Origin: Dehalococcoidia bacterium
GTDB lineage: Bacteria > Chloroflexota > Dehalococcoidia > Lucifugimonadales > UBA2985
DNA: 64,000 bases
Direction of reading: 5' to 3'
NCBI GenBank assembly: GCA_034422115.1
Contig: DAOUJW010000020.1
Span: 41,352-105,351 of the forward strand
Shown: positions 1 through 64,000 of the stretch, in pieces
Position numbering within the stretch: position 1 is the stretch's first letter
Layout: each line of letters starts with the position of its first letter
Position numbers and translations under genes: made by a program
Notes under the pieces: generated by a model
Seen by the model: only the letters and a program-made list of their open reading frames with translations
What the model was told of the DNA's origin: nothing
The model's database searches: none

Positions 1-37
1 CTGCTTATGCTTTTAGCATTTGGAAAGGAGACGACAG

Positions 38-1225
38 ATGAGTACTGGAGACATAGCCTGGCTTCTGGTCTGTTCCGCCCTGGTACTTCTTATGACGCCG
101 GGGTTGGGGCTGTTCTACGGTGGACTGGCCCGCGCCAAGAACGCGGCAGCCACCGTAATGCACAGCTTCATGACCATCGGGATTGTGGGAGTGGTGTGGG
201 TGCTGTGGGGCTACAGCCTTGCCTTTGGGCCTGACGTGGGCGGATTTATCGGCGACCTTTCCCTGTTTGGACTGGCCGGCGTAGACTCGCCCGACGATCA
301 GGTCTTCATGGTGTTCCAGGGGATGTTCGCAATCATCACCCCGGCCCTTGTGACCGGGGCCTTTGCGGAGCGGATGAAGTTCAGCGCCTTTGTGGTCTTC
401 ATTGTTCTGTGGGTGACCATTGTGTACACGCCGGTGGCCCACTGGGTGTGGGCAGAGGGCGGCTGGCTGTTTGACCTGGGCGCGCTGGACTTCGCCGGCG
501 GGACGGTTGTCCACATCAACTCTGGCGTTGCGGCTCTTGCGGCGGCCATCATATTCGGCAGGCGGCTGGGCTACGACCGCGAGCCGATGGAGCCTCACAA
601 CGTGCCAATGGTTGTCCTTGGAGCGGCGCTGCTCTGGTTCGGGTGGTTCGGGTTCAACGCCGGGAGCGCGCTGGCGGCGGATGCCACGGCCGTCAACGCC
701 TTTGTGGTTACGAACACCGCCGCTTGCGCCGGTGTCCTTGGCTGGGTGGCAATGTCCTGGATATTCGGAAAGCCGAGCGTCATAGGCGCGGCCTCTGGCG
801 CAGTTGCAGGCCTGGTGGCGATTACCCCGGCTGCCGGGTTCGTCGGGGCCATGCCCGCCATCGTAATTGGACTTGTCGCAGGCATCCTCTGCTTCAGCGC
901 ACCCCTGCTGTTGGGCAAGCTGAAGGTTGACGACTCCCTGGCGGTCTGGGGAGTCCACGGCGTGGGCGGCACCTGGGGCGCGCTGGCCACCGGCCTCTTT
1001 GTGGGCGTGGGTTACGGAGCGCTCGCAGAGGGCGTGGACCGCATGACGCAGGTGTGGTACCAGCTGATCGGAATCGGCGTAACGTGGGTGTGGGCCTTCG
1101 TAATGACGGCGATCATCCTGTTCGCCATAAAGTTCACCATCGGCCTGCGCGTGTCCGACGCTGAGGAGGAGACGGGCCTGGACATGAGCCAGCACGACGA
1201 ACCGGCCTACAGGTTTACTCAGTAA
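38..1225 (+). CDS. amtB: Ammonium transporter AmtB
   Basis: Amt motifs (DFAGGTVVH, PHN, GWFGFNAGS, HGVGG); ATG at 38 preceded by AAGGAG (25-30); followed by a P-II gene. Confidence 0.97.
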   Translation: MSTGDIAWLLVCSALVLLMTPGLGLFYGGLARAKNAAATVMHSFMTIGIVGVVWVLWGYSLAFGPDVGGFIGDLSLFGLAGVDSPDDQVFMVFQGMFAIITPALVTGAFAERMKFSAFVVFIVLWVTIVYTPVAHWVWAEGGWLFDLGALDFAGGTVVHINSGVAALAAAIIFGRRLGYDREPMEPHNVPMVVLGAALLWFGWFGFNAGSALAADATAVNAFVVTNTAACAGVLGWVAMSWIFGKPSVIGAASGAVAGLVAITPAAGFVGAMPAIVIGLVAGILCFSAPLLLGKLKVDDSLAVWGVHGVGGTWGALATGLFVGVGYGALAEGVDRMTQVWYQLIGIGVTWVWAFVMTAIILFAIKFTIGLRVSDAEEETGLDMSQHDEPAYRFTQ

Positions 1226-1335
1226 CGGACGCAATCGTTTTTGCCTGCCAATGGCCCTGGGCTTGTGGTAAACTTAGATGAGGAGACGCAGGACCGGGAG
1301 AGTCTGGCGCGCCACATATTAGGAGGAACTGACGT

Positions 1336-1677
1336 ATGAAAAGAGTAGAGGCTATTATCCGCCCGGAGAAGGTCACAGTGGTCAAGGACGCTCTGGCGGA
1401 CGCGGGCTTCGTCGGGATGAACGTAGTCTCGGTGACGGGCCGCGGCGCTCAGAAGGGCGTCGTTCACACTGGTCGAAGCGGGCAGCACGTGGTCATTGAC
1501 ATGCTGGCCAAGGCCAAGGTGGAGCTGGTGGTCAGGGACGAAGATACCGAGCAGGTGTGCCAGGTGATTATCGATACCGCCCGCACTGGGGAGATTGGCG
1601 ACGGCAAGATATTCATCAGCACCGTGGACGACGTGATACGGGTGCGCACGGGCGAGCGAGGCGAATCGGCGATTTAG
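1336..1677 (+). CDS. glnK: Nitrogen regulatory protein P-II (GlnK/GlnB)
   Basis: MKRVEAIIRPEK...GRGAQKG...TGEIGDGKIF...IRVRTGE; AGGAGG RBS; amtB-linked. The T-loop Tyr appears absent (VVHTGRSGQHVVIDML). Confidence 0.93.
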   Translation: MKRVEAIIRPEKVTVVKDALADAGFVGMNVVSVTGRGAQKGVVHTGRSGQHVVIDMLAKAKVELVVRDEDTEQVCQVIIDTARTGEIGDGKIFISTVDDVIRVRTGERGESAI

Positions 1678-1709
1678 CACCCCGCTCTGCAAACGATTCT
1701 ATGACGAAG

Positions 1710-1743
1710 ACGCCCCGGCCTGCGTGGTCGGGGCGTTCTGTTT
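1710..1743 (+). terminator. Probable intrinsic terminator after glnK
   Basis: Stem ACGCCCCGGCC / GGTCGGGGCGT (one G-U pair), 5-nt loop, followed by TCTGTTT. Confidence 0.7.
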
Positions 1744-1778
1744 AAGATACGGAAATGCTTAAGGCGTAGATGCGCCGA

Positions 1779-2063
1779 TCATATCCTGAATGCTATGGCA
1801 ATGAGCGCGCCAGTGACTCCAACGGCGCCAGTAGCCATGACGATGATCAGCGTGTTGAACTTGGCGTTCATCTCGCTGCGGAAGGCGTCTAGCTTGGCGT
1901 CTACATCGGTGCGGAAGGCGTCAAACTTGGCGTCCACGTCGGTGCGGAGGGCGTCAAACTTGGCGTCCAGGCGGGTAACGACCTCCGTCAAATCTCCAAG
2001 GCGGCTGTCCACCTGCTCGTATGCCCCTTCCAGTCTGCTAACTCGCTCTTCCATGGTCGTCAT
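1779..2063 (-). CDS. Small coiled-coil protein with 11-aa repeats and C-terminal TM anchor (DUF1640/CCDC90-like)
   Basis: Repeats DAKFDALRTDV / DAKFDAFRTDV / DAKLDAFRSEM (33-bp period), hydrophobic C-terminus, TAGACT-6nt-ATG leaderless context. Confidence 0.8.
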   Translation of the reverse strand: MTTMEERVSRLEGAYEQVDSRLGDLTEVVTRLDAKFDALRTDVDAKFDAFRTDVDAKLDAFRSEMNAKFNTLIIVMATGAVGVTGALIAIAFRI

Positions 2064-2151
2064 GAGAATAGTCTAGCATCAATGCCAATAGGCTTTCAAC
2101 ACCTTGCCTTTGGTCTAAGGCCAGTATAGGCAATGTTTCTTCAGATCCCTC

Positions 2152-3285
2152 TCAAATGAGAGTCCAAGTACCGCACCCACTCGTCTCAAACCCTGCATCT
2201 CCTGCTTCAATGGTGACTATCTGTCTGCCGCTGCCTATTTCGTTGGCAATGATTTCATCCAGACTCCCGCCAAAGCCGCTCAGGCGAGCCCAATAGCACA
2301 AGTCGCTTCCTGGCGCTGCGTAAGTCCCGGCTGTGATCTCCTCACCTACCACCCATTTACCGTCGGTAATTGCGTCTAAAGGCGTAAGTGCATCCTCTAA
2401 CGGTAGCCACCGGCCGCAACCACTTGTCTCAAACCCCGAATCTCCTGGGCCAATGGTGACTATTTGCCTGCCGCTGCTTAATTCGTTGGCAATGATTTCG
2501 TCCAGATTCCCGCCAAAGCCGCTCAGACGAGCCCAATAGCACAAATCGCTTCCTGGCGCCGCGTAAGTCCCTGGTGTTATTTCGGTACCCACAATCCAGG
2601 TTCCATCACCATAGCCTGGCTCCGGTGTAGGGATAGGGGTAGGAACAGAGGTAGGCGTGTCCGTCGGCACAGGAGTCGCAGTGGGCGTGTCCGTCGGCAT
2701 GGGGGGGTCGGTGGGTGTAGCCACTGGCGCTAGTGTATCATCGGGTGTAGCCATCGGCATTGGTGTGTCAACTGGTGCGGTCGTCGGCGAGATCGTTGCA
2801 ACCGACTTTTGACACTCTCGGAGGTTTATAGTACCCAAGATATAATTGCCCACCCTGCAAGTTGCAGTAAACTCTTGGTCCTTCTCCGCTCTTGCCTGTT
2901 CTTCCACAGGCAGGTCATGTAGAGCAATGTATTCAAGGAATAACCCTCCCAAAGTGCGATAGGAATCTAAATCAACAACGAGCCTCACTTCTCCCCCGTC
3001 TATCTCCCCAACAAGGCCCGTTATTGTTATCAATTTCCCCTGGTAATTCAGGTCATAGCGCGACGCGTTAGCTTCCCGTTCCTGATATAGCCTCTCAGCG
3101 CTTATAGATGGAGGAAGGTCAGGAGTTGGGGCAGCAACATCTGTCGCCGTAGGTGCTAGAGTTTCAGTAGGCGAGGCTGGCTGTACCGCGGTATCTGCGC
3201 TGGAGCACGCTGCAATGAGCAACATTAGTCCAAGCAGCGTGGAAATCAAAAACCAAGTTCCGACCGTTGACTTTGTCAACTGCAT
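2152..3285 (-). CDS. Accessory lipoprotein: OB-fold-like domain, Pro/Thr linker, two tandem ~81-aa Cys-containing domains
   Basis: Lipobox LIAAC; AAGGAGG RBS; PT-rich linker; two copies of GxWxVGxEITxGTYAAPGSDLCYWARLSGFGG...FETSGCG (243-bp period); AT-richer than the flanks. Confidence 0.85.
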   Translation of the reverse strand: MQLTKSTVGTWFLISTLLGLMLLIAACSSADTAVQPASPTETLAPTATDVAAPTPDLPPSISAERLYQEREANASRYDLNYQGKLITITGLVGEIDGGEVRLVVDLDSYRTLGGLFLEYIALHDLPVEEQARAEKDQEFTATCRVGNYILGTINLRECQKSVATISPTTAPVDTPMPMATPDDTLAPVATPTDPPMPTDTPTATPVPTDTPTSVPTPIPTPEPGYGDGTWIVGTEITPGTYAAPGSDLCYWARLSGFGGNLDEIIANELSSGRQIVTIGPGDSGFETSGCGRWLPLEDALTPLDAITDGKWVVGEEITAGTYAAPGSDLCYWARLSGFGGSLDEIIANEIGSGRQIVTIEAGDAGFETSGCGTWTLI

Positions 3286-3425
3286 GGGCGCCTCCTTGTG
3301 GCAAGGACTTTGGGCGCTTAGCAGTCATCCGCAATCCGGCGTGAGCCGCAAGGAGGCACAGGAATGCCCTGTCCTCGTCAATACTCACGCCTTTAGTGCT
3401 GAGTAGCGGTGACTGCTAAGTCACC
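3286..3425 (-). promoter_or_regulatory. Candidate structured 5' leader with anti-SD
   Basis: Nested inverted repeats 3317-3327/3410-3420 and 3338-3345/3384-3391, and a competing pair 3290-3302/3345-3357 covering the SD; TTGACA (3453-3458) with TAGGTT 18 bp downstream on the minus strand. Confidence 0.5.
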
Positions 3426-3561
3426 GATAACCTACCATCGAATTGGAGTTGGTGTCAATGAAATTCCCCTGCCACTTGCTGTCGGGGCGTTCTGTATCAA
3501 GAACGCGCCAGCGTCCTGTATAATGGGCGCAAGACACAACTCTGGATCAGGAGAACCCCCT

Positions 3562-3903
3562 ATGCGCTGGGTAATTAGGTCGAAGATACACAAGGCCACG
3601 GTCACCGAGGCCAACCTGGACTACGTGGGCAGCATCACCATCGACGAGGACCTGATTGACCTGACCGGCCTGTGGCCCGGGGAGAAGGTGTTGATAGCGG
3701 ACAACACCAACGGCGCAAGGCTGGAGACCTACGTGATTGTGGGCGATAGGGGTTCAGGCATCATCAGGATGAACGGGGCCTCCGCGCACCTTGTGAACGT
3801 TGGGGACGAGCTCATAATTATGGGCTATGAGCTGACGGACGTTCCCATTGAGGCGAAGAAGATCCTGGTGGACAAGCAGAACAGGTTTGTGCAGTACCTG
3901 TAG
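3562..3903 (+). CDS. panD: Aspartate 1-decarboxylase
   Basis: [22 protein letters not shown] with the G-S autocleavage site; NGARLETY; ATG at 3562 after GGAG. Confidence 0.95.
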
Positions 3904-3912
3904 TCGCTAACC

Positions 3913-4204
3913 ACTCCCGCGCAGGCGGGAGTCCACAATCCGCCCCCTGGATTCCTGCCTGCGGAGACCTTTGAACAATCCTAAATCCCTTCCCCAGCTT
4001 GCGGGGGAAGGTCAGGATGGGGGCAAAAAAGAGGCGTGTTCCCGCACGGCTCACCCCCATCTCAATCTTCCCCCTTCAAGGGGGAAGAGGTTTAGCTAAG
4101 GTCTCCCTGCGCATGAATGGTGCGGAAGCAGGGCCAGCCCCTGCGAGGGCATGTGTCTACTGCTGGAGTAATTGGGGTACTGGATTCCTGCCTGTGCAGG
4201 AATG
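3913..4204. repeat. REP cluster (ATTCCTGC..GCAGGAAT family) with a nested MITE
   Basis: Palindromes at 3913-3932, 3948-3962 (interrupted, resumes at 4111) and 4182-4204 between the convergent panD and pntB. Confidence 0.8.
3963..4106. mobile_element. 144-bp MITE with 9-bp TIR GGAGACCTT and 4-bp TSD CTGC
   Basis: GGAGACCTT (3963-3971) / AAGGTCTCC (4098-4106); CTGC at 3959-3962 and 4107-4110; removing the element restores a REP nearly identical to 34710-34735. Confidence 0.75.
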
Positions 4205-4220
4205 GGGGAAGGGGAGGGCC

Positions 4221-5636
4221 TTACGCCTCTTTGACGGCGTTGACCAGGTTGACCAGAGCGCGCCGTGCGTCGTCGAAGAGCATGCGGGTCTTGGGGTTGT
4301 AGAAGAGCGGGTTGTCTATGCCCGCGAACCCGGGACTGAGGCTCCGCTTGATGAATATCACGTTCCTGGCCCTGTCCACGTTGAGAATGGGCATTCCGTA
4401 GATGGGGCTGTCCGGCACGTCCCGGGCCACCGGATTCGTCACGTCGTTGGCGCCCACCACCACGGCCACATCCGTCCTCTCGAACTCGTCGTTGATGTCC
4501 TCCATAGGGAAGAGCTGGTCGTATGGCACATCGGCCTCGGCCAGGAGCACGTTCATGTGCCCCGGCATCCTTCCGGCTACGGGGTGTATGGCGTGCTTGG
4601 TCTCGACGCCCCGGGCCTGGAGCAGGTCTGCCAGCTCTCGCACGTGGTGCTGAGCCTGGGCCGCGGCCAGCCCGTAGCCGGGCACGAAGATGACGGACTT
4701 GGCGTAGGCCAGTACGATAGCTGCGTCCTCCGCGGAGGTGGACTGGGCCTGCCGCCCGTCGGCAGCATCGCCGCCGACCGCCGCCACCTCTGCGCCGAAG
4801 GCACCGAAGATCACGTTCCATATCGAGCGGTTCATGGCCTGGCACATTATCGTTGTCAGAATGAGGCCGGAGGCCCCCACCAGTGAGCCGCTGACTATCA
4901 GGATGAGGTTGTCCAGCACAAAGCCCGCGGCCGCGGCCGCAAGGCCGGAGTAGGAGTTGAGCAGGGCGATGACAACCGGCATGTCCGCCCCGCCGATGGG
5001 CATTACCAGGAGCACGCCCAGCAGCAGGGAGACGACTATCATCGCTATGAAGATGGGCGAGACCTCCGCGAGGGTTGCGGACCCTCCGCCGAGCATCACC
5101 ACCATGTAGCCCCCCATGCCCAGGATGGACAGGAACAGGATGGGGTTGAGCGCCTTGATGATGATGGAGTTCACCGCACGGGAAGTGACCAGGTCCTGGA
5201 GCTTGCCAAAGGCTATGAGGCTGCCGGAGAAGGTGAGCGCGCCTATGAAGCTGCCCAGCATTATAGTTACGGAGACCTCGGTGTCGACGGCGCCGGATTC
5301 GGCGTCCAGCAGGGTGAAGAGCTCGCCGGAGGCCACAAGCGCGGACGCGCCGCCGCCCAGGCCGTTGAATATCGCCACCATCTGGGGCATGGCCGTCATC
5401 TGGATGGTCCTGGCCATGACCGCGCCAATGGCCGCGCCCACGACCATCCCGCCCGCAATGTGGACGTAGTTCAACACGTCCTGGTCGAGGAGGGTTACGA
5501 CCACGGCAATCAGCATCCCGGTCGCGCCCAGCATGTTGCCGGACCTGGCCGTGGCCGGGGAGCTAAGCCGCTTCAGCCCAAAAATGAACAGGACTGCGGC
5601 CAGCAGGTATGCAACGTAGATGGCGTTCTGGTCCAT
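4221..5636 (-). CDS. pntB: NAD(P) transhydrogenase subunit beta
   Basis: GGADMPVVIALLNSYSG, HPVAGRMPGHMNVLLAEA, GANDVTNP motifs. Confidence 0.97.
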   Translation of the reverse strand: MDQNAIYVAYLLAAVLFIFGLKRLSSPATARSGNMLGATGMLIAVVVTLLDQDVLNYVHIAGGMVVGAAIGAVMARTIQMTAMPQMVAIFNGLGGGASALVASGELFTLLDAESGAVDTEVSVTIMLGSFIGALTFSGSLIAFGKLQDLVTSRAVNSIIIKALNPILFLSILGMGGYMVVMLGGGSATLAEVSPIFIAMIVVSLLLGVLLVMPIGGADMPVVIALLNSYSGLAAAAAGFVLDNLILIVSGSLVGASGLILTTIMCQAMNRSIWNVIFGAFGAEVAAVGGDAADGRQAQSTSAEDAAIVLAYAKSVIFVPGYGLAAAQAQHHVRELADLLQARGVETKHAIHPVAGRMPGHMNVLLAEADVPYDQLFPMEDINDEFERTDVAVVVGANDVTNPVARDVPDSPIYGMPILNVDRARNVIFIKRSLSPGFAGIDNPLFYNPKTRMLFDDARRALVNLVNAVKEA

Positions 5637-5938
5637 CAGCTAGGCTCGTCCCTTCGGCGTCTGAACATCTGGAGCATCCGGTCTGTGACCATGAAGCCGC
5701 CCACGACGTTAATGGTTGCCAGGGCGACCGCGACTATTCCTAGAATCGTGCTAACCAGCGGCGCGCCGTCGTTGCCTGCAACCAGCAGAGCGCCAATGAG
5801 CACAATGCCGGATATGGCGTTGGAGCCGGACATCAGGGGCGTGTGGAGAATGGGCGGGACCTTGGTGATGACCTCGAATCCCACCAGCACGGCCAGCACG
5901 AACACGTATAGGGAGAACAGCAGTGTAATTTCGGTCAT
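5636..5938 (-). CDS. pntAB: NAD(P) transhydrogenase subunit alpha part 2
   Basis: KVPPILHTPLMSGSNAISG, INVVGGFMVTDRMLQMF. Confidence 0.96.
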   Translation of the reverse strand: MTEITLLFSLYVFVLAVLVGFEVITKVPPILHTPLMSGSNAISGIVLIGALLVAGNDGAPLVSTILGIVAVALATINVVGGFMVTDRMLQMFRRRRDEPS

Positions 5939-5968
5939 GCCTGTTACCTCACTCCCGTTTCTTCGTTG

Positions 5969-6109
5969 GAAACCTCTGAAGTACTGTCGTTCCTGCGAAA
6001 GCAGGAACCTCTACCATTTGCCTTTAGATTCCTGCTTCCGCAGGAATGACGGGAGGGAGAGTAGGAATGGCGGGTTCGCGGAAAGGCGTATAGGTCATTT
6101 AGAGGTTTC
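5969..6109. mobile_element. MITE-like element enclosing a REP doublet
   Basis: Ends GAAACCTCTGAA / TTTAGAGGTTTC (11/12 inverted); internal inverted REP pair 5986-6051; flanks GTTG/ATTG (imperfect). Confidence 0.6.
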
Positions 6110-6133
6110 ATTGATTTCAACTTTCGCGGTCGG

Positions 6134-7255
6134 TCAGGACGACCTGGCTGGGCCGTAGACTATCTCTCCGTTGTTGGTTATGCAGCAGCCCTGGACTATC
6201 GAGTCTTCAAAGTCCAGGTTCAACTCCCCGTCCTTCACCAGGTGCGTGAGCAGGTTGTAGATGTTCCGGGAGTACATCTGGCTGGCGTGGACGGGCATGG
6301 TGCTTGGCAGATTCAGGGGCCCGTGGATAGTGACGCCGTGCTTGACGACCTCCGCGCCGGGCTCCGTCAGCTCACAGTTGCCGCCGGTCTCGGCAGCCAG
6401 GTCCATAATGATCGCGCCCGCCTTCATGTCCTTCACCATGTCCTCGGTTATCAGCAGGGGAGCAGGCCTCCCTGGAATCAGGGCCGTGGTGATGATGAAG
6501 TCTGCGTCCCTGGCGTGGGTGTGGATAAGCTCACGCTCCTTGCGCTGGGTCTCCTCAGCAAGCTCTGTGGCGTAGCCCCCGGCGTCCTCCACGTGGGCCT
6601 CCTCCGCCATGCCGACAAAGGTCGCCCCCAGGCTCTCCACCTGCTCCTTGACCACCGGCCGCACGTCGAAGGCCTGCATAACCGCGCCAAGACGACGCGC
6701 AGTCGCAATCGCCTGTAACCCGGCGACACCGGCGCCCAGCACCAGGCCCTTGGCCGGCGCGTATGTCCCGGCGGCGGTAATCATCATCGGAAAGTATTTG
6801 CCCATCGAGTTGGCGGCGATGAGCACGGCCTTGTAGCCGGCGAGGGAACTCATTGAGGAGAGGGCATCCATGCTCTGCGCCCTGGCGATGCGGGGAACGG
6901 TGTCCATGCTGAAGCCGGTTATCCTTCTCTCCGCCAGCTCATTCACGAGATCCGTGTTGGTGAGCGGCTGGAGAAAGGCGATGATGGCCGATCCCTCCCG
7001 CATCATGCCCACTTCATCCAGGGAAGGGCCTTGCACCTTCAGTACCATGTCCGCGCCGCCCAGGAGCGAGGCCGCGTCCGGCGCAATGGTGGCCCCTGCG
7101 CCCGTGTAAGTCTCGTCTGTGTAGAACGATTCCTCTCCCGCCCCGGCCTGCACCGCCACTTCCATCCCCGCACCCACCAGCCTGCCGACCATGTCGGGGG
7201 TCAAAGCCACACGCCGCTCGCCGGCTGTGGTCTCTTTGGGAATGCCTACTTTCAT
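6134..7255 (-). CDS. pntAA: NAD(P) transhydrogenase subunit alpha part 1
   Basis: MKVGIPKET..GERRVALTP, AQSMDALSSMS, GAGVAGLQAIATARRLGA, DLAAETGGNCE. Confidence 0.97.
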   Translation of the reverse strand: MKVGIPKETTAGERRVALTPDMVGRLVGAGMEVAVQAGAGEESFYTDETYTGAGATIAPDAASLLGGADMVLKVQGPSLDEVGMMREGSAIIAFLQPLTNTDLVNELAERRITGFSMDTVPRIARAQSMDALSSMSSLAGYKAVLIAANSMGKYFPMMITAAGTYAPAKGLVLGAGVAGLQAIATARRLGAVMQAFDVRPVVKEQVESLGATFVGMAEEAHVEDAGGYATELAEETQRKERELIHTHARDADFIITTALIPGRPAPLLITEDMVKDMKAGAIIMDLAAETGGNCELTEPGAEVVKHGVTIHGPLNLPSTMPVHASQMYSRNIYNLLTHLVKDGELNLDFEDSIVQGCCITNNGEIVYGPARSS

Positions 7256-7371
7256 CTGTTCTTCAGTCCTGGTATTTGCTCACCGTCGAGAGCGCCAAAG
7301 GCTTTTCTTGTCAGTGCAATCGCCGTGAAATCTGTTGTGGTTTGATTTGCTACTTACGAATCGCCTATGCA

Positions 7372-7400
7372 AGTATATCCAGACGCTATTGTTCCGTCAA
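7372..7400 (-). promoter_or_regulatory. sigma70 promoter of the pnt operon
   Basis: TTGACG-17-TATACT on the minus strand. Confidence 0.65.
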
Positions 7401-7520
7401 CAAGGATGTGTGGAGGCTGCAAGGTGGGTCCCAATTATGGGTTGATACCGCTCGCCCGAGCCTGTCGAGCGGTCAACCCGAGCGGATTGGGGTACGCCCA
7501 TAGACTTACTCAGACATCCC

Positions 7521-8135
7521 TCAGTACGCCAGCTTCAGGTTTCCAACAAACAATAGCATAATGAGTATTGATATTGGAGCAAGAACAAAGGGCATCAAGA
7601 ATGCCAAACCGTGAACTATTCTCCTCATTGGTTCATCATTCCGCCCCCAGGATCTTTTGAGAATTCGGGCTCCAGATAGAAAGCAAGCCATCCACATCAT
7701 CAGGGAAACAACCAATGGCGCTAAGTACTCAAACAGCACGCGATTCCAATCGCCACGATTCATAAAGAATTCACGGCTCTCCGGCTCGCCGATGCCGTAA
7801 ATTGTGATAAGTATCCAGGTTGAAATTGGGGCGAAGAACCAGGCAAACATTACTGTTATGTAGGCGATAGTCGTATAACCAGGTGAGTAGGAACCTGAAC
7901 GCAACCTGTTCTAAAGACATATGCTCGGCATGAAGAATGCAAGAGAGGCCGCGAATCCGAGCAACCCATAACCTATGGGCTCTAGTCCCCTTTTGTTGGC
8001 GGCTACGCCACAGGCAATGGCTGAGAATGGCGACCACAGGACACCTATTACGAAAATAAACCACGCGATGATGGAAAACGGGACTGCCAAGTTCCATATC
8101 TCAAGGTAAAGCGGCAAATCCGAAGGAGCATCCAT
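7521..8135 (-). pseudogene. Membrane protein gene split by one in-frame TAG (7911-7913)
   Basis: ORFs 7911-8135 and 7521-7904 are in the same frame (...FFMPSICL*NRLRSG...); both are hydrophobic and AT-richer. Confidence 0.6.
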
Positions 8136-8190
8136 CTATTGATGTCCTGCTTTCCGATTGGGCGATGGTCTCCCGGAATGAGGTCTTCGC

Positions 8191-9681
8191 CTACAGCCCC
8201 GTCAACTCCAGCGTGGTCACCTGCTCCGTCTCCAGGTCCAGGACGCGAATGGCGTGGTTGTTGGTGTCGGCTATGTACAGCCTGCCGCCGGCCGCAGAAA
8301 CACCGGAAGGCTCGTCAAAGCAGGCGTCTCCTGCCCAGCCGTCCCGGAACCCGACCTCGCCCTTGCCTGCAATGGCCTCGGCGCTCCGCTCCTCCGGCAC
8401 AACCCGCTTTATCTTGTGGTTGTAGGTGTCGGCCACGTACAGGAAGCCGTCAACCAGCGCTACGCCAATGGGGTGCTGCAGGCGCACGTCGTCTCCTACG
8501 CCGTCCACGTCTCCAAACTCGAACAGGTCACGGCCTACTATCGTGTCGAGGCGTGAATTCTCTCCCAACTGCATCGTCCTGACGGCGCTGGACTCGCTGT
8601 CGGCAAAATACAGCCTCTCGCCGTCGGTGGCGATGCCGCTGGGCTGAGCCAGCCAGACGTACTCAACCGGGCCGTCCAGCAGCCCCTCGCGGCCCGTCCC
8701 GAGGATTGGGTAGAGCTGCCCGCCAGCCAGGTCCATCTCCCAAAGCTGGTGGAAGCCGGCCATTGCGATGAACAGCAGCCCGTTGTTATAAACCAGGTCC
8801 CAGGGCGAGTTCAGCTCTATGCTCTTTCCCTCTCCGCCCATGTGTACCTCCCGCGCCTGCTGCCCGCTGCCGGCAATGGTCTCCACTGAGCCGCCCGCCA
8901 GGTCTATCCTGCGGATGGCGTGGTTGTCCGTGTCCGCAACGTAGAGCGTCTCGCCTGCGAGGGCCATCCCTTGGGGGTGGTGAAACTGCGCCGACGACAA
9001 ATCGCCGTCCTGGAGGCCTGGCTCACCGCTGCCTATGACTGCCAGCGCCTCGCCGTCAAGGGAGGCGACGATTATGCGGTTGTGGTTGGTGTCCGCGATG
9101 AACAGTCGGCCGGAAGCCTCGTCCGCCAGCGCCTTGCCGGGGAATGAAAGGGTGGTCCGGCCGCCGTCTTCTACGCCGTCCGAAAGATGAAGGGGAGCGC
9201 GGTCCAGCATACCGTTGTCGTCGAACTCCTTGATCATCTCCTGGAGCACGCCGTCCAGCCTCTCAAAGGATGCCTCTCCGGTGATGCCGCCGATGATTTT
9301 GCCCTGGGGGTCGATGAAGATTATGGTGGGCCACGCCCTCACGCGGTACTGCTGCCAGACTTGGGACTCGCTGTCGTTGACCACGGGGTGCCTGATTCCG
9401 TAGCGCCTGATGGCCTGGCGGATGCCGTCGGTGTTCCTCTCAGACGTGAACTTGCCGCTGTGCACGCCGATGACGGCCAGCTCTTCCGGGTACTTCTGCT
9501 CCAGCTTCCGCAACTGCGGAAGTACGTGCATGCAGCCAATTCAGCAGTATGTCCAGAAATCCAGCAGCACCACCTTGCCCAGAAGATCGCCCAGGCTGAC
9601 CGGCTCCCGGCTGTTGAGCCACTCCAACCCGGACGGGAAGTCAGGCGCATCGGCCGTTCCGACGTATGATCTGGGCTGCAT
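8191..9681 (-). CDS. Thioredoxin-like + NHL-repeat protein (NHLRC2-like), probable selenoprotein with TGA at 9541-9543
   Basis: Open frame from ATG 9681 (AAGGAG RBS): [59 protein letters not shown], continuing into the 8191-9531 ORF with NHL repeats (FHHPQG, LNSPWD, LAQPSG, LQHPIG, FDEPSG). Confidence 0.88.
9505..9522 (-). promoter_or_regulatory. Candidate bacterial SECIS hairpin
   Basis: mRNA CUUCCGC-AGUU-GCGGAAG; the loop starts 26 nt after the UGA and has G at loop position 2. Confidence 0.6.
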
Positions 9682-9766
9682 GACGCTTGCTCCTTACGCG
9701 GGTGTGCCGCGTGACCGTTTGGTGTCACTATAGCACAAAGGAATGCTTCCGCTCATAGCGGCCGTT

Positions 9767-9794
9767 GTAAGGGCGGTTCGCAAACCGCCCCTAC
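9767..9794. repeat. GTAG-type REP palindrome
   Basis: GTAAGGGCGGTTCGCAAACCGCCCCTAC; relatives at 23971-23998 and 34449-34473. Confidence 0.7.
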
Positions 9795-9810
9795 GGGGTT
9801 GAAACTCTGC

Positions 9811-10686
9811 CTAGTGAAATGTGCCGGACTCCATGTCCAGGAGGGAGGCCCGGCCGGCGGCTTTGCCCTTGGCGGTTGCAAGCCGCGCCCGGAGCCCCGT
9901 GTACGCAAGCACCAGCATGAACAGCGTCGCCGAGAACAGCACCACCGTCGCTCCGGATGACACGTCCACGTAGTAGCTCAGGTATATGCCGCCCGTCCCG
10001 CAGAAAGCGCCCACCCCCGCCGACAGCATCATCATTGTGCCAAAGCTGTTGGTCAACAGCCTGGCGACTATGGGCGGTATGACGATGGCCGCCGCTATCA
10101 TCGTCACTCCCAGCACCTGGATTGACACCACTATCGTGGCCGCCAGCACCAGCGCGAGCATGGAGTCCGCCCAGCCTGTTGGCACTCCGTAGTACCTGGC
10201 AACCTCCGGGTCAAAGGTGGTGAACAGGAAGAACTTGTAGCCCACCAGGACGATGAGAAGGGAGGCGGCCACGACTGCCACGATAGCGATGAGGTCGCCG
10301 TCGGTGACGCCCAGGATGTTGCCGAAGAGGGCGGCGTCGAAGCTGCGGGTGAAGCTCTTGTAACGGCTTATCAGGGCAATGCCCAGGGCGAAGCTGGCGG
10401 TGGTCACGATGCCGATGGCGGCGTCGGCGCCAATCTTGCGCTTGCTGGTGGTCAGGTTGATGAGCAGCGCCGACACCAGGCCCCAGACGCTGGCCCCGGC
10501 GTAGAAGTTGATGGACATGATGTAGCTGACCACGGCGCCGCCGAAGATGGCGTGGGCCAGCCCGTGGCCTATGTAGGACATCCGCCTGAGGACTACGTAC
10601 ACCCCGATGAAGCCGCACAGCCCGCCCACCAGAGCGGCGGAGATAAGCCCTCTCACAAAGAACTCGTACTGAAGTGGCTCAAGCAC
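9811..10686 (-). CDS. znuB: Zn/Mn ABC transporter permease
   Basis: GVYVVLRRMSYIGHGLAHAIFGG, LFGNIL, PPIVARLLT, SSGATVVL. Confidence 0.93.
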   Translation of the reverse strand: MLEPLQYEFFVRGLISAALVGGLCGFIGVYVVLRRMSYIGHGLAHAIFGGAVVSYIMSINFYAGASVWGLVSALLINLTTSKRKIGADAAIGIVTTASFALGIALISRYKSFTRSFDAALFGNILGVTDGDLIAIVAVVAASLLIVLVGYKFFLFTTFDPEVARYYGVPTGWADSMLALVLAATIVVSIQVLGVTMIAAAIVIPPIVARLLTNSFGTMMMLSAGVGAFCGTGGIYLSYYVDVSSGATVVLFSATLFMLVLAYTGLRARLATAKGKAAGRASLLDMESGTFH

Positions 10687-10761
10687 TCTTATTTCCTCTC
10701 CAGGCTACCTGGCGATATGCGTTGACACCTATTGCGCAATCTTGCCAACCCGACGCAATTA

Positions 10762-11126
10762 ACCTCGTCATTCCTGCGAAAGCAGGAATCTAGCTCATAC
10801 TATCTGGTCATACAGGTCTGACCATACGGGATTGCCGTTCTCTATTAGCTCAATCTTCCACGCCCGTTTCCACTTCTTGATGGCCTTTTCCCTGCTGATG
10901 GCCGCCTCTATAGTTACGTGAGTTTCATACCATACTAGCTTGTGTACTCGATAACGCTTGGTAAAGCCACCGATAAAGTCATTCTTGTGCTCCCAGACCC
11001 GTCGGATCAAGTCCGAGGTGACGCCGATGTACAGGGCGCCATTTGGCCTGCTTGCAAGAATATAAACGCAAGGGGCAGCCATGGTTGGAGGCCTTTAGAT
11101 TCCTGCGAAAGCAGGAATGACGAGGT
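10762..11126. mobile_element. REP-bounded GIY-YIG unit inside the znu operon
   Basis: 31-bp inverted REPs (10762-10792 and 11096-11126) enclosing the nuclease gene. Confidence 0.65.
10795..11082 (-). CDS. Stand-alone GIY-YIG nuclease (UPF0213/SLX1-like)
   Basis: CVYILAS...LYIGVTSDLIRRVWEHK...AISREKAIKKWKRAWKIELIE. Confidence 0.93.
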   Translation of the reverse strand: MAAPCVYILASRPNGALYIGVTSDLIRRVWEHKNDFIGGFTKRYRVHKLVWYETHVTIEAAISREKAIKKWKRAWKIELIENGNPVWSDLYDQIV

Positions 11127-11185
11127 GGGTAACGTGGCTTGGTTTTCTCTCATATTCCAACGTATTACTCAAGTCTGATCAACCT

Positions 11186-12031
11186 CTAATTCGACGCCTC
11201 TCTGCCGGCGGGGGTCCGGTGGCTGTCTCTGCCGAAGAAGTGCGGGGTCTCAGCGACCAGGGTTATCCCCTGGTACTGCGTGACGGGCATATCCGCGCCG
11301 TAGGTGTGGCTGAGTATCTCGCTGGTGAAGACCTCACTTGGAGGGCCGTCGGCCACAAGGCGGCCGTTCAGGCACACGACGCGGGGGAGGTGAGCGGCCA
11401 CAGAGTTTATCTCGTGGGTGCTCATTATCACTGTTATGTCCTCGTGGTTGAGCTCGTCCAGGAGGTGCATCACGTCGTCGCGGGTCTTGATGTCCACGCC
11501 GGTGGTCGGCTCATCCAGGAGCAGCAGGCGGGGGTTGCTGACCAGGGCGCGGGCCAGGAAGGTGCGCTGCTGCTCGCCGCCGGACAGCTCGCGGATGTGC
11601 CTGCGGGCCAGCTTGGATATGCCCAGGCGGTCCATGATGCGCGCCGCCCGCTCCCTGTCCCCACGGCGGTGCCAGGGGAAGATTGCGCCGTCCATAGTGC
11701 ACCCCATCATCACCACCTCCTGCACCGTCACCGGAAAGTTCCAGTCGATGGTCTCAAGCTGGGGCACGTACCCGGCCCGGGGCCTCCTGTGGGCCACCGA
11801 CTGCCCCTCAACAACCACGTCACCGTGATAGATGTCCACGGCGCCCAGGATGCTGCGAAGAAGGGTGCTCTTGCCGGAGCCGCTTGGCCCAAGCAGGCCG
11901 ACGAAGTCGCCGGGCATGATGCTCAGGCTGACCTCCCTGAGCACGTGCCTGCCCTCGTAGCCGGAGGTTACGTCTCTCAGCTCCACGATGGGAGGCTCAT
12001 GGCCGTATTCGTGCGGGACGGGATGAAGCAT
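11186..12031 (-). CDS. znuC: Zn/Mn ABC transporter ATP-binding protein
   Basis: GPSGSGKST, GYVPQ, LSGGEQQR, LLLLDEP. Confidence 0.94.
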   Translation of the reverse strand: MLHPVPHEYGHEPPIVELRDVTSGYEGRHVLREVSLSIMPGDFVGLLGPSGSGKSTLLRSILGAVDIYHGDVVVEGQSVAHRRPRAGYVPQLETIDWNFPVTVQEVVMMGCTMDGAIFPWHRRGDRERAARIMDRLGISKLARRHIRELSGGEQQRTFLARALVSNPRLLLLDEPTTGVDIKTRDDVMHLLDELNHEDITVIMSTHEINSVAAHLPRVVCLNGRLVADGPPSEVFTSEILSHTYGADMPVTQYQGITLVAETPHFFGRDSHRTPAGREASN

Positions 12032-12038
12032 GTTGCGC

Positions 12039-13061
12039 CTACTGCGGGTAGATGGCCCCGCTGTCTCCTTCGAATACCAGGCCGGGGTCGAATCCCTCCA
12101 GGGGTTCGATGCTGCCGCCCAGCGCGGTGACGATTATCTCTACGTCGGCCAGAATAAGTCCCAGGTAGGTGTGACGAGGATCGCCGGGCGCGCCGGGCAG
12201 GTCGTCGTCCCTCAGCTGGTCGACGAACTCGGCTCCGCCCTCCTTCGCTATCTGCGCCATGACGGGGCTGGGGAACACCTCCGAACCGAATATGGCAGGC
12301 ACCTGAGACTCGCGGATCTGTTCAATGAGCTGCGCCACATCCCTCGCCGATGGCTCAGTGAAGTCTGAGGGCTGGACTGCTCCGATGATCTCAAAGCCGT
12401 ACCTCGGCCCGAAGTATGGGAAGGAGTCGTGGTAGGTCAGCAGCTTGCGGTTCTGGGGCGGGATGGTGGCGACGGCCTCGATTATGCGCTCGTCCAGGTC
12501 GGTAATGCGCACTGTGAGGGCGGCCAGGTTGTCGTTGTAGTAGTCGGCGTTGTCCGGGTCGGCGGCCGCCAGCGCGTCCCGGATAAGCTCGGCGTATCTC
12601 AGCGCCAGGGGAGGAGATGTCCAGAGATGCGGGTTGGGGTGCCCGTCCGCCTCCGGGAATGAGAAGTCAAAGACCCACTCCTCGCGGCTGACCGCCTTGT
12701 CCCCCAGGGTGACGATAACCGCGCCGGCCTTCTTGTTGGCCCTGGCCATCTCAATGGAAGGCTCCTCCAGGAAGAGGCCGTTGGCGATGAACAGGTCTGC
12801 GTCCGACAGGATGGCCGCGACCGACGGCGAAGGCTCAAAGGTGTGGGAGTTGACGCCCTCCGGCACAATCCCCTCAAGGTCGATGCGCGTGCCTCCGATG
12901 TTCTCCACAAGGCTGGTGATGGGAGAAACCGTAGTGACCACTCTGATCTTTCCTCCGGCGTCCCGGGTCTCATCCTGTGTGCAGGCCACAGCCAGAAGTA
13001 GCAGCGCCGCGGCCAGCGCCATGACATATAGAGATGCTTTGTTGACTATTTGGGTACGCAT
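12039..13061 (-). CDS. znuA: Metal ABC transporter substrate-binding lipoprotein (ZnuA/TroA family)
   Basis: Lipobox LAVAC; NSHTFEP, NPHLW, TYHDSFPY. Confidence 0.92.
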   Translation of the reverse strand: MRTQIVNKASLYVMALAAALLLLAVACTQDETRDAGGKIRVVTTVSPITSLVENIGGTRIDLEGIVPEGVNSHTFEPSPSVAAILSDADLFIANGLFLEEPSIEMARANKKAGAVIVTLGDKAVSREEWVFDFSFPEADGHPNPHLWTSPPLALRYAELIRDALAAADPDNADYYNDNLAALTVRITDLDERIIEAVATIPPQNRKLLTYHDSFPYFGPRYGFEIIGAVQPSDFTEPSARDVAQLIEQIRESQVPAIFGSEVFPSPVMAQIAKEGGAEFVDQLRDDDLPGAPGDPRHTYLGLILADVEIIVTALGGSIEPLEGFDPGLVFEGDSGAIYPQ

Positions 13062-13471
13062 TCGGCGCAGGCCCCCCCGACGGCAAAGTGTTCAAGGTCC
13101 GGCTCAAAGCCGAACTCCTTTATCAGACGCTCGCGGAACTCCTCCAGGTAGGAGGGGCTAAGGTCGAAGGTGCGACCGCAGCCCCGGCACACCATGTGAT
13201 GGTGCTTGTTGGGTTCCGCAACCTCGTACTGCGCCGAGCCGTCGCCCAGGGCGATCTCCGTGACCAGGTGCAGCCGCTTGAGAAGCTGGAGGATGCGGTA
13301 CACGGTGGCTATGTCCAGGTAGGGGTAAAGCTGGGTCACGCGCCGGTGGATGGCCTCCGCCGTCAGGTGGCCGTCGCTCTCGGCAATGGCCTGGAGCACC
13401 ATCACGCGCTGGGGGGTCAGGCGGTATCCCGCCTCCCGGAGTGTTTCCAAAACGGCATTGTGTCTGGTCAT
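13046..13471 (-). CDS. zur: Fur-family regulator, probably Zur
   Basis: RLTPQR, ATVYRILQLL, HHHMVCRGC, CAEC; heads the znu operon; ATG 13471 preferred over TTG 13486. Confidence 0.85.
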   Translation of the reverse strand: MTRHNAVLETLREAGYRLTPQRVMVLQAIAESDGHLTAEAIHRRVTQLYPYLDIATVYRILQLLKRLHLVTEIALGDGSAQYEVAEPNKHHHMVCRGCGRTFDLSPSYLEEFRERLIKEFGFEPDLEHFAVGGACAECVPK

Positions 13472-13481
13472 TGGTTTCTTA

Positions 13482-13529
13482 TGCAACTGGTTGCAACAGC
13501 ATTTTACTGCTATACGACAAAATGGTCAA
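13482..13529 (-). promoter_or_regulatory. zur-znu promoter with a palindromic operator
   Basis: TTGACC (13524-13529)-17-TAAAAT (13501-13506); perfect palindrome TGCAAC-TG-GTTGCA at 13482-13495 over the predicted TSS. Confidence 0.65.
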
Positions 13530-13635
13530 TAGTGTTTAATATGGAATAACGAAACTACAGAGCCGTGGGAAACGGCTTAAACAAGGTAATATGTCAGGGC
13601 TTGCCACCCACGAGTTGCGCTGGTACATTGCCTGT

Positions 13636-13926
13636 ATGAAACTTCCCGACCGGCTTACAGTTGGCGGAGTCAAGGCGGTGGACCTAATTGCTATCGGTGG
13701 TGTCAACTCAATTGGCGTCGTGGCTATTGGCGGGGTCAACTCGATAGGTGTGATCGCCATTGGCGGAGCAAGCGCTACTGGCCTAATCGCTATTGGCGGC
13801 GCGAACGCAATGGGCCTCATTGCCTTCGGCGGCGCGTTTGCCCGCGGGATAATCTCCCACACGTTGCGGGAGCGGCGGAAACTCAGGAGTGGTCTGAACA
13901 AATCTAACGTCATTCCCGAGAAGTAA
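13636..13926 (+). CDS. Small Gly-rich 11-aa-repeat hydrophobic protein
   Basis: About 5 repeats like IAIGGVNSIGV; TTGCCA-17-TACATT-6nt-ATG leaderless promoter supports the start at 13636. Confidence 0.75.
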   Translation: MKLPDRLTVGGVKAVDLIAIGGVNSIGVVAIGGVNSIGVIAIGGASATGLIAIGGANAMGLIAFGGAFARGIISHTLRERRKLRSGLNKSNVIPEK

Positions 13927-14026
13927 GGAGTTTGCGCCCCGTTCCCTGGATTCCGGCGAAAGCCGGAATGACGGTGAGGGTGTCCTTGAACTAGAAGGTC
14001 GTGTTTGCTACTTGTTCAGAGGATTC
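13887..14026. mobile_element. MITE-like element (relative of 21209-21322, inverted)
   Basis: 13997-14026 is the reverse complement of 21209-21238 at 28/30; left end GAGTGGTCTGAACA; internal REP pair 13907-13972. Confidence 0.65.
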
Positions 14027-14159
14027 TTGGCGTTTCCTTCTGATGTTGCCCCAGGTAAGGCTCGCAAGCTGCCATCTCTGCATAGGCGTTGTGCTACAAT
14101 ATCCAGGATATGCCTGCGATTCTCAATATCCGCGAGTACGCCTTGCTGGAGATCGTCCC

Positions 14160-14717
14160 GTGAGCCTACGACTAATAGAAGACACGGCAGCAAGGAGACT
14201 CGGTCTGCTGGCGCTCCTCTCTGTAGCGGGTCTGGCAGCTCTAGTCGTGGGCTGCGCATCCCAGCCAGATACGCTGTCGGCTGAGGAGATGGAGGAGGAG
14301 GCCCAGGGCATAGACAAGAGCCTCATGTGTCCCGTATGCCCCAGCGAGACCATCGACCAGTCCCAGACGCAGCTTGCCAAGCAGATGCGGGACATTGTGC
14401 GCGAGAAGCTGGCCGCGGGCGAAAGCCGTGAAGAGATACTCCGCTTCTTCGAGGACAGATACGGCACGTCGGTGCTGGCTGAGCCGCCCAGAAGCGGGTT
14501 CAACCTGCTGGTGTGGGTAGCGCCTCCCGTTGCGCTGGCGGCCGGGGGCCTTGTGCTCGCGGTCGCGCTGCGGGCCATGCGCAGGTCCCACGACTCCGAC
14601 TCCGCCGGGGACGTGCGTGAGGATGAGCCGGGACTGGAGCCGTACCTCTCCGCAGTGGACAGGGAGATACAGGGCATAACCCCAATTACCGATGACACCT
14701 CGGAAGGGAGGGGCTAG
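14160..14717 (+). CDS. ccmH: Cytochrome c biogenesis protein CcmH
   Basis: LMCPVC..ETIDQS, RYG..VLAEPP; GTG start with GGAG upstream. Confidence 0.9.
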   Translation: MSLRLIEDTAARRLGLLALLSVAGLAALVVGCASQPDTLSAEEMEEEAQGIDKSLMCPVCPSETIDQSQTQLAKQMRDIVREKLAAGESREEILRFFEDRYGTSVLAEPPRSGFNLLVWVAPPVALAAGGLVLAVALRAMRRSHDSDSAGDVREDEPGLEPYLSAVDREIQGITPITDDTSEGRG

Positions 14718-14719
14718 CC

Positions 14720-16717
14720 TTGGCCGACCTGGGATACGTAACGCTGCTTCTGGCCCTGGTGCTGGCTTGCTACTCGGTGGTGGCGTCTTTTGTGGGGGCG
14801 GGCAGGGGTGCGCCGCACCTTGTCAGGAGCGCGCTGAACGCTACGTACCTGTCTCCCGTCGCGCTGGGCCTGTCCACGGCCGGGCTTGTGGGCGCGTTTG
14901 TGTCCAGGGATTTCAGCGTGGAGTACGTGTGGGCCAACAGCAGCCGGGCCATGGACATCCAGTACATCTGGGTCGCCTTCTACGCCGGCAATGAAGGCTC
15001 GATTCTGTTCATCGCATTTGCGCTGGCGGTGCTCGCGGCCGCGGCGGTGTACTTCAGCCCTAAGGCCTTGCAGCCCAGCCTGCCATACGTCAACGCGGTC
15101 ATCATGCTGGTGCTTGTCTTCTTCGTGGGCGTGATGGTGTTTCTGGCCAACCCCTTCGCACGCCTCGATATTGTGCCTACGGACGGCCGCGGCATAAACC
15201 CGCTGCTGACCCATCCCGGCATGTTTGTGCATCCTCCAATGCTTATGACGGGGCTTATCTCCTTCACCATCCCCTTCGCCATTGCGATGGGCGCGATTCT
15301 GTCCGGCAAGACCGGCGATGAGTGGGTGGACGCGGGCCGCACTTGGGGCATACTGTCCTGGGCGCTGCTGGGCATAGGGCTGCTGCTGGGCGCGTGGTGG
15401 GCCTACACCATCTTGGGCTGGGGTGGGTACTGGGCGTGGGACCCCGTGGAGAACGCCGGATTCATGCCCTGGCTTGTGATCACGGCCTTCATCCACTCCA
15501 TCATGGTGCAGAAGCGACGCGGCATGTTCCGTATGTGGAACCTCGCCCTCCTCATAATCGCCTTTGGCTTTGCCCAGTTCGGGATGTTCATCAACCGGGG
15601 CGGCCCCGTGCCGTCGGTGCACTCCTTCGGACAGTCGACCCTGGGCTGGATATTTCTCCTGTTCATGGGCGTTACGATGGTCATCTCCTTTGCCGTCTTC
15701 TTCTGGAGGTACAACAGCCTCAAGAGCGCCCAGACCCTTGAGTCTGCCCTGTCCAGAGAGGGCGCTTTCCTGGTGAACAACCTCCTGTTCCTGGGCGTGG
15801 CCTCCGTCACGCTGTGGGGGGTTGTCTACCCGCTCATCTCCGACCTGTTCCAGGGGGAAGTCATCACGGTGGGGCAGCCCTTCTACAACCAGGTGAACGG
15901 GCCGATGTTTCTGGCCCTCATCTTCCTGATGGGCGTGGCCCCCTTCCTGCCGTGGCGACGGGCCTCCTGGCGAACTGTGCGACAGGCGTTGATCGCGCCC
16001 GTCGCCGTCGCACTTGTGGTCGTGGCTGTCCTGCTGGCGATAGGTGTGCGTAACCCCTTCGCCGTGACCGCCTTCGGCCTGTGCGCCTTCGTCACCGCGG
16101 GCATCGTGCGGGAGTGGGCCAGGGGCACGATTTCGAGACGCGGCAGGGGAGAGAGCTACCCCGTCGCCTTTGTCAGGCTAATCGCCGGAAATCGTCCCCG
16201 GTACGGCGGGTATGTGGTACACCTGGCGGTGGTGCTGCTGGCCCTGGGCGTGGCGGGGTCATCCTTCTACGGAATCCAGCGAGACGTGGCGCTGGCCCCC
16301 GGTGAGGCCACCGAGATTGGCGGGTACTTCGTGAAGTACATCGGCTCCTCGGCGGTCGAGAGGGCGGACCGAGTGGAGGCGAGGACGGAGGTGCATGTGT
16401 TCAGGGGCGACGACTTCCTGGGCGTCTACCGGCCCAAGCGTGACTTCTATCCCAGCTTCAACCTGGCGTCGACCCAGGCGGCGATTCGCTCCACGCCCAT
16501 CGAGGACCTGTACATCATTCCGGGCGAGATCCTGGACGACGGGCGCGTGGTGTTCAGGATATTCGTCAATCCCCTGGTGATGTGGATGTGGGTGGCCGGC
16601 CCGATGCTGGTGGTGGGCGTGATGGTGGCCCTCTGGCCCCAGAGGGAACCGGCGACGGTGTACGCACGCTCGCCCTTGGACGACGCCGCGGTGCGGTCGG
16701 GCGCAGTCACCGGCTGA
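14720..16717 (+). CDS. ccmF: Cytochrome c heme lyase CcmF
   Basis: NPLLTHPGMFVHPP, WGGYWAWDPVEN, SVHSF. Confidence 0.96.
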   Translation: MADLGYVTLLLALVLACYSVVASFVGAGRGAPHLVRSALNATYLSPVALGLSTAGLVGAFVSRDFSVEYVWANSSRAMDIQYIWVAFYAGNEGSILFIAFALAVLAAAAVYFSPKALQPSLPYVNAVIMLVLVFFVGVMVFLANPFARLDIVPTDGRGINPLLTHPGMFVHPPMLMTGLISFTIPFAIAMGAILSGKTGDEWVDAGRTWGILSWALLGIGLLLGAWWAYTILGWGGYWAWDPVENAGFMPWLVITAFIHSIMVQKRRGMFRMWNLALLIIAFGFAQFGMFINRGGPVPSVHSFGQSTLGWIFLLFMGVTMVISFAVFFWRYNSLKSAQTLESALSREGAFLVNNLLFLGVASVTLWGVVYPLISDLFQGEVITVGQPFYNQVNGPMFLALIFLMGVAPFLPWRRASWRTVRQALIAPVAVALVVVAVLLAIGVRNPFAVTAFGLCAFVTAGIVREWARGTISRRGRGESYPVAFVRLIAGNRPRYGGYVVHLAVVLLALGVAGSSFYGIQRDVALAPGEATEIGGYFVKYIGSSAVERADRVEARTEVHVFRGDDFLGVYRPKRDFYPSFNLASTQAAIRSTPIEDLYIIPGEILDDGRVVFRIFVNPLVMWMWVAGPMLVVGVMVALWPQREPATVYARSPLDDAAVRSGAVTG

Positions 16718-16721
16718 GCCT

Positions 16722-17213
16722 ATGCCCTTCTTCTTGGGTCTGGTCTTTGCTTTCTTCGCCATTCTTGTCCTGGCGTGGCCCATCCTCAGACGCAGCCGCT
16801 CCGCGCCCAACCCTGCGCCACCGCCCGACGCCCTGAGTGAAGTCGCGCAACGCCGCGCCCGGATATACGACGACATCAAGACCCTGGCCTTGGACTACGA
16901 GCTTGGCAACGTGCCCTCCGAGGAGTACAGCGCCAAGCTGGCGGCCTTCCGCCTTGAGGCCGCCCGCGCCCTTCGCGACCAGGAGCAGCTACATCAGGCC
17001 CAGGCCGGCCTGGAGGACGACCTTGAGAGGGATGTGCTGGAACTGCGCAGGTCGTGGGGCAGCGTGACCAAGACGGTTCTTTGCGAGGTGTGCGGCAAAG
17101 ATGTGGATGCTGCCGCCGCGCTGTGCCCAAGGTGCGAGCTTCCACTGAGTCAAGAAACTCCAGGCCAGGAAAACCCTTCATCGGAGGGAAAGGCGTCGTG
17201 GGCAGAGCAGTAG
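16722..17213 (+). CDS. CcmI-like membrane protein with C-terminal zinc ribbon
   Basis: N-terminal TM, LALDYELGNVPSEEY motif, CEVC...CPRC; in the ccm operon. Confidence 0.7.
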   Translation: MPFFLGLVFAFFAILVLAWPILRRSRSAPNPAPPPDALSEVAQRRARIYDDIKTLALDYELGNVPSEEYSAKLAAFRLEAARALRDQEQLHQAQAGLEDDLERDVLELRRSWGSVTKTVLCEVCGKDVDAAAALCPRCELPLSQETPGQENPSSEGKASWAEQ

Positions 17214-18427
17214 CGGTCGTCTTGCTGCTTGGCGCGCTCCTTCTGGCGCCGGGTGTGGCCCGGCCGGCAGTCTATGCACAGGAGACAACGTCCATCGAGG
17301 GCAGGATCAGCAACGGGACTCCCGGCGCGGATATACCCGTCGCTCTGCCGGTGGTCCTGGAGGTGTACAGGTTCGGAGAGCGCATTGAGATTCTGGATAC
17401 CGTGAGTGATGCCGACGGAGGGTTCAGCTTCGAGAACGTTCCGGGTGAATTCGGCACCGGCTACATCGTCAGTACGCAGTACGCCGGGGGCTTCTACTCC
17501 TACGAGAGGGACTTTCCGTTGCCGGAGCCTGTGGAGCTGCCGGTGTACGAGAGCACCGGCGACGGCGAGGCCGTGAGAGTGACGGTGCACAGCCTGGTCA
17601 TCAACGGCGCAGACGCCGATACCGGCCTTATGAACGTCCTTGCGCTGGTGGGATTGGAGAACTCCGGGGACCGCACCTTTGTGCCGGAGCTGCCCCAGGC
17701 CGGGGCCATGATGAGCTTTCTCAGGTTCTCTCTTCCACTGACCGCCAGCGAGGTGGACGTCCAGAGCAACCTGCGGGGAGGCAGCATACTCCAGATAGAC
17801 CGCGGGTTTGCCATGACCTCGCCGGTCCCGCCGGGCTCCTACGAGATAGCCTACACGTACCAGGCGGCCTACGAGGGCGGCAAGCTTTCCTACACCCAGT
17901 CCTTTCCATTTGGCGCAGAGACTTTTCGCGTTCTGATTCTGTCGGGGCTGGGCAGCGTCACCGGCGAGGGGCTGGAGGAGGCGGAGCCCGCAACGCTGGG
18001 CGACCAGGAGTACGTCCAGATGGAGGCCCGCGACCTGGACGTGGGCGCGAGGGTGGACCTTACGTTTTCCGGCCTGCCGCAGCCGCCGCTCTGGAAGAGG
18101 TGGCAGCAGGCCGCGACCCGCGAGGGCTTTGCCAGCATCCTGATCCCCTCGGTCTTTGGCGTGGCGCTGCTCTCACTGATAGGGTACGTGCTGCTCACCA
18201 GGCGGGAGCCGGCTGAGACTGATGCCCCTGGAGACGCGGCCCAGCGTGCTGCACTGGTAGAGACGATAGCGCGCCTTGATGACCGCTTCCAGCAAAGAGA
18301 GCTTGAGGAGGGGGACTACCTGCAACAGAGGCGGTCGCTGAAGGCCCTGGCGCTGCACGGGGCAGTCAACCCTGAACATGCCGAGCAATCAGATCTGCCC
18401 GAAGAGGGCAGAGAGGACACCCCATGA
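17198..18427 (+). CDS. Exported membrane-anchored protein of the ccm cluster
   Basis: Signal peptide, beta-rich periplasmic domain, C-terminal TM followed by a CcmI-like helix (LDDRFQQRELEEGDY). Confidence 0.75.
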   Translation: MGRAVAVVLLLGALLLAPGVARPAVYAQETTSIEGRISNGTPGADIPVALPVVLEVYRFGERIEILDTVSDADGGFSFENVPGEFGTGYIVSTQYAGGFYSYERDFPLPEPVELPVYESTGDGEAVRVTVHSLVINGADADTGLMNVLALVGLENSGDRTFVPELPQAGAMMSFLRFSLPLTASEVDVQSNLRGGSILQIDRGFAMTSPVPPGSYEIAYTYQAAYEGGKLSYTQSFPFGAETFRVLILSGLGSVTGEGLEEAEPATLGDQEYVQMEARDLDVGARVDLTFSGLPQPPLWKRWQQAATREGFASILIPSVFGVALLSLIGYVLLTRREPAETDAPGDAAQRAALVETIARLDDRFQQRELEEGDYLQQRRSLKALALHGAVNPEHAEQSDLPEEGREDTP

Positions 18428-18460
18428 GCAACCGCGCTGTCATGCAAGCCTCCCCATATC

Positions 18461-18608
18461 CGTCATTCCGGCGGAAGCCGGAATCCAGAGGATTTCATCA
18501 GAAACACAGCGCATTTATAGACAGGGACTTTGGATTCCTCACTGCGCTGCGCTCCGTTCGGAATGACAGTGGGCGCGCGCCGTCGTCATTCCGGCGGAAG
18601 CCGGAGTC
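18461..18608. repeat. Three CGTC-tagged REPs
   Basis: CGTCATTCCGGCGGAAGCCGGAATCC (18461), a longer inverted variant (18531-18567), and a third copy at 18584. Confidence 0.8.
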
Positions 18609-18626
18609 TGTATCGGAGGCCGGGCA

Positions 18627-19193
18627 TTGAGCGGACGCACCGTCATACTCCTGTCTGCGGCGGCCATCTTCGCAGCCTTCCTCGCGCTGCTGAGCCTTGC
18701 GCTGCTCCGCACCGGCGGAGCGCCCGCGTCCGGCGGCGTCAACCAGGACTTCGGAGAGGTGAGCGTCGAAGAGAAGCCTGCGCCGGGCTTCACCCTGGAG
18801 CTTTTCGAAGGCGGTTCCGTCAGCCTCGCCGACCTGCAGGGCCAGGTGGTTCTCCTGGACTTCTGGGCCTCCTGGTGTCCGCCGTGCATTGAGGAGGCGC
18901 CCACCCTCAACCGGGTCTACGAGGAGTACCGCGAGAGGGGCGTTGAGTTCCTGGGCGTCTGCATCTGGGACACGACCAGCACCTGCGAGCAGTTTCTGGA
19001 GGAGTACGAAGTTGCATATCCCACGGGCCGGGACTCAGAGGGCGCGATCCTGGTGGAGTACGGCGTCAAGGGCATCCCGGAGAAGTTCTTCATCGACGCG
19101 CAGGGCAGGGTGGCGCGCAAGTTCGCCGGCCCCGTTCGGGACGAGGACGCGCTTCGTGACATCCTGGACGATATGCTGTCTGCCTCAGGCTGA
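18627..19193 (+). CDS. TlpA/CcmG-family thiol-disulfide oxidoreductase
   Basis: N-terminal TM; DFWASWCPPC; YGVKGIPEKFFID. Confidence 0.92.
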   Translation: MSGRTVILLSAAAIFAAFLALLSLALLRTGGAPASGGVNQDFGEVSVEEKPAPGFTLELFEGGSVSLADLQGQVVLLDFWASWCPPCIEEAPTLNRVYEEYRERGVEFLGVCIWDTTSTCEQFLEEYEVAYPTGRDSEGAILVEYGVKGIPEKFFIDAQGRVARKFAGPVRDEDALRDILDDMLSASG

Positions 19194-20261
19194 GGGCGCG
19201 GGCTCTTTGCAGAAGGGCAGGCCGCCCAGGGCTGAGGAGTGCGTTCTCAGAATCTGCCTCAAATCGGTCGGGACGCACCCACTCAGCCGGTTTCCGAACA
19301 GGTACAGATAGCCCAGGTTGGGCAGGTCGCCAAGCTCCTTCGGCACCTCACCGCTCAACACGTTGCCATTGAGGGACAGGTGCTCCAGGTTGGAGAGCTG
19401 GCCAAGCTCCTCCGGTATCTCTCCGCTCAGGTGATTTCCATCGAGATGCAGCTCGACGAGGTTGGAGAGGCTGCCAAGCTCCTCCGGTATCTCGCCACTC
19501 AAGCGGTTCCCGAAAAGGTACAGGACTTCCAGCTCTGAAAGGCTGCCAAGCTCCCTCGGCGTCTCGCCGGTCAACCTGTTCTGGCTGAGAAAGAGCTGCT
19601 CCAGGTTGGAAAGCCGGCCCAACTCCGTCGGAATCTCTCCGAACAGCTCATTGTCGTACAGATAAAGGATTCTGAGTTCGGCCAGGTCACCGAGCTCCCG
19701 CGGCAACTCTCCGCTCAGCCGGTTCCCGTACAGATACAGGTACTCAAGATTGTCCAGGTCTCCCATCTCGCTTGGGATCGACCCGACCAACCGGTTTCCG
19801 TTCAGATAAAGCTCCTGGAGTCTGGATAGCTGGCCCAGTTCGGGAGGCAGCTCGCCGCTCAACCAGTTGTTTCGGAGCATCAGGGAAGTTACCCGGTCGT
19901 TGCCGTCACAGGTAACGCCAAACCACTCGCCGATGGGCTTGTCGCTCAGCCAGTTGTCGCTGTGCGTCCAGTTGGGGCCGTCGGTGGCATGGTACAGAGC
20001 GACCAGGGCTTCTCTGTCGGTCTCGGCAGACCGCGGCTCCGGGGTGGGTTCAGGGGTAGCCGTAGGCGTGGGCACAGGCGTTGCCGTAGGCGTGGGCGTT
20101 GGCGCGGGGGTAGCCGTCGGCCTTGGGGTAGGGTGGGGCGATGGCGTGGGTTGCAGAGTTGCCGTTGGCGTGGGCTCCTCCGAGCCGCAGGCGGGAAGGG
20201 TCATCGCTACGGCGATACCCAGCAGGACCAGCCATCCTATGGCTCTTTGCTTCTTATTCAT
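19185..20261 (-). CDS. Plant-type leucine-rich-repeat lipoprotein
   Basis: Lipobox LPAC, PT linker, LRR N-cap (DREALVALY...NWLSD...WFGVTC), about 9 repeats of 24 aa LxxLxLxxNxLxGxIPxELGxL. Confidence 0.92.
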   Translation of the reverse strand: MNKKQRAIGWLVLLGIAVAMTLPACGSEEPTPTATLQPTPSPHPTPRPTATPAPTPTPTATPVPTPTATPEPTPEPRSAETDREALVALYHATDGPNWTHSDNWLSDKPIGEWFGVTCDGNDRVTSLMLRNNWLSGELPPELGQLSRLQELYLNGNRLVGSIPSEMGDLDNLEYLYLYGNRLSGELPRELGDLAELRILYLYDNELFGEIPTELGRLSNLEQLFLSQNRLTGETPRELGSLSELEVLYLFGNRLSGEIPEELGSLSNLVELHLDGNHLSGEIPEELGQLSNLEHLSLNGNVLSGEVPKELGDLPNLGYLYLFGNRLSGCVPTDLRQILRTHSSALGGLPFCKEPAPSA

Positions 20262-20386
20262 CTGTCAGCTCCGGCCTTGGCGGAAGCGGGGAAATGGGCG
20301 GCGCTCAGTAGTCTGGCGCTGCGCTCTTACGGCCTCAAGGGGCCGCTTGAGAATAACTCTAGTTCATAGGTCAGCCTCGGAGCAAG

Positions 20387-20416
20387 ATTGTAGCTGATGT
20401 GCCTGCAAAAAGTCAA
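20387..20416 (-). promoter_or_regulatory. Putative promoter of the LRR gene
   Basis: TTGACT-18-TACAAT on the minus strand. Confidence 0.5.
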
Positions 20417-20598
20417 ACGCGCTTCGAAAAGGCTATTTATTGGCGAACTGGCGGCGCAGCGCGGAAGTGGGCCAGCCCTGTCCGTCGACGCCAGTGCCAG
20501 ATATGGGTGACAGCAACCGACCTCGTCAGCCAAGAATTCCCTGTCGTATGTCACCTATCCGGGCTCCCCAGGGTAGCGCCGGTTCTCATGCATATGGT

Positions 20599-21183
20599 TC
20601 AACCTCGCTGAACCCCGCAGCCTGCTGTTTCAAATTCTGTTCTGGTCTCTTGGTCCAGATTCCCGTAGGCGTCGAATATCGCTACAAATAATTCCGCTAC
20701 GGCGGGATCTGTGACGTTTTCCTCTACTACATACGGTCTGTTCTCATCCTCGCTCCGGAAGAAATCATGTGTGTGCTTGTAAAAGGCAATAACAGCGTTG
20801 TGATACTCTCTCATCTCGTCCGGCGGAGTCATGTCCTCCAACCAGTTTAGAACTCTGCCCGTTTCCCGCGCCCCCTCGCCCCACGTCTCCGGCGGTTCAA
20901 TTACTGCGTCAATGTCGCCTGAGCCGTCGACGCAGTAGGCTGCTACATCGGAGTCTGATGGGCCGGAGCCGGCGGAGGTTGGCGCGTCTCTTTCCGCCTT
21001 AGTCGCAGTGGGGTCTGCGCCAGCGGATGTTGGGGTTGCCCGGTCTGTGGCAGCAGATGCCTGCTCCGGCGTGGAGGCTGCGCCGTCGGACGGCTCATCC
21101 GAGCCGCAGGCAGTGAGGACTGTGGGAAGAACCAACACGAGCATAATGCCCAGTATCCTCAACCGACTTGCCATTCGCGTCAT
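20599..21183 (-). CDS. Uncharacterized lipoprotein
   Basis: Lipobox VLTAC, Ala/Ser/Thr linker, helical C-domain with two Cys; GGAGG RBS. Confidence 0.8.
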   Translation of the reverse strand: MTRMASRLRILGIMLVLVLPTVLTACGSDEPSDGAASTPEQASAATDRATPTSAGADPTATKAERDAPTSAGSGPSDSDVAAYCVDGSGDIDAVIEPPETWGEGARETGRVLNWLEDMTPPDEMREYHNAVIAFYKHTHDFFRSEDENRPYVVEENVTDPAVAELFVAIFDAYGNLDQETRTEFETAGCGVQRG

Positions 21184-21208
21184 CCTCTTGACCTCCCTCT
21201 TTACTTAG

Positions 21209-21322
21209 GAAACCTCTGAACAAGTAGCAAACATGACCATTCCTGCGTAGGCAGGAATCCAGGAGGGACGGGGCGTGGACTCCCGCCTTCGCGGGAGTGG
21301 ATTGGACCTGTTCAGACCTTTC
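21209..21322. mobile_element. 114-bp MITE with IS5-like ends and TTAG target duplication
   Basis: TTAG|GAAACCTCTGAACA ... TGTTCAGACCTTTC|TTAG; contains an inverted REP pair (21237-21298). Confidence 0.75.
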
Positions 21323-21329
21323 TTAGCCC

Positions 21330-23789
21330 CTAGTGCCCCGCCTCCCCCCACACCGTCGGCTCTTCAGAGTCAACGATGTTGTTGCTGTACAGGGTCTCTA
21401 TCTCCTCCTCGGAGTAGCCAAGCTCCTCAAGGATGCTGCGGGTGTGCTGGCCCCGCAGAGGGCCGGACCCCACGCGTGTCGGCGTTCTGGACAGCTCCAC
21501 CACGGGGCTGTACCGCCAGTAGTCGCCTATGCGGGGGTTGTGGGCCGGCTGTATGAAGCCGTTCTCCTCCACGTGGGGGTCCTGGGAGTAGAAGTTGAAC
21601 ATGCCGCTGTCCTCCACCTCCACGCAGGCCACGCCCGCGGCTATCAGTGACTCCTCCCACTCCCTGGGCAGCCGCGCCTTGAAGGACTTCTGAAGCTCCT
21701 CCGCGAGGGCGTCGTCGTTTTCCATGCGACTTGCGCGTGTCTTGAACCGGGCGTCCTCCGGCAGGTCGCCGCGGCCCAGGGCGTTGCACAGGGCCTGCCA
21801 CTCCTCCTCGAAGGGGCAGGAGACGAAGACGTGGCCCCGCTGCGCCTCGTACAGGCGGTGCAGGGCGTGCAGCCCGTAGCCGTCGGCATCCGGCGATATC
21901 CTGTCTGGCTTGCCATCGTAGGAGAAGAAGTCGTCCGCGTTGGCGTAGGCGTTTGCGCCTATCATGGTGGACAGGATGTACTGGGAGCCGCCAAACCGCT
22001 CCCGGGCATAGAGGCCAAGGAGCACGCCGGTGGAGATGACCATCGATGAGTTGGGGTCCGGGTTGGTCTCGTTGGCGCGTCCCAGCCTGCGGGCCACCTC
22101 CTGTATCTCCTCCAAGGTCATCTCCTGGTCAGCCGGGGGCAGGACGCCGCGGCCAAGCTGGTTCATGGCCCCGCCGATAACCGCGCCGCCGATGGGGTGC
22201 ATCGCCGGTCGATGGGAGTGCGGCCCGGAGTCGCCGTAGCCGCCCGCGTACAGGTACACGATGTTGGGGTTGATCTGCCTCACCTGCTCGTAGCCGGCGC
22301 CCAGCCGCTCAGGAGCGCCGGGTCGCATATTGTGGACAATCACGTCCGCCTTGGCCGCAAGTCGCTGGAAGACCTCCTTCCCCTCCGGGGTCTGCAGGTT
22401 GATGGAGAGGTTCTCCGCGCCCGCCTGAGTGCGGTTGCCACCCAGGCCGTCAAAGTTGCGGCGCATGGTGTCGCCCTCCAGGGTCTCCAGATGAATGACG
22501 CGCACGCCAAGCTCATAGGTGAGGGAGCAGGCGAGAGGCCCGGCGATGACGGTTGAGAGGTCAAGGAGGGTGATGCCCTCAAGGGGGTGCTTGGGCAGGG
22601 CAGCCGAGGACGATGCGCCGTTGCCGTTGCGAGCGGGCGCGCTCTCCAGCCTGGCAAGCACCTCCTCCGTGTGCTGCCCCAGGTCCGGGGCGGGCCCCTT
22701 GATGCTGCCGGGGGTGTCGCTCATCCTGACCAGCACGCCAAGCTGCTTCATCCTGCCCACCCGGGGGTCGTCAACCTCCACCACGTGCCGGTTGTGGACA
22801 ACCTGCGGGTGGTTCAGGCCCTGCTGGGTGGTGTGGAAAGGCTCGGCGGCGACGTTGGAGGTCTGGTTGACAAAGACGTCCATCCACTCGTCCCTGGTCT
22901 TCTCAAGGCCGCGCTGGAGCACCATCATTCGCAGCTCCTCGCGCTCCTCCGGCATCAGGGTAGGGGCCTTCTCGAAGCGCGGGTCCTTCAGCACGTCGCC
23001 CAGGCCCATGCTCTCGATGGCGGCGCGGAAGAGGCGGACGATTACGTTGGCCATCTGAATCCACTCGCCGTCCTTGGTGCGGATGGGCTGGTAGCCGACG
23101 CCGGGCTGCCTGTTGGGGTCGGACTGGGGGTCGTCCTGGAACCTGTCCGGGAACTTGATCATCATCTGCCAAATCAGCCAGTTGCTGATGTCGAAGGGCG
23201 TGATGCCCTGCATGAGGCTGGTCTCCACCTTCTGCCCCAAGCCGGTGCGGTCCCGGACGATTAGGGCCGACAGGATGCCTCGCAGCGCGGCCATGGTCGT
23301 GCCGTGACTGGCGATGTTGACGGCGGCGTAGTGGGGGCCGGGCCGACCGGCCTGACCCGTGAAGACGGAGTACCGGCCCACCTTGGCGGCGACGATGCTG
23401 TCGTAGGGCTTGTAGTCGGCGTAAGGCCCCTTCTGGCCAAAGGCGGAGATTGAGCAGTAGACCAGGTCCGGGCGCTGGGCGCTGAGGGCATCGTAGCCGA
23501 TGCCAAGGGCGTCTGCCTCTCCCGGCGCAAAGCTCTCGATTACGACGTCGGCCTGGGCGGCGAGCTGCCGGGCCTTCGCACGGCCCTCCTCCGTCTCCAG
23601 GTCAAGGACAACGCTCTTCTTGCCCCGGTTCCACAGGAGGTACTGGGGGAACTCCCTGTACGGGTCTCCGGTGGGCGGCTCAACCTTGATGACCTCCGCT
23701 CCAAAGTCCGAAAGCACCATTGTGGCGACGGAGCCGGGCCAGCCGGACGTGAAGTCCAGGACAACTCTGTCTTCCATCACTTGCGCCAT
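21330..23789 (-). CDS. Family III CoA-transferase (CaiB/BaiF), two fused domains
   Basis: Two CoA_transf_3 halves (DFGAEVIKVEPP.GD...WNRGKKS; ELGVRVIHLE...ADVIVHNMRPG). Confidence 0.93.
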   Translation of the reverse strand: MAQVMEDRVVLDFTSGWPGSVATMVLSDFGAEVIKVEPPTGDPYREFPQYLLWNRGKKSVVLDLETEEGRAKARQLAAQADVVIESFAPGEADALGIGYDALSAQRPDLVYCSISAFGQKGPYADYKPYDSIVAAKVGRYSVFTGQAGRPGPHYAAVNIASHGTTMAALRGILSALIVRDRTGLGQKVETSLMQGITPFDISNWLIWQMMIKFPDRFQDDPQSDPNRQPGVGYQPIRTKDGEWIQMANVIVRLFRAAIESMGLGDVLKDPRFEKAPTLMPEEREELRMMVLQRGLEKTRDEWMDVFVNQTSNVAAEPFHTTQQGLNHPQVVHNRHVVEVDDPRVGRMKQLGVLVRMSDTPGSIKGPAPDLGQHTEEVLARLESAPARNGNGASSSAALPKHPLEGITLLDLSTVIAGPLACSLTYELGVRVIHLETLEGDTMRRNFDGLGGNRTQAGAENLSINLQTPEGKEVFQRLAAKADVIVHNMRPGAPERLGAGYEQVRQINPNIVYLYAGGYGDSGPHSHRPAMHPIGGAVIGGAMNQLGRGVLPPADQEMTLEEIQEVARRLGRANETNPDPNSSMVISTGVLLGLYARERFGGSQYILSTMIGANAYANADDFFSYDGKPDRISPDADGYGLHALHRLYEAQRGHVFVSCPFEEEWQALCNALGRGDLPEDARFKTRASRMENDDALAEELQKSFKARLPREWEESLIAAGVACVEVEDSGMFNFYSQDPHVEENGFIQPAHNPRIGDYWRYSPVVELSRTPTRVGSGPLRGQHTRSILEELGYSEEEIETLYSNNIVDSEEPTVWGEAGH

Positions 23790-23970
23790 ACTATCACCTC
23801 TCAGCAGCTTATCTTTGGAACCCGCGCCTTATTTTACCCTACTGGAGAGATTACGCAAATCCGCCCCGATGATAGTAGCTCAAATTCACCTTGCACTCCT
23901 GCGAAAGCAGGAATCTGAACGACTCTCAATGGCGCAGTTGTTCAGATCGTTGCTAGAGATGACAACAACT

Positions 23971-23998
23971 GTAGGGGCGGTTCGCGAACAGCCCCTAC
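23971..23998. repeat. GTAG-type REP
   Basis: GTAGGGGCGGTTCGCGAACAGCCCCTAC. Confidence 0.75.
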
Positions 23999-24051
23999 GT
24001 GCTTGATTCGCTTGGAAGCAAGAATGTGTTTGTTTATAGTATGACTCCGCT

Positions 24052-24080
24052 TTGACCCGCGCGCCCTGCGGGAATATGAT
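24052..24080 (+). promoter_or_regulatory. sigma70 promoter of the MFS gene
   Basis: TTGACC-17-TATGAT. Confidence 0.6.
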
Positions 24081-24134
24081 GTTCTGACGCGCGGGCACTG
24101 TTTTCGGTAAGAGAAGCGACAAAAATGAGGGCAT

Positions 24135-25466
24135 GTGAAATCTGACAAAGAAACCCGCAAGAAGCCCCGCTACTTCTACGGCTGGAACATAGTCGGGGCC
24201 TCCTTCCTTGCGCACCTCTCCTATGCCGAGCACCACTCCTCGGTGCTTGGCTTTTTCATGCGACCCCTCAACCAGGAGTTCGGCTGGAGCCGCACGCAGA
24301 TCGCCCTCGTCCAGACCATCGCCCGCTTCGTGGAGGCTGGGGTCACTATATTCGTTGGCCCGCTCGTAGACAGGTACGGCCCCAGGGGACTGATGCCAAT
24401 AGGCGCGGTCATAGTGGGGCTGGCGATGATAGCTACCACCCAGATCGACTCCATCTGGCACTTCTGGCTGCTCAGGGGCGTGGTGGTGGCCGTGGGCTTC
24501 ACGCTCATGGGCAACATGGTGACCAACGTGGCGGTGAACAAGTGGTTTGTGCGCAAGCGGGGCCGGGCCATTGCCTTTTCCGGCATGGGCAGCAACATAG
24601 GCAACGTGATAATGACTCCGGCCACCGTGTGGATACTGGCCATGTACGGATGGCGCACCAGCTTTGTGGTCTTCGCGGTGGTCACGTGGCTGGTTGTGCT
24701 CATCCCCTCTGCGATTCTCATGCGCCGCCAGCCGGAGGACATGGGCCTGCGCCCCGACGGCGACGCCCCGGAAGCCTATGGAGCCGACGAGCAGGAGAGC
24801 GAAAGGCATGCCCTGCAGACGGAGGCGATCCCTTCCCTGGAGCCGGTGTGGACCCGCCGGGAGGTGATGGCAACGGCCGCCTTCTGGCTGCTCATCGCCA
24901 GCATATCCGTGGCAAACCTGGCCTTCCAGGGGATCAACATCAGCCTTGCGCCATACATGCAGGACCTGCGCTACGGCGACGCCCTGATAGCGACCATCGT
25001 GACCTTCAGGGCTGTGGTCATGGCGGCGGCCCTGCCGGTGTGGGGGTTCGTAGGGGAGCGCGCCCACCTCACCTGGGTGCGTGTAGCGCCATTTATCTTC
25101 CAGGGCGTTGGCTCGTTCCTTTTTCTCCTGGCCGACAACCAGGTGTTCCTCTGGCTGGCGGTCGTCACCTACGGAGGCGGTTTCGGCGGGGTGATGGTGG
25201 TGCAGGAGGTGCTTTGGGCCAACTACTACGGTCGGTTCAGCCTTGGCCTGGTGCGCGGCACTGGCTTTCCAATAGTTTTTGCGTTCAGCGCCGCGGGCCC
25301 CATCTTTATGAACGGCATCTTCGACGTCCTGGGTTCCTACAGACCGGCGTACCTGACTTTCATTGGCTTCTACGTCGTGGCGGCGTTGCTGCTTTGGGTT
25401 GTGCGCCCGCCCCAAGTGAAGCGCTACGCTACGCCGGAGGAATTGGGGATTGAGCGTCCCGACTGA
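24135..25466 (+). CDS. MFS transporter (OFA/MCT-like)
   Basis: YFYGWNIV, GPLVDRYGPR, KWFVRKRGRA, ANYYGR; about 12 TM. Confidence 0.92.
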   Translation: MKSDKETRKKPRYFYGWNIVGASFLAHLSYAEHHSSVLGFFMRPLNQEFGWSRTQIALVQTIARFVEAGVTIFVGPLVDRYGPRGLMPIGAVIVGLAMIATTQIDSIWHFWLLRGVVVAVGFTLMGNMVTNVAVNKWFVRKRGRAIAFSGMGSNIGNVIMTPATVWILAMYGWRTSFVVFAVVTWLVVLIPSAILMRRQPEDMGLRPDGDAPEAYGADEQESERHALQTEAIPSLEPVWTRREVMATAAFWLLIASISVANLAFQGINISLAPYMQDLRYGDALIATIVTFRAVVMAAALPVWGFVGERAHLTWVRVAPFIFQGVGSFLFLLADNQVFLWLAVVTYGGGFGGVMVVQEVLWANYYGRFSLGLVRGTGFPIVFAFSAAGPIFMNGIFDVLGSYRPAYLTFIGFYVVAALLLWVVRPPQVKRYATPEELGIERPD

Positions 25467-25544
25467 TTTCGGAGTGATTTACCTTAGGTATTGATCTGCT
25501 GTATACTAAGTTCCGTACAAAGATATCCGCACAGAGAGGAGAGT

Positions 25545-25793
25545 ATGGCGCGGCTGGATGTTCGACTGGACGCCGAACGCCGACGGCGACTGGAGGAGCT
25601 TGTTGAGGAGAGGGGAGAACCCATCTCAGAAATAGTGCGCGGCTTGATTGACGAGGCGTATGAAGCCGTAGCTCAGAAACGTCGCCGGCAGGCGGTCGAG
25701 AGGTTGATCAGGCTGGAGGTGGAGGACCCACCGGACCCGGAGACCCTTTCTCGCGAGCTGGAGGCTGCTCATGAACCCGGCGGCCTTCATTGA
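25545..25793 (+). CDS. Antitoxin (RHH/CopG-like, VapB)
   Basis: MARLDVRLD...ISEIVRGLIDEAY; overlaps a PIN gene; GGAG RBS. Confidence 0.8.
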   Translation: MARLDVRLDAERRRRLEELVEERGEPISEIVRGLIDEAYEAVAQKRRRQAVERLIRLEVEDPPDPETLSRELEAAHEPGGLH

Positions 25794-26226
25794 CGCCAAC
25801 GTCCCTATCTACGCCTCTGGCAGGGAAAACCCAAACAAGCAGCCGTGCGCTCAGGTCCTGATGCTGGCCGCGGAACACCCGATGTCATTTGTCACAGACG
25901 CGGAGGTGCTTCAGGAGCTTCTACATCGCTATCTCGCCTCGGAGCGGTGGGCCTTGGGCAGAGAAGTTCTCAACAGTTTCGCCGAGGTAATGCGTGAGCG
26001 GATCGAACCCGTATATGCGGAGGACATAGACCTGGCGGCGAAGCTGGCGGACAGTCATCGGGGGATTAGCGCCCGCGATCTCGTCCACGCGGCGGTGATG
26101 CTCCGGTTGGGAGTATACCAAATCATCTCCTCCGACGCTGACTTCGACCGCCTGCCGGGCATAACCCGCCTGAACCCTGCCCGCGTTGGAGAGTGGGGCA
26201 ATTCGGTACTGGTTGGCGAGGGCTGA
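25771..26226 (+). CDS. vapC: PIN-domain toxin VapC
   Basis: FIDANVPIY, VLQE, RDLVHAA, IISSDADFD. Confidence 0.9.
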   Translation: MNPAAFIDANVPIYASGRENPNKQPCAQVLMLAAEHPMSFVTDAEVLQELLHRYLASERWALGREVLNSFAEVMRERIEPVYAEDIDLAAKLADSHRGISARDLVHAAVMLRLGVYQIISSDADFDRLPGITRLNPARVGEWGNSVLVGEG

Positions 26227-26327
26227 TTTCAGCCACCAACCCCGGGCGCCCTTTGAAGGAGCGACGCCTTATACACGTCCCAAGCCATTGGGTTGCAGCA
26301 TACAGCCCTCCGCTATATCCTATAGTC

Positions 26328-27560
26328 ATGCCTGAGCTTTTTACCGTGGTAACCCCCGACGAGGCCCTGGAGAAGCTGCGCGCCCACGTCAGCCACAGGA
26401 CCGAGAGCGAGGACGTCAAGGCCAACCTGGCCTACGGCCGCGTGACGGCTGCGGACATCCACGTGCCCTCTGCGCTGCCCGCATTCCCACGCTCCACCAT
26501 GGACGGGTACGCCGTCATTGCCGCCGACACCTACGGCGCAACCGAGGGCATCCCGGCCTACCTGAACGTGGTCGGGGAGATTCCAATGGGCAGACCCGCG
26601 GGCCTGTCGCTGAGCCGAGGCGACGTGGCAAAGGTGCACACCGGCGGGATGCTGGCCGACGGCGCAGACGCAGTGGTCATGGTCGAGAACACCCAGCCGG
26701 TCGATGACAACACCATCGAGGTTGTGCGGCCCGTGGCCCCCGGCGAGAACGTGCTCCAGGTCGGAGACGACGTGAAGACGGGCCAGCTGCTGCTTCCGTC
26801 GGGCCACCTGCTCAGGCCCCAGGACATCGGCGGGCTGATGGGCCTGGGCGTCAACCGCATCACCGTCTCGCGGCGGCCCCGGGTGTCCATCCTCTCCACG
26901 GGCGACGAGCTTGTCTCCCCGGAGCAGGAGGTGACGCCCGGCAAGATACGGGACATCAACACCTACAGCCTCTCCTCAATTGCCCTGCAGACCGGCGCAG
27001 TGCCCATGACTATGGACATTGTGGGGGACAGCTTTGAGGACCTGAAGGCGGCGGCAGAGAAGGCCATAGAGAACTCCGACATGCTGGTCATCTCCGCCGG
27101 AAGCTCCGTCAGCACCCGGGACATGACCGCGGACGTGATAGCCTCTCTTGGCGAGCCGGGGTTGCTGGTGCACGGCGTCTCCATCAAGCCCGGCAAACCC
27201 ACCATCCTGGCGTCCGTTGAGGGCAAGCCCGCCATCGGTCTGCCGGGCAACCCGGTGTCGGCGCTGGTCATCTTCGAGCTTTTCGCCGTTCCCGCAATGT
27301 ACTGGCTTGCGGGGTGCGACGCGCCCCCGGCCCGCTTCACAGTGACCGCGCCGCTTACCCACAACGTCGCTTCGATACCGGGCCGCGAGGACTACGTGCC
27401 GGTGAAGCTGGAGGCCACCGACGACGGAGTCGCGGCCGTGCCCGTGTTCGGGGAGTCCAACCTCATCTCCACCATGATCAACGCCGACGGCATGGCCAAG
27501 GTGCCCCTGGACAAGGCCGGCCTGTACAAGGGCGAGATGGTCTCCGTGAGGCTCTTCTAG
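26328..27560 (+). CDS. moeA: Molybdopterin molybdotransferase MoeA
   Basis: RSTMDGYAV, STGDEL, RDINTY, IKPGKP, LPGNPVS; leaderless TTGCAG-17-TATCCT-6nt-ATG. Confidence 0.95.
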   Translation: MPELFTVVTPDEALEKLRAHVSHRTESEDVKANLAYGRVTAADIHVPSALPAFPRSTMDGYAVIAADTYGATEGIPAYLNVVGEIPMGRPAGLSLSRGDVAKVHTGGMLADGADAVVMVENTQPVDDNTIEVVRPVAPGENVLQVGDDVKTGQLLLPSGHLLRPQDIGGLMGLGVNRITVSRRPRVSILSTGDELVSPEQEVTPGKIRDINTYSLSSIALQTGAVPMTMDIVGDSFEDLKAAAEKAIENSDMLVISAGSSVSTRDMTADVIASLGEPGLLVHGVSIKPGKPTILASVEGKPAIGLPGNPVSALVIFELFAVPAMYWLAGCDAPPARFTVTAPLTHNVASIPGREDYVPVKLEATDDGVAAVPVFGESNLISTMINADGMAKVPLDKAGLYKGEMVSVRLF

Positions 27561-27567
27561 GGGCGCA

Positions 27568-29496
27568 ATGCAGCGGAAGTTCTACCTGGAGGACATCCCC
27601 CTGGATGAGGCCATCGCCAGGTTCTACGGCGCGCTGGAGGAGAACGGCGGCCTGAAACCCCTGTCCGGAGAGACCGTGCCCCTTGACCGGGCACTTGGCC
27701 GCGTGACCTCCCAGCCGGTGTGGGCCAGGATGTCGTCGCCCCACTACCACTCGGCGGCCATGGACGGCGTGGCGGTGCGCGCCCAGGACACCCACGGCGC
27801 CAGCAAGACCTCTCCGCTGACCCTCAAGCTGGGTGAGCAGGCCGTGTGGATTGACACCGGCGACCCCGTGCCGCCCGGCTACAACGCCGTCATAATGGCC
27901 GAGGACCTGCAGCCGGTGGGCGACGACGCTGTGCAGATTATGGCCGCGGTCGCCGACTGGCAGCACGTGCGTCTACTGGGCGAGGACATGGTTGCCACGG
28001 AGCTTGTGCTTCCCGAAAACCACCGCATCGGGCCGTCCGACCTGGGGGCGATGGCCGCCGCCGGCCTGACGGAGGTTGAGGTGCGCCGGAAGCCGGTGGT
28101 GTGCATCATTCCAACGGGCACGGAGCTGATTGCGCCCGGAGAGCCGATGGAGGTGGGCAAGATAATCGAGTTCAACTCCCTCATGATGGCCGCGCAGGTG
28201 GAGGAGTGGGGCGGCAGCCCCGTGCGCCATCCCATAGTCCCGGACGACTTTACCCAAATCAAAGAAGCGGTGCAACGGGCGCTGGAGACCTCTGACGTGG
28301 TCATCATGAACGCTGGCTCCTCGGCAGGCTCCGAGGACTACACCGCCCAGGTGGTGTCGGAGGTGGGGGAGCTTCTGGTGCACGGCATAGCCGTAAGACC
28401 CGGGCATCCGGTGGTGTTGGGCGCGGCCGGGGCAACGCCCATGATTGGCGCGCCGGGCTACCCGGTGTCCTGTGTGCTCACAATGGACATAATCGCCAAG
28501 CCACTAATCAGCCGCCTTCTCGGAACACTCTCTCCCGCGAGACCCAGGCTGGAGGCCACCATGAGCCGCAAGGTGCTATCGCCTATGGGCGAGGACGAGT
28601 TCATGCGGGTGAAGGTGGGCAGGGTGGGGGAGCGGGTCATCGCCACGCCGCTCACTAGGGGCGCGGGCGTCATCATGTCGCTGGTAAGGGCCGACGGCCT
28701 TGTGCGCATCCCGCGCTTCTCCGAGGGTCTGGAGGCCGGTTCCGCGGTGGAGGTGGAGCTGCTCCGGCCAAGGGAAGAGGTGGAGAACACCATCGTCGCA
28801 ATTGGCAGCCACGACATGACGCTCGACCTGTTGGGCAGCCTGCTGCATCGGGAGAACGCTGCCCTGAGCCTGGCGTCGTCCAACGTGGGCAGCCTCGGCG
28901 GCTTGCAGGCGTTGCGACGGGAGGAGGCGCACCTGGCGGGCAGCCACCTGCTGGACGAGGAGACGGGTGAGTACAACATCCCGTACATCCGCCGTGTGCT
29001 TGGAGAGCGGGAGGTGGTGGTTGTCAACCTGGCCTACCGAGACCAAGGGCTGATTGTGCCCAGGGACAACCCGGACGGCGTCACGACCCTGTCTGACCTG
29101 ACCAGGGAGGGCGTGTCCTTTGTGAACCGCCAGAGGGGCTCCGGCACGCGGTTGCTGCTGGACTACGAGCTTAAGCAGGCCGGCATCTCCCCGGAAAGCA
29201 TCAAGGGCTACGACCGCGACGAGTATACCCACACGGGCGTGGCCGCGGCCGTGGCCAGCGGCACGGCGTCGGTCGGGCTGGGCATACTCGCCGCCGCCCG
29301 GGCGCTTGACCTGGACTTTGTACCCCTGCTCAAGGAGCGGTACGACCTGGTGATACCCAGGCGCTACTACGAGAGCGAGCTGCTGGCGCCGTTGCTGGAA
29401 ATCATTCGCGGGTCTGAGTTCCAGGAGCAGGTCACGGCCCTGGGCGGGTACGACACCTCACAGACGGGGCAGGTAATAGCGGAGCTTCCGGGGTAG
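27568..29496 (+). CDS. MoeA fused to a PBP-superfamily (molybdate/tungstate-binding) domain
   Basis: MoeA N-part (SAAMDG, TGTEL, RPGHP) plus C-terminal GSHD, VGSLGGL, NRQRGSGTR, THTGVAAAV. Confidence 0.93.
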   Translation: MQRKFYLEDIPLDEAIARFYGALEENGGLKPLSGETVPLDRALGRVTSQPVWARMSSPHYHSAAMDGVAVRAQDTHGASKTSPLTLKLGEQAVWIDTGDPVPPGYNAVIMAEDLQPVGDDAVQIMAAVADWQHVRLLGEDMVATELVLPENHRIGPSDLGAMAAAGLTEVEVRRKPVVCIIPTGTELIAPGEPMEVGKIIEFNSLMMAAQVEEWGGSPVRHPIVPDDFTQIKEAVQRALETSDVVIMNAGSSAGSEDYTAQVVSEVGELLVHGIAVRPGHPVVLGAAGATPMIGAPGYPVSCVLTMDIIAKPLISRLLGTLSPARPRLEATMSRKVLSPMGEDEFMRVKVGRVGERVIATPLTRGAGVIMSLVRADGLVRIPRFSEGLEAGSAVEVELLRPREEVENTIVAIGSHDMTLDLLGSLLHRENAALSLASSNVGSLGGLQALRREEAHLAGSHLLDEETGEYNIPYIRRVLGEREVVVVNLAYRDQGLIVPRDNPDGVTTLSDLTREGVSFVNRQRGSGTRLLLDYELKQAGISPESIKGYDRDEYTHTGVAAAVASGTASVGLGILAAARALDLDFVPLLKERYDLVIPRRYYESELLAPLLEIIRGSEFQEQVTALGGYDTSQTGQVIAELPG

Positions 29497-29511
29497 TTTA
29501 TCCCGACCGTA

Positions 29512-29603
29512 CCGCTCATGGTGAGCCTGTCGAACCATTTGAGCGGATAGACTTTGGGGATAGTTGTCCCGCTCATTTCCTTCGACATGCTCAGGATGAG
29601 CGG
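29512..29603. repeat. TCGA-core REP doublet (family B)
   Basis: CCGCTCATGGTGAGCCTGTCGAACCA ... CCTTCGACATGCTCAGGATGAGCGG; homologs at 34802-34887, 36161-36251, 40376-40468, 45669-45755, 47281-47368, 62932-63047. Confidence 0.85.
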
Positions 29604-29729
29604 GATCAACCCTTCCTCTGCCATTCCTGCGCAGGCAGGAATCCAGGGGGCGTGGGAAGGCCCCTCGCCTTGACACCCCTATACAAAGATGGCAACATTG
29701 GGGCGCTTTTCAAGGAGTCCATTAGCTCA

Positions 29730-30515
29730 ATGCGCGAGAAGGCCGTTCTGTACGACAAGAGGGACCGCGTTGCGTGGGTGACCCTGAACAGGCCCCAGGC
29801 GCAGAACAGGCTAGACCTGCGCACGTGCAACGAGCTACGCGCCATCTGCGATACAATTGCCCAGGACGACGACGTGCGGTTGGCGGTGCTCACCGGGGCA
29901 GGGGAGACATTCTGCGCCGGCGATGAGGGGGAGCCGCCGGAGTTTGCCAACAGCGCTTCCGTTGAGGAGATCAGGTCCTACATTGAGCCCCGCCGCCCGG
30001 CGTCGTTCCTCGGCGGCGTGGAGAAGCCGGTGATAGCGGCCATCAACGGCGACGCCCTGGGCCACGGGCTGGAGCTGGCCCTGGCCTGCGACATCCGGAT
30101 CGCAGCCGAGGGCGCAAGGCTGGGCATGACGCAGATCAGTCAGGGCGGCATCCCCTGGGACGGCGGCACCCAGCGCCTGCCTCGCATTGTGGGACGGGCC
30201 TGGGCAACGGACATGCTCCTGAACGGCAGAGTCCTGGACACTGAGGAAGCGCTGAGGATTGGCCTGGTCCACCAGGTAGTGTCCGCCCAGGAGTTTACGG
30301 ACCGCGTGGAGCAGATGGCCTCGACTATGGCGGCGCTGGCTCCGATAGCCACGCGCTACGCCAAGGAGGTGGTGCTCAAGGGGATGGACATGACCCTGGA
30401 GCAGGGCCTCCGGCTGGAGACTGACCTGAACGTTCTGCTGCAGACAACCCGCGATAGGGCGGAGGGCGTGGCCTCCTTCCTGGAGCGGAGAGATCCGACC
30501 TATACGGGGGAGTGA
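29730..30515 (+). CDS. Enoyl-CoA hydratase/isomerase family
   Basis: TLNRPQAQN, FCAGD, AINGDALGHGLELALACDIR, GGTQRLPR. Confidence 0.93.
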   Translation: MREKAVLYDKRDRVAWVTLNRPQAQNRLDLRTCNELRAICDTIAQDDDVRLAVLTGAGETFCAGDEGEPPEFANSASVEEIRSYIEPRRPASFLGGVEKPVIAAINGDALGHGLELALACDIRIAAEGARLGMTQISQGGIPWDGGTQRLPRIVGRAWATDMLLNGRVLDTEEALRIGLVHQVVSAQEFTDRVEQMASTMAALAPIATRYAKEVVLKGMDMTLEQGLRLETDLNVLLQTTRDRAEGVASFLERRDPTYTGE

Positions 30516-30550
30516 ACCGGGAATCCAGCCACTAGACCGGAGGAAGCGTT

Positions 30551-31291
30551 TTGGAAGTTCCCAGTGCGAACTACTGCACACAGTGCGGCGCCGAGGCGGA
30601 GGGAGGCTCGCTCTTCTGTGCCACCTGCGGCCGTCCCATGGTCGGCGGCGAGGAATCGTCCGCGCCTGTTCTTTACTTGATTTCCCCCAATCGTATTCTG
30701 TTTATGAGTTTTCTGTCTTTTGGCCTGTATCTCCTCTACTGGCATTACAAAACGTGGAGTCATTTCCGCGACTACACAGGAGCTGTGGCGTTCCCGATTG
30801 CGCATGGATTGACCGCTTTTGTACCAATATACGGATCGTTCAGGGCCCATGCCCACCTGCGCACGTTTGGAGAGTTGGCCGGCCGGGCTGGACTGAACCT
30901 CCGTTTTAATCCTGGACTTGCTTTCTCACTGGTGCTTGTGTTCTGGGTCCTCTCATTTACGGCGGGTGGTGTGAGCAGCGTTGAGGTTGTGGAAGTGATA
31001 GATCCCGTCACGGGGCAACAAGCGATAGACCCCGATACAGGAGTGGGGGTTACGGAGGTAATTAACCCGACAAGGTCTGAGCAGATGATTTCGCTGCTGT
31101 TGCGCATAGGCGCCATAGTGGCAGGAGTCTGGTTGATACTTCACGCTCAACCCAGGATAAACTACTATTGGGATCACGTATATGGCAGCAGGCTGCGAGG
31201 TGTGGCGGTAGGGAAAGGGGAGATTATTGTGGGGTTCCTTGGCGGTTTCTTCTGGGCTGCCACTCTCGTCAGCATTCTTTTTGCACAGTGA
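30551..31291 (+). CDS. Zinc-ribbon membrane protein (DUF4234-like), paralog 1
   Basis: CTQC...CATC, LSFGLYLLYWHYKTW, several TMs; AT-richer. Confidence 0.8.
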   Translation: MEVPSANYCTQCGAEAEGGSLFCATCGRPMVGGEESSAPVLYLISPNRILFMSFLSFGLYLLYWHYKTWSHFRDYTGAVAFPIAHGLTAFVPIYGSFRAHAHLRTFGELAGRAGLNLRFNPGLAFSLVLVFWVLSFTAGGVSSVEVVEVIDPVTGQQAIDPDTGVGVTEVINPTRSEQMISLLLRIGAIVAGVWLILHAQPRINYYWDHVYGSRLRGVAVGKGEIIVGFLGGFFWAATLVSILFAQ

Positions 31292-31426
31292 AGGGATTAG
31301 TGAGACTATAGGCTCTTGGACGATCATCTTCAGGAGAGAAAGCGATTTACCATCGTTCCTTGAGCGGAGAGAGCCAACCTAAACGAGTGAACCCGGAAAC
31401 TAATCTACTACATCGGAGGAGCGAAT

Positions 31427-32080
31427 ATGGAAATGTCGAGCAGGAACTACTGTCCACACTGCGGAGTGGAGGTGCAGGGGGATTCGCTCTTCTGCGCCAC
31501 CTGCGGCCGGCCTATGGTCGGCGGAGGGGACGCTGGCGCTCCGGCGCCACTCCTGATTTCCCCCGCCCGCATAGTGTTCCTGACAGTCCTCTCCTTGGGG
31601 CTTTACACCGTCTACTGGCTCTACAAGACCTGGAAGCACTACCGCGACCATACGGGAGCGGAGGCGTACCCAGTCTGGCACGGGCTGACCGCCTTTGTGC
31701 CAATTTACGGCTCCTTCAGGGCTCATGCCCATCTGCGCACTTTTGGTGAGCTTGCCACAGCCGTCGGGCTGTCGATCCCCTTTGTTCCGGGCCTGGCCTT
31801 TGGCGCAATGCTCATTGGATGGCTGCGATTGTTCGTTGCGGAAGGCTCGCCAATCGCACTTGTGTTGCTGGTGGTGTCTATTGCCGCACAGCTCTGGATG
31901 ATGCTGCACGCTCAGCCCAGGATAAACTACTACTGGGACCACGCGTATGGCGCCAGGCTGCGCGGAATGGGCATTGGCAAGGGTGAGATAATCGTGGCCG
32001 TTATCGGGGTGTTTGCATGGATGGGCACTCTTGCCACCATTTTTGTTGATCCGACAACGATGCAGAACGGAGGCGCGTGA
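31427..32080 (+). CDS. Zinc-ribbon membrane protein (DUF4234-like), paralog 2
   Basis: CPHC...CATC, LSLGLYTVYWLYKTW; clearly homologous to 30551-31291. Confidence 0.82.
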   Translation: MEMSSRNYCPHCGVEVQGDSLFCATCGRPMVGGGDAGAPAPLLISPARIVFLTVLSLGLYTVYWLYKTWKHYRDHTGAEAYPVWHGLTAFVPIYGSFRAHAHLRTFGELATAVGLSIPFVPGLAFGAMLIGWLRLFVAEGSPIALVLLVVSIAAQLWMMLHAQPRINYYWDHAYGARLRGMGIGKGEIIVAVIGVFAWMGTLATIFVDPTTMQNGGA

Positions 32081-32805
32081 CCTCGGCATTTGAGACCATC
32101 ATACTCAGCAAGGACGGTGACGTGGCGGAGATCGCGCTGAACCGCCCAAGGGTGCTCAACGCCTACAACATCCAGATGCGGGACGACATGAGCCAGGCGC
32201 TGGAGGCGGTGCGCCTTGACCCGGACGTGCGCTGCGTTCTGCTGCGGGGAGAGGGTGACAGGGCCTTCTGCACCGGCGCGGACCTGACGGAGTTCGGCAC
32301 TGCGCCCTCAAGGGTCATCGCCAGGCAGGTGCGCTGGGAGCGTGACGTCTGGGGGCAATTCCTGTCTCTGGACAAGCCAATCGTTGCGGCATTGCACGGA
32401 TTTGTGATAGGCTCAGGTATTGAAATGGCGATGCTCTGTGACATACGTATCGCCTCTGACGACGCGGTGTTCGGACTGCCGGAGGCTGCCCTGGGAATGC
32501 TGCCGGCGGCCGGCGGCACCCAGACAATACCGCGCATGATTGGCAGGTCGAGGGCGCTGGAGGCGCTGCTGAGCAACGAGCGCATGGACGCGAGTCGAGC
32601 GCTGGACATCGGCCTTGTGCACAGGGTCGTGCCCAGGGAGACGCTGCTTGAGGAGGCAAGGGCGCAGGCCGGAGAGCTGGCGGCCCGGCCTGCAGGTCTG
32701 GTGAAATCGATTAAGGAGTCGTTACGCAGAGGCTTGGATTTGCCGTTGGAGAGGGCGCTGGAGTTGGAGATGAGCCAGGCGGCTACGGCCATGGCGACCA
32801 GGTAG
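32077..32805 (+). CDS. Enoyl-CoA hydratase/isomerase family
   Basis: LNRPRVLNA, AFCTGADL, GSGIEMAMLCDIR, PEAALGMLPAAGGTQ. Confidence 0.93.
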   Translation: MTSAFETIILSKDGDVAEIALNRPRVLNAYNIQMRDDMSQALEAVRLDPDVRCVLLRGEGDRAFCTGADLTEFGTAPSRVIARQVRWERDVWGQFLSLDKPIVAALHGFVIGSGIEMAMLCDIRIASDDAVFGLPEAALGMLPAAGGTQTIPRMIGRSRALEALLSNERMDASRALDIGLVHRVVPRETLLEEARAQAGELAARPAGLVKSIKESLRRGLDLPLERALELEMSQAATAMATR

Positions 32806-32860
32806 CCCCCCACGACAGCAGGATGGTCATTCCAAGACGACAATTTTTTGGAGGTAACGG

Positions 32861-34423
32861 ATGAACACCACGGAGTTTCTGACCATATCTTCGGCAATTG
32901 TGCCCGACCGCGACGCCATTATCTTTGATGACAAGCACATCACCTTTGGAGAGCTGGCGGAGCGGGTGAACCGGCTGGCCAACGCCATGGGTGACCTGGG
33001 CGTGGAGGCGGGAGACCGCGTCGGCGTTATGCAGGTCAACTGCAATGAGCACATTGAGACCTACTTCGCCACCGCCAAGCTGGACGCCATTCTCGTGCCC
33101 ATCAACTTCCGGGCGCGCTCGGAGGAGCTTGAGTTCATGCTCAACGACTCCGGCGTGAAGCTCATCGTGCTGGGCGCGCGATACCAGGACATGCTCAAGT
33201 CCATCGAGGGCAACCTGACGACTTTGGAGCATCGCATCACCCTGGAGTCCCCGGGCGAAGGGTTCCTTCTCTACGACGACCTGCTGGCCAACGCCTCCGA
33301 CGAGGAGCGGTTCCCCACGGCGGACGGCGACGACGTGTCGATCATCATGTTCACCGCCGGCACCACCGGCACTCCCAAGGGCGTTATGCTGAGTCACGAC
33401 AGCTTCAGCTCCTACATCCTGTCCAACGTGGAGCCGGTTGACCTGGATAGCGACGAAAAGAACATCCTCACGGTGCCTCTGCACCACATCGCGGGCGTGC
33501 AGGCAGTCATGGCGGCCGTCTACGGAGGCCGCACCCTCGTGCTTCAACGCCAGTTCGACGAAGAGGGCTGGATGAAGCTGGTGCAGGACGAGAAGGTCAA
33601 CCGGGCAATGATGGTGCCCACCATGCTGAAGCGCCTCATGGACCAGCCCACCTTCAAGGACTATGACCTCTCCAGCCTCCAGGTCATCACCTACGGCGCG
33701 GCGCCCATGCCCCTGGAGGTCATCAAGAAGGCCATCGTGGAGTTCCCCGGCACTCGCTTCATCAACGCCTTCGGCCAGACGGAGACGGCATCAACGATCA
33801 CGATGCTGCCCCCGGACGACCACAACATCAGCGAAGACGACCCTGACTTCGAGAAGAAGCTCAACCGCCTGGCGTCCATCGGCAAGCCGCTGCCCGACGT
33901 GGAGGTGCGGATTGTCGACGAGGACGGCGGTGACGTGCCCCAGGGCGAGACGGGCGAGATTGTGGCCCGAGGCTCGCGCCTGATGAAGGGCTACTGGAAC
34001 CGGGAGGAGGCCACGAAGGAGACGCTGCGGGGCGGCTGGCTCTACACCGGCGACCTTGGCTACTGGGACGAGGACGGGTATATCTTCCTGTCCGGGCGCG
34101 CCAAGGACTTCATCAAGCGCGGCGGCGAGATGATTGCCCCCGAAGAGGTGGAGCAGATCATCATGTCCCACCCGGGCGTTGACGAGGCCGCGATCATCGG
34201 CATCCCGGACATTGAGTGGGGTGAGCGTGTGCGCGCCGTGGTTGTGAAGAAGCCCGGCGCTGAGCTTTCTATGGAGGACGTGGTGGAGCACTGCCGGCCG
34301 CGCATGGCGGGGTTCAAGCGGCCGGAGCACGTGGTTTTTGTGGATGAGCTTCCCAGGAACCCCATGGGCAAGGTGCTCAAGAGGGTGCTCCGGGAGGAGC
34401 ATCCTGAGCCCATAGTGGACTAG
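32861..34423 (+). CDS. Long-chain acyl-CoA synthetase (AMP-binding)
   Basis: FTAGTTGTPKG, FGQTE, YTGDLG, PRNPMGKVLK. Confidence 0.95.
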   Translation: MNTTEFLTISSAIVPDRDAIIFDDKHITFGELAERVNRLANAMGDLGVEAGDRVGVMQVNCNEHIETYFATAKLDAILVPINFRARSEELEFMLNDSGVKLIVLGARYQDMLKSIEGNLTTLEHRITLESPGEGFLLYDDLLANASDEERFPTADGDDVSIIMFTAGTTGTPKGVMLSHDSFSSYILSNVEPVDLDSDEKNILTVPLHHIAGVQAVMAAVYGGRTLVLQRQFDEEGWMKLVQDEKVNRAMMVPTMLKRLMDQPTFKDYDLSSLQVITYGAAPMPLEVIKKAIVEFPGTRFINAFGQTETASTITMLPPDDHNISEDDPDFEKKLNRLASIGKPLPDVEVRIVDEDGGDVPQGETGEIVARGSRLMKGYWNREEATKETLRGGWLYTGDLGYWDEDGYIFLSGRAKDFIKRGGEMIAPEEVEQIIMSHPGVDEAAIIGIPDIEWGERVRAVVVKKPGAELSMEDVVEHCRPRMAGFKRPEHVVFVDELPRNPMGKVLKRVLREEHPEPIVD

Positions 34424-34499
34424 GGGAATCTATACGGAACAACAAGCAAGGGGCGGGTCTGAGACCCGCCCCTCTGCGTCGATATGCGCGGAGCGTGTT

Positions 34500-34643
34500 A
34501 TGGCGGAAGAGAGGGAGAACACAAGGGGCGAACGGCGGGACGAGCAACGCCGCAAGAGGCGCTACGGCCCGCGGATACACGGGAAGCGTCTGGCGGAGCT
34601 GGTGCGTAACGCTTTGCGCAAGCGGCAGGGGAAGAAAGAGTAG
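34500..34643 (+). CDS. Small basic protein, 47 aa (not in the ORF track)
   Basis: GGAG RBS; MAEERENTRGERRDEQRRKRRYGPRIHGKRLAELVRNALRKRQGKKE. Confidence 0.5.
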   Translation: MAEERENTRGERRDEQRRKRRYGPRIHGKRLAELVRNALRKRQGKKE

Positions 34644-34950
34644 ACCCCGTCATACCCGTGCAGCCTGCCCCGCACTTGATGAGGGGACGGGCTCCACGCT
34701 GCCCCACCCCTGGATTCCTGCCTGCGCAGGAATGGTCTTAGGGCAAGTTGGTCAGTCGCGTTGAAACCACCCCTACTATGGCAGTGGTCTACCTCTTCGT
34801 TCCGCTCACCCTGAGCTTGTCGAAGGGTATGAGCGGAACGACCAAATTGGCCCCGCTCATATGGTTCGACAAGCTCACCATGAGCGGGAAGGGGCTGTAC
34901 GTCCCCATGCCTCAGTTCCAAGAGGAATGGCCCAATCCAACTACTTTGTC

Positions 34951-36048
34951 CTATTGAGTCGTGCCGTCCGCGTCCGTCTCCAGCGCGCCCTCCCGCATGA
35001 AGACGTTCCTGGCAGGGAAGGAGATCTCGATGCCCTCATCCTCGTACCGGGCGTAGAGCGCCTTGACAAAGTTGTGCTTCACCAGCCAGGAGTCCAGGTA
35101 GTTCACGGAGCGCAGCACCACCCAGAAGTTGATGTTGGAGTCGCCGAAGTCCGTGTACCAGATGGAGGGCTCGTAGTCGCTCACGGCCCCGGGCGTCTCC
35201 GCCAGCACCTGCCTGCCCACCTCCACGGTCACCCGCTCAACGTGCGCCAGGTCGCTGAAGTAGCTCACGCCCACCTGCACGTACACGGACATCTCCTCAA
35301 AGGGGTGGTTGTAGTTGGTGGCAACGCTATCGGCCAGCCTGGAGTTTGGAACGATGACGGTGTTGTCCGACAGCAGGCGAATCCGCGTTGTCCGCCAGCC
35401 GATGGTCTCTATCATGCCTATCATCCCGCTATCCAGCTCCACGTAGTCGCCAACGCGGATTGAGCCGTCGGTCATCACGCTGAGCCCGGCAAAGACGTTT
35501 GTGAGGGTGCCCTGGAGGGCCAGGGCCACGGCCAGGCCGCCAATTCCAAGACCGGCCAGCAGGGGCGCGATGGATATGCCAAGCTGGTCCAGGATGATCA
35601 GCGCGCCCATCGCTATGGTGACTATGGCCGCCACCTGGGTCGCCATCGGGGCCATTGACTCCATCATCCTTGCCTGCCCCGTGCGGACGCCCACGCGCCC
35701 AAGCCCCCATCGTATGGCGTCGTCCTGCACCCTTATGCCCCCGAACACGACCACTATGATGCTGATTATGGCATATATGCTGGTGATGATGGACTGGTAG
35801 TTGCTCAGCGCGGGCTGCCACCTGAGTCCTACGAATAGGCCCACCAGGATGATCTGGAGGGAGACTGCCCCGTCCAGGTCGTCGATGATGTTGGCCCGGA
35901 TGCTGTCCGGGTTCCTCCGGCGCAGCCTGCCCTTGATCACCCCGGAGATCAGCCGCACGATGAAGGAGACAACCAGGCCCGTGAGAATCGCCGACCCCAG
36001 GAAGGTCAGGTCTCCAAGGGTCACCTCTCCGATTACTTCTCTGTTCAC
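34951..36048 (-). CDS. mscS: Small-conductance mechanosensitive channel
   Basis: GLGIGGLAVALALQGTLTNVFAG, GDYVE, IGWRTTRIR, GIEISFP. Confidence 0.93.
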   Translation of the reverse strand: MNREVIGEVTLGDLTFLGSAILTGLVVSFIVRLISGVIKGRLRRRNPDSIRANIIDDLDGAVSLQIILVGLFVGLRWQPALSNYQSIITSIYAIISIIVVVFGGIRVQDDAIRWGLGRVGVRTGQARMMESMAPMATQVAAIVTIAMGALIILDQLGISIAPLLAGLGIGGLAVALALQGTLTNVFAGLSVMTDGSIRVGDYVELDSGMIGMIETIGWRTTRIRLLSDNTVIVPNSRLADSVATNYNHPFEEMSVYVQVGVSYFSDLAHVERVTVEVGRQVLAETPGAVSDYEPSIWYTDFGDSNINFWVVLRSVNYLDSWLVKHNFVKALYARYEDEGIEISFPARNVFMREGALETDADGTTQ

Positions 36049-36405
36049 TGGCAGGCTCTCCGGAAGGGTATATTGGCAGACATTGAAGCAATGGTAGCTT
36101 TCAGACTACGGCTGGTCAACAGCCCGCCTTCTCTGTAGATCCTGGAATTGGCGAATGACACCGCTCATCCTGAGCTTGTCGAAGGAAATGAGCGGTGTCA
36201 CCAAGGCCAAAAGCGCCCGCTCAAATGGTTCGACAGGCTCACCATGAGCGGGCAAAAAGTGTAGTTGCAACCAGCGTTGACATGACCAGCGCGTGTTGAG
36301 ATACCCAACAGCCCGCCGCGTTGGTCTGGGCTATAATGTCGTCAGCAGCCAGCGACAATCCCCCTAAAGGAGACCGCCACGAGACCCACATCCCTACAAG
36401 CGGCC

Positions 36406-37092
36406 ATGATTGCAGCGCTGACCGTAATGGCAGTATCCACATACATCGCGCTGACGGTCGACTACTACGGCTGGGAGCTTGAGTTCAGCCTTTGGCTGCA
36501 GACGTTCAGCCTCGGCCCGCTGGACCTTCTCCGCAATGGGATGTCCTTTGTGGGCGCAAGGGTGGTCGCGGGCGCGACGCTGCTGGCAGTGTGCGCCGTT
36601 CTCTGGGCCCGGGGCTGGCGGCTGGAGGCCGTGTTCGTGGCGCTGGTCGCTGTGCCGGACGCGGTGAACGTACTGCTCAAGGAGCTGATCGCTCGCCCCC
36701 GGCCCACGGCTGACCTGGTGGAGGTGGCCGTTGGCTTTGGCGGCATACAGGGGTACGGCTTTCCCAGCGGCCACGCGCTCCACGCCGTCCTGTTCTACGG
36801 GTTCCTTCTGTACCTGGCGCGCCTGCACGTCTCCAACCCGACCCTCTTGAGGACCGCCTTTGCGCTGGGACTAGCGTACATCCTGGTCACCGGCTCGTGG
36901 CTCATCTACGACGGCCGCCACTGGCTGGTGGACGTGATAGGAGGCAACGCTTACGGCGCGTTCTACCTGACGGCGCTAGTGGCTGTGTACAAACAAGCGC
37001 TGACGCGAGCGCGTCAGCGCAAGTGGTCGCGGCTGGCGGGATTGGTGCATCCTTCATTGAAGGGCGAAGAAGAGGAATCTCAAGCAACCTAG
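36406..37092 (+). CDS. PAP2-family phosphatase
   Basis: KELIARPRP, FPSGHA, IYDGRHW. Confidence 0.88.
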   Translation: MIAALTVMAVSTYIALTVDYYGWELEFSLWLQTFSLGPLDLLRNGMSFVGARVVAGATLLAVCAVLWARGWRLEAVFVALVAVPDAVNVLLKELIARPRPTADLVEVAVGFGGIQGYGFPSGHALHAVLFYGFLLYLARLHVSNPTLLRTAFALGLAYILVTGSWLIYDGRHWLVDVIGGNAYGAFYLTALVAVYKQALTRARQRKWSRLAGLVHPSLKGEEEESQAT

Positions 37093-38510
37093 CTGCTTTG
37101 AAGCTTCCGGCTACGCGATGACTTGCGATTGTAAGCTTCCAAGAGGACGTCGTAACATGGCTTTAGCTTGTCTGCCACTTCCTTAACCCGCTCGGAAATG
37201 TTTGTCCCCTCTTTCTCCAGTTCGAGCCAATTCCACTCATAGGCAAGTCCTAAGACACCCCAGGCACTCTTCACATCCTTGTTGACTACTTTAGCAGTTG
37301 CCACTTTCTCTTTTGTAGCTTCTGAGTTGAGTAGATGTCCCAGAGAATCAAACACCTGACTAACCGAATGTCGTAAGTGTTCTTTGCTCTTGCATAGCTC
37401 CAGAGGAAGAACGGTGAACCCCTTCCAAACTGCTGCGTTTTTGCCTCTCCCACCAGAGACGATGTGGAGCTTCTCACTAACACCGAGCGTCAATCCCGGA
37501 AGACTATACGCCTGAGACTCCCACAAAGTATCCGTCAAATTGCATTCCAGCCACTCCCGTTGTTTTGTCAATTTCTCAGCCAGTCTCTTGCTCTCGCACT
37601 GAATGTAAAGCCTCAAGGACTTACCATCTTGGAATAGGCCACAAGACCAGTGGGGCATCTGATCTGCGTTGCTATTTTTAACACTATCCAGTAAGACATT
37701 GCCCCCTAGATATCCACGAGAGCGTCTTATCTGAGCCCATTGGTGGCCTTCCAAACTTTCTGCCAACTCTTCTCCAAGTCGTTTGACTCGTTCGTTCAGA
37801 ATTCCTATTTCATCCATATCGGTATATCGTTCCCAAGTCAAGAAATCATCCTGCGTGAACTTCACTTCGCCCATGCCGTTGACCTCTAAATAATCCAAGA
37901 ATTGGTAGACTACGAATCGCGACTCGGAGCTTAGGACGGGTTGTTCATCAACAAAACGACTCAACCAATTGAACACATCGTGCCACGACAGCAACACTAC
38001 AGGGATTTGTCTACGCTTTGCTGTAGCTTGCTTTTGCTGTGATGGGTAGACGGGCTCATATTCTGTTCCAAGATTCACCCTAATGTGCCGTCGGATTTGA
38101 GCGTCATCCAATCTGCCATCTAGTTTGTTCTCAAACAATACGACAGCGTTGTCAGACGTTATCCAGGCATCCGGCTTGCTACCTCCAGAATTCTCAGCGT
38201 TGGGGCTCTGGCTACCTTCGGGCTCTTGGGGACGCCTTGCAACGGCAATTAGCCGTTTGTCTCGCGGTAATCTGCGACCCCCATCGACTTCTTCGTCTGG
38301 GTCAAGTCGACTTTGAAGGTCATGCTTATATGGTCCTTGGGTATCGATCCCTGTGAACTCCTTAATGAACTTCCGAGTCAGAGAGTCACAAGAGCGCAGG
38401 GTAATGAGCAAGGCCCTCGTAAGATTGTCCTCCAAGACCTGTTCATGCTCCGCGTCCGCCGTACTTCCGTGACGGTAGGCGTGGAAGATGTTGAGGTGTT
38501 TATCCGCCAC
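37089..38510 (-). CDS. PD-(D/E)XK-superfamily nuclease-like protein, AT-rich
   Basis: KPDAWI...VLFENKL...QIRRH motif in the N-terminal half; markedly AT-richer than its neighbours. Confidence 0.75.
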   Translation of the reverse strand: MADKHLNIFHAYRHGSTADAEHEQVLEDNLTRALLITLRSCDSLTRKFIKEFTGIDTQGPYKHDLQSRLDPDEEVDGGRRLPRDKRLIAVARRPQEPEGSQSPNAENSGGSKPDAWITSDNAVVLFENKLDGRLDDAQIRRHIRVNLGTEYEPVYPSQQKQATAKRRQIPVVLLSWHDVFNWLSRFVDEQPVLSSESRFVVYQFLDYLEVNGMGEVKFTQDDFLTWERYTDMDEIGILNERVKRLGEELAESLEGHQWAQIRRSRGYLGGNVLLDSVKNSNADQMPHWSCGLFQDGKSLRLYIQCESKRLAEKLTKQREWLECNLTDTLWESQAYSLPGLTLGVSEKLHIVSGGRGKNAAVWKGFTVLPLELCKSKEHLRHSVSQVFDSLGHLLNSEATKEKVATAKVVNKDVKSAWGVLGLAYEWNWLELEKEGTNISERVKEVADKLKPCYDVLLEAYNRKSSRSRKLQSS

Positions 38511-38522
38511 GTCTCCTAAGCC

Positions 38523-39020
38523 TCAGAAAGCCGCGCGCTCCGTGGCTCCGCCTCCGCCCTCGGCGGCGCTCTTCCTGTGCCGCTTGATGCCCTCCTCCAG
38601 GGCCGCCCAGGACAGCATTGCGCACTTGATGCGTATGGGGAACTTCTTGACGCCCGCCAGGGACTCCACCTCGCCCATCGCTTCAAGCTCCTCGTCGGAG
38701 GGGTCTTTGCCCTGCATCATATCGCGGAAGAGCAGGTATATGCCCTCCGCCTCGTCCAGGCTCTTGCCCTTGATGGCCTCCGTGAGCATGGAGGCGGACG
38801 CCTGGCTGATTGAGCACCCAACTCCCCGGAAGCTGACGCCGTTCACCAGGCCATCGGCGAGCTTCATCTTGAGGTAGACCTCATCTCCGCAGAAGGGGTT
38901 GATGCCCTCCGTCTCGATGTCAACCTCTTCAAGCTCCTGCTGGTTCCTGGGGCTGCGGTAGTGGTCAAGGATGATCTCGCGGTAGAGATCGTCCATGTCT
39001 GAGAAGTCAAAGTTCTGCAT
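38523..39020 (-). CDS. sufU: SUF system Fe-S assembly protein SufU
   Basis: IILDHYRSPRN, NPFCGD, GCSISQAS, RIKCAML. Confidence 0.95.
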   Translation of the reverse strand: MQNFDFSDMDDLYREIILDHYRSPRNQQELEEVDIETEGINPFCGDEVYLKMKLADGLVNGVSFRGVGCSISQASASMLTEAIKGKSLDEAEGIYLLFRDMMQGKDPSDEELEAMGEVESLAGVKKFPIRIKCAMLSWAALEEGIKRHRKSAAEGGGGATERAAF

Positions 39021-39023
39021 GGG

Positions 39024-40268
39024 CTAGGTCCTGGTCGGCGTCTTGGAGAAGAACCGCAGGGTCGCTTTGACGGCGGACACCAGCAGGTCCACCTCCTCCT
39101 CGGTGTTGTAGACGTAGAAGCTGGCCCTGGCCGTCGCCGGCACGGCAAGCTTGCCCATCAAGGGCATGGCGCAGTGATGTCCCGTCCTGATGGCAATGCC
39201 CTCCTGGTCAAGCATGGTGCCTATGTCGTGGGGGTGCACGTAGTCGCAGTGGAAGGAGACAATCCCGCCCCTCTGGGCCATGTCCCTGGGGCCGAAGACC
39301 TTGATCTCCTCCTCAAGCTCCTTGAAGGCGTTGAGGGCGTACTCCGTAATGGCAATCTCGTGCTCCCGCACGTTGTCCATGCCAAGGGCGTTCAGGTAGT
39401 CGATGGCCGCGCCCATAGCAATGGTGTCCGCGATGTTGGGCGTGCCTGCTTCGAAGCGAAGTGGCAGGTCGTTCCAGGTGGCGCGGTCGTCCCACACCTG
39501 GCGCACCATCTCGCCGCCCCGGAGGAACGGCTCCATGTCCTCGATGACCTCCTCCTTGACGTACAGCACGCCGATGCCCGTAGGCCCCAGCATCTTGTGG
39601 CCGGAGAAGGCCAGGAAGTCGCAGTCCAGGTCTTTCACGTCCACCTTCAGGTGCGGCACGCTTTGAGCGCCGTCTATCAGGACCTTGGCCCCCACGCGGT
39701 GGGCCGCCTCCGTCAGCTCCTTGACCGGGTTAATGGTTCCCAGGACGTTGGACATGTGGTTCAGCGTCAGCAGCCTGGTGCGCTCCGTCAGCAGGCTGTC
39801 CAGGTTTGAGAGGTCGGTGGTCTGCTCCGAGGTCAGGGGCATGAACCGCAGCGTTGCGCCCTGCTCCTGGGCCACCTTCTGCCAGGGCACAAGGTTGCTG
39901 TGATGCTCCATCTCCGAGATTAGAATCTCGTCCCCGGGGCCGATGTTGCTGCGCGCCCAGGTCTGGGCCACCAGGTTGATGGCCTCCGTGGTGTTCCTCA
40001 CCAGCACAACGCCCGTTGTAGAGGGGCTGCCGATGAAGTCGGCGCACTTCTGGCGCGCCTCCTCGTACTTGTCGGTGGCCTCCATGCTCAGGGCGTGGAC
40101 GCCCCGGTGGATGTTGGAGTTGTACCGCTCGTAGAACTCAACCAGCGCCTGGATGACCTGCGCCGGCTTCTGGGAGGTGGCGGCGTTGTCCAGGTACACC
40201 AGGGGCTTGCCGTACACCTCTCTGGAGAGTATCGGGAAGTCCTTGCGGATTGCTGTCGTGTCTAGCAT
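39024..40268 (-). CDS. sufS: Cysteine desulfurase SufS
   Basis: YLDNAATSQKP, FSGHKMLGPTG, RTGHHCA. Confidence 0.97.
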   Translation of the reverse strand: MLDTTAIRKDFPILSREVYGKPLVYLDNAATSQKPAQVIQALVEFYERYNSNIHRGVHALSMEATDKYEEARQKCADFIGSPSTTGVVLVRNTTEAINLVAQTWARSNIGPGDEILISEMEHHSNLVPWQKVAQEQGATLRFMPLTSEQTTDLSNLDSLLTERTRLLTLNHMSNVLGTINPVKELTEAAHRVGAKVLIDGAQSVPHLKVDVKDLDCDFLAFSGHKMLGPTGIGVLYVKEEVIEDMEPFLRGGEMVRQVWDDRATWNDLPLRFEAGTPNIADTIAMGAAIDYLNALGMDNVREHEIAITEYALNAFKELEEEIKVFGPRDMAQRGGIVSFHCDYVHPHDIGTMLDQEGIAIRTGHHCAMPLMGKLAVPATARASFYVYNTEEEVDLLVSAVKATLRFFSKTPTRT

Positions 40269-40573
40269 GGTGTCCTCACCGTTTAAGCGCCTTCTCCGTC
40301 ATTCCTGCGGAAGCAGGAATCTAGAGATCCTTGTGGAGGCCGTACGGGATCGATGGAAGCGCGAGAGCTTCGGCCCCGCTCATCCTGAGCTTGTCGAAGG
40401 AAATGAGCGGGGGTGAATTTGCTCATGGTCTTCCCGCTCATATGGTTCGACAGGCTCACCATGAGCGGGAAAGCGGCGGCCAATCCTGTGTCCTCTAGTT
40501 TCATGGTTATGACAAGAGTATAGAGCTACTTGGCTGGTTATGTAAGAGCCTCCTTGCAGAATGCGACGTGTGG

Positions 40574-41911
40574 CTACTCTCCCAGCCATTCGCGGAGGGT
40601 GTCCTGCACCAGGGTGTCGATTTGCGACCGGAAGACGTCGTTGCCTATGCTCTCGATGACCTCGCTGAGGAAGGCCCTGGTCAGCAGGCTTTTGGCGGCC
40701 TGCTCGTCGATGCCCCGGCTCCTGAGGTAGAACAGGGCGATCGGGTCCATCTGGCCGCAGGCCGCGCCGTGGCCGCACTTCACGTCGTCGCAGTATATCC
40801 AGAAGGCGGGCTTGGTGTCGGCCTCCGCCTGGTCGGAGAGAATGAGGTTCTTGTCCACCTGGTTGGCATTGACCTTCACAGCGCCCTCTCGCACGATGAT
40901 GCTGCCGTGAAACACCGACCTCGACCTGCCGTCAAGGATGCCCTTGTACAGCTCGCGGCTGGTCGTATAGGGCTTGGCGTGGTCAATGATGACCTGGTTG
41001 TCCACGTGCTGGGAGCCGGTGACCATGTAGAAGCCGTCCAGCGTGCAGGAGCAGTCCTGGTCCAGGGTGAGCAGGTTCAGGTTGTTGCGGGTGAGCCTGC
41101 CGCCCATGTCAATGTTCACGGAGGCAAAATGGCTGTCCCGCTCCAGGGCCGCGTGGGTGTTGGTGACGTGGTACGCTTGCTCGCTCTGCCTCTGCACCTT
41201 GTAGTAGTCCACCTTTGCGCCCGCGCCCACCAGAATCTCGCTCACCGCGTTGGTGAAGTGCTGGCCTTCGGCGAGGCTCTTGTACGACTCGATGAAGGTG
41301 GCCTTGCTGTCCTGGCCGGTGACAATTAACACGCGCGGGTGGGCAACGGTCTCCTGGTTCTCCGACGTGGACAGGAAGAGCAGCCGTATGGGGTCATCGA
41401 CCTCGACGCCTTTTGGGACGAGCACGAACGCGCCCTCGTGGACGAAGGCCGTGTTGAGGGCGGTGAAGGCGTTGTCCTCGTAGTCTGCGTAGCGCGCCAG
41501 GTGCTGTTGCACGATGTCCGGCGCCGACTGCATGGCCTCAGCGAGGTTTGTCGCGGTCACGCCGTCAGGAAGAGAGGACAGGGAGGACAGCCCACCGTCG
41601 TACCTTCCGTTGACAAAGACCAGCAGCGGCCAGCCAGTCTCACCGAAGGCCGCCTCCTCAACGTCTGCCGTGCTAAGCTGAGGAGTAGAGGTCGCGGACT
41701 GGACGGGGACTCTGGCCACGGGGCCAATGTCGGTGTACTTCCACTCCTCGTTGCCGCGGCGGGCGGTGGGGAAGCCAAGCTCCTTGAACCTGGACAGGGC
41801 CGCCTTGCGCAGCTCCCGCGCCCATGACGGGTCGCGGCCCGCGCCGTTCCGCTCGAAGGACTCGGAGGCTGCCAGGTACGCTTCTTCTTGGGTTGCCAGG
41901 CGCTGGGTCAT
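40574..41911 (-). CDS. sufD: Fe-S cluster assembly protein SufD
   Basis: EEWKYTDI, ALNTAF, DDVKCGHGA, FYLRSRGI. Confidence 0.95.
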   Translation of the reverse strand: MTQRLATQEEAYLAASESFERNGAGRDPSWARELRKAALSRFKELGFPTARRGNEEWKYTDIGPVARVPVQSATSTPQLSTADVEEAAFGETGWPLLVFVNGRYDGGLSSLSSLPDGVTATNLAEAMQSAPDIVQQHLARYADYEDNAFTALNTAFVHEGAFVLVPKGVEVDDPIRLLFLSTSENQETVAHPRVLIVTGQDSKATFIESYKSLAEGQHFTNAVSEILVGAGAKVDYYKVQRQSEQAYHVTNTHAALERDSHFASVNIDMGGRLTRNNLNLLTLDQDCSCTLDGFYMVTGSQHVDNQVIIDHAKPYTTSRELYKGILDGRSRSVFHGSIIVREGAVKVNANQVDKNLILSDQAEADTKPAFWIYCDDVKCGHGAACGQMDPIALFYLRSRGIDEQAAKSLLTRAFLSEVIESIGNDVFRSQIDTLVQDTLREWLGE

Positions 41912-41915
41912 GGGT

Positions 41916-42683
41916 CTAGTTCGAGGACTGGAGGGCCTCTGCGGCCTTCTCGAGTTGGTCGTAGCCTTGGGACTCTACCTCCAGGGCAAGCTCCTTGCCG
42001 CCGGACTTCACAATCCGGCCGTTGATCAGCACGTGCACCTGGTCGGGGATAACGTAGTTGAGGATTCGCTGGTAGTGGGTCACCAGGATGAGGGCGTTGT
42101 CCGGCGTCCTGAGCTGGTTGATGCCGTCTGCGACGATTCGCAGGGCGTCCACGTCCAGCCCGGAGTCGGGTTCGTCAAGGATGGAGAGCTTGGGCTCGAA
42201 CACGGCCATCTGAAGCACCTCGTTGCGCTTCTTCTCGCCGCCGGAGAAGCCCTCGTTGACGGAGCGCTTGGTGAGGTTTCGGTCCATCTCCACAATGTCA
42301 ACCTTGCCGTTGAGCATCCTGTCGAACTTGAGGACGTCCATCTCCTCAAGCCCCTTGCTCTTCTGAATGGCGTTGTATCCGGCCCGCATGAAGTGGTCCA
42401 GGCGCACGCCGGGCACCTCAATGGGGTGCTGGAAGCAGAGGAAGAGGCCCGCCCTTGCCCGGTTCTCCGGCAGCATACCCAGGAGGTCTTCCCCCTCAAA
42501 GGTTGCCTCGCCGGAGGTGACGGCGTAGGACGGGTGACCGGCCAGCACATTCGCGAGGGTGCTCTTACCGGAGCCGTTGGGGCCCATGATGGCGTGAACC
42601 TCTCCCGCCTTTACGTGGAGGTTTACGCCCTTCAGAATATCGGCATCGCCTATGGAGGCGTGCAGGTCTCTAATCTCAAGCAT
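41916..42683 (-). CDS. sufC: Fe-S cluster assembly ATPase SufC
   Basis: GPNGSGKSTL, GFSGGEKKRNE, LDEPDSGLD. Confidence 0.97.
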   Translation of the reverse strand: MLEIRDLHASIGDADILKGVNLHVKAGEVHAIMGPNGSGKSTLANVLAGHPSYAVTSGEATFEGEDLLGMLPENRARAGLFLCFQHPIEVPGVRLDHFMRAGYNAIQKSKGLEEMDVLKFDRMLNGKVDIVEMDRNLTKRSVNEGFSGGEKKRNEVLQMAVFEPKLSILDEPDSGLDVDALRIVADGINQLRTPDNALILVTHYQRILNYVIPDQVHVLINGRIVKSGGKELALEVESQGYDQLEKAAEALQSSN

Positions 42684-42701
42684 CGATCATCCCTTTCTCG
42701 A

Positions 42702-44159
<1,458 letters not shown>

Positions 44160-44240
44160 AGGTACTCTCTCCTTGCTCTCCGGGTATCTGTCCCAGAGAC
44201 GACAAATATGGCAGCCGCTCGCCGCCGACACCTATTGTTA

Positions 44241-44278
44241 ATTATAGCACAATATTGTTGACCAACTAGGTCAACAAT
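44241..44278 (-). promoter_or_regulatory. suf promoter (extended -10) and 25-bp palindromic operator
   Basis: TGCTATAAT on the minus strand (44241-44249); ATTGTTGACC-AACTA-GGTCAACAAT perfect 10-5-10 inverted repeat (44254-44278). Confidence 0.7.
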
Positions 44279-44469
44279 TAGCGTAGCACCCTACATTTTG
44301 GTCGTCAAGGGGGTTTTGCGGTGGGGCTGTCTCAGTCTCAGCGGGAAGCACCAGTCTCGGCAGTCCGGGATGGGCCTGGAATTACGTCGAAATCCGAAAA
44401 GATTTACATTGACTTGCCGGACGGCCCGGTGCTATATTCACTCAAACGCAATGGCCGAGGTGATTATTC

Positions 44470-45612
44470 GTGGAAGTGCCTCGCTTTAAGGAGCTCAGGA
44501 GAGCTTACGGATTCGACGAAGTGGCCATTGTCCCCGGGGACGTGACCGTCAACCCGGACCAGACCAACATCGACTTCACCATCGCCAACTACACCTTCCC
44601 GATCCCCTTCCTGGCCTCATCCCTGGACGCAGTTGTCTCGCCCCAGTTCGCCGTATGCCTTGGGCAGATGGGCGGCCTTGGCGTCCTGAACCTGGAGGGC
44701 ATATACACCCGCTACGACGACCCCGCTGCCGTCATCCAGCACATCATAGAAGCGCCTCAGGAGGAGTCCACGCCCCTGCTCCAGAAGATATACTCCGCCC
44801 CGATACGGGAGGACCTGGTAGGGCAGAGGATACAGGAGGTCAAGGAGGGCGGCGTGACCTGCGCCGTATCCCTCACACCGGCCAACACCAAGCGCCTTGC
44901 GCCCGTCGTCGTCGACGCCGGCGCGGACATCCTGTTCATCCAGTCCACGGTCACCACGGCCCGTCACATCTCCAAGAGCGAACAGGGCCTCATCCTGTCC
45001 GACGTTTGCCAGCAAGTCCGCATCCCGGTTGTGGTGGGGAACTGCGTCAGCTACGGAGCGACCCTGGAGCTTATGGAGACGGGAGTCGATGCCGTCCTGG
45101 TGGGCGTTGGGCCCGGGGCCATCTGCACCACGCGGGAGGTGGAGGGCATCGGCGTGCCGCAGGTCACGGCCACCATGGACTGCGCCGCGGCCCGCGAGGA
45201 GTACTTCAGGCGGGAGGGGCGTTACGTTTCGCTGATTACCGACGGCGGTATGCGCACCGGCGGCGACATATGCAAGGCCTTCGCCAGCGGCGCGGACGCC
45301 GTGATGCTGGGCACCACCTTCGCCCAGGCGGAGGAGGCTCCGGGCATGGGCTACAACTGGGGCATGGCCAGCTTCCACCCCGCCCTCCCCAGGGGCACGC
45401 GGATAAACGTTGGCAACAAGGGGCCGCTCCACCAGATACTATTCGGCCCAACCTCCGTGACCGACGGCACCCAGAACCTGGAGGGCGCGCTGAGGGCGGC
45501 TATGGGTATGTGCGGCGCATTCAGCATACCGGACATGCAGCAGGTGGAGATGGTTGTGGCTCCGGCAATCAAGACGGAAGGCAAGTACTTCCAGCTGGCC
45601 GGTCGTTGGTAG
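44470..45612 (+). CDS. IMP dehydrogenase family protein (GuaB3-type, no CBS domains)
   Basis: [35 protein letters not shown]. Confidence 0.92.
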
Positions 45613-45790
45613 GCTGTCCTCCGCACCTCCTGATCAGTCAATCTGTCTCATCGAGGTACTCTCTCTCCCCGCTCATGGTGAGCCTGTCGAACCATTTGAG
45701 CGGGGGTGACTCTAAAGGCTCCGCTCATGCCCTTCGACAAGCTCAGGATGAGCGGAATTCAACTCCCCACTCTGACAGGCCGATACCTGA

Positions 45791-47062
45791 ATGAACAGGA
45801 TATTCTACGGCTGGTGGATTGTATTTGCGTGCTGGGCCGTTACCCTCTACGGCGGCGGGGCCTTCTTCTTCGGGTTCAGCGCATTCTTCAAACCCATAAG
45901 CGAGGAGTTCGGCTGGTCGCGCGCCCTCACCGCCGGGGCCATATCCCTGTCACAGGCCGAGGGCTTTATAGAGGGGCCGATCGTCGGGCCGCTGGTCGAC
46001 AGGTTCGGTCCCAGGAAGCTGATGCTTTTCGGCGTGACCCTTGCCAGCATAGGCTTCCTGGCCCTGAGCATCACCAACGGCCTGCTGATGTTCTACCTGG
46101 TGTACGTGCTGCTACTGGCCATCGGCTTCAACACAGGGTTCTTCGTGGCCGCGCAGGCTGCCGTAGCCAACTGGTTCATACGAAAGAGGTCCAGGGCGCT
46201 GGGGCTGCTCAGCACGGCCAACGGCTTTGGGGGAGCGATAATGGCCCCGCTCATAGCCGCGCTGATTCTGGCCTTCGGCTGGAGGGTGGCGGCGCTGTAC
46301 CTGGGAATTGGCCTGTTCGCCATCGGCATTCCCTTGGCCATGATTGTACGGCACCGACCGGAGAACTACGGCTATCTGCCCGACAACGCCAAGTCCCAGG
46401 ACGAGCTTATCGTGACGCGCGTTGAGGGGTCGAGCGCGCCGGCAGGGGAGCTGGACTTCACCATCTGGGAGGCCCTGCGGACGCCGGTGTTCTGGATGCT
46501 GGCCGTGGCCTTTGGCCTGCGTACAATGGCGATATCCGCCACGGTGGTCCACCAGATACCCTTTCTCACGGACGCCGGAATATCTGAGCAGGCGGCCGCG
46601 GGCGTCCTGGCGTTGATGGGGCTGATGAGCATACCGGGGAGAATTGGCTTCGGCGTTCTGGGCGACTACTTCAACAAGCGGTACCTGCTGGCCATTGCCT
46701 ACGCGTTCCAGGCGGCGGGCATACTGATCCTGCTCACAGCGGACAGCCTTTCGCAGGTGTTCCTCTTCACCGTGGTCTTCGGGCTGGGCTGGGGCGCGCC
46801 CAATCTCCTCTTTGCCATGAGGGCGGACTACTTTGGCCGCAAGTACTTTGCCACCATCGCAGGCGTGGAGCAGTCGATTGTGGCCATAGGCACGGTCATA
46901 GGGCCGGTGTACGCCGGCATTGTGTACGACATGAATCAGAGCTACCAGATTGCCTTTGTCACCTTTGTCCTCACCATCGCGCTGGGCGCGGTGATATGCT
47001 TCTTCTCGTATCCGCCGAAGCCCCCGGAGCGGTTGCGCCACCTCCAGCAGCAGGGGGCGTAG
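45791..47062 (+). CDS. MFS transporter
   Basis: IFYGWWIV, DRFGPR, NWFIRKRSRA, DYFGRK. Confidence 0.92.
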   Translation: MNRIFYGWWIVFACWAVTLYGGGAFFFGFSAFFKPISEEFGWSRALTAGAISLSQAEGFIEGPIVGPLVDRFGPRKLMLFGVTLASIGFLALSITNGLLMFYLVYVLLLAIGFNTGFFVAAQAAVANWFIRKRSRALGLLSTANGFGGAIMAPLIAALILAFGWRVAALYLGIGLFAIGIPLAMIVRHRPENYGYLPDNAKSQDELIVTRVEGSSAPAGELDFTIWEALRTPVFWMLAVAFGLRTMAISATVVHQIPFLTDAGISEQAAAGVLALMGLMSIPGRIGFGVLGDYFNKRYLLAIAYAFQAAGILILLTADSLSQVFLFTVVFGLGWGAPNLLFAMRADYFGRKYFATIAGVEQSIVAIGTVIGPVYAGIVYDMNQSYQIAFVTFVLTIALGAVICFFSYPPKPPERLRHLQQQGA

Positions 47063-47416
47063 TCTACGTAGGAGCAGAAACGGACGCCCCGCCCCTGGAT
47101 GCCTGCCTACGCAGGCATGGTCAGGATGCTCGTCGCTCATGGGCCCTGACCATTCCTGCGAAACCTGCCCCGCACTTGATGCGGGGTCAGGAATCCAGGG
47201 ACGCCGACAAAAACACAGCGATGTGGGTATTTTCGGGGCGTGTTGGTATTACCAACGCTGGTCGTAATACCACACCTTTCCCGCTCATGGTGAGCTTGTC
47301 GAACCAGAGCGGGAAGTTGGCGGGCGTAGTATCACCCGCTCACCCTTCGACATGCTCAGGATGAGCGGGTGTGTCCGCTAACGCTAGCACGCACCTGAAA
47401 ACCCCGATTCCCCCTG

Positions 47417-47445
47417 TTGACAGCAATATCCTCCTCGTTTAGAAT
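47417..47445 (+). promoter_or_regulatory. sigma70 promoter of argF-der-plsY-gpsA
   Basis: TTGACA-17-TAGAAT. Confidence 0.7.
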
Positions 47446-47495
47446 CCCTCTTTCTTCTGATATACTAATCCCACGAAGAGCGAGGACTGAACCCA

Positions 47496-48419
47496 ATGAC
47501 AACCGTGACCAAGGGCAAACACCTTCTATCCATAGCCGACCTCTCTATTGAAGAGGTAGAGGCGCTCATCTACAGGGCCGCAGACATGAAGAACAGCCAC
47601 GCGCCGCAGGTGATGGCCGGGAAGTCGGCGGCGCTGCTCTTCGAGAAGCCCTCCCTGAGAACAAAGGTCAGCTTCGACGTGGCCGTGCACCAGCTTGGCG
47701 GCCACCCCATCTACCTCAGCCGGGATGAGGTGGGGATGGGCGTTCGCGAGCCGGTCTCGGACACGGCACGCATACTCTCCCGCTACGTGAGCGTGATCAT
47801 AGTACGCACCTTCGCCCAGAGCACCCTGGAGACCCTGGCCCAATACTCCTCCGTGCCTGTGATCAACGCCCTTTCCGACGACGAGCACCCCTGCCAGGCG
47901 CTTGCTGACCTCCTCACCGTCTACGAGAAGAAGGGCAGCCTGAAGGGAATCACCATCGCCTACGTAGGCGACGGCAACAACTGCGCCGTCAGCCTGGCCC
48001 TGGCCGCCGTGTCCGTGGGAGCCAACTTCACCATAGCCGCACCGCCCGGCTACCACATGCCGGACGCCGCCATGCACGAGGTCATCGAAAGGGGGAGGGC
48101 TACTGGGGTCAGGATCACCCTTACGGAGAGCCCCCAGGACGCCGTCAGAGGCGCGGACGTGGTGTACACGGACGTGTGGACAAGCATGGGGCAGGAGGAG
48201 GAGACGGAGATCAGGCGTCTGGCCTTCAGGGACTTCCGCGTGGACCCGGAGCTTATGGCCCTGGCCGCCGATGGCGCTCTCTTCATGCACCCGCTTCCGG
48301 CCCACCCAGGCGAGGAGATTTCAGAGGGCCTTCTTGAACACCCACAGTCGGTGGTCTACGACCAGGCGGAGAACCGGCTGCACGCGCAGAAAGCCGTACT
48401 TGCGGAGATACTGGCCTAG
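47496..48419 (+). CDS. argF: Ornithine carbamoyltransferase
   Basis: FEKPSLRT, HPCQALAD, YTDVWTSMG, HPLPA, QAENRLH. Confidence 0.95.
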   Translation: MTTVTKGKHLLSIADLSIEEVEALIYRAADMKNSHAPQVMAGKSAALLFEKPSLRTKVSFDVAVHQLGGHPIYLSRDEVGMGVREPVSDTARILSRYVSVIIVRTFAQSTLETLAQYSSVPVINALSDDEHPCQALADLLTVYEKKGSLKGITIAYVGDGNNCAVSLALAAVSVGANFTIAAPPGYHMPDAAMHEVIERGRATGVRITLTESPQDAVRGADVVYTDVWTSMGQEEETEIRRLAFRDFRVDPELMALAADGALFMHPLPAHPGEEISEGLLEHPQSVVYDQAENRLHAQKAVLAEILA

Positions 48420-48431
48420 AGGCGGAACCGT

Positions 48432-49754
48432 ATGACGGGACCCCTGGTAGCCATAGTCGGACGGCCCAACGTGGGCAAGTCCACCCTTTTCAATCGGCTG
48501 GTGGGCCAGTCGCTGGCCATTGTCTCGGACACGCCCGGCACCACCAGGGATCGCGTCACCGCCAGCGTGTCGTGGGGAGACCGCGTCTTCACCCTGGTCG
48601 ACACGGGCGGACTGGAGACGGCGCCGGTGTCGTCGGACATGTGGGATCTGGTCAGGGAGCAGGTGGAGGTTGCGATGGAGGAGGCCGACGCCATCGTCTT
48701 TCTGGTGGACGTGATGTCCGGCATAACCCCCGCCGACCGCGAGATTGCGCAGTCGCTTCGACAGATGGAGAAACCCCTGCTCCTGGTGGTGAACAAGGTG
48801 GACAACGCCAGGCGTGAGCAGGACGCGGTGGAGTTTCACGGGCTGGGCCTGGGCAACCCCGTTTTCATGAGCGCCTATCACAACCTGGGCATTGATGAGT
48901 TCTTCAGGGAGCTTGAGGCCATTCTGCCCTTTGCGCCTGAGGAGGAGACGGAGGAGATGCCCCGGCTGGCGATTGTGGGGCGACCCAACGTCGGCAAGTC
49001 CCAGCTGTTGAACGCAATCCTGGGTCACCAGCGGTCGATAGTCTCCGAGACGCCCGGCACGACCCGGGACGCCATCGACACGACCCTCACCTTCAACGAC
49101 AGGCCTATAACGCTGATCGACACGGCGGGAGTGCGGCGTCGCGGTCGCATAGAGAGGGGGATTGAGAAGTACAGCGTGCTCAGGGCCGTGCGGGCCATCG
49201 AGCGCTCCAACGTGTGCATCCTTGTCACCGACGCCACAGAGTCCATCACCGGCCAGGACACCCACGTCGCGGGGCAGGTGCTGGACACCTACAAGGGCGT
49301 GGTGATTGTGGTAAACAAGTGGGACATGGTTGAGGGAGAGGCGCAGAAGGCGGAGGCGCTGCGAGAGGTGCGCCGCAAGCTCAAGTTCATTCCCTACGCC
49401 CCCGTCTGCTTCACATCTGCGCTGAACGGGGACGGCGTCCGGGGGGTTGTTGAGACCGCCATCAGGGTGTACCGGGAAGGGGCAAAGATCGCACCGAGGG
49501 GCGCGCTGGAGAGGGCGTTGATGGAGGCCCTGGCGGCCCACCCGCCACCCACCAAGGGCAGCCGCTCCCTCAAGGTGTACCGCATCTATCAGAAGGGCAC
49601 CCACCCGCCCACCTTTATCCTGCCGGTCAACAACCCTGAGCTTGTCCACTTCTCCTACCAGAGATACCTGGAGAACCGCCTCCGCGACACCTTCGGCTTT
49701 GCGGGCAATCCGCTCCACCTGGTTTTCCCATCCTCAAGAGGCGGAAGGCTGTGA
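48432..49754 (+). CDS. der: Ribosome biogenesis GTPase Der
   Basis: Two GRPNVGKS domains, DTGG/DTAG, KH-like C-terminus. Confidence 0.97.
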   Translation: MTGPLVAIVGRPNVGKSTLFNRLVGQSLAIVSDTPGTTRDRVTASVSWGDRVFTLVDTGGLETAPVSSDMWDLVREQVEVAMEEADAIVFLVDVMSGITPADREIAQSLRQMEKPLLLVVNKVDNARREQDAVEFHGLGLGNPVFMSAYHNLGIDEFFRELEAILPFAPEEETEEMPRLAIVGRPNVGKSQLLNAILGHQRSIVSETPGTTRDAIDTTLTFNDRPITLIDTAGVRRRGRIERGIEKYSVLRAVRAIERSNVCILVTDATESITGQDTHVAGQVLDTYKGVVIVVNKWDMVEGEAQKAEALREVRRKLKFIPYAPVCFTSALNGDGVRGVVETAIRVYREGAKIAPRGALERALMEALAAHPPPTKGSRSLKVYRIYQKGTHPPTFILPVNNPELVHFSYQRYLENRLRDTFGFAGNPLHLVFPSSRGGRL

Positions 49755-50410
49755 CCTACGCCTGGCTCGTGCCCCTGTGCTACCTGCTGGGCAGCGTGCC
49801 CTTTGGCCTGCTGGTGGCGAAGTTCACCAAGGGCATTGACGTGCGTAGCTATGGCAGCGGCAACACGGGTATGACTAACGTGCTGCGAACGGCGGGCGTG
49901 GCCCCGGGCCTGCTGGTGCTTGCCCTCGACCTGGGCAAAGGCATAGCGCCCATCCTGATTGTCAGGGCGATAGAGCCTTCGCCCGGCCTGGAGGTCGCCA
50001 CCGCGCTTGCTGCGCTGTTGGGCCACAACTGGTCGGTGTTCATCCGGTTCAAGGGCGGGAAGGGTACCGCAACTGGACTGGGAACAGTATGCGCTATTTC
50101 CCCCGTGGCAGGACTTATCGTAATGGCGCTGTCAATCCCGCCGCTGGCGGCAACCCGATACGTCTCCCTGGGTTCCATAATGGGCGCGACCTCGGCCCTG
50201 GCCTCGTTGTTCGCGCTGGCAGTGCTGGCGCCGAACCTGGCCCTGGGCGTGTCGTCCCCAATCTACATCCTGTACACCGCCGTAGGCACTCCCATAGTGC
50301 TGTTCAAGCACCGGGAGAACATAGTCCGCATACTCAGAGGACAGGAGCGGAGGCTCGGCGAGAAGGTTGACCTGGGCGAACCCGTGCCGGGTCCCGCGGA
50401 CGGGGCGTGA
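49751..50410 (+). CDS. plsY: Glycerol-3-phosphate acyltransferase PlsY
   Basis: GSGNTGMTN, DLGKG, GHNWS, FKGGKG, HRENI. Confidence 0.95.
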   Translation: MTYAWLVPLCYLLGSVPFGLLVAKFTKGIDVRSYGSGNTGMTNVLRTAGVAPGLLVLALDLGKGIAPILIVRAIEPSPGLEVATALAALLGHNWSVFIRFKGGKGTATGLGTVCAISPVAGLIVMALSIPPLAATRYVSLGSIMGATSALASLFALAVLAPNLALGVSSPIYILYTAVGTPIVLFKHRENIVRILRGQERRLGEKVDLGEPVPGPADGA

Positions 50411-50414
50411 GCGC

Positions 50415-51434
50415 ATGGCGGCCAGGGCGTCCGTAATCGGAACGACGAGCTGGGGCACGACCCTGGCCACCATCCTTGCCGGTAACGGCGCCGACGTGCT
50501 GCTGTGGGCGCGCACCCCTGAAGAGGCTCAGGAGTTAGAGAGCGCCAGGGAGAACAAACGGCGCTTTCCCGGATACCCTTTCCCGTCGAACCTGCGCGTC
50601 ACCGCGTCCAGGGAGGAGGCGGCCGCGGTGGACATGGTTGTCATCGCCGTGCCGTCCCAAAGCCTGCGGGAGAACGTGCGCGGCCTTGCGCCTTTCTTGA
50701 CCCAGCCCTGCCTGGCGCTAAGCGCGACCAAGGGCCTGGAGAAGGAGTCGGCCAAGCGCATGAGCGAGATCCTGGCTGAGGAGCTGCCGGAGTCGTTTCA
50801 CGACGGCATATGCGTCCTCTCTGGCCCCAACCTGGCAAGGGAGATTATCGAGGGCAAACCGGCGTCCACGGTGGTTGCCTGCCGTGAGGAGAGCAACGCG
50901 GTCATGGCCCAGGGGATGTTCATGTCCCCCATGTTCAGGGTGTACACCAACACGGACGTGGTGGGCGTGGAGCTGGCCGGCAGCCTCAAGAACATCATCG
51001 CCCTTGGCGCGGGTGTGTGCGACGGCTTCGGGTACGGCGACAACGGGAAAGCGGCGTTCATCACCCGCGGGCTGGTGGAGATAACGCGCCTGGGCGTGGC
51101 GGCCGGCGCGAACCCCCTGACCTTCGCCGGGCTGGCCGGGCTGGGCGACCTTACCGCCACCTGCGCCAGCCCCCTCAGCAGGAACAGGCACGTGGGCGAG
51201 CAGCTGGCGTCTGGCAAAGGGCTGCCGGAGATACTAGCCTCAATGGGCAACGTCGCAGAGGGCGTGGACACTACGCTGGGCGCGCTCGTGCTGGCCTCCC
51301 GCTTGGGGGTGGACATGCCCATAACCCAGGCCATAAGCGAGGTGCTGTTCAACGGCCTGGACCCTCGGGAGGCGGTGGCGGGTCTCATGGGCCGCGCGCC
51401 GCAGCCGGAGTGGGCGGGCATCCAGCCCAATTGA
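50415..51434 (+). CDS. gpsA: NAD(P)H-dependent glycerol-3-phosphate dehydrogenase
   Basis: GTTSWG, TKGLE, SGPNLA, LKNIIAL, GDLTATC..SRN; ATG at 50415. Confidence 0.96.
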   Translation: MAARASVIGTTSWGTTLATILAGNGADVLLWARTPEEAQELESARENKRRFPGYPFPSNLRVTASREEAAAVDMVVIAVPSQSLRENVRGLAPFLTQPCLALSATKGLEKESAKRMSEILAEELPESFHDGICVLSGPNLAREIIEGKPASTVVACREESNAVMAQGMFMSPMFRVYTNTDVVGVELAGSLKNIIALGAGVCDGFGYGDNGKAAFITRGLVEITRLGVAAGANPLTFAGLAGLGDLTATCASPLSRNRHVGEQLASGKGLPEILASMGNVAEGVDTTLGALVLASRLGVDMPITQAISEVLFNGLDPREAVAGLMGRAPQPEWAGIQPN

Positions 51435-51510
51435 CTCCACTCAGGAATTGGCATACGCTAGGACACACTATAGGGAACATCTGGATAAGTAAAACGTCGC
51501 TCCTCCGTCC

Positions 51511-51577
51511 CGTCATTCCTGCGGAAGCAGGAATCTGAAAGTGTGGGGCAGAGGTTCCTGCTTTCGCAGGAACGACG
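51511..51577. repeat. CGTC-tagged REP doublet
   Basis: CGTCATTCCTGCGGAAGCAGGAATCT ... GAGGTTCCTGCTTTCGCAGGAACGACG; an inverse-orientation relative of 5986-6051. Confidence 0.85.
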
Positions 51578-51631
51578 TCCTTGAATGAGTTTCTAATTTA
51601 CCACGAAATACAGGACGGACATAACCTCAAT

Positions 51632-52900
51632 ATGTACAAAAAGACTGTAACAGACAACGGCCTTCGCATACTCACCAGCCAGATGCCCCACACCCAGTCC
51701 GTCAGCGTTGTGCTGTACGTGGGCGCGGGCTCCAGGTACGAGGTGGAAGAGGAGGCGGGCATATCGCACTTCGTGGAGCACATGTGCTTCAAGGGGACTC
51801 GTCGCCGTCCGACTTCCCAGGAGATCAGCGAGGCCATCGAGGGCGTGGGAGGCGTGTTCAACGCCGCCACAGATCGGGAGCTGACCACCTACTGGTGCAA
51901 GGTGCCCGTCGCCCACCTGCGGATGGCCCTGGACGTGATGACGGACATCGTCAAGGAGCCGCTAATCGATCCTGAGGAGGTCGAGAAGGAGCGTCTCGTT
52001 ATCCAGGAGGAGCTGTCCATGAGCAACGACGTGCCCAGCTACAGGGCGGACATGCTCATTGACGAGGTGATGTGGCCCAACCAGCCCCTTGGCAGAGACG
52101 TGGGCGGCGCCAAAGAGTCCGTGAACGCCATCTCCAGGGACGACCTGGTTGGCTACATGCAGCGACAGTACACCACGCCAAACCTGGTGGTCAGCGTGGC
52201 CGGCAACATCTCCGACGACGAGGTCACCGATGAAGTGGCCCGGCACTTTCGAGACTGGAACTCGCGCAAAGCCGAGACCTGGTTCCCCGCCGAGGACGAG
52301 CAGTCGGCTCCCAGGATGAAGCTGGAGCACCGCAAGACGGAGCAGGCCCACCTCTGCATCTCAGTCAAGGGGCTGTCGTCCGTTCACCCGGACAGGTACG
52401 CGCTGGACCTGCTGAACACGGTGATGGGGGAGGGGATGAGCAGCCGGCTGTTCCTGGAGCTGCGTGAGAAGCAGAGCCTGGTCTACGATGTCCACACAAC
52501 CTCCAGCCACCTGAAAGACTGCGGCTCCTTCACCACCTACGCCGGTGTGGACCCCAAGAACGCCAAGCGCGCCATAGACTCCGTGCTGCGGGAGATGGTC
52601 AGGGCCAAAGAGCCAATCCCGGAGGAGGAGCTTCGCAAGGCCAAGGAGTTTCTCAAGGGCCGCCTGGTGCTGCGCATGGAGGACAGCCGCAGCGTGGCCG
52701 CGTGGCTGGGGGCACAGGAGCTTCTGCTGAACAACATTTACACGGTGGAAGAGGTGCTGGGCCGCGTCGACGCAATCACGCCGGAGGACATCCAGCGTGT
52801 GGCCGAGAGCGTGCTGGTGGGCGAGAAGCTGAACTTGGCAGTGGTGGGGCCGTTCCGCAGCGACAGGTCATTCCAGTCCAGCCTCAAGGGGCTGGGGTAG
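51632..52900 (+). CDS. M16-family zinc peptidase (pitrilysin-like)
   Basis: GSRYE, HFVEHMCFKGT, MSSRLF..LREK. Confidence 0.94.
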   Translation: MYKKTVTDNGLRILTSQMPHTQSVSVVLYVGAGSRYEVEEEAGISHFVEHMCFKGTRRRPTSQEISEAIEGVGGVFNAATDRELTTYWCKVPVAHLRMALDVMTDIVKEPLIDPEEVEKERLVIQEELSMSNDVPSYRADMLIDEVMWPNQPLGRDVGGAKESVNAISRDDLVGYMQRQYTTPNLVVSVAGNISDDEVTDEVARHFRDWNSRKAETWFPAEDEQSAPRMKLEHRKTEQAHLCISVKGLSSVHPDRYALDLLNTVMGEGMSSRLFLELREKQSLVYDVHTTSSHLKDCGSFTTYAGVDPKNAKRAIDSVLREMVRAKEPIPEEELRKAKEFLKGRLVLRMEDSRSVAAWLGAQELLLNNIYTVEEVLGRVDAITPEDIQRVAESVLVGEKLNLAVVGPFRSDRSFQSSLKGLG

Positions 52901-53838
52901 AGCGGGACGGTCAATACACCAGTTCTCGCTTTTAAGTACGCAGCAGTGCTGAGCGAGATACCTGCGCTCCGATGCCATTACCGCCAAAACAAACGGTTTT
53001 AAGTGGAAGCAATAGGCAACCGGCATTCCCGTGAAAACTGGAATCTAGGGGGCAGAGTGTGGACTCCCGCCTACGCGGGAGTGACGGAAAGCCGTGTATT
53101 TTTATCTCCTTACGTGACCCTAGCAAGGCCATAGTGATTCGGTGATGACTAAGATGGCCGCAAGCAGCCTGCCTCCAGATTACACCGAGGTCGGCAGATG
53201 GAGCCTGACGCAGGCGTCGGTCAAGGAACGCTTGCTCGCGGGTGTGGCTATGCTAATCCTCTTCTTCATCTCGCTCGCGACCGTCAGCCTCATTGGGTCT
53301 GTCGTTACGGGTTCGGACCGGATAACGATGGAAGGGAGTACCCTTATCACTGGTTCGCTTATAGGGGTTGTGGTTGGAGTCACGCTCCACGAGTTGGTCC
53401 ATGGCGCTGTTTTCCTCGCGTTCCATGCCCGTCCCCGCTTTGGATTCAAGCCTTGGACGCGGTTTGGACCGGTTTTCTTTGCCACATCCCCCGGAAACTA
53501 CCTTCCGAGAACGCAGTACCTCGCTGTTGCCTTGTCAACGGCCTTGCTGCTAACGGCCGCATTGGCGGCGGCCATTGCAACTGCATTCGCTCTTGATTTG
53601 CAAGGAGGCTTACTCTCATCCGTCCTGCTGTGGGCTTTCTTGCTGAACGCGGTTGGCTCGGCGGGCGATCTATTCATCGCGTCAAAGGTCATGGGATATC
53701 CAGGCGCGACGTACTTTGAAGATACCAGTGAAGGCTTCGTTGCCTACGGCCCGGCGAGTGTAGACAGATCGAGGCAGTAGTTGGGCCGTACCGCAGAGCG
53801 CCAGGTCGTTCCAGTCAAGCCTCAAGGGGCTGGGGTAG
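52837..53838 (+). repeat. About 65-bp direct repeat of the M16 gene 3' end (52837-52900 and 53773-53838)
   Basis: Both copies end CAGCCTCAAGGGGCTGGGGTAG / AAGCCTCAAGGGGCTGGGGTAG and align over about 65 bp with a few substitutions and a 2-bp indel. Confidence 0.85.
53142..53780 (+). CDS. DUF3267-like membrane zincin
   Basis: HELVH motif, NAVGSAGD, several TMs; the exact start is uncertain. Confidence 0.82.
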   Translation: MMTKMAASSLPPDYTEVGRWSLTQASVKERLLAGVAMLILFFISLATVSLIGSVVTGSDRITMEGSTLITGSLIGVVVGVTLHELVHGAVFLAFHARPRFGFKPWTRFGPVFFATSPGNYLPRTQYLAVALSTALLLTAALAAAIATAFALDLQGGLLSSVLLWAFLLNAVGSAGDLFIASKVMGYPGATYFEDTSEGFVAYGPASVDRSRQ

Positions 53839-53966
53839 TGGTACAGCGTTTCCAGCATATCTAGCTGTCTTGCTTTCCACATCTCTCGGATCTTCTGATC
53901 AATCCTTTCATTGCCTCTATTCTGTTGCAGTAAAGGTATTGCATTGTCCATTTAATTGGTGTAAAC

Positions 53967-53985
53967 TAGTTTGTAACACAAACTA
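53967..53985. promoter_or_regulatory. Palindromic operator upstream of a membrane protein + wHTH regulator pair
   Basis: TAGTTTGT-AAC-ACAAACTA perfect 8-3-8 inverted repeat. Confidence 0.6.
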
Positions 53986-54011
53986 AACGGGCAATAACAA
54001 GGAGGCGAAAG

Positions 54012-54644
54012 ATGCAAGAAGCGGACGGCGGAACGAGACCCCTCTCGCCACAAGAGGGTTGGCAATCCATTCACTCCACAATGGAGACAGCCAGAAGCTC
54101 AATGTACCTGGCGGGAACCACTACGATAATCCTGCTCTGGGGCGTGATAGTGTCCCTGGGGCTGATCTCCCAGTACACGATTGAGGCGCTTGCGCCCGGC
54201 TTCGTGACCAGCGCTCCCTGGTTTCCAGGGCCGATGTGGGGCGTTCTGGCTACGGCGGGCACTATCGGCAGCGCGGTCATAGGGCATCGCGCCGGCAGGG
54301 AGAACGCGGCCGGGGACGCTATGCGCAGCGCCGGGATCAGGGTGTTCCTCTTCTGGCTTGCGGTCCTGGCAGCCGCGTTCTTCATTCCGGCGGCAGCGGG
54401 ACTCTGGAACGCGGACGGAGCGGAGAGGATACCCCACGTTGCCATCGGCGTAGTGGCGCTGGGCTTCGTGCTGTTCGGCATTATGGTACGCCCGGTGCTG
54501 GCGGCCGTGGGCGTCGGCATAGCGGCGGCGTTCTACATCCCCTGGTACCTGGCAGGCGACGCCGCGCCCCTGGTGACGGCGGCTGCAATACTGGTGCTGG
54601 TCGCGCTGAGCGCGTGGTGGATACGCAGGAGCGGCGTCCTGTGA
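54012..54644 (+). CDS. Integral membrane protein
   Basis: About 6 TM; AGGAGG RBS; GTGA overlap with the downstream regulator. Confidence 0.82.
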   Translation: MQEADGGTRPLSPQEGWQSIHSTMETARSSMYLAGTTTIILLWGVIVSLGLISQYTIEALAPGFVTSAPWFPGPMWGVLATAGTIGSAVIGHRAGRENAAGDAMRSAGIRVFLFWLAVLAAAFFIPAAAGLWNADGAERIPHVAIGVVALGFVLFGIMVRPVLAAVGVGIAAAFYIPWYLAGDAAPLVTAAAILVLVALSAWWIRRSGVL

Positions 54645-54952
54645 CGGACGACATTGTCTTGGACGAGACCATCCACCAATCCACCCGGCTGCGCATAATG
54701 ACCATGCTGGTCTCCATGCCGGAGTCCGACAGGCTGGCCTACGGCTTCATCCAGAAGACGCTGGACCTGACCGGCGGGAACCTGACAACCCACCTGCGTA
54801 AGCTGGAGGACGCCGACTTCCTGGCCATCACCAAGGAGTTCCAGGACTCCAAGCCGCAGACGTGGGTGCAGGCAACGCCGACGGGCCGACGCGCCTTCGC
54901 CGACTATCTGTCCAACCTGCATAAGGCGTTGAGCTGGGAGCCGCAGGCGTAG
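54641..54952 (+). CDS. Winged-helix transcriptional regulator (ArsR/MarR-like)
   Basis: IHQSTRLRIM, LTGGNLTTHLRKLE, TPTGRRAF. Confidence 0.88.
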   Translation: MTDDIVLDETIHQSTRLRIMTMLVSMPESDRLAYGFIQKTLDLTGGNLTTHLRKLEDADFLAITKEFQDSKPQTWVQATPTGRRAFADYLSNLHKALSWEPQA

Positions 54953-55037
54953 TTGACGCCGCTTATACTGAGCCTGTCGAAGTATGAGCGGTGTCGTTCA
55001 TCATAACCAACGCCTGTAGAGAATATCAGCAGGCATC

Positions 55038-55072
55038 TTGACATCAACTATATCGGCTGCTATGATGCTCAC
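55038..55072 (+). promoter_or_regulatory. Leaderless promoter of the vapBC module
   Basis: TTGACA-17-TATGAT-6nt-ATG. Confidence 0.75.
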
Positions 55073-55342
55073 ATGAGAACTACATTGACACTGGATGATG
55101 ACATAGCAGACGCCCTGCGGGAGCGGGCGCGGCTCACAGACACGCCGTTCAAACGGGTGGTGAATGACGCCCTGAGACAAGGTATGTCTCAGGGGACGGT
55201 GGAAGCCGCTCGCCCGGAGTATCGCGTTGTTCCCAAGCACGGCGGGTTCGCCCCTGGCGTAGATCCGCTCAGACTGAACCAGCTCAACGACCAGCTGATC
55301 GCTGAGGAGACTCTCGGGAAGGACAGGCCGGGCGCGAGTTGA
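55073..55342 (+). CDS. VapB-type antitoxin (RHH)
   Basis: MRTTLTLDDDIADALRERAR...KRVVNDALR; overlaps a PIN gene. Confidence 0.88.
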   Translation: MRTTLTLDDDIADALRERARLTDTPFKRVVNDALRQGMSQGTVEAARPEYRVVPKHGGFAPGVDPLRLNQLNDQLIAEETLGKDRPGAS

Positions 55343-55764
55343 TAATCCCGGACCTCAATCTGCTTGTCTACGCCCACTACGACGGAGCGCCTCACCACAA
55401 GGCCGCCAAGGGCTGGTGGGAGGGCTTGGTCAACGGCTCGGAGCGAGTGGGGGTCCCGTGGGCTGTGGCGACGGGCTTTGTCAGGCTGATGACCCATCCC
55501 AGGGTGGTCACCAATCCGGCAACCCCGGCGGAGGCGATTGACTATATTCAGGAGTGGTTCCGATTTCCCCACGTCATGCCCATCAACCCCGGGACGGACC
55601 ACCTTGCCCACCTCCGGCAGAGCCTTGTCGCGGCCGGCGTCGGCGCTGACCTGGTGACTGACGCACATCTGGCCTCCATAGCTATGGAGTACCAGGCGGA
55701 ACTCCACTCCAACGACGTCGACTTCAGCCGCTTCCCCGGCCTCCGCTGGCGCAATCCCCTCTGA
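55339..55764 (+). CDS. vapC: PIN-domain toxin VapC
   Basis: IPDLNLLVYA, FVRLMTHP, TDAHLA, SNDVDFSRFPGLRWRNPL. Confidence 0.92.
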   Translation: MIIPDLNLLVYAHYDGAPHHKAAKGWWEGLVNGSERVGVPWAVATGFVRLMTHPRVVTNPATPAEAIDYIQEWFRFPHVMPINPGTDHLAHLRQSLVAAGVGADLVTDAHLASIAMEYQAELHSNDVDFSRFPGLRWRNPL

Positions 55765-55808
55765 CCAGGACGCAGCAATGCTGGTGGGAGCCGCTTGACA
55801 TCGCCCTG

Positions 55809-57179
55809 TCAAGCCAGGTGCTGAATGAGCAGAGCGGCCATGCCCAGGAAGATCAGGAAGCCCAGCACGTCGGTAAAGGTGGTCACGAAAACGGCGGAGG
55901 ACACGGCGGGATCCATCCCGAACCGCTTGAGCAGCAGAGGCACGCTGCTTCCGGCAAGGCCCGCCACTATCATGTTGCCCAGCATCGCCGCGCCCACCAC
56001 CACGCCCAGCATGATTGACCCCTTCCAGAAGTAGGCAGCCACGCCCACCGCCGCCGCCAGCAGCATGCCGTGCACCAAGGCCAAGAGAAGCTCGCGGCCA
56101 ATGAGCCGTATGCCGCTGTGCCTGCTTATCTCGCCCAGGGCCATGCTGCGCACCACCAGCGTCAGGGTCTGTGTGCCCGCTATCCCGCCCTGACCGGCTA
56201 CCACGGGCAGGAACACCGCCAGCACCGCCACCTTGGCAATCGTCGACTCAAAGAGGTTGATGACCAGGGCCGCCAGGAACACGGTGCCCAGGTTGGTGGT
56301 CAGCCAGGGCAGCCGGCTGCGGACGGAGTTGCCCAGGGAGGACAGCACCCGCTCACCGGACAGTCCCGCTATTCTGAACATGTCCTCCGTAGCCTCCTCC
56401 TCCATCACGTGCACCACGGCCTCCACGTGGATGATGCCGATGAGCTTGTGCTCATGGTCCACAACGGGCAGATGCCGCAGGTCGTACCGCTCTATCAGGC
56501 GGGCGCACTCCTCCTGGTCGGTCTCCGGCGGCACGGACACTATTTCAGGGCGCATTATGTCCCTGACGATCTCTTCAGTAGGGGAGAGGGCAAGTCGAGT
56601 CACGGTGATGTAACCCAGCAGCCTGCCATCCGCATCGACCACGAAGATGGCGCTGAACTCCTCGGCCCTGCGTCCCAGGAGGCGCAGGACGTCCAGCGCA
56701 ATGCCGGCAGACATGTAGTCCGACACAACCGGGTAGTCTGCAACCATCAGCCCGCCGGCCGTGTCATCCGGGTAGCCCAGCAGAGGGGCTATCTCAGCGG
56801 CCTCCGTCATAACGGCCAGGGTTTCCCGTGACTGCTCGGCGGGAAGGTTTCTCAGGATGTCCGCGGCCACGTCCGGGCGGGTGCGGTCAAGGATCACCGA
56901 GAGCGCCCTTGAGTCGATTCCGGCGGCGATCTCAGAGGACTCTTCCGGGTCGACGCGCTCCAGGATCTGGACGATCTCCTCAACCGAAAGCTCGCTCAGC
57001 AGCGCCTCTTCAAGCTCCAGCAGCACCTCGCCCTGGTCGACGGGGTGCATCTCCTTGAGCAGGGCCACGGCCTCGGCCCTGTTGCCGTCCTCCAGAAGCC
57101 GCAGGACGCGGTCAACCTCCTCGCGCGCCCTCTCCTCTGCGGAAGGCGGCTCTGCGGCGACGTGCTGGTCTTCAGTCAT
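55809..57179 (-). CDS. mgtE: Magnesium transporter MgtE
   Basis: TAGGLM, CBS pair, EEATEDM, RLPWL, GQGGIAGTQ, DPAVSS...TDV. Confidence 0.95.
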   Translation of the reverse strand: MTEDQHVAAEPPSAEERAREEVDRVLRLLEDGNRAEAVALLKEMHPVDQGEVLLELEEALLSELSVEEIVQILERVDPEESSEIAAGIDSRALSVILDRTRPDVAADILRNLPAEQSRETLAVMTEAAEIAPLLGYPDDTAGGLMVADYPVVSDYMSAGIALDVLRLLGRRAEEFSAIFVVDADGRLLGYITVTRLALSPTEEIVRDIMRPEIVSVPPETDQEECARLIERYDLRHLPVVDHEHKLIGIIHVEAVVHVMEEEATEDMFRIAGLSGERVLSSLGNSVRSRLPWLTTNLGTVFLAALVINLFESTIAKVAVLAVFLPVVAGQGGIAGTQTLTLVVRSMALGEISRHSGIRLIGRELLLALVHGMLLAAAVGVAAYFWKGSIMLGVVVGAAMLGNMIVAGLAGSSVPLLLKRFGMDPAVSSAVFVTTFTDVLGFLIFLGMAALLIQHLA

Positions 57180-57934
57180 GGCAGGAACGCTCCGGGCGGA
57201 GGGCTGAGCAGAACAAAGAACTCCCGGTTTCCCTTGCTGCCGGTGATCGGCGAAGGGGTCAGGCCTCTGAAGCGATAGCCGTTGCTTACCGTCCAGGCTA
57301 TGACCCTGGCCAGAACGCGGGCGTGCACCCTTGGGTCTCTGACGACGCCTCCTTTACCGACTTCCTCGCGGCGCGCCTCGAACTGCGGCTTCACCATCGC
57401 GATGATACTCCCGTCATCCCTCAGATGCTCGGTCAAGGACGGCAGCACCCTGGTCACGGATATGAAGGACACGTCCACCGTGGCCAGGTCTACCTTCTCA
57501 GGCAAAGAAAAGGAATGGCGGGCGTTCACCCGCTCCATCACCGTCACCCTGGAGTCCTGCCGAAGGCTGTAGTCCAACTGCCCGTAGCCGACGTCCAGGG
57601 CGTAGACCCGCGCCGCGCCGCGCTTGAGGAGGCAGTCGGTAAAGCCGCCCGTGGACGCGCCCACGTCCAGGGCAACGGCCCCGTCTACGCCCAGGCCGAA
57701 CTGCTCCAGCGCCGCCACGAGCTTGACGCCGCCGCGCCCTATGTACTCAGGCCCCGTGTCCAGGCACACCACGCCCTCCGGCGGCACACGCTCCCCGGGC
57801 GCGGCGGCCGTCCGCCCGTCCACCGTGACCTGGCCCGCCATGATCAGGGCGCGCGCCCTCTCCAGGCTGTCGATAAGCCCCTGATCTATGAGTGTCTGGT
57901 CCAGGCGTCTTGTGTTGGGCCTTCTGTTCGTCAT
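57176..57934 (-). CDS. tlyA: TlyA-family rRNA methyltransferase
   Basis: RRLDQTL (S4 domain), GRGGVKL, DVGASTGGFTD, DVSFIS, KPQFE, GSKGNRE; ATG at 57934. Confidence 0.94.
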   Translation of the reverse strand: MTNRRPNTRRLDQTLIDQGLIDSLERARALIMAGQVTVDGRTAAAPGERVPPEGVVCLDTGPEYIGRGGVKLVAALEQFGLGVDGAVALDVGASTGGFTDCLLKRGAARVYALDVGYGQLDYSLRQDSRVTVMERVNARHSFSLPEKVDLATVDVSFISVTRVLPSLTEHLRDDGSIIAMVKPQFEARREEVGKGGVVRDPRVHARVLARVIAWTVSNGYRFRGLTPSPITGSKGNREFFVLLSPPPGAFLP

Positions 57935-58158
57935 CCTCGCTCTCGACGTGTGGCGCTCTCGCCTATTATGACCCTTCCGCATTGGACTTGTCACCAATGG
58001 CACGACCATAGAGGCGATATCAATGGCGCAGTGGATATTCCGGGGAGAGGCAACGCTTGCGCCAAGAGCCAGGTGCTGTACAATGGACGCGCGGCAGGAG
58101 CTGAATCCCTGACTACGAGGGCATAGCTCCCGCAACGCTATCTGTGGGTGTTAGTCCT

Positions 58159-58317
58159 TTGATAGACTTCCTCAAAAGAGTCCTGGGGTTCTTCAAGAAC
58201 ATGCGCTGGCGGGGTATGCCGTGGCATATAGCGGCTGCGCGCTGGGTTACCAATATGTCGATCAAAGCGAGAAGGCTCAGCATGTGCTGCGGAAATCACG
58301 GGGAGCCGGGCTGTTGA
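58159..58317 (+). CDS. Small Cys-rich protein ending CCGNHGEPGC (not in the ORF track)
   Basis: Open frame from GTG 58144 / TTG 58159 / ATG 58201 to TGA 58317; own promoter TTGCGC-16-TACAAT (58057-58084); downstream hairpins. Confidence 0.65.
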   Translation: MIDFLKRVLGFFKNMRWRGMPWHIAAARWVTNMSIKARRLSMCCGNHGEPGC

Positions 58318-58414
58318 AGGCCCGGACCTCCGCCGGCGTGACCGGCGCGGAACGGAGTACAGAGGGTTGAAGGTGGCCTCGGGAACGGGACGCCGTGGAG
58401 GCGGGGAAGGGAGT

Positions 58415-59680
58415 CTACATATCCTTGGTGAGGGTGGTGAGAAACTCCTTGTTGTTGTTGGTCCTCGCCAGGCGTTCCAGCACCTTCTCCGTCGCCTCCG
58501 TGGACTCCATTGAGCCGGAGGTTATCATTGCCACCATCCGGCGAAGCAGCCACACCTGCCGCAGGGTGTCCGGCTCCAGCATAAGCTCCTCGCGGCGCGT
58601 GCCGCTTCTCTGGATGTCTATGGCGGGGAAGACGCGGCGGTCCGCCAGCTTCCTCTCCAGGTGTATCTCCATGTTGCCGGTACCCTTGAACTCCTCGTAG
58701 ATGACCTCGTCCATGCGGCTGCCGGTGTCGATGAGACATGCGGCCATAATCGTCAGGCTGCCTCCCTCTTCCGTGTTGCGGGCGGCGCCGAAGAAACGCT
58801 TGGGCGGGTAGAGGGCCACGGGATCGATGCCACCGGAGAGAGTGCGGCCGCTGGTTGGCAGCGCAAGGTTGTAGGCCCTGGTGAGCCTTGTAATGCTGTC
58901 GAGCAGGATAGCCACGTGCTTGCCGGACTCCACCAGGCGCTTGGCGCGGTCCAGGGCCAGCTCCGCAACGCGGCAGTGGTCCTCGACCGGGTCGTCAAAG
59001 GTTGAGCTGAACACCTCGCCGTCGACGGAGCGCTTGACGTCCGTCACCTCCTCTGGGCGCTCACCGATCAGGGCGACCATCAGATTGATGTCAGGAGAGC
59101 TGGCAGTAATGCCCTGGGCAATGTGCTTGAGCAGGGTGGTCTTGCCCGCCTTGGGCGGGGAGACGATGAGGCCGCGCTGTCCGCGGCCAATGGGCGCCAG
59201 GAGGTCCATCAGGCGGGTGGAGAGGTTGTCCTTGCCGGTCTCCAGCTTGATCTGGTGGTCGGGGAAGATGGGCGTCAGGTTCTCGAAGTGCGGCCGGCTG
59301 CGGGCGGCGTCGGCATCCATCCCGTTGACGCCCTCGACTCGCACTAGGCCGTAGTACTTCTCGCTGTCCTTGGGGGGGCGCACCTGGCCCATCACCTGAT
59401 CGCCCGTTCTCAGGGCAAACCGCCGAATCTGGGACTGGGAGACGTACACGTCGTTGGGACTGGGCTTGAGGTTGAGCTGTCGGAGGAATCCGTAGCCGTC
59501 GTTGATTATCTCCAGGATGCCGGACGCGAGGATGTAGCCCTGCTGCTCGGCGTAGGTCTGCATCATTCGGAAAACGATCTCGCCCCTTGGCAGCGACGCG
59601 AGGCCGTTCTCCACGCCCATGTCCTTGGCCATGGTTAGAAGTTCCTGCTTGCTCTTTCCGTCCAGTTCAACTAGGTTCAT
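58415..59680 (-). CDS. rho: Transcription termination factor Rho
   Basis: [44 protein letters not shown]. Confidence 0.98.
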
Positions 59681-59832
59681 AACTCTCTCCCAACTGGTGT
59701 CTCCCCTATGAGGGACATCTCCTTAAATGCTCTGTTATCTGTATTGGCTTGAGTCTAAAGGGGCAGCCCCGAATCACTCATGGAGTTGACGATGCTTGCA
59801 GGGGAAACGCCTTTGCCAACGAAAGCCCGGAT

Positions 59833-60492
59833 CTATACTTTGACCGCTCTCTGCCAGTCCTGGATGAACCGCTCCACGCCAACGTCCGTCAGCGGGTGGT
59901 GCATCATCTGCAGCAGTACCTTGTAGGGTATCGTAGCTATGTCCGCCCCCGCCTCGGCTGCCATTACGCAGTGCAGGGGGTGTCGGATGCTGGCGGCCAG
60001 CACCTGGGTGTCCATATCGTAGTTACCGAACATCTCCACAATGTCCCGCACCAGCTGCATCCCGTCGTGGCCTTCGTCGTCCAGCCTTCCCACGAAGGGG
60101 CTAACGAAGCTGGCCCCGGCCAGCGCGCCCAGGAGCGCCTGGTTCACCGAGAAGCACAGCGTCTGGTTAATCCTGATGTCCTCACTTGAGAGTATGCTGA
60201 TGGCCTCCAGACCCTCCAGGGTGCTGGGAATCTTGACCACCACGTTGGGCGCCCAGGTTGCTATGTCCCTGCCCTCGGCGACCATGCCGTCCACGGTGGT
60301 GCTGATGACCTCTGCCGAAATGGGCCCGTCCACAATCCCCGCAATCTCCTGTACAACTGCCCGGTAGTTGGACGCGTCGTCAATGCCCTCCTTGGCCGCC
60401 AGGGACGGGTTGGTGGTTACGCCGCGCAAGACTCCCAGTCGGTGGGCGTGGTCGATCTCTTCCAGGTTGGCCGTGTCGAGGAAAATAAGCAT
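59833..60492 (-). CDS. fsa: Transaldolase / fructose-6-phosphate aldolase
   Basis: IFLDTAN, GVTTNPSL, VVVKIP, SPFVGRLDD, ASIRHP. Confidence 0.93.
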   Translation of the reverse strand: MLIFLDTANLEEIDHAHRLGVLRGVTTNPSLAAKEGIDDASNYRAVVQEIAGIVDGPISAEVISTTVDGMVAEGRDIATWAPNVVVKIPSTLEGLEAISILSSEDIRINQTLCFSVNQALLGALAGASFVSPFVGRLDDEGHDGMQLVRDIVEMFGNYDMDTQVLAASIRHPLHCVMAAEAGADIATIPYKVLLQMMHHPLTDVGVERFIQDWQRAVKV

Positions 60493-60598
60493 GAGCGGAG
60501 CCTCCTTACTTTAGCATACAATTGGCGTATTCGTCCATACCCACGAGAGGAGAATTGCAGTATCTTTCAACCTTCAGGCTCAGCCAGGACGATACCGT

Positions 60599-62242
60599 TC
60601 ATTGCTCTCTGGTGTAGAGGGGTAGCGGATGCTGTCCGCCCTCTCTGATCACGCCCTTGGCCGTGCCCACGAACTCCCTGAAGAGGGGGTGCGCCCGGTT
60701 TGGCCTGGACAGAAACTCCGGGTGGAACTGGACGCCCACCATGAAGGGGTGCCCAACGATCTCGGATATCTCCACAAGGCTGCCGTCCGGCGACAGGCCG
60801 CTGGCTATAAGGCCGCCCTCCTGGAGCCGCTCGCGGTAGGCGTTGTTGAACTCAAACCGGTGTCTATGGCGCTCTTCAATCTCCAGCTTGCCGTAGGCCC
60901 TGGCCGCCTTGGTGCCGTCCACCAGGTTGCAGGGGTACACGCCCAGCCGCATGGTGCCTCCCATGCCTCGCACCGAAACCTGGTCAGGCATGAGGTCAAT
61001 GACGGGATGGGGAGTGTCCGGGTTGAACTCCGTTGAGTTGGCGTCGGGGGAGTTGAGGACGTGGCGGGCCATCTCCACCACCATCATCTGCATTCCCAGG
61101 CAGAGCCCCAGGTACGGGACTTTACGCTCCCGGGCGTACTGAGCCGCCTGGATCATGCCCTCCGTCCCGCGCGTGCCGAAGCCGCCGGGCACCACTATGC
61201 CGCTGGCCGAGTTCAAATACGGCTCCGCTCCGTCCCGCTCAATGTCCTCCGAGTGAACCCATGATATCTGCACGTTCCGGTTGTGGTGAAGCCCCGCGTG
61301 GCGCAGGGCCTCCCTCACCGATATGTAGGCGTCCGGGAGGTCTACGTATTTGCCCACCAGAGCTATGCTCAGGGGGTTGTCCAGCGCCTGCATGTGTTCA
61401 ACCATGTCTCGCCAGTCGGAGATGTCCATCTTTTGAGAAGTGAGCCCCAGGGAGTCGACTATCAGGTCACCCATGCCTGTGGCCTCCAGTATCAGGGGCA
61501 CTTCGTAGACGTTGGACACCGTGGGCAGCGGAATCACTCCGTGGTCCTTAACGTCGCAGAAGAGGGCTATCTTGCTCTTTATGTCCTCCGACACGGGGTG
61601 GTCGCTGCGGCAGATGATGGCGTCCGGCTGCACGCCTATGCCTCGCAGCTCTTTCACGCTGTGCTGGGTTGGCTTGGTCTTCAGCTCCCCGGTGGAGGAG
61701 ATGTAGGGGAGGAAGGTCACGTGGATGTAGAAGACGTTGTCCCGCCCCACCTCGTTGCGCATCTGGCGTATGGTCTCAAGGAAGGGGAGACCCTCGATGT
61801 CTCCAACGGTGCCGCCGACCTCCACCACAATCACGTCGGGGTCTCCGTCCGCGGCCAGGTTCTTGATTCGCTCCTTTATCTCGTTGGTGACGTGGGGCAC
61901 AGCCTGGATGGTGCCGCCGAGGAAGTCTCCGCGCCGCTCCTTGGATATGACGGAGCTGTATATCTGGCCCGCCGTGATGTTGGACAGGTAGCTTAGCTCC
62001 ACGTCTATGAACCGCTCGTAGTGGCCCAGGTCCAGGTCCGTCTCCGTTCCGTCCTCGGTAACGAACACCTCGCCGTGCTGGTAGGGGGACATGGTGCCCG
62101 GGTCCACGTTCAGGTAGGGGTCCAGCTTCTGGATGGAGACGGATATCCCTCTGCTCTTGAGAATCCGCCCAATGGAGGCGACGCTTATCCCCTTCCCCAC
62201 GGAGCTGACCACGCCGCCCGTTACGAATATGTACTTGGTCAT
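60599..62242 (-). CDS. pyrG: CTP synthase
   Basis: KYIFVTGGVVSSVGKG, DPGTMSPYQHGE, GLCLGMQ, QFHPE. Confidence 0.98.
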   Translation of the reverse strand: MTKYIFVTGGVVSSVGKGISVASIGRILKSRGISVSIQKLDPYLNVDPGTMSPYQHGEVFVTEDGTETDLDLGHYERFIDVELSYLSNITAGQIYSSVISKERRGDFLGGTIQAVPHVTNEIKERIKNLAADGDPDVIVVEVGGTVGDIEGLPFLETIRQMRNEVGRDNVFYIHVTFLPYISSTGELKTKPTQHSVKELRGIGVQPDAIICRSDHPVSEDIKSKIALFCDVKDHGVIPLPTVSNVYEVPLILEATGMGDLIVDSLGLTSQKMDISDWRDMVEHMQALDNPLSIALVGKYVDLPDAYISVREALRHAGLHHNRNVQISWVHSEDIERDGAEPYLNSASGIVVPGGFGTRGTEGMIQAAQYARERKVPYLGLCLGMQMMVVEMARHVLNSPDANSTEFNPDTPHPVIDLMPDQVSVRGMGGTMRLGVYPCNLVDGTKAARAYGKLEIEERHRHRFEFNNAYRERLQEGGLIASGLSPDGSLVEISEIVGHPFMVGVQFHPEFLSRPNRAHPLFREFVGTAKGVIREGGQHPLPLYTREQ

Positions 62243-62393
62243 CTGTGCAAACCCGGTCTTCGTTCAGGGACAGCTTCCGGCGTAGACTGATACAAGGAAG
62301 TCAGTTTTGAGGGAGTAGAGTGGGCAGCCACTTCAGTGGCTATTCTGCCGACATGCCTGCGGGAGTACTCCCGCCTATAATAATCCATCACAG

Positions 62394-62654
62394 CTAGGTG
62401 GATGCTGATTGCGTCACTTCTACAAAGAACAGGAATGTCACTGTGTAATAGACAATGAAGCTGAGCGCCAGGAGGTGCAATATCAGTCCTGTAACAGCCA
62501 TTCCGACGCCGCTTCTGTTTTTTCGGCTCCTGCGTAGTCCAAAAAATGCGAGGGGTAGTCCTACCAAGATTAGGGGTATTGAGATGTATCCGATGACGGG
62601 TATCCAGGCAAACATCATAGCTATGATGCCAAGTATCATACCCGCAATGTTCAT
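62394..62654 (-). CDS. Small membrane protein (DUF4190-like)
   Basis: AGMILGII, two/three TMs, GMAVTGLIL; AT-richer. Confidence 0.75.
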   Translation of the reverse strand: MNIAGMILGIIAMMFAWIPVIGYISIPLILVGLPLAFFGLRRSRKNRSGVGMAVTGLILHLLALSFIVYYTVTFLFFVEVTQSAST

Positions 62655-63124
62655 ATACTACGCCTCAGATTGGTTGGAATCGGGAGTATTGCCTGTACAG
62701 GCCCCCGGTGTGACTTTAGTGGCGGAAAAGCCAACTGCCCCTCACGTCCCATCAATCAAGATGATATTGGGCATAAAATGCACTTGTCAAGCGTTTTTTG
62801 ACCTGTAATGAGCCAACTCGTACACAGCCGGGCGATTTGCCGTATGCCTCTGCTTAATCGTAATACAAAAACACCGGTATTTCCTGGTTATGTTGGTAAT
62901 ACTAATGCTCCCAGGGAGCGCCATGTCATGCCCGCTCATGGTGAGCCTGTCGAACCATTTGAGCGGGCATACAAAAGCCTAGAGGCTTCCGCTCATACCC
63001 TTCGACAAGCTCAGAGCCTGCCCCGTACTTGATACGGGGGTGAGCGGGAAACAAGGTGTATCAGTAAATGTCTGTTATGTCAACAAGGAACACCAACACA
63101 TACAGAGACTAAGAAATGCGGTCT

Positions 63125-64000
63125 CTAAAGGTCTATGGCGTCAACTATGCGCTGCCCCATTTCGGTGGTTGAGAGCACGCCCCTCGCGCCCTCTTCGGCA
63201 ATGTCCGGTGTGCGATAGCCCTCGTCCAGCACCGTGTCCACCGCGGCCTCTATTGCCGAGGCTGCGTCGTGCATGCCCAGGGAGTATCGCAGCATGAGCG
63301 CGACGGTGAGGACGGTGGCAATGGGGTTGGCCTTGCCCTGGCCGGCTATGTCCGGCGCGCTGCCATGTATCGGCTCGTACAGCCCGATGGAGCGCCGCCG
63401 ACTGCTGCCCTCCTCCCTTGGCGACCCCGCGAGGCTCGCGGAGGGCAGCATGCCCAGGGAGCCGGACAGGACCGCCGCTTCGTCCGTGAGGATGTCCCCG
63501 AACATGTTCTCGGCCACCATCACGTCAAAGCGGGAGGGGTTCCGCACGAGGGCCATGGCGCAGGAGTCCACCAGCTGGTGCTCAAGCTCCACGTCCGGAT
63601 AGTTAGAGGCAAGCTCCGTTGCGATCTCCCTCCAAAGCCGGGAGCTCTCCAGGACGTTGGCCTTGTCAACGGACGTCAGTTTCTTCCGCCGCCTGCGGGC
63701 AAGCTCAAAGCTCACACGCAGCACCCGCTCTATCTCGTTCTCTGTGTAGCGGAGGGTGTCCACGCCGCGCCTGCCGCGGGCGGTCTGCCAACGCTTCTTA
63801 GGCTTGGCAAAGTAGAGGCCGCCCGTAAGCTCCCTGACCATCAGGATGTCCACGCCCTCTATGACAGACGGTTTTAGGGAGCTGGAGTTGAGCAGGGGAG
63901 GGAAGACCTTCACCGGGCGCAGGTTGGCGAAGAAACCCATAGCCTTGCGCAGGCCGAGGATAGCGTCCTCCGGGCGGTGGGGAGCCCGGGGGTCGTCCCA
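63125..64000 (-). CDS. leuB: 3-isopropylmalate dehydrogenase (5' end outside the window)
   Basis: WDDP...RPE, FANLRP, VRELTGGLYF, VDKANVL, NMFGDILTD, EPIHGSAPDIAG. Confidence 0.96.
   Translation of the reverse strand, partial: WDDPRAPHRPEDAILGLRKAMGFFANLRPVKVFPPLLNSSSLKPSVIEGVDILMVRELTGGLYFAKPKKRWQTARGRRGVDTLRYTENEIERVLRVSFELARRRRKKLTSVDKANVLESSRLWREIATELASNYPDVELEHQLVDSCAMALVRNPSRFDVMVAENMFGDILTDEAAVLSGSLGMLPSASLAGSPREEGSSRRRSIGLYEPIHGSAPDIAGQGKANPIATVLTVALMLRYSLGMHDAASAIEAAVDTVLDEGYRTPDIAEEGARGVLSTTEMGQRIVDAIDL

Follow-up and report, generated by a model that had tools for sequence, protein, structure and literature searches.

Within the 64,000-nucleotide stretch of DNA analyzed in this work (hereafter, the window), a small gene located between a tlyA-like gene and rho contains an in-frame UGA codon (58315-58317) that very probably encodes selenocysteine (Sec), and this gene, together with its relatives, would constitute an uncatalogued selenoprotein family. 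The members of the family are proteins of about 50-70 residues carrying the motif …CCGxxGxPGC-U…, and they occur in approximately 40% of Dehalococcoidia species. It should be mentioned that Sec read-through (a GCU end and, some 20 nt farther on, a hairpin) was the more speculative part of the original prediction, and that it has become the best-supported reading on the strength of the retained TGA codon, the hairpin, and the pairs of Cys and Sec forms described below.

Genomic context and coding potential of the small gene

The features recognized within the locus, with coordinates referring to the window, are as follows:

57179-57934, reverse strand: tlyA-like gene (S4 and FtsJ methyltransferase domains; PF01728, 2.1e-41; PF01479, 4.4e-8), divergent from the small gene
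57994-57965, reverse strand: promoter-like site of the tlyA-like gene, GTGACA-18-CATAAT (promoter scan)
58057-58084, forward strand: candidate promoter of the small gene, with -35 TTGCGC at 58057-58062, a 16-nt spacer, and -10 TACAAT at 58079-58084 (read from the sequence)
58091-58158, forward strand: predicted 5' UTR of about 68 nt, its start placed from the -10 box
58097-58130, forward strand: leader hairpin GGAGCT…AGCTCC (read from the sequence)
58159-58341, forward strand: putative selenoprotein CDS (TTG start, 52 codons, Sec codon at 58315-58317, 7 codons (RPGPPPA), TGA stop)
58315-58317, forward strand: in-frame TGA, putative Sec codon (Cys-Sec dyad, …PGC-U), assigned from TGA in relatives, Cys-form homologs, and Sec machinery
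58320-58358, forward strand: putative SECIS element (core stem 58331-58336/58342-58347, loop CGUGA 58337-58341, lower helix extending to 58320/58358)
58415-59680, reverse strand: rho (Pfam Rho_RNA_bind, 3.9e-33; ATP-synt_ab, 7.3e-27), convergent with the small gene

Sequence comparisons show that the ORF predicted between tlyA and rho, in frame to the TGA at 58315-58317, represents a genuine and conserved gene. When 60 related genomes were searched with tblastn, significant homologs were revealed throughout the genus (7/7 genomes) and in many further genera of the order, with two to three paralogs in some of those 60 genomes. In alignment A3 (89 sequences), the residues C43, C44, G45, G48, P50, G51, C52, and U/C53 are invariant, while two Asn residues are nearly so. 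Within the genus alignment of the 52 codons, 18, 17, and 33 variable columns were found at the first, second, and third codon positions, respectively, i.e., variation is enriched at third positions. The TTG codon at 58159 is kept exactly 52 codons 5' of the TGA in 7/7 species of the genus, whereas the GTG at 58144, in frame in the window, does not share the reading frame in the closest relative, and another species of the genus has CTG in place of the ATG at 58201; therefore, TTG 58159 ((M)IDFLKR) was considered the best start.

The predicted product comprises about 60 aa (M-IDFLKRVLGFFKNMRWRGMPWHIAAARWVTNMSIKARRLSMCCGNHGEPGC-U-RPGPPPA; tail motif …MCCGNHGEPGC-U). It was at first proposed to end at …EPGC, which no longer holds: the protein is read here as continuing through U-RPGPPPA to a second TGA (58339-58341), which closes the read-through frame 7 codons past the Sec codon. 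An AlphaFold2 model built on the 89-sequence alignment, of low confidence (pLDDT 64.7), suggests two helices (residues 2-18 and 22-39) followed by an irregular or disordered C-terminal tail. The helical part is strongly basic, with a core pI of about 12 (family median 11.9). Moreover, a Cys residue is placed within the first 8 residues in 23 of 102 family members, often as 'MC…', and several members have His-rich N-termini.

The promoter TTGCGC-16-TACAAT and the leader hairpin GGAGCT..AGCTCC were both confirmed as present, with different outcomes as regards their conservation. In the promoter comparison, the TGCTGTACAATG block is invariant and TTGCG nearly so in 7/7 species of the genus. A generic consensus promoter scan did not list the site at 58057-58084, because its -35 box agrees with the consensus at only 3/6 positions. 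The leader hairpin was considered as a conserved regulatory element and rejected, as it is common only to the nearest relative, and the 5' leaders of the remaining species of the genus adopt a different fold. No match was obtained with the Rfam covariance models between 57000 and 59500 on both strands (E ≤ 1), and a tRNA scan of the 64-kb window found nothing. The gene order rho/small gene/tlyA is kept within the genus only, and the rho stop codon lies 57 nt past the putative SECIS element. The independent transcription unit originally envisaged is borne out, in that the small gene is conserved, stands alone, and has a promoter of its own that is conserved as well.

TGA as a putative selenocysteine codon

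The simplest alternative to Sec insertion is that the gene encodes an ordinary small Cys-rich protein ending with …EPGC, for which the TGA is a stop codon and the following hairpin is a terminator or mRNA stabilizer shared with the convergent rho. This alternative is in line with gene calling, as the protein is ended at …PGC in every database entry, and with the situation in the genus of the window, where the frame remains open for only 1-8 codons past the TGA; we nevertheless regard it as improbable. Stop-codon usage across homologs, a comparison proposed with the original prediction, argues for Sec, since an unbiased tblastn search of the 60 related genomes revealed TGA at the codon following …PGC in 27/27 significant relatives, although it is a minority stop codon (TAG, TGA, and TAA close 49%, 37%, and 14% of the long ORFs of the window genome, respectively). 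Furthermore, a TAA/TAG-specific motif scan of 241 million metagenome records yielded one clear member with TAA at the Sec codon, plus one distinct pseudogene-like sequence present on two contigs.

When 185,579 species genomes were scanned with a degenerate DNA pattern, at least 98 unique TGA-form members of the family were identified. Among the 98 TGA forms in the matches listed, a stop codon is reached 0-61 codons past the TGA, and the true stops that end these extensions are mixed (TGA in 48, TAG in 37, and TAA in 13 cases). The extensions of the TGA forms listed have a frame-specific, protein-like composition, with 14.7% of His and 19.4% of Asp plus Glu in frame 0, versus 2.5-2.7% and about 9%, respectively, in the other two frames; examples include an H10 (HHHHHHHHHH) tail and an (SHDHGA)6 tail. 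In most of the members listed, the hairpin is situated inside such a long His-rich in-frame extension, which argues against an ordinary stop.

Further evidence comes from homologs with a cysteine codon (TGT/TGC) in place of the TGA, i.e., L085, L089, L159, L161, P0002, P0005, P0015, P0020, P0041, P0043, and P0060, as well as homologs in 6 Dehalococcoidia genomes, in all of which both flanks are conserved. These Cys forms run on as …PGC-C-E-stop or …PGC-C-EGSS..HSH... An example of a natural pair is P0060, with the end …GCCVGPDGSGSDPHDHDHDH (longer stretch …CCGNHVEPGCCVGPDGSGSDPHDHDHDH), which is the Cys twin of the Sec form L062, ending with …CCGNHGEPGCUVGTDESGPDSHGHDDHDH.

Within the genus of the window, the extension following Sec comprises only 1-8 residues and has no His tail (U-R, U-RP, and U-KT in sister species); therefore, termination at the UGA would give an almost identical protein. 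Partial termination at UGA 58315-58317 is likely.

The hairpin downstream of the TGA codon

The hairpin CGCCGG-CGTGA-CCGGCG, reported in the original prediction as following the ORF, was located at 58331-58347, with the loop 19 nt past the TGA. It has a 6-bp upper stem and a 5-nt loop with G and then U at loop positions 2-3, and the true stop UGA (58339-58341) sits within the apical loop CGUGA. As quoted in PMC13188914, the bSECIS model calls for an apical loop of 3-9 nt with G in its first two positions, an upper stem of 4-16 bp, a spacing of 16-37 nt from the UGA to the loop, and a minimum free energy of at most -7.5 kcal/mol. The window hairpin agrees with all four constraints quoted there (PMC13188914). 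The fold energy is -20.4 kcal/mol, and the single-sequence z-score is unexceptional (z = -1.38), which agrees with the ordinary-stop alternative in that GC-rich sequence folds easily, as does the placement of the hairpin between two convergent genes. It should be stressed that the significance of this hairpin comes from the comparison with relatives and not from its own thermodynamics.

In the hairpin region, GCCGGCGTGNCCGGC is invariant across the genus. Beyond it, a hairpin that has 5 or more bp and whose loop starts 19-28 nt past the U of the UGA was found in 92 of the 98 TGA forms listed, as compared with 14.7±3.5 in shuffled sequences, and the mode of the loop start among the TGA forms in the matches listed is 22-26 nt. 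The loops of the family hairpins include CGUGA, GGUC, GUC, GUG, GUU, and GGN. The distance between the hairpin and the TGA is fixed whatever the neighboring genes and in many phyla, whereas the same scan found a comparable GC-rich hairpin in 0/4 Cys forms, i.e., the hairpin is absent exactly where the codon specifies Cys; neither observation is expected if the TGA is a simple stop. Covariation was analyzed with the use of a MAFFT alignment of the SECIS region, without 3 misaligned and 2 further sequences. In the 20 sequences sharing the same register, G23 and U24 are invariant and double changes are present in 7/7 stem pairs; the 30 covariation cells of this set were matched by 0/500 shuffles and collapsed in the slid controls. 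In this set of 20 sequences, the extent of pairing is inflated because the sequences were chosen for a hairpin in one register, and the diversity of pair types is not.

A T-tract (≥5 T in 10 nt) follows only 1 of the 92 family hairpins listed, being absent after the other 91, and the terminator scan did not call the window hairpin (58331-58347), which has no T-tract after it. Therefore, the family hairpins are not regarded as intrinsic terminators, which further weakens the ordinary-stop explanation and favors a SECIS element serving Sec insertion.

Co-occurrence with the selenocysteine machinery

The window genome encodes tRNA-Sec, SelB (358.8 bits), SelA (573 bits), and SelD (383 bits), and its selD gene itself contains an in-frame TGA, after which GGCGCAG-GUC-CUGCGCC follows. 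Among 61 close genomes, the family was found in 23 of the 49 possessing SelB versus none of the 12 lacking it (p=0.0016). The extension of the analysis to 401 Dehalococcoidia genomes showed the family in 158 of them (85/223 genera) and SelB in 292, with both present in 143, the family alone in 15, SelB alone in 149, and neither in 94. The resulting association (odds ratio 6, p=1.8e-11) is phylogeny-uncorrected.

The 15 genomes with the family and without SelB deserve special attention, and 14 of them were inspected for the codon form (G070 was left out). Seven have neither the hairpin nor selA and contain forms of the Cys type, namely, …PGC-C-E/D-stop or GC/YC variants. The seven others contain TGA forms, and when these are taken together with G070, selA is present in 7/8; therefore, it seems that SelB was simply missed in 7 of these MAGs. 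The sole genome with a TGA form and no detectable selA or selB is G422 (98% complete). The Sec form thus appears to accompany Sec users, and the Cys form non-users, in a nearly perfect partition, and this tracking of the Sec machinery by the TGA forms is a further point against the ordinary stop.

The same data bear on the possibility that the ORF is a selenium-sensing leader peptide (uORF), in which the efficiency of Sec insertion reports the supply of Sec-tRNA and governs expression downstream or in antisense (rho), the peptide as such being of no importance. The position of the UGA near the end of a short ORF, the structured RNA after it, and the convergent orientation with respect to rho in the genus would all suit such a role. 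The amino acid sequence is, however, strongly conserved across phyla, with the 8 invariant residues listed above, hairpin-free Cys forms occur in organisms without Sec use, the downstream genes differ everywhere, and the tails have the protein-like, frame-specific composition already mentioned, all of which make this the least probable of the explanations considered. A functional selenoprotein remains the preferred reading.

Distribution of the family and database searches

The TGA forms among the matches listed originate from Chloroflexota (Dehalococcoidia, Anaerolineae, and Chloroflexia), Actinomycetota, Dormiibacterota, Armatimonadota, Desulfobacterota/Thermodesulfobacteriota, Nitrospirota, and Latescibacterota. 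The host of the window itself is represented by an uncultured Dehalococcoidia MAG. When 1.84 billion representatives of 50%-identity clusters were searched with a profile, 529 matches of 40-143 aa were obtained; about 137 of the best 150 have position 52 of the profile, the Cys that precedes Sec, as their exact end. Such an end is, from the profile alignment, a signature of systematic gene-caller truncation. No domain fusions were found among the 529 representatives, and the longer matches are N-terminal over-calls. Since the family is truncated or missed in annotation, the selenoproteomes of Chloroflexota and several other phyla are underestimated.

Searches of Pfam and NCBIfam with the window protein and 6 canonical members (U replaced with C; E ≤ 10) produced no meaningful match; two sub-threshold chance matches appeared in these searches of the family. 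A word-index protein search returned nothing for the divergent window protein, and 40 proteins for a canonical member, with all source names 'hypothetical'. The 2026 inventory (PMC13188914, Table 1), with its 119 selenoprotein families and subfamilies, does not include the family, and neither five literal motif sequences nor the pattern 'CCGxxGxPGC' were found in the searchable literature (8.4 million papers).

Gene neighborhood and predicted function

All-against-all clustering of the neighbors of about 98 loci listed revealed no conserved neighbor across the family. The leuB/leuD, mdh, SDR, ADH, and YhhQ neighbors are lineage-specific, and rho and tlyA are confined to the genus of the window. 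The gene stands alone, at times in tandem arrays of 2-3 copies. An ABC transporter was considered as a conserved neighbor (11 loci) and rejected, because the genes encode ABC ATPases that are not related to one another (26-40% identity) and that differ in position and strand.

These results are of relevance for another idea contained in the original prediction, namely, that the tail is the core of a RiPP precursor. In its fullest form, a Sec-containing core CCGxxGxPGCU of a RiPP or bacteriocin precursor would be processed by its dedicated maturation enzyme and then exported, in the manner of selenobacteriocin or radical-SAM peptide systems. A class of Sec-containing RiPPs does exist (Selenobacteriocin, TIGR04081; PMC13188914), and the small size, the Cys-rich C-terminal 'core', and the tandem arrays of 2-3 paralogs in some genomes would fit it. 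Nevertheless, we consider it highly improbable: neither a conserved maturase nor a recurrent radical SAM, YcaO, lanthipeptide, or protease gene was found at the approximately 98 loci listed, so that neither the RiPP idea nor the suggested radical SAM neighborhood is supported; the apparent ABC-transporter neighbors are the unrelated ATPases described above; no NCBIfam model matches, TIGR04081 included; conservation covers the whole basic N-terminal region and not a variable core; and the His-rich tails come after the supposed core.

The other function originally put forward, a metal-binding or redox tail, is plausible in view of the CC…C(U) motif and is strengthened by the His-rich tails of many homologs. 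Motif composition alone points, with moderate confidence, to a cytoplasmic protein acting in metal binding or in thiol/selenol redox reactions. Of the two, metal binding (as a chaperone or buffer of a soft or transition metal) is ranked slightly above a pure redox role because of the His tails of the homologs, the window member itself having no such tail. As a tentative proposal, somewhat short of an even chance, the family may be among the smallest and most widespread uncatalogued selenoprotein families, with the four-chalcogen CC…CU site, flanked by His-rich tails, forming a selenolate metallochaperone or metal buffer, in which selenium would be a ligand and not a redox catalyst.

Predicted mechanism and its implications

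In the proposed mechanism, the gene would be transcribed from its own promoter (58057-58084) and translated from the TTG at 58159. The hairpin at 58331-58347 (loop CGUGA) would recruit SelB·GTP·Sec-tRNASec, Sec would be inserted at the UGA 58315-58317, and translation would stop 7 codons further on, at the UGA within the SECIS loop. The product would consist of two basic amphipathic helices followed by a Gly/Pro-rich loop, placing a vicinal Cys-Cys beside a vicinal Cys-Sec (C-C-G-x-x-G-x-P-G-C-U). The four chalcogen ligands may then bind a soft or transition metal, consistent with a chaperone or buffer, and/or the Cys-Sec pair may undergo selenenylsulfide cycling, by analogy with the GCUG end of thioredoxin reductase.

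If this reading is correct, the family provides a clean natural case in which one to a few residues separate Sec from the C-terminus and the SECIS element reaches into the 3' UTR, with the stop codon in its loop, an arrangement which bears on termination by SelB-bound ribosomes. A CC…CU site that is accompanied by His-rich tails suggests a new use of selenium in metal handling, and the natural Cys twins are possible built-in controls. For annotation, a practical rule may be formulated: …CCGxxGxPGC, then TGA, and then a hairpin at +19 to +28.

Comparison with known systems

The thiolate-rich tail finds parallels among His-rich metallochaperones and Cys-rich metal-binding proteins, e.g., the His tails of the HypB/SlyD/UreE type, the C-terminal CC pair of MerA, and metallothionein-like proteins. 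His/Asp-rich termini and clustered thiolates are typical of the handling of Ni, Zn, Co, and Cu or of Hg, and the family described here combines these two traits. Unlike in the case of those proteins, no homology was detected, the window member is devoid of a His tail, and metal-related genes are not consistently adjacent.

Another parallel is mammalian thioredoxin reductase, whose C-terminal -Gly-Cys-Sec-Gly can form an eight-membered selenenylsulfide ring that shuttles electrons. In the family, too, a flexible C-terminal tail carries a vicinal Cys-Sec with Gly before it. The family differs in being a stand-alone protein of about 60 aa without a flavoprotein domain, in having a CC pair 7 residues upstream, and in using a bacterial SECIS element instead of the eukaryotic one in the 3' UTR.

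As regards recoding, the G23 and U24 residues were reportedly found by the Böck laboratory to be essential in the fdhF SECIS, and the family hairpins likewise have G/U at approximately nt 23-25 from the UGA. Bacterial recoding of UGA by SECIS elements, for which fdhF of E. coli is the paradigm, has been summarized in the bSECIS consensus model of Zhang and Gladyshev, as quoted in PMC13188914. In agreement with the model as far as it is quoted there, the window genome combines an in-frame UGA and a stem-loop with selA, selB, selD, and tRNA-Sec. Unlike in the fdhF paradigm, Sec in the family is located near the C-terminus, and within the genus the SECIS lies mostly in the 3' UTR, with the stop codon in its loop; in other family members, translation of the SECIS yields a linker (P-G-R-G-P or E-A-P-G-G-S) ahead of the His-rich tail.

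The selenoproteins most comparable with the family are those with a C-terminal Cys-Sec or of the 'star' type in the 2026 inventory, i.e., SaoC (Cys-Cys-COOH, NF040734), KCU-star/DUF466 (NF033934), UXX-star (NF041114, NF041211), and MbdU (NF045648), in which Sec has been proposed as a metal ligand (PMC13188914). The family is distinguished from them by its two basic helices and the CCGxxGxPGCU motif, with no sequence relationship detectable by hmmscan: no Pfam/NCBIfam model match was found to SaoC, KCU-star, UXX-star, MbdU, CC/Se-motif, OS_HP3, or DG/DW/DF. Moreover, unlike the Sao system, it has no Sao-type or other conserved neighborhood. What it has in common with SaoC, KCU-star, UXX-star, and MbdU is the small size or C-terminal CU dyad, or Sec placed a few residues from the stop, and, in consequence, a SECIS element that necessarily reaches past the stop codon. 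These C-terminal 'CU' and 'star' selenoproteins show that Sec can adjoin the stop codon and the SECIS lie past it, and they are the closest concepts to the one described in this work. The family is new within a known kind of system, and its recoding mechanism is the standard bacterial one.

Paralogues and codons at the Sec position

Tandem arrays of two to three diverged paralogues of the family of small predicted selenoproteins were found at six loci in other genomes (L047, L084, L110, L120, L137, and L149), with a spacing of approximately 290-370 bp between the paralogues. Every tandem copy has its own TGA and its own SECIS, and the tails vary among the copies, being His-rich in some and acidic in others.

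A family copy found on metagenome contigs (L174/L187) carries TAA at the Sec position, has a further in-frame stop upstream, and retains both a SECIS-like hairpin and a downstream frame containing His; it looks like a decaying pseudogene that was once a Sec form. The database proteins P0049, P0063, and P0068 read PGC-W followed by His-rich tails, where W may reflect TGA translated as Trp (a gene caller applying an alternative code) or a genuine TGG. In the Dehalococcoidia genome G422 (98% complete), the family gene at locus L200 is of the TGA form and has a good hairpin, and neither selA nor selB was detectable in this genome. Either the Sec genes are absent from the bin, or L200 represents a relic or else a variant in which translation truly terminates at the TGA.

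Sec genes and stop codon usage of the host genome

Two Sec machinery genes of the genome containing the window (G000) share one contig, C17:
164048-164971, (-) strand, selD (locus L191), outside the window
187082-187177, tRNA-Sec

Based on its sequence, this selD is a selenoprotein gene too (LANCAG-U-ASKF), with the SECIS GGCGCAG-GUC-CUGCGCC, the loop of which lies about 33 nt downstream of the UGA.

Among the stops of long ORFs in the whole G000 genome (GC content of 61.8%), TAG (49%) prevails over TGA (37%) and TAA (14%). TAG as the commonest stop is unusual in a GC-rich bacterium, and this preference may be linked to how heavily Dehalococcoidia rely on UGA as a Sec codon.

Neighbourhood of the small gene

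Within the window, the following features were distinguished:
55073-55764, (+) strand, two overlapping genes, an 89-aa ORF followed by a 141-aa PIN-domain protein
55809-57179, (-) strand, mgtE, adjoining this pair
57965-57994, (-) strand, good sigma-70-like promoter GTGACA-18-CATAAT (10/12 matches)

The promoter is localized about 30 nt 5' of the ATG of the tlyA-like gene and points away from that of the small gene; the 480-bp spacer thus contains two back-to-back promoters. The 141-aa protein matched the PIN domain (PF01850, 1.7e-7), the 89-aa ORF had no match in Pfam, and the pair looks like a VapBC-type toxin-antitoxin module.
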